A DNA stretch of 64,000 nt from Neocallimastix sp. 'constans'. Lineage: Eukaryota. Positions 1 through 64,000 of this stretch are shown in pieces. Location of the stretch: positions 1,054,001 to 1,118,000 of the forward strand of contig JBODTK010000014.1 in the NCBI GenBank assembly GCA_050613775.1, read 5' to 3'. Position 1 is the stretch's first letter. Each line of letters begins with the position of its first letter. The notes beneath the pieces were generated by a model. It worked only from the letters and a program-made list of their open reading frames with translations, was not told the origin of the DNA and ran no database searches. Made by a program: the position numbers and the translations under genes.

Positions 1-32
<32 letters not shown>

Positions 33-258
33 TAATAAAAATAATAAAAATAATAAAAATAATAATAAAAACGTTACATTGGGAAATAAATTTGATATAG
101 ATTTAATGAAATTAAATATACCTGAATCCAATATTGGTAACAAATTTAACGATAAAAATAATAGTACAAAAATATTTGAACAAAATAATAAGAAGTAAAA
201 AACTACTAGGGTAGGCCAAATCATTAAATTATTAGATGGTATTGAACTTTATGATATT

Positions 259-1068
259 ATGGAAGAATTACAAAATACCCCAGCAAATATTACATTGGCC
301 CAATTAATAGGTATAAGTAGTACCCTATGTTCGGATATCACTAAAAGTTTTAAAAAGGTAAGAATTGAGGATGATGATGCAATGGTAGGATGTGCAGAAT
401 ATCATAATAATATAGAAGAATTTGAAATAGTAAATAATCTTACCCATTGCTACGCTACAAGAGAAATTCAAGAGCACTATATTGCTATAGTCAATGGTAC
501 AGTTAATGGTCATTCTGCTGCTGTATTAATTGATGATGATAGTAATACAAATTTGATAACTAGAAATTTTCTAAATAAAAATATTAAAAATTATAACATT
601 GTTGGTTCTACTTCTGGTAGAGTGCATCAGGAATTATCTAATACGGAAGAACGTGTTTATGAAATGGTAAAATTAAAAGTACAAATTGATACTCTAAAAA
701 TTAATGCAGTCTTTAGAATATTTGATAATGATAACTCAATATTTAATATAATAATTAATTTAAAAACACAAGCAGATTATAAATTATTAGTAGATGCAGA
801 TAGTAAATATTTATACGTAAAAAGTTGTATTAATAATGTTAATGGTGTGTTTACCTTTAGTGCGGTCCCATTGTTTCCTTTGGAAGATGTGCATGAACTT
901 CATACACAGTGTATGTTTTGCTATATATTAGAGAATAATACTAGTATTAATAATGTAATTAGTACCAATAAAATTAATACAACTAATAAAAATAAAATTT
1001 TGGAAGAATTAATCAGTAATATGGATATCAAGATGGAAATTTTAAAAATGAAATTAAATCCATATTAA
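259..1068 (+). pseudogene. Gypsy gag C-terminus / aspartic protease (degenerate)
   Basis: GTVNGHSAAVLIDDDSNTNLI is a retropepsin motif with the D(S/T)G triad decayed; ITLAQL motif upstream. Confidence 0.75.
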
Positions 1069-1248
1069 CTTCATATTCAGATGTAATAGCTATATTGAGT
1101 GATGATTTAGAACCATCCAAATTGCTACCTCACCATATTGAATTACAAGAAGGTAGCAAGCCAATAAAACAAAAGACATATAGGATCTGAGCCCCTTTCT
1201 AATTTGGTTGAAATTTTTTGAACTCCTGTAGAAGTTCCTTTTGTTAGA

Positions 1249-2073
1249 ATGGGCATAGATATTATTGGACCTTTAAAAATTACTACTAAAGGTAATAAAT
1301 ACATAATTTTTTGTGTAGATTATTTCACTTTATGGACTGAAGCAGAAGCTTATCCTTCTGTTACTTCTCAAGATGTGGTTGATTTCTTAGTGAATGTGTT
1401 TAGTAGGCATGGACTACCACAAATAATTAATATGGATAATGGACAACAATTGAACAGTGATTATTCAAAAATTTTCTTTGATTTATATAGAGTTTACATT
1501 CATTTTGTTGCTAGTTATCATCCACCTTCTAATGGTTTAGTAGAAAATAGAAACCGAGAAATAGGAAAACAATTAAGGAATTTTGCTGGTAAGAATGATG
1601 AATGGGATACTCTGTTACCGTTGGCTTTATGGGCTATTAGGACGGCAAAATCCTCTGTTAGTGGATACTCTAGTTTTGAACTTTTATATGGAAGAGAGGA
1701 TTTACTTCCTACTGAAATTACTTTATTGGATTCTTTGGAGGAACCTGTTGAATGTTCAATTGACAAAGTATTAATAGAAAGAATTTTGGAACATACTAAG
1801 GGGTAAAGGATGCTGCAAACAAAAAATTGGGTACAATTAATTAATTATTGGAAGACTAGAAGAAAAGCGAAAAGAAGTATGGAAAAACATCCTGAGTATA
1901 AAGTTGGAAATAAGGTGAAATTATTTCAAAGACAAAAATTTGACCTATACTACATTGGTCCCTACACAATAAAAGAAATAACTTGTAATACGGTTAAACT
2001 ACAAGAAGATAAAACAGAAAAAATACTAAAAAGAAATATTCACATTAAAAATATCCTTCCTTATCGTGAATAG
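1249..2073 (+). pseudogene. Gypsy integrase (rve core plus C-terminal region), broken by a stop at ~1804
   Basis: GIDIIGPL...VDYFTLWTEA...DNGQQL...YHPPSNGLVENRNREI; C-terminal YIGPYTI...RNIHIKNI. Confidence 0.9.
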
Positions 2074-2659
2074 TATTAAAATTCAAGTATAATTTTAAAT
2101 ATTAAAATAAAAATAATATTAAATTTCAATTTTCAATTTTTATCATTTACCAAAATATTTATATTTGAAATAGCAAAGTATTATTCACATTTATGTTATT
2201 ATAACACTTAATATACACCTAAAAATAATAATTATTTTTATTTTCAAAATCTCAAAATTGAAATTTCAAAATTTCAAAATAAAATTCTAAAATTACATTT
2301 CCAATTTAAATTTCAAAATTAATTATTAATAATTATATATATTATTCAATTATTATAATATCAAAAATAATAAAAGATTATTGTTTAAAAAAAAAAATTT
2401 TTTTATTAATGATATATTTTCAAAAATTGAGTTAAAAATTTTATAAAATTTTCAAATAATACAATTAATCTTCATTAATATATATTTTAATAATTATTCA
2501 CAAAAATATAAAATTTCTTTTAGTTTTATATTTTTCCTTATTTGAATTTTAACTTATTATTGAATTTGTAGCTAATTTACAGATTCAATTGAGAATTGTT
2601 CTAGTATAGAGATAAATTTCAATTTCACTAGTAATCCGCTATTTTAGAGAGGGCATTTC

Positions 2660-3348
2660 CGATATAAAACAAATATGTGTAGCAACATATTTGTATATTT
2701 AATAATTATTAAATATTAAATTTATATCTCTTTTGTAAATAATAAAATTTGAAATAATTTCTTATTCATATATTATTCAATATTCATATATATTTATTCA
2801 TTATAATATGAAATATATTAAATATATTAAATTAATTAGTTAATTTCTTCTAAATATATATAATAAGAATATTATTATATATATATCTTAAATATTCTTA
2901 TTTATTTTAAAGTTTATATTAAAAACACATAATACCTCTATATATTATAATATAATGAAATAGTTTTAGTTATTTTAATTATAATTAAATATATATAGTT
3001 GATATTATTGATTATATTCATATTTATTATATAATTATATTCTTATATATTTAACTTTATTATTCTTATTTTCATTTTTAAGAATTATATAGTTATATTT
3101 ATTATATTTATTATTTTTAATATATATTAATTATATATTATATTATACTCCGATATATTATATTTTAAATGTATATTTATTATTATTAATATTTGTTAAA
3201 TTATTATAAAGATTTCTAATAACTACTCTTCTTTATTGTAATTTAGAGAAGACCCTTAAGGGTTTATAAATTATAATATATTAATAAAGGTTAATTAAAT
3301 ATAACGATACTATTAAAAATTAATAGAACATAAAAGTCCTGCATATCA
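2660..3348 (+). repeat. 3' LTR of Gypsy-1
   Basis: Start (c)GATATAAAACAAATATGTGTAGCAACATATTTG and end CATAAAAGTCCTGCATATCA match both ends of the LTR at 25610-26102, which is followed by a PBS. Confidence 0.75.
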
Positions 3349-3693
3349 ACATAAATAAAACGTGATCGAAAATAGCGTGATAAAATTAAAATTATGTAAA
3401 GACATAAAATTATGCAAGAGCATAACAATTAATGTAAACATAAAATTTATTACATAAATTTTATGTTAAAATTGAAATAATTTATAAATTTCTTTTTATT
3501 TTTTTTATTATTTTTATATTGATATTTATTTTATTATATTTTTAATTATTTTACTAATTATTATTTTATATTAATATTTTATATTTTATTTTATACTTTA
3601 TATTAAATACTTTAAATACTTTATAGTTATTCTAAAGTTATTGTTAATCTTAAAAGCATCAGTTATTGCTAAACTGTAAAAAGCACTATAATA

Positions 3694-3950
3694 GACGTAA
3701 AACCGAAAAGGTAAACCTAAGAGTTGTCACAAATAGACGTAAAACTAAATGTTAACCTAGGGTTGTCACTATAGATGACGTGAAACATAATAATGTAAAC
3801 CTTAGAGTTGTCACAAAATATAGACTTAAAACCAAAGAGTAATCCATATGAGTTGTCTATATCTATATAAATTTATTGGCGTAAAACCTAAGAGTAAACC
3901 AAAGTGTTGTCATATACATAGAATGATGTAATAACCGAAGAGTATTCATT
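3694..3950 (+). repeat. Array of 5-6 imperfect ~35-45 bp units GACGTAAAACC-loop-GGTAAACC..GAGTTGTC
   Basis: Units start at 3694, 3736, 3777, ~3823, ~3878 and ~3925; the same motif occurs at ~9233-9310. Confidence 0.85.
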
Positions 3951-4979
3951 CACATTAAATGATTGCAAATTTGCCGTATTTAAGATATTATAATAAAATC
4001 TATGAGTTATTAAATATGAAATTCCTTCAATAAATATTTCAATCTATATTTGATTTTTAGAATATCTAAATTCTACATTTCATTTATGTGATTATTTATG
4101 TGATTATGAAAATCCAAAATTTAATTGAAATTAAATATTTGGATTTTAGGGGGAAGTAGTAAGGAAGTATAAAGAAGTAAGTGTAGTGTTTTGAAATTTC
4201 TAATAACATGTGAAACTAAATATGAAAACGCGTGAACCAATACTTACGAAGTCAAAGGAACTACAATTCTACGAATTTACATTAGCAAAAATATTGAGAT
4301 AAAGAAACATTGAGCTAAAGAAAAATTGAAATTTTAATGAGACTCAAATTAATGAAATTCTAAATAAACAACATGAAGTTAATATATAAAGTAAGGAAAA
4401 TAATAAAAGAAATTAAATATATAATTTCAATTATTTAAAAATATTGAAAATAACAATGCTAAATATAAAAAAAAAAAAGAAACTATAATTTTCCTGAAAC
4501 TATCAAGATTATACACCATAAAATATAATAAATATAAAAGTTAGCGCTAATCTACAAAGCGGATTATAATTGAAAGTGATATAAAACCCAATATATAAGA
4601 GGTATTCACACATATAAAGATGGTATAATATCACCCTTCAAGAGAAAGGTTTCCATCATATAAATAGTATATTAAACCATAAATAATAATTATTGAGATG
4701 ATAGAGATTCATCCAAAATTAGAATTAATTTTAGGTGTAAAAAGGAAAGTTAGTTTTAGGGGGAATAATATTTACTTTTAATATATTAAAGCTAAATTAT
4801 TTAGATAGATTTACATAAAAGAAATTATATAATATGTTGTAATTTTATGAAATTTATGTATTAAAATAGTTTATATTAGAGAAAATTTAGATTTAAATAA
4901 TAATTATCATAATATGTAAATACACATATTCACCAACAAACCAATTTATTCTTTAAGAATAACTAGGTTTGAGGGGGAA

Positions 4980-5176
4980 TGTTAGAATATGTGAATATTC
5001 CATGTATACATTATTCATGTACATTACATTACATTAATATCCATAATGTATAAGCCACATATGATATATATAAATACATGTAAACTAGAGTATTACTACT
5101 CTTTGTACTCTTTATATTATAATATTCATATAATAAAGTTAACATAATTAAACACATCACTGTTAAACATTTAACA
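4980..5176 (+). repeat. Copia-type LTR (TG...CA, 197 bp) with a PPT on the left and a PBS on the right
   Basis: TGTTAGAATATGTGAA...TTAACA; same start as the LTRs at 8651 and 9686. Confidence 0.85.
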
Positions 5177-5190
5177 GATTAAGAGTCTCA
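5177..5190 (+). promoter_or_regulatory. Primer-binding site GATTAAGAGTCTCA (complement of the tRNA-Lys CUU anticodon arm)
   Basis: Directly abuts the LTR CA; reverse complement TGAGA-CTCTTAA-TC = anticodon stem + CUU loop + 2 nt. Confidence 0.8.
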
Positions 5191-5769
5191 ATGGCTCTAA
5201 TCATGAAAACAAAATAATATTATCATTATTTTGTGATCTACCGAATTAAGCTACCCAGCCGGATAAAAATTATGTATGAAAATTTTCTTGAGATCTCGAA
5301 ATTCAAAATTTGAAATTTTGAAATCCTGAAATTGAAATGATCTGAGATTGGCGAAAATAAACTTTTCTTGCACTAATGAAAATATTGATATTTTGAAGCT
5401 AAAAATAGTTATTTTCTATGATAATAATTTAAATTTAAAACTCAAAATACCGATAATAATAAACATTAAATTTAAAAATGCTAAATTTAAATTGAAAATA
5501 AATAAACAAAAATTTTAAATGTAAATAAGCATTTAAATTTAAATTTTCTTAAAAATAAACATAAAAATTTAAATTTAAATTAAGTAATTTAAATTTATAA
5601 AATGAGGAAAACAATTTTAAATTTAAAGATCTACGATATTGAAAATATTGTTATTATCAAGGATAAACAAATAATTTAGAATACTTAAATAAATTAAATA
5701 ATTTGAATTTAAATAAAACAATTTTAATTTTAAAATAGAATAAGCAATTCAGATTTAAAATATGAAAAA

Positions 5770-5990
5770 ACTAAATCTGGAAGAGTCTGTGCTGAACCTG
5801 GAGAATTGGTACATGCAATTTCTATGAGAGATAAAACATTCAGGAGGAAATAAATCATTTTGTAGCATTGAGAATTATGATAAATATTGTCAAGAAGTTA
5901 AAGTTTCAAACTTGGAAGGGAACGATTCTGATGTGGATGGAGACCATGAAGTTATAATAAGTGGAAGCCAAATTAATTATAAGATTAAGT
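5770..5990 (+). pseudogene. Possible Copia integrase N-terminal remnant
   Basis: KSGRVCAEPGELVHA resembles the rve start motif (EPLELVHSD); the rest is decayed. Confidence 0.35.
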
Positions 5991-6570
5991 CATGTTTATG
6001 GATTTTAATCTTGAGCTTAGGAATAACACTTGCACTATAACTTGTCAATATTTTGAGTTATACATTATTCATTACATATTATATTTAAAATTTCCAACAT
6101 TTATAAATAATAAAGAGTTACCATTATGTTAACCTAAATTATGATATCATTATTCAACTTTAAACCTTAATTAATCCATAGTCCATTTATATATCAATTA
6201 TATACCAAAATTTATTTAAATCTTTTAGAAAATTATTTCCAACTAACAAGGGAAAATATTTTTGCTATTTTTATAATGAAACAAGTCTAAAATACTTTAT
6301 AGTTATTCTAAAAAAATAATTAATTAAATAGTTAATTATGAATAACAAATATAAAAGCAAGAATAATTCTTAATAATTATTCTTTGCACAGTTTTATGCC
6401 AAATTTATTTTATAATTCTTTTATATTTTCGAGATAATAATTAAATACATATATTAATTAATTTTATAATTATTTTAAAATAATAAATGAATAAAATATA
6501 AAATTAAATAACTACTTAAATAAAACTTCTCCCAACAAGAGAACTTGAACCTAGGCGTACTTTATCATTT

Positions 6571-6584
6571 TGGTGGAGATATCG
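6571..6584 (+). promoter_or_regulatory. PBS TGGTGGAGATATCG, complementary to the tRNA-Ala 3' end
   Basis: 3 nt after the LTR CA; reverse complement ...ATATCTCCACCA is a typical tRNA-Ala acceptor end; same as 26107. Confidence 0.85.
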
Positions 6585-7031
6585 ATTCTCTTAGAGGAGG
6601 AGAAGAATATAATTATTTTCAATAATTATTTTTTTTAAAAAAAAAAACTAAATTTTATAATAAAAATATAATTTCTAACAAAATTTCCGATAATAATTCT
6701 ATAAAAATTAATACTAATGAAGAAAGTTTAATTAATTCTAAATAATAATGAAAATTCTTTTATTAATAATTCTAATGATTTTAATAATACAATTTTAATT
6801 AATAATAAATTTAATAATCTCAAAAATTTTAATAATGATACTTTAAATATTAATTATAATTCTAATCAAAAGTTAAATAACTTAAATTTTTCTACTGATG
6901 ATTTTAACCCTAATGATCTTAATAATTTTTATAAAAATTTAATTAATCCAAAAGAATTAAAAGTTGGGACCAATAAAAAGAAAGTCCAATTTAATATTAA
7001 AGATCCTCCTGATACACGTGACCACGATAAC

Positions 7032-7607
7032 TGTAACGAAACTTATAACTAGCAAATTAGTAATCATGGTTCAATGGTAAGTTACCATGAATATCGGGCT
7101 GAACCTTTAGGATTCGACACCCACTTTTTCCAAATTTTAATAATTTTTTATTTATTATAACTAGAATATAAAAGAAATTACTAATGTTTATCGGTTAAAC
7201 AATTGAACCGATAAAACTAGAAAAATCTATTTTATTAATAATTTTTATCATTTTTTATCAAAGATTCATTTTCAAGAAAGAAAACTTGTTTTCTTTAATT
7301 TTCTTTAATTTTCTTTTATTTATAATAATTACTAATAACAACTGATAACTTAAAATAATTAATTTTCCTTAAAAACTATAAATAGGAGTAAAATTTCATA
7401 ATAAATAAAATGTTTTTACTTGTACTTTTATTAATTAATTTTAAAGTAATTTAAAATATTACAATAATTAATTAATAAAATAATATTTTATATTTTTATT
7501 AATAAAAAAACACATTTTAATAAAACATATTTTGAATTACTTTAGTTTCGAGAACCTTTTGCGTATAAACCTTAAAACAATATTAAGTAATATTAAGATT
7601 TGTTACA
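7032..7607 (+). mobile_element. Solo LTR (576 bp, TGTAAC...GTTACA) with 5-bp TSD ATAAC
   Basis: ATAAC at 7027-7031 and 7608-7612; terminal inverted TGTAAC/GTTACA; TATAAATA at ~7377; homologous to 45901-46424. Confidence 0.9.
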
Positions 7608-7649
7608 ATAACGATACTAATAATAATAATAAAAATGAAAAGATAGAAA

Positions 7650-8065
7650 AGCAAATTTCTGCTCCGATTCTACGTTATCCTGATTTTAACAAGCAATTTA
7701 TCATTAGAACGGACGCATGCAAATTAGGAATAGGAGGTATTTTACTTCAAAAAGACGAAAAAAACGGAAAGGAATACCCAATTCATTTTATTAGTAGAAC
7801 TTTAAATAAAGCAGAAATGAATTATAGTATAACTGACCTGGAAGGAACCGTAGTTTACTACTGTGCTAAAGAATTCAAGTATTATATATCAGGAAATAAA
7901 TTTGAAACACTACTATATACAGATCATAAGCCACTAATTGGACAATTTAAAACGAAAGAACCTGATAATATACACCACATCCGATGGTGTATGACAATCA
8001 GTATGTTATGAATAAAAATACTATATAAACCTGGAAAAAGAAATTACCTAGCGGATGCATTATCC
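7650..8065 (+). pseudogene. Gypsy RNase H (RT_RNaseH) fragment
   Basis: SAPILRYPDFNKQFIIRTDACKLGIGGILLQ...PIHFISRTL...YSITDLEG...LYTDHKPL; after the stop it continues YKPGKRNYLADAL. Confidence 0.9.
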
Positions 8066-8650
8066 ATAATTAAAATTAATTAAAATTAATAGTAATAAAT
8101 TAGATACTAAAAATAATAAATTAAATGATTTTAATACGCCACATATTAATATATCAAATAATAAAAAAAATTCAAGTTTAAAAATTAAGAAAAATTTAAA
8201 TTTCAAAAATATTAAATTTCAAAAATTGAGGGGAAAATGGTGGTATATAGGCAATTTGAAATTTTCAAAAAATTTCTAATTTTTTTACTAACAATATGGA
8301 TTCCAATAAATTACAATATAATCCCAATATATGGCTCAATATGAATTTCAATAAATTAAAATTAAACCAGAGTAAATTAAAAAATTTTAATTCAATTATT
8401 TCAATTAAAAAGAAATATAAATGAATATTATTCTAATATATTGGCTAATATAAATTCCCATAAATTACAATATAACCAAGGTAATTCTTCTATGTACGAA
8501 AAACATAATTTTAATGATCTATCAATTAAAAGGACAAATAAATCAATTGAAAAATAATACAATAAAATATATTGATAATATACTAGACAATAAAAGTGAA
8601 AAATATAATAATAATACTTATAAAATATATACTATTAATACTATTAATTC

Positions 8651-9871
8651 TGTTAGAATATGTGAAATATGAGTTTAAATGTATTAAAATGTAATTTATG
8701 CAATGTAATGTATAAGCCACAATATGTTAATATAAAAGCATGTAATTTAATATAATTTAATATTTGTAACTCTTTATCATAAAATATATTAATAAAATTG
8801 ACATAATTATAAACCATAAATTCATGACTCTTAACAGATTAAGAGCTCATCTGACTCTTAAAAGGATTCTTATAACAAGAAATCCATAAGCCGACCTAAG
8901 ACTATGTCAAGAAGGACATAAAAGAAGTTAAAAGAAGAATATTAGAATTGAAATCAAGATTGATCAAGATTGAAATTTAGTGATCTAAATTTCAAAATTT
9001 ATGAAAACGTGTAAATAACTAATAACTTAGCACAAGAAATCCCCCTGTATGAAGTATACACGCTTAAAGATAAAAAAGAAACGTGAAATACATTAAATAA
9101 ACATATTATTTTGAGACTCTTAATAAATGAAACCATCATAAGCATTAATTGATTATTATAAATTATTTTTTGAATACTACAAACTATTTTATTAAAGATA
9201 ATAAAATTTTTAACTAATTAAAATAAATAAAATGACATAAAAACCAAAGAGTTAATTCATGAGTTGTCAAGAGTACGTAAAACCAGAGAGGTAAACCATG
9301 TGTTGTCATCATTAATTTGGCCTGAATCCCAACGAGGTTGCCTTAATATAATATAATAGGATGGTGTAAACCCAGATAGGTATCCAATCCATATTTAAAT
9401 TTTTAATATTAAAAATACCCAAATTATAAAGGTTTTAGTCGTTTTAACCACAAAAACGTAAAATGGGTAATAATATAAATATCTAAGATAAAAATAGCAA
9501 ATAATATACATAAAGTATATATATAAAATTCAATTAATGAATAATATGAAATAGAAATTTAATAGTTAATTAAAATTTAGAATAATGATATAAATTTCAG
9601 AAAGTGTTATTGTTATGTATTGTTATGCACATATTCACCTATAAACCAAAAGTATTCATTTAGAATAACTTGGTTTAGGGGGGAATGTTAGAATATATGA
9701 AATATGAGTTTAAATGTATTAAGATGTAATTAATGTAATATAATGTATAATCCACAATATGTTAATATAAAAGCATTTAATTTTATATAATTTAATATTT
9801 GTAACTCTTTATCATAAAATATATTAATAAAATTGACATAATTATAAACCATAAATTCATGACTCTTAACA
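8651..9871 (+). mobile_element. Complete non-coding TRIM-like LTR element (1221 bp)
   Basis: 186-bp LTRs at 8651-8836 and 9686-9871 (TG...CA, about 8 mismatches by eye); TSD AATTC at 8646-8650 and 9872-9876; PBS GATTAAGAG-CTCA at 8837; PPT AGGGGGGAA at 9677-9685; no internal ORF. Confidence 0.95.
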
Positions 9872-9999
9872 AATTCTAATAATATTAATAATAATAACCT
9901 TGAAGAAAATGGAAATAATAACGAAATTATTGAAGAAAATTCAATATTACTGAATTTATGCAAAAATTCATTAATGATCATATAATAACTATTGAAGGT

Positions 10000-10637
10000 A
10001 TTAAATATTTGAAAGAAGAGGATAAATTAAGAAAAATCATTACTACTAATGAAGAGAAATTCAACCTCATATGGAAAGCTTATGCTAAATCGGACATGAG
10101 GGATTTGAGAAAACTTATGAACAATTAAGAAAATCTTTTTACTGGAAAGGAATGACAGTAGACATTAAAAGGTTCATTTCTAATTGTGAAAATTGTCAAT
10201 TAAATAAAAGAAATGAAATTCCTGAACCTACGGAAAAATTTGCAACTCAAGTAGAAGCTCCTTTTACGCACTTGGGCTTAGATATAATTGGACCACTACC
10301 AGAAACCAGTAGTGGAAATCAATATATTATAGTTAGTGTCGATTATTTTACTAAATGGGTAGAAGCTCAACCACTTTCTACTATTACTTCACGTGACGTC
10401 GTCAACTTTTTTTCCAAAATTTTTACAAGATTTGGTACACCAAATACAATTACAACTGATAATGGTGTACAATTTAATTCTGATTTTACAAAAATATTTT
10501 TAGATTTGTATGACATATACATTTTATTTACGATAACGTATCATCCTGAGTCTAAAGGTCTAACGGAAAATAGAAACAAAGAAATAGGAAAACTTTTACG
10601 TCTATTAGCAAATAAGAAAAAAGAATGGGATCTTGTC
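10000..10637 (+). pseudogene. Gypsy-2 integrase (H2C2 zinc finger plus rve), truncated
   Basis: GHEG...YW...CENCQ, GLDIIGPLP, VDYFTKWVEA, TDNGVQF, YHPESKGLTENRN; ends at KEWDLV where Copia-A begins. Confidence 0.9.
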
Positions 10638-11858
10638 CACCTAAATCGGCATCAACAAAAATATTTAAATCAATATCGTTAGTAAATTTTAATCCATAAT
10701 ATTTGGTTCCATTTAAATATCTAAAAATTTTTAAGACATTGAACCAATATTCGTAAGTGGGATCCTGATTTTTTCTTGAAGCTTTACTAGTAGTAAACAT
10801 TATTTCTGGTATTGTTCCTATAGTCTGATATAATAAACATCCAACAGCCTTCATATATAATTTTTGGTTGTTTTTTTTCTAAGTTTTTCATTTTTATAAT
10901 ACATTATGTTTGATATTTCATCATATTTATCAATTTTAAATTCATCTAATATTTTATCTACATACTATGATTGATGTAATATATAACCATCATTACATTT
11001 AACAAATTTTATTCCTATTATGAAATCTTTTTCACCAATGTCACTTAATTCAAATTTATTTTTAATTCCTTTTCTAATTTTATTTATTTCTTTATTTTTA
11101 CCAGCTATTAAAATATCATCTACATAAATAGCTAAAATACATATAATATTATTATTTCTATCCTTTTTTATATATACACAAGGTTCACTTTTACATCTAT
11201 TAAATCCTAATTCTAGTAATGAATCATTAATTTAAAATTCCACATTTTACCTGCCTGTTTAATTCATATATAGCTTTATTTAATTTCCAGAATCCATTAT
11301 TATAATTTTCATCATCTTGTGGAATATCCATGTATAGTTCTTCTAAATCGGAATTTAAGTAAGCAGCCTTTATATCTAATTGATAAATATTAAAATTGTA
11401 ATAAACAGCTAAAGCTGTTATTATTCTTAATGAGTCTTGTTTTAAAGTTGGCGAAAAGGTTTCTTTATAATCTATACTTGGTATTTGTGAAAAACCTTTT
11501 GCAACTAATCCAGCTTTATATTTATTTATTTTACCTTTATCGTCTTTTTATATGTAAATACCCATCTACAGGTTATTACATTCTTATCTTTTGGAATATA
11601 AGGGACATATTTATATACTTTTTTATTTTTCATATTATTTAATTCGTTCTCCACAGCCTTTAGCCATAATTCTTCATCAGGTCGTCCATAAATTTCTTTA
11701 AAACTTAAAGGAGGTTTTAATATTTCATTATTACATGAAAATAATTCAAAATTAGCTAAATTTTTTATTTTTTTATTAATATCATTTTCAATTTCTCTAT
11801 TAAATTTTCTTTTAGCAGCATTAAGTTTATTAAAATTTTGTTTTCGGAATTTTCAATT

Positions 11859-12230
11859 TTTGAATTTAAATGTTTGTTTACATTTAATTGTTTATTTGAA
11901 TTTAAATGGTTGTTTACATTTAATTGTTTATTTGAATTTAAATGGTTGTTTACATTTAATTGTTTATTTGAATTTAAATGGTTGTTTACATTTAATTGTT
12001 TATTTGAATTTAAATGGTTGTTTACATTTAATTGTTTATTTGAATTTAAATGGTTGTTTACATTTAATTGTTTATTTGAATTTAAATGGTTGTTTACATT
12101 TAATTGTTTATTTGAATTTAAATGGTTGTTTACATTTAATTGTTTATTTGAATTTAAATGGTTGTTTACATTTAATTGTTTATTTGAATTTAAATGGTTG
12201 TTTACATTTAATTGTTTATTTGAATTTAAA
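11859..12230. repeat. 36-bp minisatellite, ~10 copies (NNHLNSNKQLNV on the minus strand)
   Basis: Unit GAATTTAAATGGTTGTTTACATTTAATTGTTTATTT, nine identical copies plus variants, in the IN-RT linker of Copia-A. Confidence 0.95.
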
Positions 12231-12800
12231 TTATTTTTTAATTTTGAATTTAATTGTTCATTTACAGAGTTAATTTCATTATGTAAATTTGTATTTTTAC
12301 TTACAATTTCGTCATTTTTACCATTATTATTATTAATATTATTATTCACATTATTATTAAAATTTAACTCCTTACTTACATTTTTATTATTTAAATTTAA
12401 TTCTTTGTTTACATTTCTTAAACTATTATTTACTTTATTTAAATTTAAATTATCTTTAATTAAATTTTTTAATTCAAAATAATTGCCTTTATTACTAATA
12501 TTATTATTATTATCAATGTTATTTAATATTTCCTGATTTTTATTTAAATTGGTATTATTTCCTGAATTGTTTATTGCATGTTCCCGAATTTTATTTTGAT
12601 TATTTTTAAATTTTAAATTTGAATTTAAATTTTCATTGTTTATGTTTAAATTAGAATTATTATTATTAATTAAATTGTTTTTATTTTATCATTTTCAGAA
12701 AATAAATTATTATTATTATAATCCTTTAAATTATTATCATTTTCAAAATTTACATTTAAATTATTTAAATGACCACTTTGAAAATTTAAATGAGGATAAT

Positions 12801-14093
12801 TTAAAACAGGAGAAGAAAATTTTGTTTTAAATTATTATAATTATAATATAACAAATAATAATTTGGAGTATATTGGCCATAAAAATTTTTACCATAAATA
12901 GAAGGGTCATAATAATTTATATTACTATTATAGTAATATGGTAAATTATTTAAATTATTTATATTATTATTATTATTTTCATTTATAAAATTATTTATAT
13001 TATTATTTGTGTTATTTAAATCATTATTATTATTAGTATTCATATTGTTATTATTATTATAATTATTAGTATCATTATCGTTATTAATATTATTAATATT
13101 ATTATTGTCATTATTAATGTTATTAATGTTATTATCAGTATTATCAGTATTTAAATGAAAGTCGAAGTCATCATCATTACTGTCTCCCCCGATTTCATAA
13201 TATGGAGTAAAATTTATAAATTCAGGAATAGAAGAAGGAGAGTTACAATTACCGGGAGTATCCTCAAAAAAAGACAACCGAACGGGAAAGGATAACTTTA
13301 TTATTTGTAATAACGTATATTTTGTAAGTGGAGGGATTTTGATAATAACCGATAAAAGTACCTGGAAGAGCAGAGTTGACAATTTTTTACGGAATTGTTT
13401 TGGAACGTAATAGAAAACCTGACATCCAAAAACATTAAATTTTTTAAAGTCCACTTTTTCATTATATAAAAGTTTGTAAGGAATATTATTATTATTACCT
13501 TTATAGGGGATTCTATTATGTATATAATTAGCTGCAGTAATAACGTCCTCCCAAAACACATGATTTAAATGAGTGTCTTCTAACATTGCTCTAGCACTAG
13601 GTAATAAAGTTCCATGAAGACATTCAACTCTACCATTTTGTAGTGGGTTGTTAGGAATAGTATGTTCAAAAATAATACCGTTCATATTACAAAATTCATT
13701 AAATTTATTATTTATAAATTTGGTTCCATTATCCGAATGTAAATATTTTATAGTTTTATTAAAGATATTTTTAACTCTATTATACCAATTTAGAAAAATA
13801 TTAAAAACTTCACTCTTAGATTTACAAAAGATGATCCATCCGTATCTAGAATAGTCATCCAGAATAGTTAAAAAACATTTATTTCCATAAAGTGAACTTT
13901 TCTTCAAGGAGACTGTATCCATATGGACTCTCTCAAATGGCTCAGAAACCCTTCTTTCATTAGTATGGAACGGAAAATTTTTTAATTTAGAGTGGGCACA
14001 TATTTTACATTTATTTTTATTTTCAATTTTTGATAAAATATTTTTTAAACTATTAATATTAAAGTGACCTAATCTCCGATGCCATGTATTCAT
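12801..14093 (-). pseudogene. Copia-A GAG-pre-integrase plus integrase
   Basis: WHRRLGHFN...CKICAHSK...VHMDTV...ILDDYSRYGW...HSDNGTKF...PLQNGRVE. Confidence 0.9.
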
Positions 14094-15890
14094 ATTATCA
14101 TCTTTTTCAGATTCAGAAGAAATATTATTACATAGTAAGTTATTTGTAAATTCAATTTTTCTTTTAGATATCCATATAGTGTAAGTTCTAGATTCATTAG
14201 CACTTATACTGTATATTTTATTATTATTTTTGTTGTAAATAGTTACATTATTTTTATTGTTAATCTTTTGAAAAATTGTTTTGAAATATTGATCACTAAG
14301 ACAGTCTGTTGATATTAAATTCTTCTTGAATACAGGTACATATAAGACATTTTTTAAATTTATTTTATTATCATTAATGTATCCTTTATATGTTCCTTAA
14401 AATTTTGATTTTACATTTTCTCCATTTGCGAAATATATTCTTTTATTAAACTTTGTTATATTGGATAAACATTCTAAATCTCCGGTCATACGGTAGGTAG
14501 TTCCGGAATCAAGTGTCCAAGCGTTCAATTTGTTTTTATCATTTTTATTGTTTTTCTTATCTACTGATGAATTACTGCACGTGTGATATTTTAATTTTTG
14601 TATTGGCAAAAGGTTTTTTGAATAATTGCAAAAAATATTATTTGATTCAAAATTATATGAATCATTATAATCTTCGAAGAAATATTCTTCGTGTTTATCA
14701 ATATAATTTTTATTTACGTTATTTACTTCGGCATTTTTAACATTGTATTTTGTTTATATGGTGCCTCCCTCTATTGTAGTTATTTTGTTTTTGTTGATTC
14801 TTATTTCTTTTATTATTATTTTTGTAACTTATCTTTAAATCTGCATTAATCAGAAAAATTACCAAACCTTCCACAATTCTAACATTTAATATTATTTTTA
14901 TTTGATTTTTTTTGTTGATTATTATTATTATAATTTCTTGATTAATTATTACCATAATAGGTATTTCTTTTCTGATTTTGACTGTAATTATTACCTTTTT
15001 GATTTTGATTATAATTATTACTCTTTTTATTATTATTTTGATTACCACAAATATTATTAGAGTTAATTTTTGTTTCAACATTTAGTGAAGTAGAGGCTCT
15101 TTCTTCCTTTTTTAATAATAATTTCTTGTATGCTTTTTAATTATTGAGAAACTTTAATTAGATGTGAAGTTGTTTCTTCCCAGTTAGGTTCACAACTCAA
15201 GATATTTGATTTTATAGCTAAATCTTCTGGAATAGCACTATATAAATAAATAAATTTATCTTGATATTCTAATTTTTCTTTAAGATTTTCTAATTCCTTG
15301 AATTTTAAATTCATATAAGATATGAATATAGATAAAGCTCCATCATTATCTGGATCATATCTTAACTTTATTAGTTCTTCTTTAATTTCTTCTATTTTTC
15401 ACTTCTACTACGTTGATTTAATGTAGTTATTAATTTGAAAATTTCATATGCAGTTGATGATATAAAATCTATTTTACTTGCTAAATCATTGGAAATACTA
15501 TTCATGAGAAATTTCTTAGCGGTAGCGTCATCAGTAATAGATTTTTCTGAAGTATCTTCACTTTAGTAGATATCTGTTGTTCCATCAACTAAAGTTAATG
15601 ATTTCTTCTTTTCCTCACTAAGTTTATCACATGAAACTTTTTTAATTAATTCTCTTAGAACATGTTGTTCTAGTTTCTTTTCTTTTAGAAGCAAATATAA
15701 TTGTTGCTTCCATAATTTGTAGTTGGAACTATCTAAAATATCTTTAATTCCATTCTCCTCGTTATTACTCTTTTTATTTATTTAATTAAAATTTATTTCA
15801 CTCTAAAATACACTATTTAGAATTTTAAAACACACACTTTTTAAAATTTAAAAGCACATATATAAATTCACTATTATTAACGTAGAGTCT

Positions 15891-15904
15891 TGAGACTCTT
15901 AATC
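15891..15904 (-). promoter_or_regulatory. PBS GATTAAGAGTCTCA (half-tRNA-Lys type)
   Basis: Plus strand TGAGACTCTTAATC, directly next to the LTR end (TGTTAT at 15905). Confidence 0.85.
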
Positions 15905-16054
15905 TGTTATAAAATTACGCTTTATTTATTTATTATTAAAAGTTCCGTATATTAAAATATTACATTGTTGATTATTTATAACATACATTTTATAATAATT
16001 TTACATATATATATGTGTGGTATATATCATCAGATATAATATGCCACTAACATT

Positions 16055-16492
16055 TATATATATATTTTATATTTATGATTTTATAATTATTTATTATTAA
16101 CTATATTTATATTTATTAATTATATATTAATTTTATATTAACTATATTAAACTTATTTCTAACATAATTAAATAACAACTTAAATAAATCTTCTCCCAAC
16201 AATATATATATTTTATATTTATGATTTTATAATTATTTATTATTAACTATATTTATATTTATTAATTATATATTAATTTTATATTAACTATATTAAACTT
16301 ATTTCTAACATAATTAAATAACAACTTAAATAAATCTTCTCCCAACAATATATATATTTTATATTTATGATTTTATAATTATTTATTATTAACTATATTT
16401 ATATTTATTAATTATATATTAATTTTATATTAACTATATTAAACTTATTTCTAACATAATTAAATAACAACTTAAATAAATCTTCTCCCAAC
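16055..16492. repeat. Three identical-looking tandem copies of a 146-bp unit spanning the Copia-A LTR / target junction
   Basis: CTTCTCCCAAC ends at 16200, 16346 and 16492 (period 146). Confidence 0.9.
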
Positions 16493-18301
16493 AATAATTT
16501 GAACTTATTCATACTTTATCATTAACTATTTAATAATAATTTATTAATAAATATAAAATAAAAATAGAGATTATACAGAATATTTTATTGTGGTTTAAAT
16601 AAATTTAGTAGTTAAAAATAAAATTTAAATTGATAATAATATTTTAATAACTAATTAAATAGATTTGATTATTTTCAATATAAAATATTATATATGAATA
16701 TTAATATATTGGGTAGGCAAGGACAATATTCTTAGCTAAAAATTTTAATACAATATAATGGAATCTAATGGAATCGGATAGATGATTTAATAAGGAATTA
16801 TAATTTGATTGGTGATTTATTAACTTAATATTTTTATTTAGTAAGATTATATGAATATTGGAAAGTTCCAATTATATAGAATAGAATAATCTATAAAGTT
16901 AGAATAGTTTATATTATTATTCTAGCACAATTAGTATTATTAGTTCATTTTTATTACATCGTTATGCCTTGATTATCGTTACTCAATGGTGCTTACAGTA
17001 CCATGCAAAATAAATGTCACTGATTTGAATCTTACTTTTTACCTTTTTTGGAATAAATAATTTATTTAAATAATTAATATTCATACCCTTACTTTAGTTA
17101 TAAGTTTTATTTAAATTATTAATGTACAATTATTAATAACCAATCATGCAATTTTTATAATAGATTTTTGAATATAAAAAATTCATGAATTCTATTTTGA
17201 CTTTGATGTCGATAGTAACATATAATTAATAATAAATGAAATAACAATATAAAACCATAAATAATTATTATATTTTCTTATTTCTGTGTTATTTGTTTAT
17301 TATTAATCAACTACAATGACCTGGTGAGATTAAACCAATTCGCTACATGAAGAAATATCTAGAAATTTTAATAAATAAATGTTTAAATAATATTTTTTGT
17401 AAAATTAGAAATATATTAGAGTCAAACCCATAAAGTCCAGCTCAGTGATCATAGTGTTTAATCACTAAACCATGTATACTAAATTCACAAAGTAAAAGGG
17501 TAAGTTTAATATAAACTAAAATAACGAATAATAAATAATTAAAGGCTAAGATGATTCAACACCTCTCTATTGTACGAAATACTAATTTTAACTTTAAATA
17601 ATTGTTCTTTAAAATTAAAATATATAGCGCCGCACTATTTCATTCTATTCATAAATAGTTGGGTGGTCTTACACTATGTAGTTTATTTATTTTAAAATAA
17701 TTAATTTTTATTTAATATTATATTATTTGATATAATTTAATAGTAACGTTAGTGTGTTAACTAAACAATCACATGTTATATTTATACAAGAGATTATATT
17801 TAATAATTGGATACATAATTAATATATTTAAACTTTCAAATCATTTATTATAAAACTATCTAAAAATAAATTTAACTATATAAAGAAATTAATAAAAATA
17901 TAATAAATAGTTGTACATTTATCGTACAAAATTAAACTAAGATTTTACTTGATTAGCTAAAATTGCTAACTGTTTTAAGATAAATCACGTTACCACGATA
18001 ATATCATTGGATAGTTATCGTTTAACCATGTATCTGTTGCACACAAGTTGATGTAAAGAACTGAATTTAAACTTAATAAAATAATTCTTTCTACAATTAA
18101 TATTAATATTTAATGTTAATCGAGAAATTAAAAAAAAATACTTGTCAAAAAGAAGAGTGAATTATAAGATATTTAACACTGTAGATTAAAATAAAAATTT
18201 TTTAGTAAAAATTATTATAAAAATTTTATTTTTATTTTAAAAAATAACTTCTATTTTATTGTTTATTATAATTATTTTCTTATAATAAACTTTTGATTTT
18301 C

Positions 18302-18560
18302 TGTTAGAAATAAAGTTTAATATCTTAAATAATGACTAATAATTTAGTATGTGTAACTTAGATTAGTATATTTATTATAAAATAAAATTTGTATGTTATG
18401 TAAATGTTATGCATATATAATATACATTAGAAATTTACATGTACAAACAAATATGATTAAATCAAACTTTTAAGTAATGTAAATGATTATAATCTTAAAT
18501 TATATAATTAAAATTAATAATAACTTTTACTAATAATAAAAATTATTATATAATTAATAA
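18302..18560 (+). repeat. Probable Copia LTR remnant
   Basis: Starts TGTTAGAAATAAAGTTTAATAT, like the U3 ends of Copia A, B and D; 3' end and TSD not resolved. Confidence 0.5.
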
Positions 18561-18561
18561 A

Positions 18562-18820
18562 GTGATCCACGATTGTTTTCAGGTGATGGTTCTGAAACTG
18601 AACTCTTTTGTCAACTATGTGGTGACATATTTAAAATTTATCCATGTAAGTTTTGGCCTGAAGATTCAAAATTAACATTGTACAATAAAGAAGCTGCAAG
18701 AAGTTGGTATAAAACAAAATATTCCAATGGTCTTCCTGCTTCCTAATAGATTCTTCTTAATGAATTAAAAGAAGACTCTCGTGATGTCGTCAGCAAAAAG
18801 TTAAAAGAAAAATAATTTAG
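18562..18820 (+). pseudogene. Ty3/Gypsy-type gag (capsid) fragment
   Basis: Manual translation DPRLFSGDGSETELFCQLCGDIFKIYPCKFWPEDSK...AARSWY fits the P..FSG...F...C...F..YP..F..D..K...A..W pattern of Tf/PEG10-like capsids. Confidence 0.6.
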
Positions 18821-19173
18821 TAAATCTCAAACATTCCACAATATAAAATTAATTATATAGAAATATTGAATTTAATTAATTATAAATTATATAAAATAAT
18901 ATTATTATAGTATAAAATTTGGTTATTTTAATATAGACTTTTATTTTAATATTTATATAAAATATATAGTAATTATGATTTAATATAGAGATAATAAATA
19001 TAAAAAATAATTTTTTTAAAAAATTGCTATTGATATATATTAGTTAGTATTATTTGATTTAATATAATAAAAATGTTTCAATTACTTTAGTTAATAGTCT
19101 AGATATTAGTTTGTAACAATATCAAGAATCGTTATGGCTGCTAAAATGGTTCAATGATGTTAAGATAATAATT

Positions 19174-19367
19174 GAATTTCAATTCAATTTCAATTTCAAT
19201 TTCAATAATTCAGTTATTTGAATTTCAATTCAATTTCAATTTCAATTTCAATAATTCAGTTATTTGAATTTCAATTCAATTTCAATTTCAATTTCAATAA
19301 TTCAGTTATTTGAATTTCAATTCAATTTCAATTTCAATTTCAATAATTCAGTTATTTGAATTTCAAT
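19174..19367. repeat. 46-bp tandem repeat, 4 copies plus a partial
   Basis: Unit GAATTTCAATTCAATTTCAATTTCAATTTCAATAATTCAGTTATTT starts at 19174, 19220, 19266 and 19312; lies just after a TGTAAC...ATGGTTCAATG LTR-like start at 19112. Confidence 0.9.
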
Positions 19368-20603
19368 ATTAATAAATAATAATATATAATAATTATTATT
19401 AAATTAACTTTATTAAAATATTTAGGAAATAGCCTAGGTCAACTAATTGACTAAATATTATTAACACATTGAAATTAATATATATTAAATAATGTAAACA
19501 GTGATTGTCATATTAAATTAATTTCTATATTAATTTATTATCAAAATCTTTACATCTTTACATATTATATTTTAATTATAAAATATAATATTTAGCTATA
19601 TTAGATTCTTATATTTTGTTTATATTAAATATTTATATTATTATCTTATTTTATATTATCAATATCAAACTTCGGGGTAAATTATTAAGAACTGAGTTAA
19701 GTTAAAAAAATACTAAGATTAAATTCGATAGATAAAAAATATTAAATAATATCACAAAAAAATTTGTTTTTATAAAAGGTCTTTTGTTTTATTAATTAAT
19801 ATAAAAACATTAAAATTTAAAACACTTTTTATAAATTATATGAAAAAATTTTTCTCTTTTATACTTCTGAAAAATTAAAAGAGATTTATAAAATATTTTT
19901 TAATAAAATAAAATAAAATAATAACAATAGTAGTAATAATAATAATAATTGATAAATAATTTATAAAATTATTATAAAAGTAAAAAATACAGTTTGTTGG
20001 TATATAATACTTTGATTTTTATATATTGAATATTATTACCTGTTAAATATTAAATATTTTAATTTTTCTTCATTAGAGTAGTATTAATACTCTTGATGGA
20101 TTAATTATAGTTTTATCTATTTCTAATATGTAAACTTCTTATAAAAATTGATCTTTTTATTGAGAAGTAAAATTGGGAAAAAAAAAAAAAAAAAAGAGAG
20201 AGATTTCTAATTATTTGAAACATTATTTATTTTTATAGTATTTCATCTTTTTAATACACTGCTTAAATTGATCAATTTCAATTTTATTCTTTAATAATTC
20301 CTTTTATTTTTTTTAATAAGAATGATATATTAAAAATATCTTTTTAGTTAAATTACATGTATTAATGTAAGATATAATTTAGTGTTACATTATATTAACG
20401 TATTTCGTTATTACTAAACGCCACATTATATTCTATACTATTACATTAATTATAAATTATACTAATATTAATTATATATTTATAATTTTATATAAAATCA
20501 ATATTAAATATATTTATATTATTTATTTATAATTTATTATTTATATTTTATTATTTAATAATATTAAACTTTATTTCTAACATTCCTCCTAAAGTTTAAT
20601 ATT

Positions 20604-22031
20604 TTAAACTTTTGTTAATAATTCATTTCTAAATTTAGTCATTAAAGAACTATTTAAATATTTTGTAAAGCCGTCAGCTAAATTATCTTCTGATTTAATA
20701 TATTCAAGTTTTATTGTATTATTTTTAACTAGTTCTCTTACTTTACAATATCTAAGATCTATGTGTCTTGATTTTGGATTTATAGTTTCATTTTTAGCAT
20801 TAAAAATAGTAGCTTGATTATCAATATTGATTATTATATCTTTATAATTTAAATTTAGTTCTTTAAATAAATTTTTATACCATAAGCATTCTTTTGCGCA
20901 TTCCACTAAACTATAATATTCACTCTCGGCGGTAGATAAAGATATGCAGTGTTGTGCTTTCGAATACCAGCTGGTAGGTCCACTTCCAATTAATACCACA
21001 TGTCCTGACGTTGATTTTCTGGTTTCCTTATCACCAGCAAAATCTGCATCTACAAAAATTTTTAATTTATTATTATTTCTGGTATATTTTATGCCATAGT
21101 TAGAATTACCTTTTAAATATCTGAATATTTTTAAAACATTATTCCAGTCCTCATATGTTGGATTTTCGTTCTTACTCGCAGCCTTGCTTACAGAAAATAA
21201 TATGTCTGGCCTTGTATTAATTGCTAAGTATAGGGCTTGTTTGTATATAGTAAAAATAAATTTTTTATTTTTCAGGTCTTTTATTTCACTAGGTATAGTG
21301 TTATTTGATGGTTTTAAATTATCTGCATTAAATTTACTTAAAATTTTACTTACAAATCCTTTTTGATGAATAATATATCCATCATTGCATTTTACAATTT
21401 TTATACCTATAATGAAATTAGCTTGACCTAAGTCATTTAATTTATATTTATTTTGAATTGATTCTTTTACCTTTTTAATTTCTATATGAGTACCGGTGAT
21501 TAAAATATCATCAACGTATACACCTAATAAACATATTATATTATTATATTTATTCTTTTTTACGTATAAACATGGCTCACTTATTAATCTAGTAAAATTT
21601 AATTTTTTTAATGCATTATTTAATAACTCATTCCACATTCGACTCGATTGTTTTAATCCGTATAAGGCTTTATTTATTTTGAGAATACCTTTTCTATACA
21701 TTTCGTGACCTTCTGGTGCATACATATAAATATTCTCATCTAATTTCGCATTTAAATATGCAGTCTTTATATCAATTTGATATATGTCATAATTATTAAT
21801 TGCTGCAATTGCTGTGAGAATTCTTAATGAATTTTGTCTGAGTGTTGGTGAGAACGTTTCTTTATAATCAATACCTTCTTGTTGTGTGAACCCTCTAGCA
21901 ACTAGTCTTGCTTTTCTTTTAATAATATTACCTTTGTCATCATATTTATATTTGAAAACCCATTTAGGTGTAACTATATTTATTCTCTTAGGAACACCTT
22001 TTAATATTGTAAAAACATTTAAATTTTTCAT
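20604..22031 (-). CDS. Copia reverse transcriptase plus RNase H (open frame within a disrupted pol)
   Basis: KWVFKYK...KARLVARGFTQ...QIDIKTAYLN...LYGLKQ...VYVDDILI...FVDADFAGD...ESEY...IDNQ...HIDLRY...LADGFTK. Confidence 0.9.
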   Translation of the reverse strand: MKNLNVFTILKGVPKRINIVTPKWVFKYKYDDKGNIIKRKARLVARGFTQQEGIDYKETFSPTLRQNSLRILTAIAAINNYDIYQIDIKTAYLNAKLDENIYMYAPEGHEMYRKGILKINKALYGLKQSSRMWNELLNNALKKLNFTRLISEPCLYVKKNKYNNIICLLGVYVDDILITGTHIEIKKVKESIQNKYKLNDLGQANFIIGIKIVKCNDGYIIHQKGFVSKILSKFNADNLKPSNNTIPSEIKDLKNKKFIFTIYKQALYLAINTRPDILFSVSKAASKNENPTYEDWNNVLKIFRYLKGNSNYGIKYTRNNNKLKIFVDADFAGDKETRKSTSGHVVLIGSGPTSWYSKAQHCISLSTAESEYYSLVECAKECLWYKNLFKELNLNYKDIIINIDNQATIFNAKNETINPKSRHIDLRYCKVRELVKNNTIKLEYIKSEDNLADGFTKYLNSSLMTKFRNELLTKV

Positions 22032-22842
22032 GTTGTTTAATTCATTGTTGACAGCATCTATCCATTCATCTTTATCTTCTTTATTATAAATATCTTTAAA
22101 ATTGTAGGTTCTAAAGGCTTACATTCTACCACAGACAAACTTTCAATTATATCATTATATTAAATGATTTTAATTTCTTACTATTTGAATTAGAAATTAA
22201 ATTTGAATTAATTATTTTTCTTTTTCTTTTATTTTTTAAAATTTTTATTATAAATTTTTTAAATTATTAATATCATTATTTTTATAAAATTCATTATTAA
22301 TTTTATAATTTATGTTATTGTTATTTTTATTATTAATTATTATATTATTTTTATCATTATTTATTTTTAAATTTAAATTTTGGTCAGAATTGTTATGAAT
22401 TTCTTTTTGATGATATAAATTTGAATTAGAATTATTAATTTCATTGTCATTGACATTAATTTTGTTTAAATTATTATATAAATTAATATTTATATCATTG
22501 TTATTGTTATCCTGATAATTTATAATGTTATTATTATTGATGTTGTCTTTGTTTACATTTTGCAATTTTTGTTTGTTTATATTTGCATTATTAATATTAG
22601 GATTATGTTCATTTAAATAATTATTATTTTCATTGTTTAAATTATGTAAATTATTATTTTTAATAATGCCTACCTTATCCAAATTACTTACAATGTTTCC
22701 ATCATTAACATTTTTTAAATTGTTTTTTGAAAAATAATTATTTGTTAAATTGTTGTTTATTTTATCAATTGAATCAACATTTGAATTGAAGTTTAAATTA
22801 TTATTGGAATTATTATTTAAAACATTTAAATTATTTATATTA

Positions 22843-23279
22843 TTATTTAAATTGTTTTTTTAATGAGTAATTATTATAAAAATTATTTAAAATATTTTTA
22901 TTATATTCATTTAGAGAATTATTATAATTTTCATTTTGAATATAATAATTTGGGTCAATGGCCGGATTCAACATTTGAAATGGTCGATTGACCTTATAAT
23001 TTAAAGGCAAATAATAAAAATTTTCATTTATATTTTTATATTGGTCGTTTTGAAAATTTAATTTATTATTTGGGTTTAAATTATATTGATTAATATTATT
23101 ATTAATATATTGATCCGGATAAATTAAATTTTTATTTAAATTATTTTGATCCAAATTATTTAAATTATTAATATATTCAAAATTATTATTATAATTATAA
23201 TTCTCATTATTTTCTTTAATAAAATTATTATTATTAATATTATTATTAATATTATTATTATTATTAAAAGTGTTATTGA

Positions 23280-23310
<31 letters not shown>

Positions 23311-23354
23311 ATTATTGATATTATTATTATTATTATTATTATTAATATTATTGA

Positions 23355-23391
<37 letters not shown>

Positions 23392-24400
23392 GATATTATT
23401 ATTATTATTATTATTGATATTATTGATATTATTATTATTAATATTATTGAAATCTTCTGAAAGATTATCATCATCCATACTTCCTCCAATTTCGTTATAA
23501 GGTAAAAAATTGTAAATATCGGGAGGAGATGAAGGTGCAGATAAATTAGCAGGATAATCTTCAAAGAAAACAACGGCCTTTGAAAGTATAATTTTATTAT
23601 TACTTGGATCATAGATCCGATAAGCAGATGAATTAGTATCATATCCAAGAAAAATTCCTGAAAAAGTAGAGTTGGCAAATTTATCTCTAAATTGTTTAGG
23701 AATAAAATAGAAGGTTTGACAACCAAAGACTCTAAGTTTAGAATAATCAACCTTTTTATTATATAATACCTCAAAGGGCACTTTATTATTATTACCTTTA
23801 TGAGGGAGTCTATTATGAATATAATTAGCAGTATCAATAGCATCTTCCCAAAATTTATGATGGAGTTGTGCATCTTGTAACATTGCACGAGCAGTGAATA
23901 TTAAGGTTTGTTGAAACCTTTCAGCCTTCCCATTTTGTTGTGGATTATATGGAATACTATATAAGTGTGTAATTCCATTATCATCATAAAAATTATTAAA
24001 GTTAACATTATTCAATGCTGTTATCAGTTTTAATATATTTAATATTTTTATTGAAAATATTTTTAATTCTTTTGTACCATTTGATGAAGGTACTAAATAC
24101 TTCAGATTTATTTTTAATAAAGAAAACCCATCCATATCTTGAATAATCATCAAGAATTGTAAAGAAATATTTGTTTCCATGAATAGAGGTATCAGCGCTA
24201 TATACCGTATCCATGTGAATGACTTCAAATATTTCAGATGTTTTATTATTAGATGGATGATAAGGGAAATTTTTAAGCTTAGAACATGAACAAACTTTAC
24301 ATTTTTCATCAATTTTAATATTATCAAGTTTGTTCTTAATATTATTAATATTAAAATGACCTAAACGGCGATGCCAAAGGTCATAATTTTCATTATTATT
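22843..24400 (-). pseudogene. Copia-B integrase with frameshift and Asn-rich linker
   Basis: The DTV...ILDDYSRYGW frame (24008-24214) and the PQQNGKAER...GIFLGY frame are offset. Confidence 0.85.
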
Positions 24401-26106
24401 ATTATTATTTTGTATATCTAAGCTATTACATACAGCGTTATTTGATTCAAAATTAAGTTTATTTTTAAAAGACTATATCTTATATGTTTTTGATTTATTA
24501 GAAGATACGGTACATAATCTATTTCTCTTATTATTATAAATTGTAACTAAATTTTTGTTATTTTTTCTATAAAATATAATTTTGTAATTTGAATTACATA
24601 GACTTCCAATGGATAATAAGCTCCTTTTAAATTCTGGAATATATAGTACATCTTTAAATTTTATTTTATTTTCATTAATATAACCTATGATAGTACCTAT
24701 ATATTTTGATTCAACAAAATATACTCTTTCTTTATGCTTTTGAATATCACTAAGGCAGTCTAAGTTGTGTGTCATATTGTAGGAGGCTCCAGAATCTAAG
24801 GTCCATTGAATAATTATATTATTATTTATATTGGTGTTATTTTCTTCTTCATTGCTATCAGATGTATAATATTCTTTATCTAAGATTGGTAGTATTTTTT
24901 CTTTTATAGTGCCTCGGCCTGTTGTTAATCAAAGCACTATTAGCAGCGTTATTATATTCATGATTATTAAAGTCTTCATTTAACGCATTGCTTATAAAAG
25001 CATCTTGGTAGTCGTAATTTTTTATTCCCGAACTGTTCGCCTCAACATTATTTGAATAATTTTTTTTATGTTTATTTTTACATTTATTTTTATTTTTATT
25101 TTTATTTTTATTTTTGAATTTGCATGTATCAGCCTTATGTCCTAATTTATGGCAAATGTAACATCTTGGAACCCTTTTCTTATTTTTGTATTCTTTATTG
25201 TAATTCTGATTACTAGTGGTTCCATTGGAATTGGAATATAAACTGACTGATTTTATTTCTTGGTTTTGTTTATATGATTTGGATTCCCTTAACTCCTTTA
25301 GACGATTTATTGTTTTTATTGCCGATTCAGAGCATTCATTCCAATTGTTTTCATAAACTAATATTCTAGTTCTTATTGCTAAATGAGTTGGTATTGAATT
25401 ATTTATATATTTATATAAATTATAAATTATTAAATAATTGTATTGAAATATTAATTTATTTTATTTTTTTATAATTAAACATTTATTATTATAATCTTAT
25501 TATTATTTAATTATTATTATTATTATTATTACAATCATCAAGGCCTATGCTTCAATTCAAAGCGTAGTATCAGGGTTGGGTGAAATAATCATTTGAGGGA
25601 AAGCCTTATTGATCTAAAACAAATATGTGTAGTAACATATTTGTATATTTAATAATAATTATTAAATATTAAATTTATATCTTTTTGATAATTATTTTTA
25701 TAATATATTATTAGTTATTCATTATTATATTATAATTACTATTATATTATATATTATTTTATAATATATTGAATTATATATTTATATTATACTATATTAT
25801 ATAATATATTATTATGTATTATTTTATATTTATTTTATATTCTTACATATAATATACATTTATTATTTAAATATATATATTATATTCTTATATATATAAT
25901 TTATATTATATGTTTAAAATGTATTTTATATTATTATTATTATAATTTTAAAAATGTAAATTTCTTAATAACAACCAATTTCTAATAAAATTAATTTATA
26001 AAAGGGGTTTTTAATTATTTTAGGAAAAGTAATAATAAATTAATTAAATATATAACTATATTATTATAATTAAAATATAGCACATAAAAGTCCCGCATAT
26101 CAATAT

Positions 26107-26124
26107 TGGTGGAGATATCGGGGA
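26107..26124 (+). promoter_or_regulatory. 18-nt PBS TGGTGGAGATATCGGGGA (tRNA-Ala)
   Basis: Reverse complement TCCCCGATATCTCCACCA matches the typical 3' end of eukaryotic tRNA-Ala (...TCCCCGGCATCTCCACCA). Confidence 0.9.
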
Positions 26125-27138
26125 TGTGCAGTAATATAGTTGTATTATTTTTATAAGTGTTTTATTAAGAGATATATTTTTATTATAATTATTTTCGTGT
26201 GTTAATTTATTAAGTTTAAATATAATATTATTTGAAAATTAATAATTACGCGTCAAAAAAATATATATATATATATTTTATTTTATTCTTATTAATTAAA
26301 GGCAGCTGGGAATTGGGACCAGGATAAAAACGAATAAGTCTTTAATTACTATTTAGATTTAGTTAATAGTGATAAGTTAGTTAATTGTAATATTTTATTT
26401 GTAATTAAAGATAACTGGGAGTTTAAACCAGTATAAAAACGAATAAGCCTTTAATTATTAGCTATTAGTTTATTATATAAAAAATAATAATAATAATAAT
26501 AATTGATAAACAAATTATAATAATAAATATAAAATGTTTATGCTGAAAGTTGTCTTTTAGTTCTTAACGTTAGATAAGAAGTTTTTAACAACTTTTATTA
26601 ATAAAAATTTATTTGTTTATTTTATTATATAAAAATAAACTTTTTATTAACACAAAACTATTTTTAATAAATAATTAAATAAAATTAATTATCTTATATT
26701 TTAGTTATATTCTCTTTAATATAACTAAAAAAAATATATTTTTGTTTATGTATTTATTTTATTTATTATAAAATAACATACAACTGGACTTTTATTATTT
26801 ATTTTCTCTTTTTCTTTTTTTTTTAATAAAGTCTACTTTTCTAAATTATTTCTTAATTAAATTTTTATACTATAATTTTCATAATAATTTAAGTTTATAA
26901 TATTAATATAATAATACAATAATAATTTATAAATAGTAATATATAAAAATAATATAAATTAATTAATATAAAATAATATAAAATAAACTTTAAATACATT
27001 ATTAAACTACATTAATTTCATTTCATACATTTGGTATACATTTTGTTTGTTTACATTTTCATAAAATTTATATAATTTTATAATAATTCTTTATCAATAA
27101 TAATAATAAAGTAGTAATAAATAGTATTAATTAGTAGC

Positions 27139-27177
<39 letters not shown>

Positions 27178-27379
27178 TTAAAATAATATTAATAGAATTA
27201 ATAGAAATAATAGTAATAAATAATATTAAATAGTAAAAAAAAAAAAAAAAATTTAATAGTGACTAAATTATATATTTAATTGTTATAAAATATAAAACGA
27301 GTTTTTATTAGTTAATAAGACTATATTGTTAAACTTATTATATATATATAAAATATTAATTATCCTGAATTTTGTGACG

Positions 27380-27862
27380 ATGTCAGGTTCATCTACTCCT
27401 TCGATAGATCTGGTGGATATTAATGATGTTGATAGTAGAACTCTACCAAGGATTGGAGGTGTTCATAAAGATGCAGAGATCTGGAAGTTCCGTATTACTG
27501 ACTGGTTTAGAAGAGAGCGTATATTTAGTGATGAAGGTAAATTTAGTTATATCATTGCAGCTTGTGAGGATGATATTGTTAGGGTCCTTCACTCAGAACG
27601 AATTAAGTTGGGTCGTATTCTAACACTTGATGAATGCGTAAACCTGATTAAAAAGAAATATTGGAGAGAAAATATGAAAGAAGATAAATTACGACAAATT
27701 AAGAAAATTATGATCAATCCAAATGAAAGTATCTATGACTTTAATACAAGATTCTTGGAATTATATGATCATGTTTTGAAAGATTGCGTTGCTTTTGCTA
27801 GGTTCCAAAATGATCCAAATTATGAAAGTTACATTAATTCTTTATATTCTCAAAAAAACTAG
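27380..27862 (+). pseudogene. Gypsy gag (capsid), internally deleted
   Basis: LPRIGGVHKDAEIW...NESIYDFNTRFLELY (major-homology-like region); position downstream of LTR and PBS. Confidence 0.75.
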
Positions 27863-28429
27863 AGAAGGGAAGAAGGCTAACTTCCTTTAATCAAAATGCC
27901 AACCCTAGTATATTTGCAGTTAATAATTGGAATGATAGATATCAAGATATAATTGCAGCTGCAAAACATAGTAGGGATGAAAAATATTCTACATTATTAC
28001 CAAATTCTAAAAGAACTGCAACTAATAAAATTATTAATAATACAAATAATAATAATGAATTGAACAACTTAAACAATAATATTAATAATAATTCGAATAA
28101 TAATAATGATATAAAAATTAATAAACCTAACCCAAAGGAAACTATAGATTTTAATTCATTCTTTATGAGAATAAATATACTATTTTTTAAATGTGTATCG
28201 TTTAAAATTAGACTACCAAAAAGGAATTTGTTTAACTAAATTGCATTAGTAATAAATTAATTTGAAATAATTATTTATTATTTTTATCTATTTATTTATT
28301 TTTTATTTATGTTATATTTTTAAATAAATAATAATTTTTATTACTTTTTGCATAAAATTTTATTATTGTAAAATTATTTTATATAATATTTTATTGTATA
28401 ATGTAATTATACAATAAAATATTATTAAT

Positions 28430-29520
28430 ACAATCATCCTATAATCCAACAGGAACTAAGAACTTCCTTGGTCAAAACATCTTTAAAACATGGGATGATG
28501 AATTTTATCTCCTACTCAAGAGATATAAATTAAATAAATACGTTGAAGAAAACATAATGAAAACACTATAAGTTAATCAAATATAAATAAGTACATAGAA
28601 GTAAGAAATAACAAAATTTAGTCTATGTAACAATCAATTACTGAAGAAATGATAGCCGAGGCCAACTTAACAAAATCACTAATGGGCAATAGCATTAGTG
28701 AAGAAATAAAACAAAAACACTACTTTAAATATAATACAGCATATGAAATATACAAAATAATAAGTACCCAAAACAAATACTTAGAAAATGAAAAAAAAAG
28801 CCATCTTAAATGAACTTGATGACTTAAAATTCGATGAAAATAAGGAAACCATGTCAACGTTCATAGCTCATATGAACTATTTGTATATAGAATTAGAAAA
28901 TTTTGGGTTTAAACTATACCAGTAGAAAATAAAGAATTAAGATAATTAAAATTTAAAGAAACTAAAATATAGAAGTTCCTATTGGTAACTTACTTTTCCT
29001 CAGTATATATATATGATCATTTTTATACTCAGCTTCAAAAGCTGCAAGTAAATCAAAAAAATCAAATACTGAAGAATGGAACAACATTTTGAAAAGTTTT
29101 AAATCTATAAGGTATAAAAGATTATGGAATCAACTCCAACAACCATTCAAATATTAAAACTTATACTAATGTTAATTATAAAGAAGATGTAGAAATAAGA
29201 AAGTCAACAACAGGATTTGTCTAAACTTATGGTAATACGTCAATAAGCAAGCTGGTGTTCCAAATTGTAGCACTGTATATCAATATATTTAATTGCTGAA
29301 GTTGAATATTACAGTCAGTGAATGTAGTAAGTAACTCTATATGTGATATATAAATATTTTAAATGAACTTAAACAATATATAAGAACCATAGAAATAAAT
29401 AAAGAAAACCAAGCAACTTATATATAATGCTAAAATTCAAACCGATAATCTAAAAACTAAATATATGGACATCAGGGTACATTATATTAGAGAATAATAA
29501 AATTAAGAGATATAAATCTG
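28430..29520 (+). pseudogene. Highly decayed Copia remnant (gag fused to RT end / RNase H)
   Basis: NIFKTWDDEFYLLL, NSISEEIK, NTAYEIYK (gag); then KAASKSK, RKSTTGF, SWCSKL, AEVEYYS (RT end / RNase H). Confidence 0.65.
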
Positions 29521-31019
29521 AAATTCAAATATATTTATATTTAATTTATATTTAAGATATTTCTAATATAACAATCAAGAAAGTTATATTTGATATGAAA
29601 TATTATAAGTTTAAAAATTTAATAATTATATTGCTTCATAACATCAAATAATATAAAGATAGATATTTTAAAAGAAAATAAGTTCATATTTTACTTAAAA
29701 ACTCTTCAATAACAACTAAATATAATATATATAAAATATATGATTATAAAGTTAACTAAATTTAGTGTTTACGTTTAGATTTTTTGTGTTTTCATAATAT
29801 TATATAAAATGTTGTAAAAAATATAATTATAAATTAATTTTATAACATATCCATATATAATATGTTATATATATAGATATTAATATAAATTATAAAATTT
29901 AATAATAGAAAAAATAATAAAATAATAAAGGTCTTTATGATTTTCAAAGGGTATTTATTATTTTTGAATTATTAATAATCATTGAACGTAATTTTATGCG
30001 ATTAAAATATGATTCTCACATAAATAGATTTGATTTGATTCTTTTATTTTAAAAAATTAATTTATTTTTTATATTCAAGAAAAGAACAAAGAAATAAAAT
30101 AAATAATAACTTTTAATTATTTATAGGATATTAAAATAATTCGATAGCATTTTCAATAAATGAAATGAAAGTAATATAATTTACTACATGTTAATCACTA
30201 TTATAATTTAAAAATAATTTATTATACACTTTTTAAGGATATGAAAAGTTTATTAGCAGAAATTATTTTTCTTTGTAATTTCGATTTATGATAATTTAAA
30301 GTAACTATTAATAATAGATCTTTAGAATAAATTTAATTTAAAAATTCAATATTATAAATACTTATTTTAATTATAATTAAAAACAAAACTTAATAAAGTA
30401 ATTTAAATTGATCAATTTAATTCCAAAACAATAAAATATATTATTAAATAATAAATATGATAGTTATATTTTTTAATTAAATTTTGATAATTGATAATTT
30501 ATTAAAATATAATTAAATTATTTTAATAATACTTTTAATTCCATGGGTTCTTAATATTAATAAATGATCTATATTATATTTTATTTGAAATCTATAGTTC
30601 AATCTGTTTAAAAAGTAAATAGAAAATTTAATAAATATAAGTAACAAATTCTACTTAATTTTAATATCTAATAAATTGAACTTAAAATAATCTTTACAAT
30701 AAATATTAAAATAAATTAAAATTGGATAGTTATACAATTATTAAATATTGTAAAGATAATCAATTAAAATCTTTTAATTAAATAACTTTTGTTCAATAAT
30801 TCATTTGTTAATTATTAAAAATAAGAATAATTTATTTAAATTTTAATAAAATTCATAGCTTAAAATAAACTTGCAATATCTTCTTAATATTTTAAATGTA
30901 TTTTTAACAATATTTTATTATTATAAATTACTTTAATAATATTTAATTGACTCAATGTTTTAATAGATTATTATTCCTGTTGAATTTTCCAATTAATTAT
31001 AATCTAATAATTAAATATT

Positions 31020-34000
31020 AAAAAGATTTGTAGAGAATCCTCAAGAGGTCAATAATTTCATACTATGGTAAGAATTTGAAATTAAAAATACTGAATATTA
31101 CTTTAAAATAAATTCAAAATGTATTTAAAAATTATTAAAATTTATTTATTATGAAAAATCTAACGATATTAATATAAAAATTATTTCAATTCAAAACAAA
31201 TTAATAACAAAATTAATTAAATAATTATAGTAATATTTATGTATTAATTACATGTATTAAATAAAATTAATAAATAATATTTAATTGCGTAATATAAATA
31301 TTATAGTTTAATTTTAATAAATCATGTATTAAAAATTAATTACAAAATTATAATAGTATTAAACAAATAATTATAATAATATGAAATTAATAATATAATT
31401 AGTAAATTATATTATTAATAAATAATATTAATATTAAAAATTATTTTATTTTAATATTACCAAATTTTATGAAGTACTAAAATTTTTTTTATGAATGGAA
31501 ATATTCTTTCGACCGCTGGTGAAAAATCTATGAATTAAAGTTGTAGAGAAAATAGATTACCTATTCACAATTACAGATGAATTGTAATTATTCATAATTT
31601 ATTATAGTAACAATTATGAAACAATTTTATATAATCTAGGAAAATATTACAAAGAAACATCATCTAAAAATTTCAAAATTTTAAAATTGTCCTCACTAAA
31701 TATAAAGGTGAAAGTATTATATTTCGATTGAAAATTTTACTAAGACTTTCAAATCTCTTAAATCATATTAATAAAACAGTTACTATATGATCAAAGTTAC
31801 CTTATAAGACATTAATGTCTTTAGAAAATGAAATATACAAAAATTTAATAGAACTAATTTTATTTGAAGGAATAATGAAAATTACCCCAATTAATTATAA
31901 ACAAGATCTTGATAATTGCCTCAAGGAAAATGTAAATAAACCACCAAAAGAATAGGCCATAAATCAACAAGTATTTGAAAAATCAATCCCATATTCTATT
32001 AACAGGAACAAAACTAAAGTTGGAAATTTTAGAATAAAGGATTATTGAGAAAAAATATAAAGAATTTACTTTTAATGGTATAACAAATAGAAATTAGTTA
32101 AACAAAATTATAGATATTCAATAATTATAAAGGAATTAAATATCTAACACAAGATAAAATAATATTTAGCTAATTTTTCTTCACTATTTGAATACATTTT
32201 CCTTTTTGATCTTAAAAATACTTATTTTCTTCTAAGTAAATATAATTATAACTGTAAATATATAGTGCATTTGTTTTTGATAAGCGAATGGTGAGTTCCA
32301 AGTTTTGGTCTTATTAATGCACTAAAAAACTTCCAACAAATTTTAAACATGATTAAATAATGAAGTTGATGTATACTTTAATAATTGTTCATATTCATAG
32401 CTATATTTATAAAAAATGAATAAATAATTATAAATGTGCTTAATAAAGATTCAAGAAATAACATTTGTTTGTAAACAGCTAAAATGCCTTTTTTTATAGA
32501 GAAGACAAATATTTATTTATGCTTTAAGATTAAAGATATTTTAATTATTTCCAAAAATATTAACTTAATCAAAAATATTAATACTAACTAATAATAATGA
32601 TACCAAAAAGAATAGAATAAAATCTGCTCAATAAATTACAAGTCTCTTTAATTATTTAAAGAATTTATTTCCAACATTATTAATAAATTCAATTAACTTT
32701 AGGAAAACACATTTATTAAAACATAGAAACATAGATAACAAAGAAAAATAATGTACTAAGGAATTCAATCAATGAAATTAGTAATATCTGGTCTTGGTCT
32801 ACTTTAACTGGATAATCATTTTCTTATTTTCACAAATTCTTCAGAGTATGAAAGTAATAAAAATAATGAATTTGATATATAAAATTATAATTATAAAAAT
32901 AACAAAAGTAATAATGTTACTATTATTAAAATCAAGAGACAACAGACATCAAAAGAAATATTTTAGAAATAAAATTACAAAAATATCAAAAATTTAAAAG
33001 ATATATAAAATTTTAAAAACAGCTCTCCATAATTACTAAGTCTATCTTTATTAGAAACTAGAATAAAAACTAAAATAAATAGTAAAAATAATATTATATT
33101 CTTTCAAATTCTTACTAAGTATTATTGAAAGCCGTAATATATCAAATGTATATTTAATAAAACAAAATATCTCAATAATACAAAAATTTTTAATTAATTG
33201 TAAAAATAAAATAAGACTAAAAATGAAATTAAAATAATACTTATATATAATATTATAATAAAAGAATACAACACAATTTTGAAATTAAAAATAAATATTA
33301 AATTAACAATAAGTAATAAAGTTAAATAATTGATAATATAAATTCATATAATTATTGTAATTGTTGACAGAAATATTCAAAAGATATACATAATTTTAAA
33401 TGAATCGGCTGAAAGAAATTTATTGTAATAATTTTATAAAATTACTAAAATAATAAATAAATGAATTATTCTTCATTTATAATCATTGATATAATTTCAG
33501 GAGATTAAGAAAATTAATTCAAAAAACTTCAGAGAAAATAATAAATGCTATTCAAAATGCAATTAGAAAAAAATTTAAAAAATTTATTAAATAACATGTA
33601 CATGTCAAAATTACTCTCTCAATTAAAAACGGTTAACTTAATTTATCATTGAATTCCAACTTCAAAAATCCAATATAAACTTTCTAAAGAAAACTCAATT
33701 ATATTAAAAATGAAATATTAATATTTTTAGATATAAAAAGATTAAATCAATCATTACATTCTCCTTATGCATTCCTAGAGTCCTATTAGTACAAAATAAG
33801 TATGGAAAATGAAAAATTTTGATCTATTAAAAATTATGTTCTTCCATTTATAGATGAACTGATGATCATTTATAAAAAGAGTAAAAAATTTTCAGGTATA
33901 TTTTTTTCAATGTATCATCAAATAACTTGTTATGAATAATAAATATATAGTTTAATCTTTTTCAATGAAATATAGATTATTACAATATTTTATGATGTCT

Positions 34001-34600
34001 TTTTTAATCAATACACCATAATTCATTCAATTCATTTAGGACTAAGATAGATTATTTTAATATTAATTATTTATTAAACATTTGTAAAAAATGAATCATT
34101 CCATTATTTCAATTACTAAAAATAATACAATATTTTGGAGTAAATTAAATTATATGAAAATTATAAAAAATGTCTATTAAAGGACTCTATTTTATCATTT
34201 CTGAATTTTATAAACTATTTAAACGAACAGATACAATCTTAAAAAATTTGACAGTTTATTCTTACAAATAGAAGATGATAGTATAGAGAAATATAATATA
34301 CTTTGTAAATAAAATTAATTGAGAAAAATTATTCTATTGCCGATTTAAAAAGATTACAATAATCTACTGATTGAAAAAATTCAGAGAATACTTAATAAGT
34401 AGTAAATATACAATATTTATAGCCAACAATTAATCATTATTAGATTTTTCTATAGTCCTAATAAAGATATATATTAAAACAAATTATATCCTATTAAAAG
34501 ATTTTAACAAATATGATATTAAAAGTGAAAGTTTTTGAGAGGTTTTACCTATTATATACTACTATCGAAATCTAATTAAATTATATATTGTATTAATGCC
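31020..34600 (+). pseudogene. Very old Gypsy gag/PR/RT traces
   Basis: Only short motifs remain: FGLINA at ~32305, KCLF at ~32483, SPYA..VLLVQNKYGK at ~33760, IDEL and YHQI at ~33850-33920. Confidence 0.35.
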
Positions 34601-36151
34601 ATATTAAGTGAAATTAACCAATAAGATTTAGATTACTAGAATGTAAAAGAAAATATTTTCTAAAGCAATTATTTAATTATTAATACATTATAAATAATTC
34701 ATTTATATTTTTCAATTAAATTATTTTATTGAAAGGGCACATTAAGATATTCTATTAATTGAATTTAAAATAATAATGTTCCTAAATTTAACAGTAAGAA
34801 CTATTACTAGTAATAACAAAAGATGTATGTCCGCCATTAAGGAAAAAGAAAAATCTACCTTAAGAATAATATAATTATATTACAGACATAGAATTTGGAA
34901 TGAGTTTAAATCTAGGATCTAATAAATATTCAAAATAATGAATATAAATAAATGAATAACTTTGCAAATGAAATTTTCTTTATTTTAAATAGAGTGTTAC
35001 GAAATTACTATCTTTCTTATTGTAAACTTTTTGAACCGATACTATTTGTTTCTTTATTTTTGAAATAACTGGAAAAAATATTTCATATACTAACATATTA
35101 TCAAAAGGATCATACATATAGTTAGACAAACTTCCAGAAATGTCCTTATTCTTTAATTTCTTTATAATTTCAAATCTTACGTATCAATCAAAGTTATTTA
35201 TTGTTAAAAAGTGTATTATATTATATTATATTTCTCCATCATAAATAATTATCATAATTAAGTTTGATTGATCTATTGGTATATTTAGAATAATTAAAAG
35301 TAATAGCATCTAAATTACCATAGGTAATTTTGTTAGTCAACATTTTATTGATTGATTTTGAGTTCACCTTCTCGATTTATATTATTTGTTTTTAATTTAT
35401 TTGAACTTAATATTTATTTAGCTTGATTTATTCAAAAACTAAATATTAATATACAATTTTTTATTATTTTTTAGTATATTTTTTAAATATTATATCTATA
35501 TAAATATTATTATTATATATTATTAATTAAATATATAATAAATTTTACAAAAAACTTTATGTTCTATTGCGAAAATAATGCTTATTTTATTAAATTTAAT
35601 TATTTTTTTATTGATCATATGTAAATTATATATTCTTTTATTAATGAAAAATTTTAAACAACATTAGATATCAATTTAATAAAGAATTATTTTAATATTA
35701 TTTGATAATAATATTATTGACTTAATATTAATATTTATAATAATAGTTAATTGATGAAAAATATTAATAATTTATATATTTTAAAAATTAACATTAGTAA
35801 TATATTATATAATAATAATAATAATTTTATAACTTTAACAAATAAATATAAATATTTAAAATATATTTTAATTTGTGTTATTAATTAACAAAAATTAATA
35901 AACTCTAAATAAGTTTATATAATTTTTTAATTATTAAAACATTTCGTAAACTTAACCAAGTAGGTTTATCGAGCTATAATTTATTAAAGCTATTTTAATA
36001 AAACATTTTTCATTTTAAATATATTTATGTAATAGTGCATTTTCAAACTTTTATAAATAAATTACATTATGCAAATATTAATAAATTTATTTTATATTAT
36101 TTAATAAATATATATATTTTTGAAAATATATTTAAGGTAAATTTATAAATT

Positions 36152-37650
36152 TCAAATAAAAGTTAACGCCATAATTACATATGGCGTTAAGCAATCGAGT
36201 TTGATTATTGCCATTAATAACACAGAATAGAATTCTTTTTGAACTAATATTGTATTTTCAAAAGATAAATTTAGGCTTAATGGAAGTAAAAGAGTAAAAG
36301 AGATCTCAAATACAACATCTGGAATATCTACAAGGCTTTCATGAATTATAAAGAAATATTCATTCAAAGAGAATTATCCTTTTTGCAAATCAAAGTCCTT
36401 TTGCGATGTGTAACGCTTTACTTTAGACTTATAATACTTGCGAAAATCAGTTCATTTTATTTTGATATTTTCAGTTATTTACAAATTTTTTTGATTATGT
36501 CAGAATCGACAAAATCATTATGTCTCCTCATATTATAGATTCCTACTAAAGTATCTTAAATAAACTTGAACATAAATGAACAGTTTTTAAAAGAACGAAT
36601 AATATTAGCAATATTTAATTTTATTTAGTTCCGTTTAGCTTCATCACTAGAATATGTCCATTTCATCCCCATCAAAAACTACTTGGAAACGCTTGCAATG
36701 AGCAGTTAAATTGAAATGAAACAACTACTTGGATAATAACAAACTGCAAGAAACGAAATAATTTGAATATCAGTTGTTTATTAATAATAACCATAATAAT
36801 AATGTTTATATACAAACGGAATCAATGAATTTCTTAAGAATTAAAATGTAATCCAATGAAGTATCAATATTTTATACGATTACACTCCTAAAACAAAGGT
36901 TTTGTTGTTTTGCTAAACATATACTTTTAAATACTCCTGTTTTTTAAAATAATATCTGTTCTTTATGTATCTTCTTCTGTATCTACTGTTTCATGAAATC
37001 CTATTATTTTTGGAAATAAAATTATTATATATAGAAATACTATGTGTCCACCCAGTATTTCCAATTAATATAGAAAATAAAAAAGGTAATCATAAATAAT
37101 ATCCCAATATTGTTTATAAATACTTTTTCATTTTCTTTTAAATCAATGGATCATTCGTAAATTTTAATAACAAACTTTTCTGCATATTTTCATCAATGAT
37201 TAAATTTTTAATTGCCAAAAGAAATTCATATTCTGAATAAGTTATCCTTTTTTGCTTTTTGTTACTTCTTCTTTCAATATCCGAACTGTTTACTACATTT
37301 TTTTTATGAAATGAAAACGAGGCGGGAATTATTCGCTTTTTGCATCAAATAGATTTTTCCATTATTTGATTTTTTTATATTTGTTAAATACAAGGCGGGA
37401 TTTCTTTAAATAAAATATTTATAAATAAAGGATGTACAAATCTACTATTAAGTGATATTCTTCCTAAATGACCTGGACATTCCATAATTGACTTATATGC
37501 TTATATTGTTTATAAATAATTGTAGTTCCAATGTATAAACAGTGTTATTATCTACTAATACATGTTTTAAGAATATTAAGACTGAATTATATTCCAAATT
37601 ATTATTGTCATAGAGTTTCAAAATAAAAGGAATGAACTATTAATAATAAA
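36152..37650 (-). pseudogene. Decayed DNA-directed RNA polymerase largest subunit (Rpb1/beta-prime family), N-terminal part, probably of viral or linear-plasmid origin
   Basis: Manual minus-strand translation gives collinear motifs: ECPGHLGRISL...VHPLF (37468-37479 = CPGH); KKTGVFKSICLAKQQNLCFRSVI (~36880-36945, GKR region); VIINKQ (~36780, NRQP); SFQFNCSL/CKRFQVVFDGDEMDIF (36659-36676 = FDGDEM); FI*DTLVGIYNM (~36540-36564, VQDTLCG). Several stops and frameshifts. Confidence 0.85.
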
Positions 37651-38239
37651 AGAATAATAAATAAATAATAAATAAGCGCCTACTCAATATTAATCGAAAC
37701 AAATCGAATAAAGACTTATTGAATTAGTTTTAATTTATTTTATAAAATTATTTAATTTTAGATTTGTTTTTGTTAATTTTATATTGAATCTATGTATAAT
37801 TAGACAGAAATAGTATATTAGAATATAATTAGGAAAAAATAAAAATACATGAAATTTTTTATTGATTAAAAAGGAATGTAGTTGTTAACTATTTTAAAGT
37901 TAATAAAAAAGAAAAGAAATTTTAATAAAAGAGATATTAACGAAAAGAAGTTTTTAAAAAAGAACACGTTCTAAATTAAGATTAATAATAATGAAAGTAA
38001 CAAAATGAAAAATGATAAAATTAAATATAACGAATTTAAATGTAATATAAATAATATTAATATATTTAATAATATTATACACAAAAATAATAGTGAAAAT
38101 AATATCATGGAAAATAAATTGAATGTAAGTTATATAGTATTTCAAACTGAATAAGATAATAAACATAATTTTCATAATAATAATAATCATATTAATGTTA
38201 ATGATGTTTATATACATTATTTAGAACTTATCATTCTTC

Positions 38240-38790
38240 TTCCAATGAAAAAGTTGAAAAAAGGAATAGAGAGATAGTCAAATACATTTAAATACTTAAT
38301 ACCAATTAAAAGAATTAAGTAAACAAAATCAAGAATAGGATGATATTTTATCTAATGCATTTAAGTTTTATGAACAACAAAAAATGGAGTTACTAAATTT
38401 TGTAATTTTGAATTTCTTAATGATGGGAAAGATTTACAATCCTTTGAATTAGAAATTAGTATTGAAGAATCCGAAGAAGGATAAATTTCGTACAAAATAA
38501 ATATTTTGTACGAAAATTTAATTGGATTTCTGAAACTATCAAAAATATTGAAACTTCGAATAAGTTTTGGAAAGATAGGAAAAGAAAGATTAAAAGATTA
38601 AGTAGAGAATTTAAACCAGGAGATTTAGTTTTAATTATAAATTTCAATTAATATAAGTTTGACCCTTATTACATTGAACCATTAAAAATAGTTTAACAAC
38701 AATACAGTTACAGTATTTGACCCTTATAAGAATGAAATTGTTGTAAGAAACATTCATCTTAAAAACGTAATTCTATATATTAGTAATTAC
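38240..38790 (+). pseudogene. Gypsy integrase C-terminal remnant
   Basis: KVEKRNREIVKY; FKPGDLVLI; KFDPYYIEP; RNIHLKNVI, homologous to 1810-2073 and 39785-40084. Confidence 0.75.
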
Positions 38791-39237
38791 CTAAATTATA
38801 ATGAATAAAATAGTTATAATAATAATAATAATATAAATTTACTCATGTATATTTGATTAAAAATATAAATATTTAATAATAGTAATAGTACAATAATTAC
38901 TATATTAATATGCTTCCAGACTTCAAGGGATAAAGTCTAAGATTTGTAGGTGCGTCTTGCTGCTATAAATAAAAATAGTTTAAAATAACAAAAATACTAT
39001 TTAGAAAATTATTAATATATATATTTATTATTGAAAATTATTTTTTTATGATGAATATTAATATATATTATAAATAAAAATTTATTATTAATAATTATAA
39101 AAATATATAATTAAATAATAATGTTATTAAATAATTTATGAGTATATAGTAAAAAATAATTATATTAATTAGAATATCTGTTGAATGTTAATTGTTTTAT
39201 GATATATTATTATTAATACAGTTCTAGATATATTGAA

Positions 39238-42200
39238 TGATATGAATTAATAATTATAAGTGAAAATTCATAAATATTTATATTTATTAATTAGTTTAAT
39301 ATTACGAGAAATAATATTTAAAAAGTTAGTTATAATATAAAAATAAAAATGATTTATAAATAAATATTTTTAAATAAATAATATAATAATAATATGTATT
39401 TTTATTTATTATAAAATAATAAATAAAATAATAAATAAAATAATTAATAAATAAATTTAATTAATTGTTTTTGTGATAAAAATAAACTATTAAATGAATA
39501 TAAATATTAATAATTATTATTAAATAAAATTTTTAATAACTATATAAATATAAATATAAAATAATAAGAATATAATTAAAACATTGATTTATGTTTTAAA
39601 ATTTTTATTAATTATAAATATAATTAATAGATAGAAATCAAGCCACATATTGAAATTGTTGTAAAATCATTAGATTTAAATTTGATTTATGACATTAATT
39701 TATGTTTGAATAATAAAAACTATTTTATATTAATTAAGGTTTAAATATTTCATTTTATATCATTCGTACCACCTTAAGATACAACTATACCATGGTTGTG
39801 TTAAACTTGATAATATTTTTAAGGTGTACTGGTCGTTCTAAGCATGTATGTGTGTTAGGATCCATAAATTGAACTGTATTAAATTTCTTTTTAACTACTT
39901 GATAAGGTTCAACAAAATAAGGGTCCAATTTATATCTCGAAAAGTTCCTTATTTTAACTATATCGCTTATTTTTATTTCATTTTGTTCATTAAAACTTGT
40001 TTCTTTTTCTCTTTTAGTTTTCCAATATTTATTATTTTTATTGATGTTATTACAGGCATTTATAACCCATATATAATGATCCATAAATTTTTCAATTAAC
40101 TTTTCTTCTTGAGTTCCTTAAACATAAGGGGTAGGTAAAGTTGTGGATAATTCGAATGGTTGTTGATCTTTCCTACCTTAAACTAGTTCAAAACTGGAAT
40201 ATTTTGTCACTTTTTGAAGTTCTTAAAGCCCATAAAGCAGAAGGTAAAAGCATATCCCATTCTCTTTCTTTATTTCCTAAAAGTCTTAGTAATTTTTCGA
40301 TTTTTCGATTTTTCGATTTCTATTTTCTGTTAAGCCATTAGATTCTGGGTGATAAGTAACAGTAAATTTTATATATACGTCAAATAGATCTTTTATGTAC
40401 CTTGATTTTTCTCTCGAAATTTTTAAATTAGAAATAATTTTGAAATTTTTAATTTTTTTGTCTAAATTTATTTTTGAATATTTTACATTAGAAATTTTTA
40501 GATTTTCATTTTTATTAAAATTTTCTGATTTCATAATATCTTCATTTTCTGGTTTTCAATTGTCCTTATTTTCTAAGTCCTTATTCTTTCCCTTCTGAGA
40601 TGATACTTACCCTTTTTTAGATATTTCTATTTTACTCTTATTATTAATATTACGATTATTTGACTTAATTCTTGAGAGAGCATCTACAAGAGAATTTTTC
40701 TTACATTGATGATAGATTATCTTTATTCTTATCATACTAATGGTAATGCACCATCTAATATGCCTCATATTATTAGGTTCTTTATTATTAAATAAACCAA
40801 CTAGAGGTTTATGGTCTGTATATAGTAGTGTTTCAAATTTATTCCTGGAAATATAATATTTAAATTTTTTTCGCACAGAAATATACCGCAGTACCTTCTA
40901 AATCTGTAATACTATTATTTCTTACTTCTTTTTCTAAGTTCTATTAACAAAATGTACAGGATGTTCTAGTCAATCTTTTTCATTAATTTGTAATAGTACT
41001 CCACCTAAACCATCTTTTAAAGCATCAGTTCTAATTATAAATCGTTTATTATAATCAGGAAAAGCTAAGATAGGAGCTTGAATAATAGAATATTTTAATT
41101 TATCAAAGCTAGATAAGCTAGATTTTTTTTCTTCTGTCTATGTAAATGAAACATTCATTTTTAAAAGTTTATTTAAGGGAGCTGCTAACATAGTGAAATT
41201 GTTTATATATTTTCTATAACATCCTACAGTACCTATGAAAGATCGTAATTAATTAATATTGCAAGGTCTAATCCAGTTTTTAACAGTATTAACCTTGGAA
41301 TCTATTGTTTTTAAACCTTTATTAGTAACTATATGACCTAAAACTTCAACTTCTTGAAAAAAGGAACATTTTTCAATATTGATTTTTATTTCATATTATC
41401 TGAAAATTTCAAAAATTTCAAATACTATGTTTAAATGTTTTAAATGATCTTCTTTTATTTAGAAAATATTAAAATGTCATCAATAAAAACAAATACACAT
41501 TTACCCAATAATTCAAAGAGAATACGATTCATTTCTTTTTGGAAAGTAGCTGGAGCGCCAGTAAATCCAAAGAGTATAACTTTGTAGACAAAATTACCAA
41601 ATTTAGTTGTAGAACATGTTAAGTCGATTCTATCTTCGTCCATTCTAAATTGATGATAACCAGAGAGGAGATCCAGAGTAGAGAAAATTTCCGCACATCC
41701 TTGACTATAAAAAATTTCATCAATATTAAGAAGGGAATAAGAATCTGGTACTGTCATAGTATTTAACTTACAGTAGTTAGAACACAATCTCCATTTTCCA
41801 TTTTTCTTTAATACTATAACAATAGGAGAAAACCAGGAAATTTTAGAGTGTTCAATTAATCCCTGATTAATAAGTTTAATCAACTCTTAAGTATATCCAA
41901 CTTAATTTTATTTAATTATAAAATTTGCTTTTAAATTGTTTTGCGTTCTTAATAAGTTCAATATTGATGAGGATTTAATTTGGAGGGTGTAAGTTCATTT
42001 GTCGAAGTAGTAGTAACATCAATATATATTACTAACATTTCTATTATGACATCCCTAACTTTTGGATCTGATTTTGAATAAAACTTAGTAGAATGAATAT
42101 ATTTTAAAGGATTCAATACATCTTTCTCTATAATGAAAGATTCATCAGCACTTTTATTAATACGTTTTTTATCTTCTAAATACGAATCTCCGTTATCCAT

Positions 42201-43660
42201 CAAAAACATTCTTAATGTATTAATACTTTAATTAGGTCCAATATATTCAATAAGACAGGCAATCATTTCCATATCTTGATCTTCCACAATAGAAGCGATA
42301 ATATCAAATTTTTCAACTGAAGTAAAGTGACACAACGATCTTAACATTGGATGAATGAAAAGGTAGTTATCAGCAATTGACTTAAGTCCCAATAAGAAAT
42401 CATAATATACGTCTTTATGGTCAATAACACAAAAATACGCAATAAAGGTATAATTACCAATGGAAACTTTCAGTCGAACCACAATAGCATTCACGATAGT
42501 ACTATCACCAAGAGCTTAATAAATTAGGCCTCTACATATACTAACTTGCTCGTAGGTAACAGGTAGACTATTAATATAAGTAGTACTTACTAGATTCAAA
42601 GTATTTCCAGAATCTATGAGTAATCTTCCTTTAGTATCGTCTACCGATTCACTTTTATTATTGACACCAAAATTTTTATCATCACACATATTCATTAATT
42701 TTATACTTATTTTTGTCAATATAATTTTTAATTTATTCATCTTTATTTAATTTATTATCATTAATATTTAAATTTTGAGAAGAATTTAAATTCTAATTTT
42801 AGGTTTTAGTATTTTCCTTTTGGATAAATCAACTTCTACTTCATCTTTCTTTTCTTCATCTTTTTGGAAAATATCGTTTTTAATAGCCGTATTCGCTTTA
42901 GCTTTCCAAATTTCCGTTCCAACATCTAAAGAAAACTCTTTTCTTTTGTCAGCATCAACAAAATATTTCTTCTTCTCAGGAACGTTATTTGAATTTAAGG
43001 GAGAACATTCACTCTTAGTAGTTTAAATGTTCATTTATGACATTAGCTGAACCACTAGATTCTTCATTAAGCATTCTTTGGTATTTTAAATATTCAAAAT
43101 GATTAAATTATGGACAATTGTATTTCTTGTGACCTTCTTCGTTACTAATCTGTACTATATATTTACCTTTATTTCCCTCACTATTCAAATTATTATTTTT
43201 GAAATTATTATCACATGATTCATGAGTGACAATGTTATTATTAAAATTTTTGTTATTATGTGAATTAAATTTTTGATTATTGGAAGAATTTTTATTAGAG
43301 TTTCCAGTTCTTTTACCACATTCATTTTCAACTTCACCAATTAATTCATCTGTAGAAAAAAGCTTTCGCTAGACTAATTCTTTTTTCCGCAAGTTTAACA
43401 CCTTTCCATGCTTCTTTCTTGTTAAAAATTGACTTCAAATGTATATATTGTCATATTCTTAAGTTTATCAATAATGTCTTCTGGATCCATATATAAATCA
43501 TGAGAGTCTAAAAGAGCATCTCTTATTTCTTCTAAAGATGGATAAACAAAACTATTATCCGCATCTTTAGTTACTAATGTATTAAGAAAATAGATACTTT
43601 TACCAATCACTTTAAATTTACAATTATTAAAAATTTCCTCTTCATCAATAACTTGGTAAA
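39238..43660 (-). mobile_element. Gypsy-4 (gag, PR, RT, RNase H, partial IN, probable 3' LTR)
   Basis: Decayed knuckle EEGHKKYNCP at ~43120; LLIDSGNTLNLV; SPIVIVLKKNGKWRLC...GYHQ...FIDDILI; RTDA...TDHKPL; IN core largely deleted; LTR starts TGATATAAAATG at 39762, far end uncertain. Confidence 0.85.
41455..41883 (-). pseudogene. Gypsy-4 reverse transcriptase core
   Basis: LDLLSGYHQ...FGFTGAPATFQ...VFIDDILIFS. Confidence 0.9.
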
Positions 43661-44900
43661 GAGTGATCTGTTATGATTTGAAATGAGAGTTTAGAACCTT
43701 TCAAGTGATTTCTCCAAACTTTTAAAGCAGTAATTACTCCAAGAAGTTCTTTATCATAAATTTTATAATTAATTTCAGCCGGAAACGTTGATCTGAAATA
43801 GAGTGCAACTGGATGGAGGAGATTATCTTCATTACTTTTTTGGGACAGGATACATCCGACCGCAAAATCGCTGACGTCAGTTTCCATAAAGAATTCTTTG
43901 TCATGTCTGGATGAATCAATACCTTATTGAAAGAATTTTTTAAATTATTAAATGCTTCGTCAGCTTGCTTGCTACATTTAAATAGTTTATTTTTCATTAG
44001 TAAATGCCTAAGAGGTTCCATGATTGAAGCAAAATCTTTGATAAATCTTCTGTTAAAGCTGCATAATCCCAAAAATCTTTGGAATTCTTTTATATTCTTT
44101 GGGATTAACCATTCCATGATTGACATAGATTTATCCTTGTTCATTGTAATCCCTTTGGGAGTTATCGTAGATCCTAAAAAATGTGTTTTTTCCACATGGA
44201 GGTCACATTTTTCCAGCTTCGCAAATAGATAATTTTCAATTAATTTTCTGAGTACGTGATTAACTTCCTTAATGTGATAATTTTTCTTTTTATCGTCAAG
44301 ATATATTTGAATGAATATTCCAAGTTCGTCAGAGAATATATCTTGAATAAATCTCTGAAATACAGAAGGAGCATTCCGCAAGCCGGAGAGCATCACAAAG
44401 TATTCATAATTTCCTAAAGGTGTTCTAAAGGCTGTTAGATATTCATGACTATCCTTTATTCGTATGAAGTTGTACCCTAAGCGAAGGTCGAGACGATAGA
44501 AAAAATTACTGATCCTTGAAATGATTCTTTTAGATCATTAATTCGTGATATTGGTAGCTATTCCTGATGGTTAGAGCATTGAGGCCGCGAAAATTCACAC
44601 ATAATCGTAGCGAGTCATCATATTTTTTAACAAATAGAACTAGTGCTCCAGCTGACGAATTCGATTTTCTTATAAATCCCTTTTTTAAATCTTCATGGAT
44701 ATTTCTTTTAAAATTTTCATTTCGGTTTCAAATAAAGATTATATTGGTCCATAGTAGAGTTGACTCCCTGGAATAATGTCTATTATCATGTCGTAACTCC
44801 GATGAAGCAACAATTTATTTGGCTTCTTTTTAGATACTATCTTCATATACGAATAATATTTATTTATTATTTCTTTTTTAATATTGATGTGTTGTTTGTT
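43660..44900 (-). pseudogene. RT-RNase H of a second, Tf/chromovirus-like Gypsy family (Gypsy-5)
   Basis: [30 protein letters not shown]...IYLDD; ETDVSDFAVGCILSQ...NYKIYDKELL...ITDH; fused to the Gypsy-4 gag at ~43660. Confidence 0.85.
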
Positions 44901-45094
44901 AGATTTGTCCGTGATTGTTGGTAATGCGCATATAAATATTGTTCATTCTTGAGTTCATCAGCGAAAAGGCAGTCATAAGTGAAAGAATCCTCAGGAACAT
45001 AACAAACCCGTGGATTACAGTCTCTTTCGAGTTTTTTGATGCAGGGTCTACTTCTTTAATCCTAAAAAACTTCGTTCAAATTCTATAACAACTC

Positions 45095-45900
45095 TCACCC
45101 TGGAATTTTTCTTGGTTATAGTAACAACACCAATGGATATAAAGTGTATGATATTATTAATAATAAAAAATTATTTTAGCTAGTACTATCGTATTTATGG
45201 AAAATGAACCTGGAAATTCTTTTATAAACAAATACTTTACCAATAACAAATTCAAGGAGAGTGCCAATATCAAAAAATTAAATCAATACAATTATTATAA
45301 TAAAATTGACAATAAGAAAAACAAGATTAATGAATATATTTTTTATAAAAATATAAATTCAAATAATAAAAAAGACACTAACATTTACAAAAATATAAAT
45401 CAATACATCAACATACACAATGATAAAAATAACAACAGTAATAATATTAATCATAATGATAATACTACTATTATCAACAAAACAAATATCAGCACAATAA
45501 GAAATGAATCAACAAATATTAATAATGTTCAACATAATAACCTAAAAAGTATTAATAATGAACTTCAAAACACAATGGAAAACGACAACAACAATAAATC
45601 AACAAATATTCAGAAGGAAATTAATATTATTAGCAATAAATATAAAGAAAACAACGAAAATAAAAGCAATCATTTTTTTGAAAGTACAAAAAGAAAATTA
45701 TGTATAAATTCACCCGATTCAAATAAAAGAAAAAAGGTAAGTACACAGAATTTATGAAAATAAATCAGAATAACAATACTCTGATTAAACTGTACATTTT
45801 CAAAGAAATATTCAAATTAAAAGATAAAAAGGAATGGTTAAACTTCAGTAAAAGAAGAGCTAGACAACATGATAAAACATAAAATATATTCAATTATTTA
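45095..45900 (+). pseudogene. Copia remnant: integrase C-terminus, Asn-rich linker, RT start
   Basis: PGIFLGYSNNTNGYKVYD...VFMENEPG; DKKEWL...KEELDNM. Confidence 0.8.
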
Positions 45901-46424
45901 TGTAACGAATACTAAAATTTGTAAATATAGCATTAGAGCTATAGCCATGAATCGAACTCTCGAGTTCGACTCACTCTTAAACCTACTTTTTTAATATTTT
46001 ATTTTCATTGTTCTAGTTAATTCTTTCTGTTTTTTCTTTAATAATTTCATAGAAATTATTAATAATTAAATTGAATTATTTATTTAATCCTTTCTTTCAT
46101 TAGTTTCTAATTTAACCGAGAAAATCAGTTTTAAACGATTTTTAAAAGATTCTAAAATTTTAGAAAATCATACAAACTGTTTTTCCGTAAAAAGTATAAA
46201 TAAGAGTAAAATTTTCACAAAAGAAATATTTTTTAAATTCGTGCTTTTATTAATTAATCAGTTAATAATAAGTAATTTGATATATTACATAATTAATTAA
46301 TAATTACCTTAATAAATTTTATTTTAATATATTTATAAAACAAATTTTTATTAAACACTTTTTACTTATTATTAATTTTCAGTGTTGCCTATTATTTTAC
46401 TAATTAGTGGACCACTACTTTACA
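45901..46424 (+). mobile_element. Solo LTR, same family as 7032-7607
   Basis: TGTAACGAA start; shared block TTTTCC.TAAAAA.TATAAATA.GAGTAAAATTT; end TTACA at the same distance (~230 bp) from the TATA box; flanks ATTTA/GTTTA (TSD with 1 mismatch). Confidence 0.75.
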
Positions 46425-48218
46425 GTTTATAATAAATATCTCTAACAAAGACATATTTATAAAATACAAATAAATATTTATTTTGCAAATTTATGTATCT
46501 AATTAATATTTTTTAAATAAGTGTTTATTAACTTATATTTTTGAAAAAATTCAAATATTAAAAATTAAATCAAAAATTATATTAAAACTTTATATTTTTA
46601 TATTTAATCCTATATTAATAATAATATTTATATATTTAAAACTTATAATATATTATATTTTTATTTTTATATTAATAATCAGAATTTCTATTTTATATTT
46701 TTTGTTTTTATTATATTTTATATCAAAAATGTTTTATTTTTTAATGAAAAAATATTTTATTTTATTAAAAACATTTATATTAGAATAGTATTTTTATTTT
46801 TGAATATTTTAACAAATTATAATAATAATTTTAACCAATTAAATAAATTTATATTAATAATATTTAATATAGATTTTTCTTTTTAATAATAATAATAAAA
46901 ATATATATTTTATTAATATTACAAATTTATTTATTTATATTATTAGAATTAAAATTTTATTTAATTGATTATTAAAATCAACTTAAATTTAATAATAAAT
47001 GTAATAACTTAGTGGCAAAAACAACTTTTATACCTTTAAAAAAGTATAAATAGTTGTAAATTATGATACTAATTTTTAAAGAATCATCAATTAATATATT
47101 ATTAAATTAATAAATAAATTAAAAATAAAAAAAATAAATAAATAAAAATTTGTGTTTATTATTTTTTCTGTTTTAATTTTCTAAACCTTAACAATTTTAT
47201 TTGGAAAATTACTAAATAATTATAAATAGATGTCAAATTGTTGATTTGGTTTATTGGATAATTTGGGTGAAATAACAGTAATCCAATAACATAAAATTTA
47301 TTTATTTAAGTAGTTTTAAATTATAAAATTTATTTAAAATTATTTTATATAATATTGAATTATAATATTTTTAATTAATAATAATAATTTTCTTATAGAA
47401 TATATAATTTTATCATTAAAAATTTATTAGATTATTTATAGAAATAATATAAATAAATAAAAGAACTATTAAAATATAATTATTAATATTTTTATTAGAA
47501 TATATTGTGTGTCACAATTCCTTATTGTCATGTCCTAAAATAAAATAAAATAATTCGATACATTTATAAAATATTATATCAATATGTGTAAAAAATATAG
47601 AAATATTTTTTATATTTCTTAGTCTAAATATAAATATTTAACCTCAAATATAAAGAAAAAATCATTTAAATTATTAAAATTATTTAATTAGATTTAAAAT
47701 AATTTATTTTATTTAATAATGAAATATTTATAGAATATTACTATTAAGGTAATTTTACAATAATCTTCCAAAAAGCAGAAAAGATAGATTTTTACATCTT
47801 TCTTTTATATTTTGTAAGTTACATAATAATTGTATTTAATTATAAGATATTGATAATAGTAAATAAATATTAATAAAATATTAAGATAATAGATATATTT
47901 AAAAGATTTAATATATCTAAATAAATTTTTTTTGTAATTATATAATTAATTTGAATAATTAAAAATAGTAGTTAATATTATATGTTGTAAACAAATATAT
48001 AAACATAATATAAATAAATGCATATGACGTAATATGTAGATAATTGAAATTAATATAAATCTTATATATTAATATTCTCAGAATTATTATGCCTTAGATA
48101 ATTATTTAAATATTAAATAAGAATTTATATTATTAATTATTTAAAATATAGATATTATTTATAATTAAATAAATAATATTTTTAATTAATGAAATGTAAA
48201 TAACTGAAATTGAGATTT

Positions 48219-51200
48219 TTTTAATTTTAATTTTTATTTTTTAATCTTTAATTATTTTTTTTTTATTAATTAAAGATTCCCATTATTTAATTTTACATGA
48301 TTCATAAATTTTATAATATAAATTATGTTACATTACATAAAAGATATTATGTAAATTAATAACAAGCCACGAATTTATGCATTAACAGACACTATAACTA
48401 AATAATAACATAATAAAAAATTTAATATAATTAATATAATAAACTTTATTCTTAACACTCCTCCTAAAGTTTTACTAATTAATTATTTAAATTTTAAACA
48501 TGTACATAATGGATTTCTCTGAATTTAGTTAAGGCATTTGTATTTAAATATTTTGTAAAATCATATGCAAGGTTTTCATTTGTTTATATGTACTCTAACT
48601 TAATTTTCTTTGAATTTATTAATTCTCTAATATGGTGATATCTGATATCAATGTGCCTAGATTTTGGATTTATAGTTTCGTTTTCTTTTCACTAATATAG
48701 ATAGCGACCTTATTATCTGTGTTTATTGTCATACATTTATGACCAAATCCGAATTCATAAAATAAATTTTCGTACCATAAACAACATCTAGAACACTCAT
48801 CTATCCCATAATATTCACTCTCATTGCTGTAATTTTGAATACCAAGAAGTAGGTTCAGATCTCATCATTACTAAATATTCTGTGGTAGATTTACGAATTT
48901 CTTTGTCTCTTCCATAAGCTGAATCTACTAATATTTTTAATTTTGAATCTTTAGAGAATTTTATACCGTAGTTTTGTTTACTTTTTAAGTATCTAAAAAT
49001 TCTCAACATGTTCAACCAATCTTCGAAAGTAGGATTCTTCGATTTACGTGAAGCTTTATTAACAGCAAATAAAATATCAAGGAGTGTGCAAACTCCTAAA
49101 TAAAGTAAACATAATGTAGCTTGTTCATACTTTGTAATATTGAACATCTTTTCTTTCAATTCTAGATTTTCTTCTTGAATCATATTTGAAGCAACTTTGT
49201 ATTTATCCATATCAAGTTTTGCTAAAACGATTTCTAAGTATCTTTGTTGTTGAAGTAAATATCCATCTGATTATTAATAAATTTAATACCTATAATGGTA
49301 TCTACTGGACCAATATCTGTAATGTTGAAATTTCGTTTTAGAAGAGATTTTGTTTATTTATTTCACATAACTTTCCAGCAATTAAAATATTGTCAACATA
49401 TATAGTTAATATACATATTATTTAACTTCGTTTATTTATCTTTACATACATACATGGTTCTCTTTTAAATCTTTTGAAACCTATATGAGTTAACTTACTG
49501 TTTAATTTTTCATTCCACAAGCGGCCAGATTGTTTTAATTCATAAAGTGACTTAACAAATTTCCAATAACCTTTCTGATAGTCTCTAGCACCTTCAGGGA
49601 TTTCCATATAAACTATTTCATCTAAATCAGTATATAAATATGCTGCTTTTATATCTATTTGAAAAATTTTGAAGTTATATTTAACAGCTAAAGCAGTAAC
49701 GATCCTCAAGGGTTCATGCTTCAAGGTTGGAGAATAAGTTTCATTATAGTCAATACCTTGTTTTTGGGTAAAACCGCATGTAACCAACCTAGCTTTCCTT
49801 TTTTTTATGGTCTTATCAGAATTATATTTATATCTGAACACCTATTTTGATGTTACCACATTTGCATCTTCTGGTATAATTCTAACTACTTCATATTCTT
49901 TCCTATTTTTCATATTATTTAACTCATCTTGCAAGGCATCTACCATTCCTTTTTATTAGACTTATTAAATATATCTTGATAGTTATAAGGTTCTCTTAAC
50001 TCAACTTTAGTAGTTACTGAACTTCATTTAACAAGTAAACCTTCAACATTAAAAGATTTAAGTTTCTTTGGTTTAATTATTTTACCATCATCATATTTTC
50101 TTTTACTTTTAATACGTTTATTTTAGTACGTCATCAATAATATCTTTAATATTAAATGATTTAATTTTTTTATTACCTTTAAATTTAATGTATTTTCATC
50201 ATTTTGTTTATATTTTCTTTTTGTATATTTTCTTTTTGGAATTTCATCCCCAATTAAGTCCTTAATATTAAATGATTTTAGTTTTTTAATGTTAGATACA
50301 TCATCTTTATTTTTATGTTTTCTTTTAGTAGCTTTTTTATTATTGTTCGTAGTTTTATTTTATTTATATCTTATCTTTATTTTCACCAACATTTTTGTCA
50401 ATTAATTCTTCGTTATTAGACATTTTGGATTTTTTGTTGTTATTATTTAAATTATATAATTCATTATATGAATTAATATCTTCAGTATTCTCCTCCATTT
50501 TTTACCTTTATATTTTCTTTTAGTGTTTCTTATATTGTTATTTGCATTTTCTGCAATTTCTTTATTTACCTTTTCACTTTTATTTTTAATTAAATTTTCA
50601 ATATTAAATTAATTTAAATTTGAATTATCAATTTTTTTATTATCAATAGAATCATTAAATTTATTTCTTCCTTCCTCTGTAACTGTATTTTCTTCTTTAA
50701 GTAAGTTTTCAATGTTAAATTCTATTTGTTTATTGTTACTCGAGGTTGGATCATCATTATTATTATAATTACTTATCACTTTATTATTATTGTTTTCAAT
50801 ATTTTCATTGTTTACAACTTTATTACTTTGAATAATTTATGTTCCATCAGTATATAATTTCTCACTTGATGGTTCATGGTTCATTTCTTTTAATTCATTA
50901 TATTTCATTTCCATACCAGAGATAAATAAGTTTATGTTTTGATTTTTATCATATTTTAGATTTTTCAACTCGTTCTTTATTTCACTAATTGTTAGCTCCT
51001 TACTCTTGCTATTCATGGCTTTTAATATTTCCATGATTTCATAAGTGGTTAAGTGTTTGAAATCTATATTAATTCTTATGTCTTTTCTGATTCTGTTATA
51101 AACAAAGTATTTAGCTTTTTTTATCCTCTTTAATCATATTTTCGGTAACAGAGAAAGTATAACGTAAACCATCTCTCCCTTTAACCTTACGATATAATTT

Positions 51201-51726
51201 TCTACTTTGAAATGGTATCATATCTTCTTCGATAAGTTCCATTTTTTGTTCATATAAATAATCTTCTAAACCTTTTCCTGATATTAAAATATCAATCTCT
51301 TGTAACCAAAGTCTATAATTATTTGTAGTTAGTAGATCTTCGGTTCTTTTATCTTCAATTTCTTTAATCATTTTAAATTATTTAATTTTATGCATAAAAT
51401 TATAAAAACACTTTAATAAAAAAAAACTTTTATTCATTTACTTTTTATGCTAGCTTTTTGAGTCACTGAGACTCTTATTCTTTTAATTTTAATTTTTATT
51501 TTTTAATCTTTAATTATTTTATTTTTATTAATTAAAGATGTCTAATATTTAATTTTACATGATTTATAAATTTTATAATGTAAATTATGTTCTAAATACT
51601 AATACATTACATAAAAGATATTATGTACATTAATAACAAGCCACGAATTTATCAGAGACTTTATAACAAAATAATAACATAATAATAAATTTAATATAAT
51701 TAATATAATATACTTTATTCTTAGCA
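48219..51726 (-). mobile_element. Ty1/Copia element C: both LTRs present, PR/IN deleted
   Basis: LTRs 51481-51726 and 48219-48457; PBS variant 51467-51480; gag 51371-50837; RT ~50000-49000; RNase H to ~48500; PPT AGGAGGAG at 48458-48465; flanks GATTT/TATTT. Confidence 0.9.
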
Positions 51727-52599
51727 TATTTCAATTCAGTTATAATTTCAATAATAAATTTTATTAATTAAAAATTAAAATAAGTATAATAAAATTAAAT
51801 ATTAATAATAAAATTTATTAAAATTTTCATAAATGAAATTATATTTATCTTTATTTATTACAAAACTTTTTTAAATTAATTTTAGGTAAATGATTAATAT
51901 TCCAGACTTATATACGAAATTATAAAATAATTAAAAAATTAAAAAAAAAAAAAAATGAATTAAATTTTAAACAAAAAAATAATAAACTTTAATATTTAAT
52001 GTTTTAAAATTATTTCTAAATAATTTTCTCAATAATATTATCAAATATAAATAATAAATAAATTAAATAATAAATTTCTATGAAATATAATTTGCTTTCA
52101 TATTATTGTAATTATGTTAAAAATCTTCAGATTTTTTTGCTAGTCTTTTCCTGAAGATACAACAGCTAACTAGCAAACAGTAGCTTAACCAATAAGTAAT
52201 TAATATATTATTTTAAATAATTATTAACTAAATAAACAAACACATAATAAAAATAAATAAATATTATAAAATTAGATTAATTAATAAATAAAAAATTATA
52301 TAATAACGATTTATCTCTGTTTTTCAGAAATCAAGATTTATCATTATTAAAAATATTAATACAGAGTTATCAAAATAATAATTTAAAATATAAAACTTAT
52401 TTTTTTGAAAAATTTTGTGTTTTTAAAAAAAAAAAAAATTTCCACTTTCTTTAACTATGATCGATTTTGCTTATAAGTATCTTTCTTTATTTTATTTTTT
52501 AATAAAACTTAAATTTTTTTTATATAAATTTAGAAAAATTTTATATAAAATTTTTATAAAAAATCCTTTTTTTTAGTTTCTTTCAATAAAAATACTTCT

Positions 52600-52895
52600 T
52601 TTAGATAAAATAAATAAGTTTTATCAAGCCCAACAAAATTCCTTATTCCTGCTTGCTATCTTTAAGTTAATATACAGCTACCAAGCGGAAAATCAATAAA
52701 CATCAAGAATGTGACCAAACCAATAAACTCAGTTTAATGAATCATAAAGAAACTTTTGAGTTCTATGTAGCTAACTTAAAACTAAATGGAATCTTTGCAA
52801 TTCTTAGCAGAGATTGGTTAAATAAGCACAAACCTTAAATCAATTTCGAAAAGAATACAATTTGCTTCTTGGAAAAATATTGTATTGATCACAGC
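52600..52895 (+). pseudogene. Gypsy (Tf-like) protease remnant
   Basis: FEFYVANL...AILSRDWLNKHKP*INFEKNTICF matches the ILG.DWL..H.P.I.W pattern. Confidence 0.6.
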
Positions 52896-52899
52896 GCCT

Positions 52900-53720
52900 A
52901 GTCTGAAGGAAATAAATTTGTTTTCCACTAGAAGAATTCACAGCCTCCATGGTTCTGTCTTGATTACCTTAGTAGGGGAGTCTTTTATGAATGAAGTTAG
53001 TAGTATCGACTGCATACTCCCAAAATTTACGACAAAGATGAGCTTAGTTGAGTACTGCTTTAGCAGAGGAAATATGGATACAATTAAATCTTTCTACTCG
53101 ACTATTTTGAGAGAGATTATACGGAATGGTGAATTGATGTTTGATCCCATTTTCTTGACAGAAAGTTTGAAATTGACCGTTTTGAAATTCATTTCCATTG
53201 TAGAACGAATGACTTTTATAGTTATATTTTTAGAATTGTATATTTCATTGTACCAAATAATGAATTTATTGAGTACCTCACTTTTACTTTCAGTGAAGAT
53301 TACTCAACAGAATCTTGAATCATCGTCTAGATAATGAGAAAGTATTTATTGTTGTTAATGGAGTTGATGATAGGTCCAACAAGATCCATATGAATAAAGA
53401 TCTAAAATTTGACTTGTTTTGTTTGTTGAAACTTTATAAGATTTATTTTTTAATTTGAAGTTGATGCATGTTGTGCATTTAACTTTTATATTAATATTGT
53501 TTTATTTTTCTTGGATGGCATCTATGTCAGAGGTCTATTTGATTTTTATTTAAATAATTGTGGTTGATTTCATAAGAATTATTTGTTTTATTTTTGGTAA
53601 AATAAATTTGTTGAAGTGATTATTTTGAAGGTGTTTTGATTATCTGATATTGATTTATATATTTTGTTTCTTTTATTGTCATAAATTATTGCTTGTGGTG
53701 AATTATTATAATTTCTAACC
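52900..53720 (-). pseudogene. Copia integrase remnant
   Basis: Manual minus-strand translation: MDLVGPI...LDDDSRF...NGNEFQN...NGIKHQFTIPYN..QNSRVERFN...FWEYAVDTTNFIHKRLP. Confidence 0.85.
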
Positions 53721-56700
53721 ACACTGATTAGATTTTATTTAATTTAAAAATAAATAAATTTTTTAAAAAAAGGAAAGCTTTAAATTAAAAGTTAATCATA
53801 CAAATTAAAATGATTTATGAGGTACAAACAAATAATATAGTAATATAAAATGATTTTTCTTTAAAAAAAAAAACAATATATAATAAAGATATTTAAAAAA
53901 AAATTGTAAAGTAAACCTTTCATGAGATTCAAAAAATATTGAAATACAGAAATGACTTTATTTTATAGGTTATATATAGTAAAATATTAAACATTCACCA
54001 ATAAATAAAACTATAAATTTTAAAACTGTCACTTCTCTCATATCAATCTTTATTATTTATATTAATAAATGTTGATTTGATGGCTATAAATAATAGAAAT
54101 CAATATCAATAAGTTACATTAATTATTAATAAAATAAGTAAATTTATTTGATATTAAAAATTGAATATATAAATATATATCTTAGACTATTTAAATTTAA
54201 GGATTAAATTAACTTAAGAAAAAAAATATAAAAGGATTCCAAATAAATTTGAAATTTCTTAGTAATATTTATTTAAAAAATTTAAGCAAATTTAAAAATC
54301 AATAAGATATTTTTAATTAAAACAATTAATATATACTTCAAGAATTTAAACAAAAATGCTAAGAATGAAAAACGACTCTAGAAACTAAATCATTGACATA
54401 TTCGAAAATAATTTCTCTACAAAAGAATTTTCTTTTAATTATTCAAAAAATTTAATTAAGTCATTGAGTTGAACAAAGAAAATTTCTATAAATGGAAAAC
54501 AAATATCATGTACCTCCTAACCATCAATAACTTAGATGAATATGTAAATCACCAAAGGTCAAAAAGCCAAGAAATAAAGATATAAAAGAAAATTTAGATA
54601 ATTATAGCATAGACACATTTGACTCTTCACTTTTCTATGATACTAACACAAGTGAAAAGGATATCAAAACGATATCCTAGTAAAATAGATCATTACGAAT
54701 AATCATGGAAGTAAAACTAAGGAAATTCTGAAAGGTCATAACAAAACAGCCTTTCAATTATGGAATTTCCTTCATGAATCCTTTACTTTTGGGGAGGAAC
54801 ACAGGAAAATGATATTAAAAAATAAAATTAATCTTTTAAAATTTGACATTAATGGAGATATATATATTTTCCTAACTACAATTCAAAATATGTTAGATGA
54901 GCTAGAAATTATTGATTCCGATATCTCCAATAAAACAAAAGTAGGAATGCTGAACTGAGCTTTTATTGATTGAATGTAATCTTGAGATTACTTTATTATT
55001 AATTTTATTTATTATTTAATTTAAGATTAATTTTTATATTTTTCATTAATTATTAAATAAATATCTTATACTTCTACAATATGTATATTATACAATGTAC
55101 ATAATGGTTAAGCCATAATTACAATACATTTAATTATAATTAACTATTAACTAAATCTAAGAAATAAATATATATAAAATATTATAAACTTTATTTCTAA
55201 CACACCTCCTAAAGTTTAGAATATTAAAATTCATACATAATTAGATCTCTAAACTTTTTCATAGCATTACTATTTAAGTATTTTGTAAAACCATCTACAA
55301 GATTATCTTGAGATTTTATGTAATGAAAACGAATTTTATTTCCTTTAATGTAATCCCTGACAAGGTGATATTTGAGATCAATATGCCTCGTGTTTTGATT
55401 TATGGTTTCGTTCTCGCTGATGTATAATGTGGCTTTGTTATCTTTGTTATCTATATTTATATTAATGGGTTTGCAGTTTTCACCCAATTCATTAAGAATA
55501 TTTTCGTACAATATGCATTGATTTGCACATGAACCTAAGGCATAATGCTCACTTTCGGCGGTTGATGAAGATACAATGTGTTGTAATTTTGAGGGCCAAC
55601 CAATAGGACCTGTTCCAATTAATATGATGATACCTGTTGTTGATCTTGTTGTTTCATCTCCTCCAAAATCTGAATCTACATATGCTCTTATCAAATTATC
55701 TTCGTTCCATAATCTTCCTGACTGTTTTAGTTTGTATAGTGCTTTCTTTAGCTTCCAGTATCCTTTCCTACAGCCTTCTGAGCCTTCTGGAACTTCCATG
55801 TATATATCTTCGTCTAGTTTCGCATTTAGATATGCAGCTTTAATATCGATTTGGTAAATACTAAAGTTGTACTGTACTGCTAGTGCAATAAAAAGTCTTA
55901 AATTCTGACTTTAGTGTAGGTGAAAATGTTTTATTGTATTCTATTCCTTGTTTTTGTGTGAATCCTCTTGCTACTAGTCTAGCCTTCCTCTTATTTATAG
56001 TATTATCAGAGTTATATTTATATTTAAATACCCATTTTGCTGAAACTAAATTAGTGTTTTTTTGAATTGACTTAACAAATTCATAAACATTTAAATTTTT
56101 CATGTTTAACAATTCGTCATTTAGCACTATTAGCGATTTATTTTTATCAACTTTATTGAATATATCATTGTATTTGCGTGGTTCTTGTAAATTACTTAAT
56201 AAGGATAAATTGCTTTCTAGTATATCCCTAATATTAAATGACTTTATTTTCTTATTCTTCTGTTCTTCATTCTGATTTTCTCTCTCTCGTTTATTTCTTG
56301 AAGCATTATTGTTTATTTCTTTGTTTACATTTTTATTAGTACTATTTGTTGTATTAGTGTTATATTTATTACAAGAATCTTTATTAATATTAATGTTATT
56401 TTCATTAATGTCATTATCATTTAAATGAACATAAATTCCATTACTATCTTTAATAATAATATTACTATTATTATTTATATTTTTAATATTTTGTTTATTT
56501 TTATTTAATTTTAAATTATTTTTATTTTCAATTAAATTGTTTTTATTCTTGTTTACATTATTTATTAAATTAATCTCAGAATTTAAATTCAAGTTGTCTG
56601 AATGATAACTTTTACCTTTATTAATACTATTAATATTATTGTCAATAGCATTCTCTATAGAATTTAAATCCTTACCTTCATTAATGTTTACATTAGATGA

Positions 56701-57255
56701 TATGTTATTTTTATTATTTTCATTTAGTTTATTTAAATTTTGTTTATTTTCTTTTAAATTGTTGTTATTTTGATCAATTTTATTATTATTAACAATATTA
56801 TTATTATTATTATAAGTACCTTTTATTTGCTCAACGTTTAAATTGATTTGTTAATTTAAATTAGATTTTAAATTTAAAAATGCATTAAATGGATTGTTAT
56901 TTTGATCATTCAAATTATTATTTAAATTTAATATAAGTTATTTACATTCTAAAATAATTGACCATTATATTCATTTGAAAGATAATTATAATTCTTATTT
57001 TGAATATATTATATTTATGTAAGTAATCTAGATTATTACAATCATTTAAATTTTGAAATCCTGCATTGTAAATATGCGGATTTAAATAGTTTACAAAAGG
57101 TAAATTATTATATAAAGACCATTTATGATTATAATTAAAATAATTTTGATAAATTTTATTTGGGTAAATTATATTGGTAGGTGGCAAATTATTATTTAAA
57201 TTATTTAAATTATTATTATTGGAATTAAGGTTTTTAAGGTTTAATATTTTAATAT

Positions 57256-58231
57256 TGTTCAAGGTTGTGAATTCAGAGAACACGAAAATATGGCACACCT
57301 GGTGATTTGTATATATTTATTATATATTTTTATTTATTTATTTATTTTTATTTGTTATATAAAAAATACATATATTTTATTATTATAAAATCAACAACCA
57401 AATTAATAGTTTAATTTTAATTAAACTATAAAATAACTATATACAAAATAAAGTTATAGCTAATGAAGCTTTATGAGGCGTAATATATATGTTGTGCATA
57501 ATGTTGTTATGACATTCATAATACTTAACATTCCCCCTACATTTGCATTAACATATTTACAAAAAATTTTATTTTTTTTTTATATTTATTAAATTTTTTA
57601 TTAATAAAAAAAAATTTTTTTTTTATTCGAAAATAAAATCTGTAAAAATTTTCATTTTTGGTCCTGAAATATTTTTTGTTAATGAGCCTTTTACCATATT
57701 ATTTGTTTCAACATATCGTAATGTTATTTTTCCTTCATTTATTTCTTCATTTACGTATTTGATTTCCATATATTTACATCTCGCATTAGAATTTTCATCT
57801 TCGGCGATATATTTACAAGATTTATTGTCAATATTTATTTTCAAAATAAAATTGTTTTTGAAAATTTCTCTCAATAATTTTTGTAGCCACATACCATGCT
57901 TAGTACATTCAGTTAGGCTGACAAATTCTACTTCTGCTGTTGATAAAGTCACACATTTTTGTAGTTGTGATTTTCAAGAAATAGGACTATTTCCATTAAG
58001 AAATATATATCCTGTTGTTGATTTTCTTGTTTCTTCATCTTCATCAAAATCTGCATCACTATAAACGGATATGTTTTTATCTCCTATATAATGAATTGAT
58101 TTTTCTTTTGTTGAATTTAAGTATTGTAGAATCATATAAGTTGATTTTAAGTCTACTTCTCTTGGATTTTCTGAATGTCTTGCTGCTTGATTAACAGCAA
58201 AGGCTATATCTAGTCTTGTTTTAGTAGCTGA
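57256..58231 (-). mobile_element. 3' end of a different Copia family (E) nested in D
   Basis: TRLDIAFAVNQAAR...YSDADF...RKSTTGY...LSTAEVEFVSL; PPT GTAGGGGGAA at 57531-57540; LTR TGTTAAG...GAACA at 57530-57256. Confidence 0.8.
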
Positions 58232-59323
58232 GATTTCGCTTTGGTTATTGATTAATAATTTCTACATCTACACCTCGGTTTTGTACAGTAATTGAATTCT
58301 GCTTGGTAGTTGGTGTTATAATCCTCAAATAGTGTATCCGCGAAATTACATTCGTTATCACTGTTTTTTATTTGTTTACCTTTTTCTTCTAGGCTATTTA
58401 CTTGTTCCCTTTTATTTCCTATATTATTTTTATTCTTTGGGTTGTGCCAACAGTATTTTGCTTTATGTCCTTGTTTGTTACAAATATAGCATTTTATTTG
58501 TCAATTATTTTTTTTCTTTTAATTTCAGTACTAAGAGTGACTGAATTCTTAATTTCTTTACTTTTATTTACAAGTCGTTTTACCTTTAATTCCTTTAAAT
58601 CTTTAAAATATTTTAATTCAGGCACCATTGTTTTTAAATATTCAGAAGCGTCTTCCCATTTTCTTTTGAATGACATAAGACTTATTTCCATTGATATCTG
58701 GGTAGGAATAGCTGTATATAAATAATTAAATTTCTTTTCTTTGGTCATGCGATGGTCTAGGTCCTCTAACTCATCAAATAACATATTTAATTCGGAAATA
58801 AATTAGCTAATATCGTTTTCTGGGTCATAAGAAATGTTCTCTAATTATTCCTTAATTTCAATAATTCGTTCTTCTTTTCCTTTGACATTCATTCCCTCTA
58901 TAATTTTGTATATCTAGTATGCAGTTCGGGTGTCAAAATTAAGACTCTGCTTTATTTCTTCTGAAATACTATTGTTTAAGTAGAATTTTGTTTCATTGTC
59001 TGAGTCTATTTGTTCATCTGATATTTCCTTCTTCAACTTTTTTGTATTTGGTTTCTTCACCTTTTAGTATCTCGTAGTTCCTTACGTATTTGAAAGTTTC
59101 TTTAGTAATATATTTTCTTAGTCTATGGTAGTTCAGTAACAGTTTCATTTCTTGGCTCCGTAGCCTGAAGTTGCCCCTATTAAGAATAGTCTTAGTGGCT
59201 ACTTGGCCTCCTTTACCTTTATCTGTCATTTCAATTTTTGTAACGTTAAATATTTTTTATTTAAATATTTTTTATATTAATACGAGGTATATTTGCTAAA
59301 TACTCAATTTTAAGTAAAGTCAC

Positions 59324-59337
59324 TGAGACTCTTAATC
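59324..59337 (-). promoter_or_regulatory. PBS GATTAAGAGTCTCA (half-tRNA-Lys type)
   Basis: Plus strand TGAGACTCTTAATC abutting the 5' LTR of element D. Confidence 0.85.
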
Positions 59338-60976
59338 TTTTATTGATTAAATGTAGATTGCTTTATATTTATTATTAATTTTATTTATTATTAATTATAG
59401 ATTAATTTTTATATATTTCATTAATTATTACATGAATATCTTATGCCGCTACAATATGTATATTATACAATGTACATAATGGTTAAGCCATAATTACAAT
59501 ACATTTAATTATAATTAACTATTAACTAAATATAAGAAATAAATATATATTAAATATTATAAACATTATTTCTAACATGAGCTTTGCCTGAAAACCTAAG
59601 ATGGATCAATGTATTTCAATTCAACAACAACTGAAAAGAATGTTGTAATTATCTCATACGAATTATTCCTGATATCGCTTTTTCTCAACTCAAGGAAAAA
59701 AGAATTAAAAAAAAAAATCTGAAGAAATTTTCCATTTACAAACACATTTTAAAAAAAAACCTTCAAACAAAAGGAAGAAGAATCGAAGGTTTTTTCTTTA
59801 TGGAAAATACGACCATTATGGTAATAATTACCTCAAAAATAAAAGAAACAAATATAATAAATTAAAAATAATAAAAATAATAAAAATAATATAAATAATA
59901 AAAAATCATTTTTGAAGTTCAATAAAAACAATATTAATAATAAACAAGTTTATTCAATCAATAAAGATAATTATCAAGATGATTTTTCAAAAGACCATTT
60001 TTCACAACGCAATAGAAATTAACAACATAGAAATCAACAATGAAAGTAACAACATTTCAACCAATGTAATCAATATTAATTTTACAATTTGGATTATAGA
60101 TTTTAATAAGTACAACTAATAACGCTCAATGATTTACGAAAATATTTTAATATAAACCTTATTTAATAGAGAAATTTATTATTTATCTGAAATAATAAAT
60201 TTAATTATACAAAAAATTTATTTTTGTTTACTTTTTTATTTACTAAAACAATAATTATGAATATAACACCTTCTTTTTTTCTTTCTTTTAAAAATCCTAA
60301 GCTACTCTCTTAAAAAAAAAAAAGTTATTTATTTTTATTTTTTTTTTTTTTAATCATACTATATTTGTATTAATGACTAATTAATATATATATAAATATA
60401 TAATTTTTTTTAATATTGTTATATTAACATACTCTTCTGTTTACTTTCTTTTATTGGAAGGGCTCTTTAAATGACTAAATTAATTTAATATAAATCAATA
60501 TTTAATTTAATTAATATTAGATAATAATTTGAAGAAGATTATGTAATAATAATTTCATACATTCCGTTAAAAATATAAACATTTATCATTTAAGATTTTA
60601 ATATATCATTAACCAATAAGTTATTATAAATAAATTAAATATACTTATATAAATTAAGAGAAATAAAATTCTTCTTAAAAATATCTTCTCTATTTTTATA
60701 ATTAATAAATACTTTATAATAAAATATTTTAAAACACATTCTTATCTTTATAAAATAAAACAATATTTGTATTTATTAAATTGAGTGTCTCTTATCCTTC
60801 TTTAACAGATTAAGAGTCTCAATCTCAACCGATTGAGAATAAAATAAAAAAAAAAGCTAAGTGTTATTCAATATATATAAATTTAATTAACTGAATATTA
60901 CAAAATTCTAATACCTATATTTATATATGAAAAATACTATTATTTTAATATTAATTAAAAGGAACAAATATAACTA

Positions 60977-61236
60977 TCCTCTTGAAGTATACAAAATTGA
61001 AATAAAAGTCAGCTATGCAAAAAATAAGCTGAGAATCAAAACAAAAGTCAGCTATGCAAAAATAAGCTGAAATTTAAAACGAAGGTCAGCTATACAAAAA
61101 TAAGCTGAGAATTGAAATAAAAGGTCAGCTGTGCAAAATAAGCTGAGAGTTAAAATAAAATACAAAATTAAATAAAATAAATATAATTCAAAGTTATATG
61201 AATATTAATATATAAGACATATATACTTCAAGAGGA
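60977..61236 (+). repeat. 15-bp perfect inverted repeat enclosing four ~39-bp hairpin units
   Basis: TCCTCTTGAAGTATA (60977-60991) pairs with TATACTTCAAGAGGA (61222-61236); TCAGCT...AGCTGA at 61009, 61048, 61086 and 61125. Confidence 0.9.
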
Positions 61237-61983
61237 AATTCAAAATATTATGGTCTTGAGATCGATATTATACAAAAGTCTACATTAAAGGATAAAAAAA
61301 ATTACAAATATAACTAATTAAAATATTATTTTAATATATATAAATTTATTGTATTTATTTATATATTTAAAATCATATTTTCATTAAACATAACAAAAAA
61401 AAAAAAAAAAAAAAAAAAACCAATCATAATAGAAATATTAAATATATTTCCAAGTTAATATAACAGATAAATTATGGCATGTAAACTTAATTAAATAAAT
61501 ATCCAATAACAAAAGAACAATCATTAAATATTAATAATATAATGTCTTATGACATGATTAAACGGCACACACATGAATCATAAAAATATGAAACAATAAT
61601 TTAAAGGTAACAACTTTAGTCAGGGAATATTACCATAACATATAAACAAAATACAATAAAATATAAATTAAACCTAAATAATAGATGGTCAAACTATTGA
61701 ACAGAATTATATTACATAATTTAAAATTCTATTAATTTAATATAAACGATAGTCATATTATTGATCATTTTCACAGGAATGATAATAATTTAAGTTTGTT
61801 CCTAAAATAATAACAATCAATATCCAGTGATATACAAAATTTAATATAAATCATAGGACTATTAATAAACCAAATAAAAAGTAAATAAAATTTTTAAAAA
61901 ATGTACAATTTTTAAATACAATAAAAATAATACTACAATTAAAATAAACAAACTCTAAACAACATATTTCAAAATTAATTAAA

Positions 61984-63768
61984 ATGGCTAGAAGAACAAA
62001 TAGACTCAATAACAATCAAATAACTAATATTACTGAAGAAAATCCAAACCCAAAAGGATTCTCCTTTAATTATTCAGAAAATTTTAATCATGTTACTGAA
62101 CTGACTACGGAAAATTTCTTAAATTGGAAAACCAATATCCTCTACCTTTTAAGCATTAATAATTTAGACAGCTACATTGGGGATCAAAAGGTCAAGAAAT
62201 TAAGAAAAAAGGATATAAGAGGAAATTTAAACGATTATATTGCGGATAAATTTTATACATCTCTTGTATATGAACTCGGAACGTCGGAAGAAGACATCAA
62301 AAATGATATACTTGTCAAGTGGATAATCACAAACAGTCTCGGTGAAAATACTAAAAGGATCTTGACTAGTCATAATAAAACTACCTACGAAATTTGGAAA
62401 CTACTTAATAACTCGTTCGCAATGGGAGAAGAACATCAAAAGATGATATTAAAGGATAAACTCAATAAGTTAAAATACAACATGGAAGATGACATACACA
62501 TATTTCTATCAAAATTTCAAAACTTAATTGATGACCTTGAGAGAATAGACAGTGACCTTAGCGATAATGTAAAGGTTGGGATGTTAAATCGATCTTTACC
62601 AGAAAACATTCGCTGGGTAAATGTCTTTCAATTCAATAATAGCTGGAAGGGTTGCTGCAGTTATCTAGAGAGAATTATTCCAGACATAATATTTTCAAAA
62701 ATTAGAGAAAATACTATAACCGAGAATCAACAAAGTATCTTTAATGTTACAACACACAACAAGAATAACAATGACCAAATTAAAAAGAATAACAAAAGAA
62801 AAAGAAAAAATGGTAAATGCTACTTGTGCGGAAAATATGGTCATTATAAAAAGGAATGCTGGAGAAATAAAAAGAGTAACAACAAAAAGAAGAATAGATA
62901 TAACAATAAAAGTAGAAAATTAAACCGCAAAAGAAATTATAAGTCTAGCAAGAAAAATACTGATAAAAATAACAATTATAATATTAATAATATAAATAAT
63001 TATAACAGCGACATTCAGGAAGATTTTTCAACTGACTATAATACTGAAAAGTGTTTTGAAATTAATTCCGCAATAATCAATAATAACAATCAATCTGACA
63101 TAATCAACAATAATAATATCACATGCTGGATACTTGATTCTGGAGCTTCCATCAGCATAACAAATAATTTAAATCAATTAACAAATATAAGAAAATGCAA
63201 AATAAATATATCTTTACCAAATGGCAAAGAAATAATCGCAAGTCACTTAGGCAATTTTGAAGGATATATAAATAATCATAAATTTGTTTTAAAGAATGTA
63301 TATTATTCAAACCAAATATATAAAAACATAATATCAATTAATCAATTAATGTTACAAAATTATAAAGTCGTTTTCAATAATTTTAACAATTTACTAAGAG
63401 CTACAATTTACGAGAATAATGGTAATAGAGTATGTGACATTCTTTCAAATCTTAATAATACTTTTAAAATTTATTTTTCAAAGTTTCCAATAATATTCGA
63501 TAAAAAATATTCATATATCACAAACGAAATTAATTACACACACTTAAACAAAAGTCAAATTATGGACCTCTGGCATCGCCGCCTTGGTCATTTCAACATT
63601 TCCTTAGTCAAAGATAAGTTAAATAAAATAATTCCACCAGAAAAATGCCAAATATGTATTAACTCAAAACTCAAAAATAAACCATATAAAAACGTTAAAA
63701 ACAAAACTTTTCACATTTTTGAGTTAATCAATATGGACTTGGTAGGACCAGTTACAACTTTTCCTTAA
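61984..63768 (+). CDS. Copia gag-protease-pre-integrase polyprotein; frameshift at ~63760, integrase continues in another frame
   Basis: LTTENFLNWK; CYLCGKYGHYKKEC; WILDSGAS; LWHRRLGHFN; MDLVGP; after the shift, LNGYKYFLTILDDFSRFGW...RTDNGKEF. Confidence 0.9.
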   Translation: MARRTNRLNNNQITNITEENPNPKGFSFNYSENFNHVTELTTENFLNWKTNILYLLSINNLDSYIGDQKVKKLRKKDIRGNLNDYIADKFYTSLVYELGTSEEDIKNDILVKWIITNSLGENTKRILTSHNKTTYEIWKLLNNSFAMGEEHQKMILKDKLNKLKYNMEDDIHIFLSKFQNLIDDLERIDSDLSDNVKVGMLNRSLPENIRWVNVFQFNNSWKGCCSYLERIIPDIIFSKIRENTITENQQSIFNVTTHNKNNNDQIKKNNKRKRKNGKCYLCGKYGHYKKECWRNKKSNNKKKNRYNNKSRKLNRKRNYKSSKKNTDKNNNYNINNINNYNSDIQEDFSTDYNTEKCFEINSAIINNNNQSDIINNNNITCWILDSGASISITNNLNQLTNIRKCKINISLPNGKEIIASHLGNFEGYINNHKFVLKNVYYSNQIYKNIISINQLMLQNYKVVFNNFNNLLRATIYENNGNRVCDILSNLNNTFKIYFSKFPIIFDKKYSYITNEINYTHLNKSQIMDLWHRRLGHFNISLVKDKLNKIIPPEKCQICINSKLKNKPYKNVKNKTFHIFELINMDLVGPVTTFP

Positions 63769-64000
63769 ATGGTTATAAATATTTTCTAACAATCCTGGAT
63801 GATTTTTCACGTTTTGGATGGATAATCTTCATTACAAATAAATATGAAACTTTTGAAAAATTTACTCTCTGGTATAACAGAATATCAAATATTTTTAATA
63901 CTAAAATAAAATATATTCGAACTGACAATGGTAAGGAATTTAAGAACAAAAGTTTTGAACAATTCTGCCAAACTAACAATATTATTCAACAATTTACAGT

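Follow-up and report, generated by a model that had tools for sequence, protein, structure and literature searches.

TRIMs and Copia-mobilised fungal elements such as Helenus share with the family described here short LTRs, a primer-binding site (PBS), a polypurine tract (PPT), a lack of gag-pol and a 5-bp TSD, together with a non-TGG PBS common to Copia elements and tandem arrangements (PMC10886601). LTR-mediated retroposition, maize Bs1 and Ty cDNA capture likewise place cellular coding sequence inside LTR-element sequence that is mobile non-autonomously (PMC5131818). At the level of RNA, the packaging sites of Ty1 and retroviruses are multi-stem-loop regions near the 5′ end, in which packaging-dimerisation signals comprise several stem-loops near the PBS with palindromic or complementary loops and are needed in cis by helper-dependent RNAs (PMC5454406). 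In the CTE, RTE and musD export elements, conserved internal loops recur in non-coding parts of retroelement RNA (PMC4338338), and the minimal hammerheads of Penelope-like elements and retrozymes are tandem, tiny three-helix motifs in retroelement repeats, with short stems and small palindromic loops (PMC4209133). Few of the cis-acting RNA signals in non-autonomous LTR elements have been mapped.

The window analysed here, 64,000 nucleotides of Neocallimastix sp. 'constans' DNA, is 11–32% GC and crowded with decayed Gypsy and Copia coding regions. At 3694–3947 (+) it contains an array of five long units of ~35 nt and one short unit, hosted by a non-autonomous Copia-type LTR element of anaerobic gut fungi. 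The array is very probably a selected sense-strand RNA structure, and we assign a probability of roughly 0.4 to the reading that it is a multivalent cis-acting RNA site whose probable job, judged from sequence, would be packaging by a helper Gag; granted a selected RNA structure, the odds of packaging being its job are about even. The motif, a small one with good outer-stem covariation, and the gene-carrying non-autonomous Copia-type family are both apparently undescribed: no description of either in gut fungi was found in the literature searched, most subscription journals and Repbase lying outside its scope, and a Repbase entry for the family is possible. Neocallimastigomycota has no occurrence in PMC10886601, and the cited part of PMC8216456 covers five ascomycete genomes. 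The features of the host elements in the window are as follows.

3614–3636, + strand: 23-nt direct repeat, left copy, bounding a permuted unit
4109–4156, + strand: conserved hairpin whose last bases form an internal PPT-like purine run
4971–4979, + strand: polypurine tract
4980–5176, + strand: single LTR (TG...CA) of the permuted unit, which holds the 3694–3947 array
5176–5190, + strand: primer-binding site of anticodon-arm type
5762–6040, + strand: remains of a decayed cargo-like ORF whose C-terminus is hydrophobic, occupying the ORF slot of the relatives
6115–6128, + strand: conserved cargo/backbone junction, TACCATTATG box
6290–6312, + strand: 23-nt direct repeat, right copy
8651–9871, + strand: cargo-free element of TRIM size (1.2 kb), with LTRs at 8651–8836 and 9686–9871, TSD AATTC, PBS, array and PPT

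LTRs of the family measure about 185–255 nt, and PBS and PPT are present while gag-pol is absent. The element at 8651–9871 has LTRs with TG...CA ends and 8 mismatches in 186 nt (95.7% identity), a 5-bp TSD and four retained units; the original prediction had hung on the motif being kept in such TSD-flanked copies, and in this one, moderately young copy it is. The PBS lacks a TGG start, is common to the coding Copia copies at 15905 (−), 51481 (−), 59338 (−) and 60807 (+) and occurs also at 8836. It presumably resembles the complement of the anticodon arm of tRNA-Lys(CUU). In plants, half-tRNA primers are confined to Copia lineages, and the cited part of the survey names half-tRNA-Met and half-tRNA-Ile only (PMC6317226). 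Unlike Helenus-type TRIMs as described in the cited part of PMC10886601, the family exhibits no tRNA-like sequence in its LTR, and it has an internal region of 0.85–3 kb, a structured array and exchangeable ORFs. Comparison of the family LTR with five coding-Copia LTRs in the window returned scores at background. An inverted orientation of the family LTRs with respect to those of the coding Copias found no support. On the minus strand of one related contig (L008), ~1250–1980 from the strand start, a broken Copia RT/RNase H lies between family modules and LTR-PBS-array, which suggests derivation from a coding Copia.

The unit at 3614–6312 that holds the main array is permuted, running from the 3′ half (array to PPT) through the LTR at 4980–5176, PBS, leader and decayed ORF to the junction at 6115, with about 250 nt of family backbone missing at the join. 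Its bounding 23-nt repeat occurs in two exact copies in 64 kb (0 expected) and is absent in 24 of 24 loci. This arrangement points to integration of a one-LTR circle or to erosion of a tandem; contigs L020 and L010 contain head-to-tail or circular units too. The backbone also contains two PPT-like purine runs, at 4141–4156 and 4755–4769, which are conserved in L001, L013 and L020 and are possible extra plus-strand priming sites.

Relatives were collected by a pattern scan of metagenomes, which yielded 23 loci; the pattern demands one intact unit, so that retention of the array among them is ascertained. Ten of the 23 are AT-rich with arrays of 4–8 units, and L011 duplicates L010, giving nine gut-metagenome contigs. 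The other 13, lone matches outside fungal-like AT-rich DNA, were left out; one of them, L012, was a false positive in which a 69-nt coding repeat lies beside a ribonucleotide-reductase-like ORF and giant-virus-like genes, and it still reaches 30.7 bits with model R1. Scans of viral contigs with the pattern gave 0, 1 and 0 matches and no array, the single match (L024) being a lone one with no array in the 301 bases examined, and a scan of prokaryote genomes gave 0 matches. Module order in L001, L013, L020 and the window differs from that in L010 and L014, and the array is present in all. Some contigs join 3680–3690 to 4107–4133 with unknown letters between, and may represent another module order or array-less copies. 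Sequence 3300–5300 is best represented in faecal metagenome runs and in runs from two organisms. The evidence of transcription is a single metatranscriptome contig of 163 nt, possibly derived from DNA.

The units of the motif in the window are as follows.

3694–3728, + strand: long unit 1, with outer stem, RTAAA box, hairpin 2, AA and hairpin 3 in a three-way layout
3736–3767, + strand: long unit 2
3777–3812, + strand: long unit 3, with a 4-bp inner stem
3823–3857, + strand: long unit 4
3878–3911, + strand: long unit 5, with arms GGC...GTC
3925–3947, + strand: short unit, with a single inner hairpin and GAT...TTC arms
4578–4607, + strand: lone short unit outside the array (E 0.024), absent from the training set
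4619–4657, + strand: extended member with GATGG...CCATC arms
9234–9385, + strand: second array, with long units at 9234–9268 and 9274–9307 and short units at 9319–9342 and 9363–9385

Each unit combines a 3–5-bp outer stem with a conserved R-T-R-A-A box. Long units follow the order GAC/GGC arm, R-T-R-A-A, hairpin 2 (AC...GT), two bases, hairpin 3 (AC-C-N2-4-G-W-GT), T and GTC arm, for which a three-way fold is plausible; the short unit has the same plan minus hairpin 3. The structured array of the original prediction, with its units and GAC/GGC...GTC outer arms, its four quoted inner hairpins and its conserved linkers, was located in full. Extended members like that at 4619–4657 occur also in L001, L008, L014 (twice) and L020. 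The 10-mer box was found nine times at ≤1 mismatch (five within the 3694–3947 array), as compared to a shuffle mean of 1.65 and with a count of nine reached in 0 of 100 shuffles, and a descriptor, itself written from the array units, gave seven matches, all inside the two arrays, as compared to a mean of 0.03 in 100 Markov simulations. TRF reports the array as period 45, 3.9 copies, 71% matches. Long unit 1 scores 51.5 bits with the covariance model, of which it is a training member, and its minimum free energy fold is the proposed fold (−2.9 kcal/mol, z 0.16). The array alone is not thermodynamically stable: its folding energy displays no excess over shuffles (z 0.34 on the plus and −0.96 on the minus strand), and 14 single units folded no better than shuffles (z −1.5 to +1.2). 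Many hairpin-3 loops are palindromes (CATG, CTAG, CATATG) or complement one another (CTAAG/CTTAG), a property that would be compatible with kissing-loop dimerisation.

Weak stems, invariant unpaired boxes and repetition together make the pattern of a multivalent protein-binding RNA. As stems of this kind would not hold by themselves, they would need clamping by a protein. If the element has to enter a helper particle, the most economical role for such a site would be in Gag packaging. According to the proposed mechanism, the 4–8 units of an array would together form one multivalent site for protein in the sense RNA, helper Copia Gag would bind there and package the element RNA, additional unit copies would add avidity, and Copia enzymes would prime and integrate the transcript in trans. 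Captured ORFs would enter between leader and array, which would shift the array from the leader, about 200–400 nt after the PBS, to a 3′ position. As the original prediction has it, the array might also let the element outcompete its helper. Every significant model match falls on the strand that is sense for LTR, PBS and PPT. The array is retained in the smallest cargo-free copy and through reordering of neighbouring modules, and in cargo-free copies it is positioned about 200–560 nt after the PBS (397 nt in 8651–9871, 212 nt in L008). The packaging signals of Ty1 and retroviruses, in the cited part of PMC5454406, are single-copy 5′ domains common to the autonomous element, whereas the site described here is a small tandem repeat absent from the coding Copias of the window. 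Neither of the two models matches these coding copies, which are decayed, and thus no helper sharing this signal was found among them. An unrelated array at 61009–61147 (+), of four TCAGCT...AGCTGA hairpins of −5.9 to −7.4 kcal/mol each, follows the PBS at 60807 by 202 nt, precedes a Copia gag-pol ORF at 61948, and is possibly another family's leader signal.

The main rival to packaging is nuclear export or RNP trafficking, in which a CTE/RTE-like array would carry unspliced AU-rich RNA and cargo mRNA to the cytoplasm via Mex67-Mtr2 or another host protein. The partial likeness of the array to the CTE loop in its letters we take as a lead. The conserved internal loop, variable distal content and tandem arrangement, with a position 3′ of the ORF in cargo-bearing copies, all suit such an element; Nxf1/Tap is bound by a pair of nearly identical loops in CTEs, and an RNA transport element is known from the musD retrotransposon (PMC4338338). 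However, the stems of the array are far shorter than those of CTE, RTE or musD, no sequence or model match to these is demonstrated, Rfam included, and the near-PBS position in cargo-free copies suits packaging at least equally. We judge export an unlikely job. As a 25–35-nt repeat with natural compensatory variants, the array provides a ready mutational series for packaging and export tests alike.

Evidence for selected base pairing in the RNA comes foremost from the outer stem. Long units were aligned as A1 (34 units, omitting nine identical or near-identical ones, five from L020, three from L007 and one from L010) and short units as A3 (22 units). The middle outer-stem pair in A3 is never mixed, being G-C in 12 units and A-T in 10; its 10 double-changed cells were reached in 0 of 500 shuffles and its covariation score in 3 of 500, although such cells count sequences rather than events and, since units are related by descent, overcount. 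The inner neighbouring pair is C-G in 10 units and T.T in 12, again with no mixed states. The arms are thus GAC/GTC in 4, GGC/GCC in 5, GGC/GCT in 1, GAT/TTC in 6 and GGT/TCC in 6. Occurrence of all four combinations of middle and inner pair requires at least three double changes, and descent from a single event cannot account for a pattern in which all four arm types occur. The original prediction had claimed selection on pairing in an outer stem formed within each unit, and both its register and the claim itself withstood these comparisons: among 57 distinct units the middle pair is Watson-Crick in 52, G.T in 4 and A.C in 1, as compared to 30, 12 and 3 of 45 for the alternative register across linkers, which was thereby ruled out. 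Held-out members obey the same pairing rule, with GAT...TTC arms in L007, L004/L020 and at 4578 in the window, and with GATGG...CCATC as against AATGG...CCATT in L014. In two other runs a T>C difference at 3910 converts the arms of long unit 5 to GGC...GCC, replacing G.T with G-C. Divergence of the units is below that of the rest of the element in all five pairwise comparisons, at about half the rate (e.g., 0.08 vs 0.24 and 0.14 vs 0.23). We judge it highly likely that the outer stem is under selection.

Evidence from the long units and inner hairpins is more limited, and here the prediction held in part. Covariation in the enlarged alignment, strong among short units, was weak among long ones: in the model-fitted long-unit alignment the covariation score was equalled by 170 of 500 shuffles and the double-changed cells by 19 of 500, partly because rows are misregistered (several visibly off by one), and RNAalifold predicted 0 pairs on both long-unit alignments. 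The outer stem lacks its outermost pair in 6 of 34 long units. Of the predicted variation of the inner hairpins with pairing kept, the exchange of C-G for A-T at the third pair stands, while the AC...GT core is otherwise almost invariant. At this third pair of hairpin 2, 30 distinct sequences comprise C-G in 10, T-A in 2 and A-T in 2, i.e., 14 paired as compared to a shuffle mean of 9.7 (p 0.034, uncorrected for phylogeny); in 11 of the 12 remaining cases that start with C the G sits, by eye, one base deeper, and one unit has the second pair swapped to T-A. Hairpin 3 displays no double change, and its first pair is T.T in 5 of 34 long units.

A quite unlikely alternative is that the array is a DNA-level site (an enhancer, insulator or protein-binding dyad), or a neutrally decaying minisatellite whose pairing reflects GAC/GTC symmetry. 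Consistent with this, there is no folding signal, unit number is variable, strand asymmetry is weak (G.T 6 vs A.C 5 after excluding the consensus G.T position) and tandem arrays are frequent in non-coding parts of LTR elements (PMC6317226, cited part). Yet the spacing of the arms varies, unit length ranging from about 22 to 39 nt, C-G alternates with T.T, and G.T with A-T, in the manner of RNA helices, the two outer-stem pairs are never mixed in the short units though loops vary freely, and GC content is 36% in units as compared to 23% across the element at 3633–5175.

The original prediction spoke of a non-coding element, which is only partly right: the family carries cargo ORFs. Seven of the nine contigs (L001, L004, L007, L010, L013, L014 and L020) have an ORF at one conserved junction, and L005 and L008 show no junction. 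By inspection of their translations the seven ORFs are mutually different. L001 encodes a SUEL-lectin membrane protein, L020 a coiled-coil H-type lectin with one internal stop, and L013 a 376-aa protein related to an annotated glycosyltransferase; the remaining four have no clear family. No Pfam match was obtained for the L004, L010 and L013 ORFs, nor a significant one for the remnant at 5762–6040, and the L004 ORF has no homolog besides itself. Anaeromyces robustus has a homolog, at 44% identity, of an ORF carried by a related element. Backbones are closely related: L007 and L020 share 97% identity downstream of the junction and fall to 54%, the background level, upstream of it, and L004 and L020 share 98% from 120 nt onward. 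Enclosure of the ORF on both sides is observed only in L020, L010 and the window remnant; L020 and the remnant have LTR-PBS-leader upstream, the L010 upstream region matches the leader (73 bits vs 44 for the control), and the other five contigs end too early upstream or score at background. Different ORFs on closely related backbones would be consistent with cassette-like gene capture. In the retroposition systems of PMC5131818, as far as the cited part describes them, switch points fall anywhere and copies are often partial, whereas here all seven ORFs stop 23–109 nt upstream of a fixed, TACCATTATG-type junction. Cassette exchange, if real, would be a mechanism for gene duplication and spread in gut fungi. 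Only tentatively do we extend this to a dedicated gene-shuttling retroelement of gut fungi, mobilised by Copia, with one slot that swaps whole ORFs (lectins, a glycosyltransferase) and a tandem RNA motif as packaging tag, which if true would be a standing engine of gene-family expansion. PMC6712302 counted 67 copies of the Gal/SUEL-lectin domain across five gut-fungus genomes, whereas every other fungal genome that it examined lacked the domain.

Carriage of cargo raises the alternative that the array is a 3′-UTR element of cargo mRNA, serving translation, stability or localisation with no role in retrotransposition. The array is downstream of the ORF in all seven cargo-bearing loci, several of the ORFs are uninterrupted and two start with a hydrophobic signal-like stretch, as this alternative would expect, but the array is also kept in the cargo-free element at 8651–9871, in the second L010 unit, which is empty of cargo, and in L008. 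We consider this alternative improbable.

Comparison with known RNA families upheld the prediction of an undescribed motif outside the hammerhead class. Rfam gave no match on the array at E≤10 (window 3300–5400) or E≤5 (nine loci) and nothing at gathering score across 64 kb, and resemblances to the hatchet, c-di-GMP-I, K-turn, loop E and CTE motifs, which we treat as leads only, have no Rfam support. The core strands of the hammerhead are CUGANGA and GAAA. That the units are catalytically dead type II hammerhead relics with a collapsed stem I, possibly reused as a binding motif, is very improbable: box order fits the type II layout by eye, CUGANGA is matched perfectly in two units and a TGAA box is present in seven, and the short stems and small, often palindromic loops recall minimal hammerheads (PMC4209133), but these strings are short and A-rich, both core strands occur together in 0 of 56 units, no hammerhead-like string pair lies inside any array, stem I cannot form from the 2–3 nt at its place, no hammerhead was matched at either Rfam threshold, and the host, unlike those of the described minimal hammerheads, is of Copia type.

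Scans of the window for bacterial promoters and terminators were at chance, and no tRNA was found. Near-perfect tandem repeats are present at 11859–12231 (36 nt), 16056–16496 (146 nt) and 19172–19367 (46 nt), of which the 36-nt repeat lies inside a Copia pol region and the 146-nt repeat looks like a triplicated LTR segment.

What the first reader, a model, noticed from the sequence alone, without database searches (positions are those of the whole stretch)
36152..37650. Fossil of a compact, highly divergent multi-subunit RNA polymerase largest-subunit gene hidden among retrotransposons
Seen: minus-strand translation through stops and frameshifts gives, in the correct order, IGT...ECPGHLGRISL..FVHPLF, KKTGVFKSICLAKQQNLCFRSVI, VIINKQ..SFLA, SFQFNCSL/CKRFQVVFDGDEMDIF, SDEAK, FI*DTLVGIYNM and LLLP...ILFCVI. 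The ORF track misses all of the diagnostic motifs. Established: these correspond to the Rpb1/beta-prime clamp zinc site (CPGHFG), GKRVDFSARTVI, NRQPTLH, the catalytic NADFDGDEM loop and VQDTL.G. Inference: it is much too divergent for fungal Pol I/II/III, shows no obvious intron, and is compact (about 33 codons from RSVI to the NRQP equivalent, versus roughly 90 in yeast Rpb1, so the dock domain is missing). That fits an endogenised cytoplasmic DNA virus (Nucleocytoviricota) or a virus-like linear plasmid of the pGKL2 type, possibly a lineage not described for this host.
Basis: partly seen in the sequence, partly recalled or inferred. Interest (0 to 1): 0.9.

Follow-up and report, generated by a model that had tools for sequence, protein, structure and literature searches.

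The report
Decayed giant-virus polymerase gene, gut fungus
This is a broken, truncated copy of a virus-type RNA polymerase gene from an already described family of giant-virus-derived DNA in gut fungi; the copy itself is ordinary, but its intact relatives are unusually stripped down and likely multiplied recently.

Summary
The fossil is real. Minus strand 36144-37618 aligns with residues 6-534 of an intact 748-aa protein (287/476 identical; 9 stops, about 19 frame breaks; score 1017 vs nulls up to 94). It nests inside a family of compact RPB1-N genes (about 720 aa) named from five or six gut-fungal taxa. Four family members lie on contigs with the exact lengths of RP1n-bearing 'fundsalphavirus' loci of Gong et al. 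2020 (endogenous Pithovirus/iridovirus-related elements). So the Nucleocytoviricota reading holds, the pGKL2 reading fails (clamp kept, no beta fusion), and the lineage is already described in this host group. AU tests reject grouping with Pol II or Pol III; Pol I was not tested. The window copy has lost a catalytic Asp and its 3' third, and no helicase or methyltransferase partner was found in the window. Not found in print in my searches: the family lacks about 58 residues where the dock lies, has QADFDGD instead of NADFDGD, and has at least 12 intact copies, 97-99.9% identical, in one Neocallimastix assembly. No gut-fungal capsid or A32 sequence appears in Gong's trees. A capsid-less, self-transcribing mobile element is therefore not excluded.

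The parts
36144..37618 (-). Pseudogene fragment of fundsalphavirus-type RPB1-N (RP1n), equal to residues 6-534 of the 748-aa intact relative P0015; 3' third missing
37462..37479 (-). Clamp-head zinc motif CPGHLG (the upstream CxxC is degraded in this copy)
   Evidence: domain 1 of the PDB alignment
36878..36943 (-). KTGVFKSICLAKQQNLCFRSVI, equivalent of G.FR..L.GKR.NFSARTVI
36774..36791 (-). VIINKQ, degraded NRQP motif, about 36 codons after the start of RSVI (dock-region segment absent, as in the intact family)
36662..36685 (-). Degraded catalytic loop QVVFDGDE (family: QADFDGDE); first metal-binding Asp lost
36529..36564 (-). FI*DTLVGIYNM, the QD motif of Rpb1 domain 3, interrupted by a stop
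36335..36420 (-). Insertion of about 27-30 residues, shared with P0015/P0019 and absent from P0010 (subfamily mark; coordinates approximate)

Best explanation
The locus is a dead, 3'-truncated copy of the N-terminal half of a split viral-type RNA polymerase largest subunit (RP1n) belonging to the gut-fungal 'fundsalphavirus' family, likely left behind when an integrated Nucleocytoviricota-derived element decayed among LTR retrotransposons in a likely Neocallimastix-related genome. Shown here: homology, order of motifs, lesions, membership of the protein family, and its distance from Pol II and Pol III. From Gong et al.: intact elements carry RP1n with a separate RP1c, RPB2, PolB, D5 primase-helicase, D6/D11-like helicase, methyltransferase and UDG. 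Inferred mechanism: in an intact element RP1n, RP1c and RPB2 would assemble a minimal, dock-less polymerase that transcribes the element's own intronless genes, with PolB and D5 replicating it; copies integrate repeatedly, and those that lose function erode by stops, indels and retrotransposon insertion. This copy does nothing now: one catalytic Asp, the NRQP Arg and the bridge helix are gone.
For: Intact relatives L005 and L019 found by a motif scan; tblastn to the window E=7e-32 and 2e-26. 27 family clusters at 52-99% identity, named from Neocallimastix lanati, N. sp. 'constans', Piromyces finnis, Piromyces sp. E2, Anaeromyces robustus and an Orpsp1 model, then a cliff from 468 to 185 bits. 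Longest-contig lengths of P0011, P0022, P0030 and P0024 (127315, 168386, 246453, 68043) equal contigs drawn with RP1n in Gong's Fig. S2 and present in their RPB1 tree; two other P. finnis members (309320, 749539) had no length match. The window read-through is sister to P0015+P0019 (SH-aLRT 100) inside an 18-row family clade (100). AU rejects family+Pol II (p=1.9e-12) and family+Pol III (p=9.5e-74). Fungal Rpb1/Rpc1 score 55-63 on the window DNA, at null level. The gene model P0184 runs from RP1n into a Helicase_C domain, matching Gong's gene order. All five Pfam Rpb1 domains hit the intact L019 protein. dN/dS about 0.16 between L005 and L019 over 627 codons, with dS near saturation. Top Foldseek viral hits are two Pithovirus LCPAC proteins; the nearest Atlas clusters are Nucleocytoviricota.
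Against: No PolB, the marker that defines fundsalphaviruses, could be tied to this copy: no genome is held, and no helicase or methyltransferase remnant was found in the 64 kb. My trees have no named Pithovirus, iridovirus, poxvirus, VLE, Pol I or gut-fungal Pol, and the family sits on a long branch (1.3-1.8) that joins only unnamed long branches. Fold scores barely separate viral (6e-38) from archaeal (1e-34) or Pol II (1e-33) targets, TM 0.41-0.48 among the top hits. By sequence the best PDB hits are yeast Pol II or archaeal A'. The host is inferred (20.5% GC, faecal and gut runs, tree neighbours), not given.
Confidence: 0.9

Rival explanations
1. Captured gene of a cytoplasmic linear plasmid (VLE) of the pGKL2 helper type.
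For: AT-rich, intronless, reduced polymerase; VLE beta-prime is also split and of NCLDV origin; VLEs now reach Zoopagomycota, Mucoromycota and one chytrid contig; Gong's rows show chitin-binding genes at the cassette edges and one Zancudomyces locus beside a zymocin-alpha-like chitinase.
Against: K2ORF6p is fused to beta and lacks beta-prime a1-a10 and a13-a14. This family starts with its own Met, keeps both clamp zinc sites and Rpb1 domains 3-4, and has no member of 1260 aa or more among 4203 candidates. The cassette has D5 and a Pithovirus-like PolB, whereas VLEs use protein-primed PolB.
Confidence: 0.03
2. Decayed duplicate of a host polymerase (Pol I, II or III), or a fast-evolving host paralogue.
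For: Best PDB sequence hits include yeast Rpb1; NCBI names the genes as fungal; long branch; Pol I untested here.
Against: AU tests reject Pol II and Pol III; null-level scores to fungal Rpb1/Rpc1; split, intronless, many copies; Gong's RPB1 tree lists Pol I, II and III apart from these loci (tip lists only).
Confidence: 0.03
3. The family is a domesticated, host-serving polymerase, or a gene amplified passively by retrotransposons or segmental duplication, rather than part of a self-propagating element.
For: Purifying selection; copies lie among LTR elements, which Gong et al. suggest may aid proliferation; the window copy has no detected viral neighbours.
Against: Copies recur as a multi-gene cassette with PolB and D5 in a conserved order; broken and intact copies coexist in several subfamilies, as for mobile elements.
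Confidence: 0.12
4. The breaks are sequencing or assembly errors in an intact gene.
For: AT-rich, homopolymer-rich DNA.
Against: Nine stops, damaged catalytic residues and a truncation; run X13 reproduces two stretches of 676 and 581 bases almost letter for letter.
Confidence: 0.01

Closest known systems
Fundsalphaviruses (Gong, Zhang and Han 2020, PMC7017919; parts 1-2 of 3 of the main file, which hold all text up to the start of the reference list, and all 7 parts of the supplement read as machine-extracted text; figures not seen)
   Same: Same hosts; split RPB1 (RP1n/RP1c); four contig-length matches to RP1n loci; helicase neighbour; stops and frameshifts in some copies; LTR neighbours.
   Different: This copy has lost its detectable neighbours and belongs to the N. 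'constans' P0015 subfamily, a genome not in their table. In the text I read, the paper does not describe the dock-region deletion, the Asn-to-Gln change, or near-identical intact copies, and does not comment on the lack of gut-fungal capsid hits.
Pitho-, irido- and marseillevirus RPB1 (Pimascovirales; order name recalled)
   Same: Listed next to fundsalphaviruses in Gong's trees; top fold hits; marseilleviruses have two beta-prime accessions per virus.
   Different: Viral fold hits are 16-19% identical among the top 15; non-family hits keep NADFDGD (206 of 213) and a spacing near 97.
Yeast VLE polymerase K2ORF6p/K2ORF7p (Sykora et al. 2018, PMC6211774; passages read)
   Same: Reduced, split beta-prime of NCLDV origin in a fungus.
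   Different: The VLE enzyme is beta-fused, clamp-less and lacks the rim helices; this family is unfused and keeps the clamp, but loses the dock-region segment.
Archaeal Rpo1N (A')
   Same: Ends shortly after the bridge helix; strong sequence and fold hits.
   Different: About 880-910 aa, with about 58 more residues in the dock region; long-branch distance.
Mycodnaviridae (PMC13533422; passages read)
   Same: Endogenous giant viruses of zoosporic fungi.
   Different: Up to 350 kb with MCP; related to Imitervirales/Algavirales; the paper says earlier fungal EVEs are distinct; 0 occurrences of 'neocallim' or 'RNA polymerase' in its main text.

Membership tests
Multisubunit RNAP beta-prime/Rpb1 N-half | Collinear Rpb1 domains 1-5 with clamp zinc sites, NRQP, DFDGD and bridge helix | tested here: met
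   Intact L019: Pfam Rpb1_1 to _5, model and fold hits; the window copy aligns over domains 1-3 only
Fundsalphavirus (Gong 2020) | RP1n homologous to the genes at their loci | tested here: met
   Window copy nests in the family; four members match RP1n-bearing contigs by length and organism
Fundsalphavirus (Gong 2020) | RPB1 split into RP1n and RP1c | tested here: met
   Most full-length relatives end 60-78 residues after the start of the bridge-helix motif vs 538-978 in Pol II/III; no long form found; the window copy breaks off earlier, so this is shown for relatives only
Fundsalphavirus (Gong 2020) | Linked family-B DNA polymerase grouping near Pithovirus | not testable with these tools
   No genome held; fetched relatives are 2.1-2.3 kb contigs; no PolB query was in hand, so the window was not searched for it
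Fundsalphavirus (Gong 2020) | Neighbouring D6/D11 helicase and methyltransferase | tested here: inconclusive
   None in the window by tblastn at E<0.05; helicase joined to RP1n in gene model P0184, and a methyltransferase listed in the P0005 cluster
Yeast VLE (pGKL2) RNAP | beta fused to part of beta-prime | tested here: not met
   L019 ORF begins with its own Met just after a stop; no member of 1260 aa or more
Yeast VLE (pGKL2) RNAP | Clamp (a1-a10) and rim helices (a13-a14) absent | tested here: not met
   Rpb1_1, _3 and _4 present
Host RNA polymerase II or III | Clade with Rpb1 or Rpc1 | tested here: not met
   AU p=1.9e-12 and 9.5e-74 on 32 rows; ascomycete, not gut-fungal, references
Host RNA polymerase I | Clade with Rpa1 | not tested
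   No Rpa1 sequence in hand; PDB phmmer ranks Rpa1 at 75-79 bits vs 129 for Rpb1
Nucleocytoviricota virus (virion-forming) | Double jelly-roll MCP and A32 ATPase | not testable with these tools
   No flanks available; Gong's Figs S9-S10 tip lists hold no Neocallimastigomycota sequence
Mycodnaviridae | Placement in MY_02 by marker genes, MCP present | not testable with these tools
   No markers other than RP1n available

The most novel reading that the evidence does not exclude
Gut-fungal fundsalphaviruses are not just fossils but a living class of capsid-less mobile element: a giant-virus genome shrunk to a cassette that fits in about 30 kb, still multiplying (at least 12 intact RP1n copies, 97-99.9% identical, in one Neocallimastix assembly) and transcribing itself with a minimal split polymerase that has no dock and a Gln in place of the near-universal active-site Asn. 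It would be a second, independent route from Nucleocytoviricota to a non-viral selfish element in fungi, parallel to the yeast killer plasmids.
Probability: 0.35. Interest if true: 0.8.

Novelty: new member of a known kind. Interest (0 to 1): 0.4.

Why it matters
The window copy alone adds one more decayed RP1n to a family published in 2020. Its value is as a pointer. Only 1 paper in the searched library holds the word 'fundsalphavirus', yet newer assemblies hold dozens of intact, near-identical RP1n genes under generic fungal names. That makes three questions directly testable in culturable gut fungi: are the elements still mobile, do they form particles or have they given up the capsid, and how does a polymerase start transcription without a dock (the TFIIB contact; recalled) and with Gln at the beta-prime Asn458 position, a residue described as universally conserved that contacts the NTP 2'-OH, though with a modest effect on selectivity (PMC7862312, passages)? 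It also warns that these genes are filed as host 'beta and beta-prime subunits' in gut-fungal annotations.

Tried and rejected
No host genome is held. Single-frame PDB and homologue searches with the 100-aa catalytic stretch found nothing. No RNA holder listed; this says nothing on expression. Viral contigs: four scans found no relative (0 stretches; 10 loci, none of the family, two being a 1642-aa NADFDGD RPB1; 52 stretches, none confirmed; 3 loci, all chance). Prokaryotic genome contigs: 86 stretches, none confirmed. Of 29 metagenome loci, 2 were family members and 27 were unrelated. Runs X15 and X16 hold small shares and only short pieces, so they were not used. Contig depths (relatives up to 40, exact pieces 2.7-3.5 in X14) are not copy numbers and were not used as such. 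A wide six-frame Pfam scan of the flanks was not obtained; only nine short stretches were scanned, so other viral remnants in the window are not excluded. The 67-aa open stretch at 34983-35183 gave no Pfam or Atlas hit. Three look-ups of earlier findings returned nothing. Literature searches; none listed a paper describing the dock loss, QADFDGD or recent amplification, but one search returned only irrelevant accession-number matches, and most subscription papers are outside the library. Papers seen: PMC7017919 (main text up to the start of the references, and the whole supplement as text), PMC13348850 (part 1 of 7 plus passages), PMC6211774, PMC13533422, PMC7862312 and 10.64898/2026.06.07.730663 (passages only; the last proved irrelevant). 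Supplements of PMC13533422 (PolB tree, S6 Fig) and PMC13348850 were not read and may bear on novelty. Trees used subsets: 83 rows (window read-through, 17 of 27 family clusters, 51 of 93 other near hits, 14 of 120 long hits) and 32 rows (5 family rows, no window row).

Full report
Setting. The window is 20.5% GC and its long ORFs look like Ty1/Ty3 retrotransposon pieces (Pfam RVT_1 at 41458-41886 and 43737-44534). No whole genome is held. Sixteen public runs hold the stretch or part of it, labelled faeces or gut metagenome or coded organisms; nine are marked as possible sources and are not independent support. An anaerobic gut fungus as host is an inference from these facts and from the tree below.

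Observation. Each frame alone is weak, but phmmer of one frame against 1.84 billion representatives returned 10 hits, the best at 2.4e-35. Laying contigs showed the exact locus in run X13 over 676 and 581 bases with 1-2 other letters and one gap each, and relatives about 80-85% alike in X13 and X14; in X14 these carry extra letters at several places where the window copy changes frame. A short motif scan of metagenome contigs gave 29 loci, of which 2 (L005, L019) encode intact relatives. L019 holds one uninterrupted ORF of about 718 aa with Pfam Rpb1 domains 1-5.

The family. L019 retrieves 27 clusters at 52-99% identity, named from Neocallimastix lanati, N. sp. 'constans', Piromyces finnis (five clusters), Piromyces sp. 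E2, Anaeromyces robustus and an Orpsp1 model; the next hit drops to 185 bits and 27%. The closest intact protein to the window is P0015 (748 aa; its cluster includes N. 'constans' accessions): frameshift-aware score 1017, against 575-803 for seven other family members, 49-107 for 14 non-family RPB1-like proteins, and nulls up to 94. The alignment covers 37618-36144, residues 6-534, 287 of 476 identical, with 9 stops and about 19 frame breaks. It shows that 'IGT' and 'CSL/CKR' are off-frame, that the first catalytic Asp, the NRQP Arg and the first CxxC are damaged, and that the gene stops before funnel and bridge helix. In an 83-row tree the read-through is sister to P0015+P0019 (100) in a family clade (100). 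On 32 rows with a mixture model, AU tests reject a clade of the family with Pol II (p=1.9e-12) or Pol III (p=9.5e-74). No Pol I or named virus was in these trees, and the family branch is long, so its deeper placement is not settled here.

Identity with a published group. Gong, Zhang and Han 2020 (PMC7017919) describe 'fundsalphaviruses': endogenous NCLDV elements whose PolB groups with Pithovirus, with 26, 6, 4, 4 and 1 copies in N. californiae, P. finnis, A. robustus, Piromyces E2 and Pecoramyces, and with RPB1 as RP1n and RP1c. Their Fig. S2 draws RP1n on contigs of 127315, 168386, 246453 and 68043 bp, the longest-contig lengths of P0011, P0022, P0030 and P0024; these contigs are also tips in their RPB1 tree, listed next to irido-, asco-, pitho- and marseilleviruses. 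Two other P. finnis members had no length match. Their recurring order, read from machine-extracted figure text, is ChtBD1, methyltransferase, UDG, RPB2, D5, (DnaJ), PolB, RP1c, helicase, RP1n, ChtBD1, and it fits on a 31,850-bp contig. In keeping with this, gene model P0184 runs from RP1n into a Helicase_C domain. Neither that helicase nor the methyltransferase P0143 hits the window, so no partner of this copy was found. Independent pointers agree but discriminate weakly: the nearest Atlas clusters are Nucleocytoviricota (0.97), and the AlphaFold model (pLDDT 79) hits Pithovirus proteins first in BFVD (6e-38), close to archaeal and Pol II hits in the PDB (1e-34 to 1e-33).

Not a pGKL2-type gene. 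K2ORF6p is a beta-beta-prime fusion lacking most of the clamp and the rim helices (PMC6211774). This family has its own start, keeps clamp and domains 3-4, and no member of 1260 aa or more turned up among 4203 candidates.

What seems undescribed. (a) The spacing from RxVI to NRQP is 38 residues in 23 of 27 family clusters (4 not measurable) against a median of 97 in 208 of 213 other hits, only 3 of which are under 60; against Thermococcus A', about 7 residues replace about 65. That this is the dock, the TFIIB contact, is recalled knowledge. (b) The catalytic loop begins with Gln in 24 of 24 family clusters where it is present (22 QADFDGD) against NADFDGD in 206 of 213 others; the corresponding beta-prime Asn458 is described as universally conserved and contacts the NTP 2'-OH, with a 4-fold or smaller effect when changed to Ser (PMC7862312; the equivalence rests on the recalled position of Asn458 in the motif). 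(c) The P0005 cluster has 75 members; among the 15 listed are 12 N. lanati and 13 other Neocallimastix accessions of full-length 719-aa proteins, several on 37-63 kb scaffolds; 13 such sequences are 97.1-99.9% identical and keep all four motifs checked. dN/dS between L005 and L019 is about 0.16. Haplotype duplication or gene conversion could inflate these counts; I could not test that. (d) Gong's MCP and A32 trees list no gut-fungal sequence, and the paper does not comment on this in the text I read; their search was BLAST-based and could miss a divergent capsid.

Mechanism. Shown: the window copy is a non-functional fragment of this family. Inferred: intact cassettes encode their own replication (PolB, D5, UDG) and transcription (RP1n, RP1c, RPB2, helicase, methyltransferase) functions, integrate repeatedly, and decay once inactivated. 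Whether they spread as virions or as capsid-less elements is open; I give the latter, with ongoing mobility, about 0.35.

Verdict. Real; a new decayed member of a known kind. Interest 0.4: ordinary as a locus, useful as an entry to an overlooked and testable element family.

Noticed in passing
P0032 (724 aa), P0034 (512 aa), P0104 (516 aa); Unnamed metagenomic RPB1-N proteins that are also short-spaced in the dock region (35 residues) but keep NADFDGD; P0032 and P0034 also end soon after the bridge helix. They join the family only as long branches, so they may be sister lineages or an artefact.
   Followed up: partly
L019 1-2279 and L005 1-2129: Both contigs span little more than the ORF (L019: about 33 bases before the ATG, 89 after the stop), as transcript assemblies would; their source type is not known. 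L005 has a stop and frame change just after the start of the bridge helix.
   Followed up: partly
window 34983-35183 (-): A 67-codon open stretch (YVRFEIIKK...) in a decayed coding-like region about 1 kb downstream of the fossil; no Pfam or Atlas hit.
   Followed up: partly
window 38361-38720 (+) and 39785-40117 (-): Two inverted, mutually similar remnants (…YKFDPYYIEP… and …YKLDPYFVEP…) that look like Ty3/gypsy integrase C-termini just upstream of the fossil; no significant Pfam hit, so the label is from recall.
   Followed up: partly
window 11760-12270: A tandem repeat giving an NKQLNVNNHLNS-like periodic peptide inside a Ty1/copia-like element.
   Followed up: no
PMC7017919 Fig. S2: Chitin-binding (ChtBD1) genes flank many gut-fungal cassettes, and a Zancudomyces locus lies beside LysM, ChtBD1 and a zymocin-alpha-like GH18 gene, echoing killer-plasmid cargo.
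   Followed up: no
P0171, P0182, P0185, P0186, P0129, P0130: Many short, broken gene models of the same P0015 subfamily, so this subfamily has left several other decayed copies in Neocallimastix-like genomes.
   Followed up: partly
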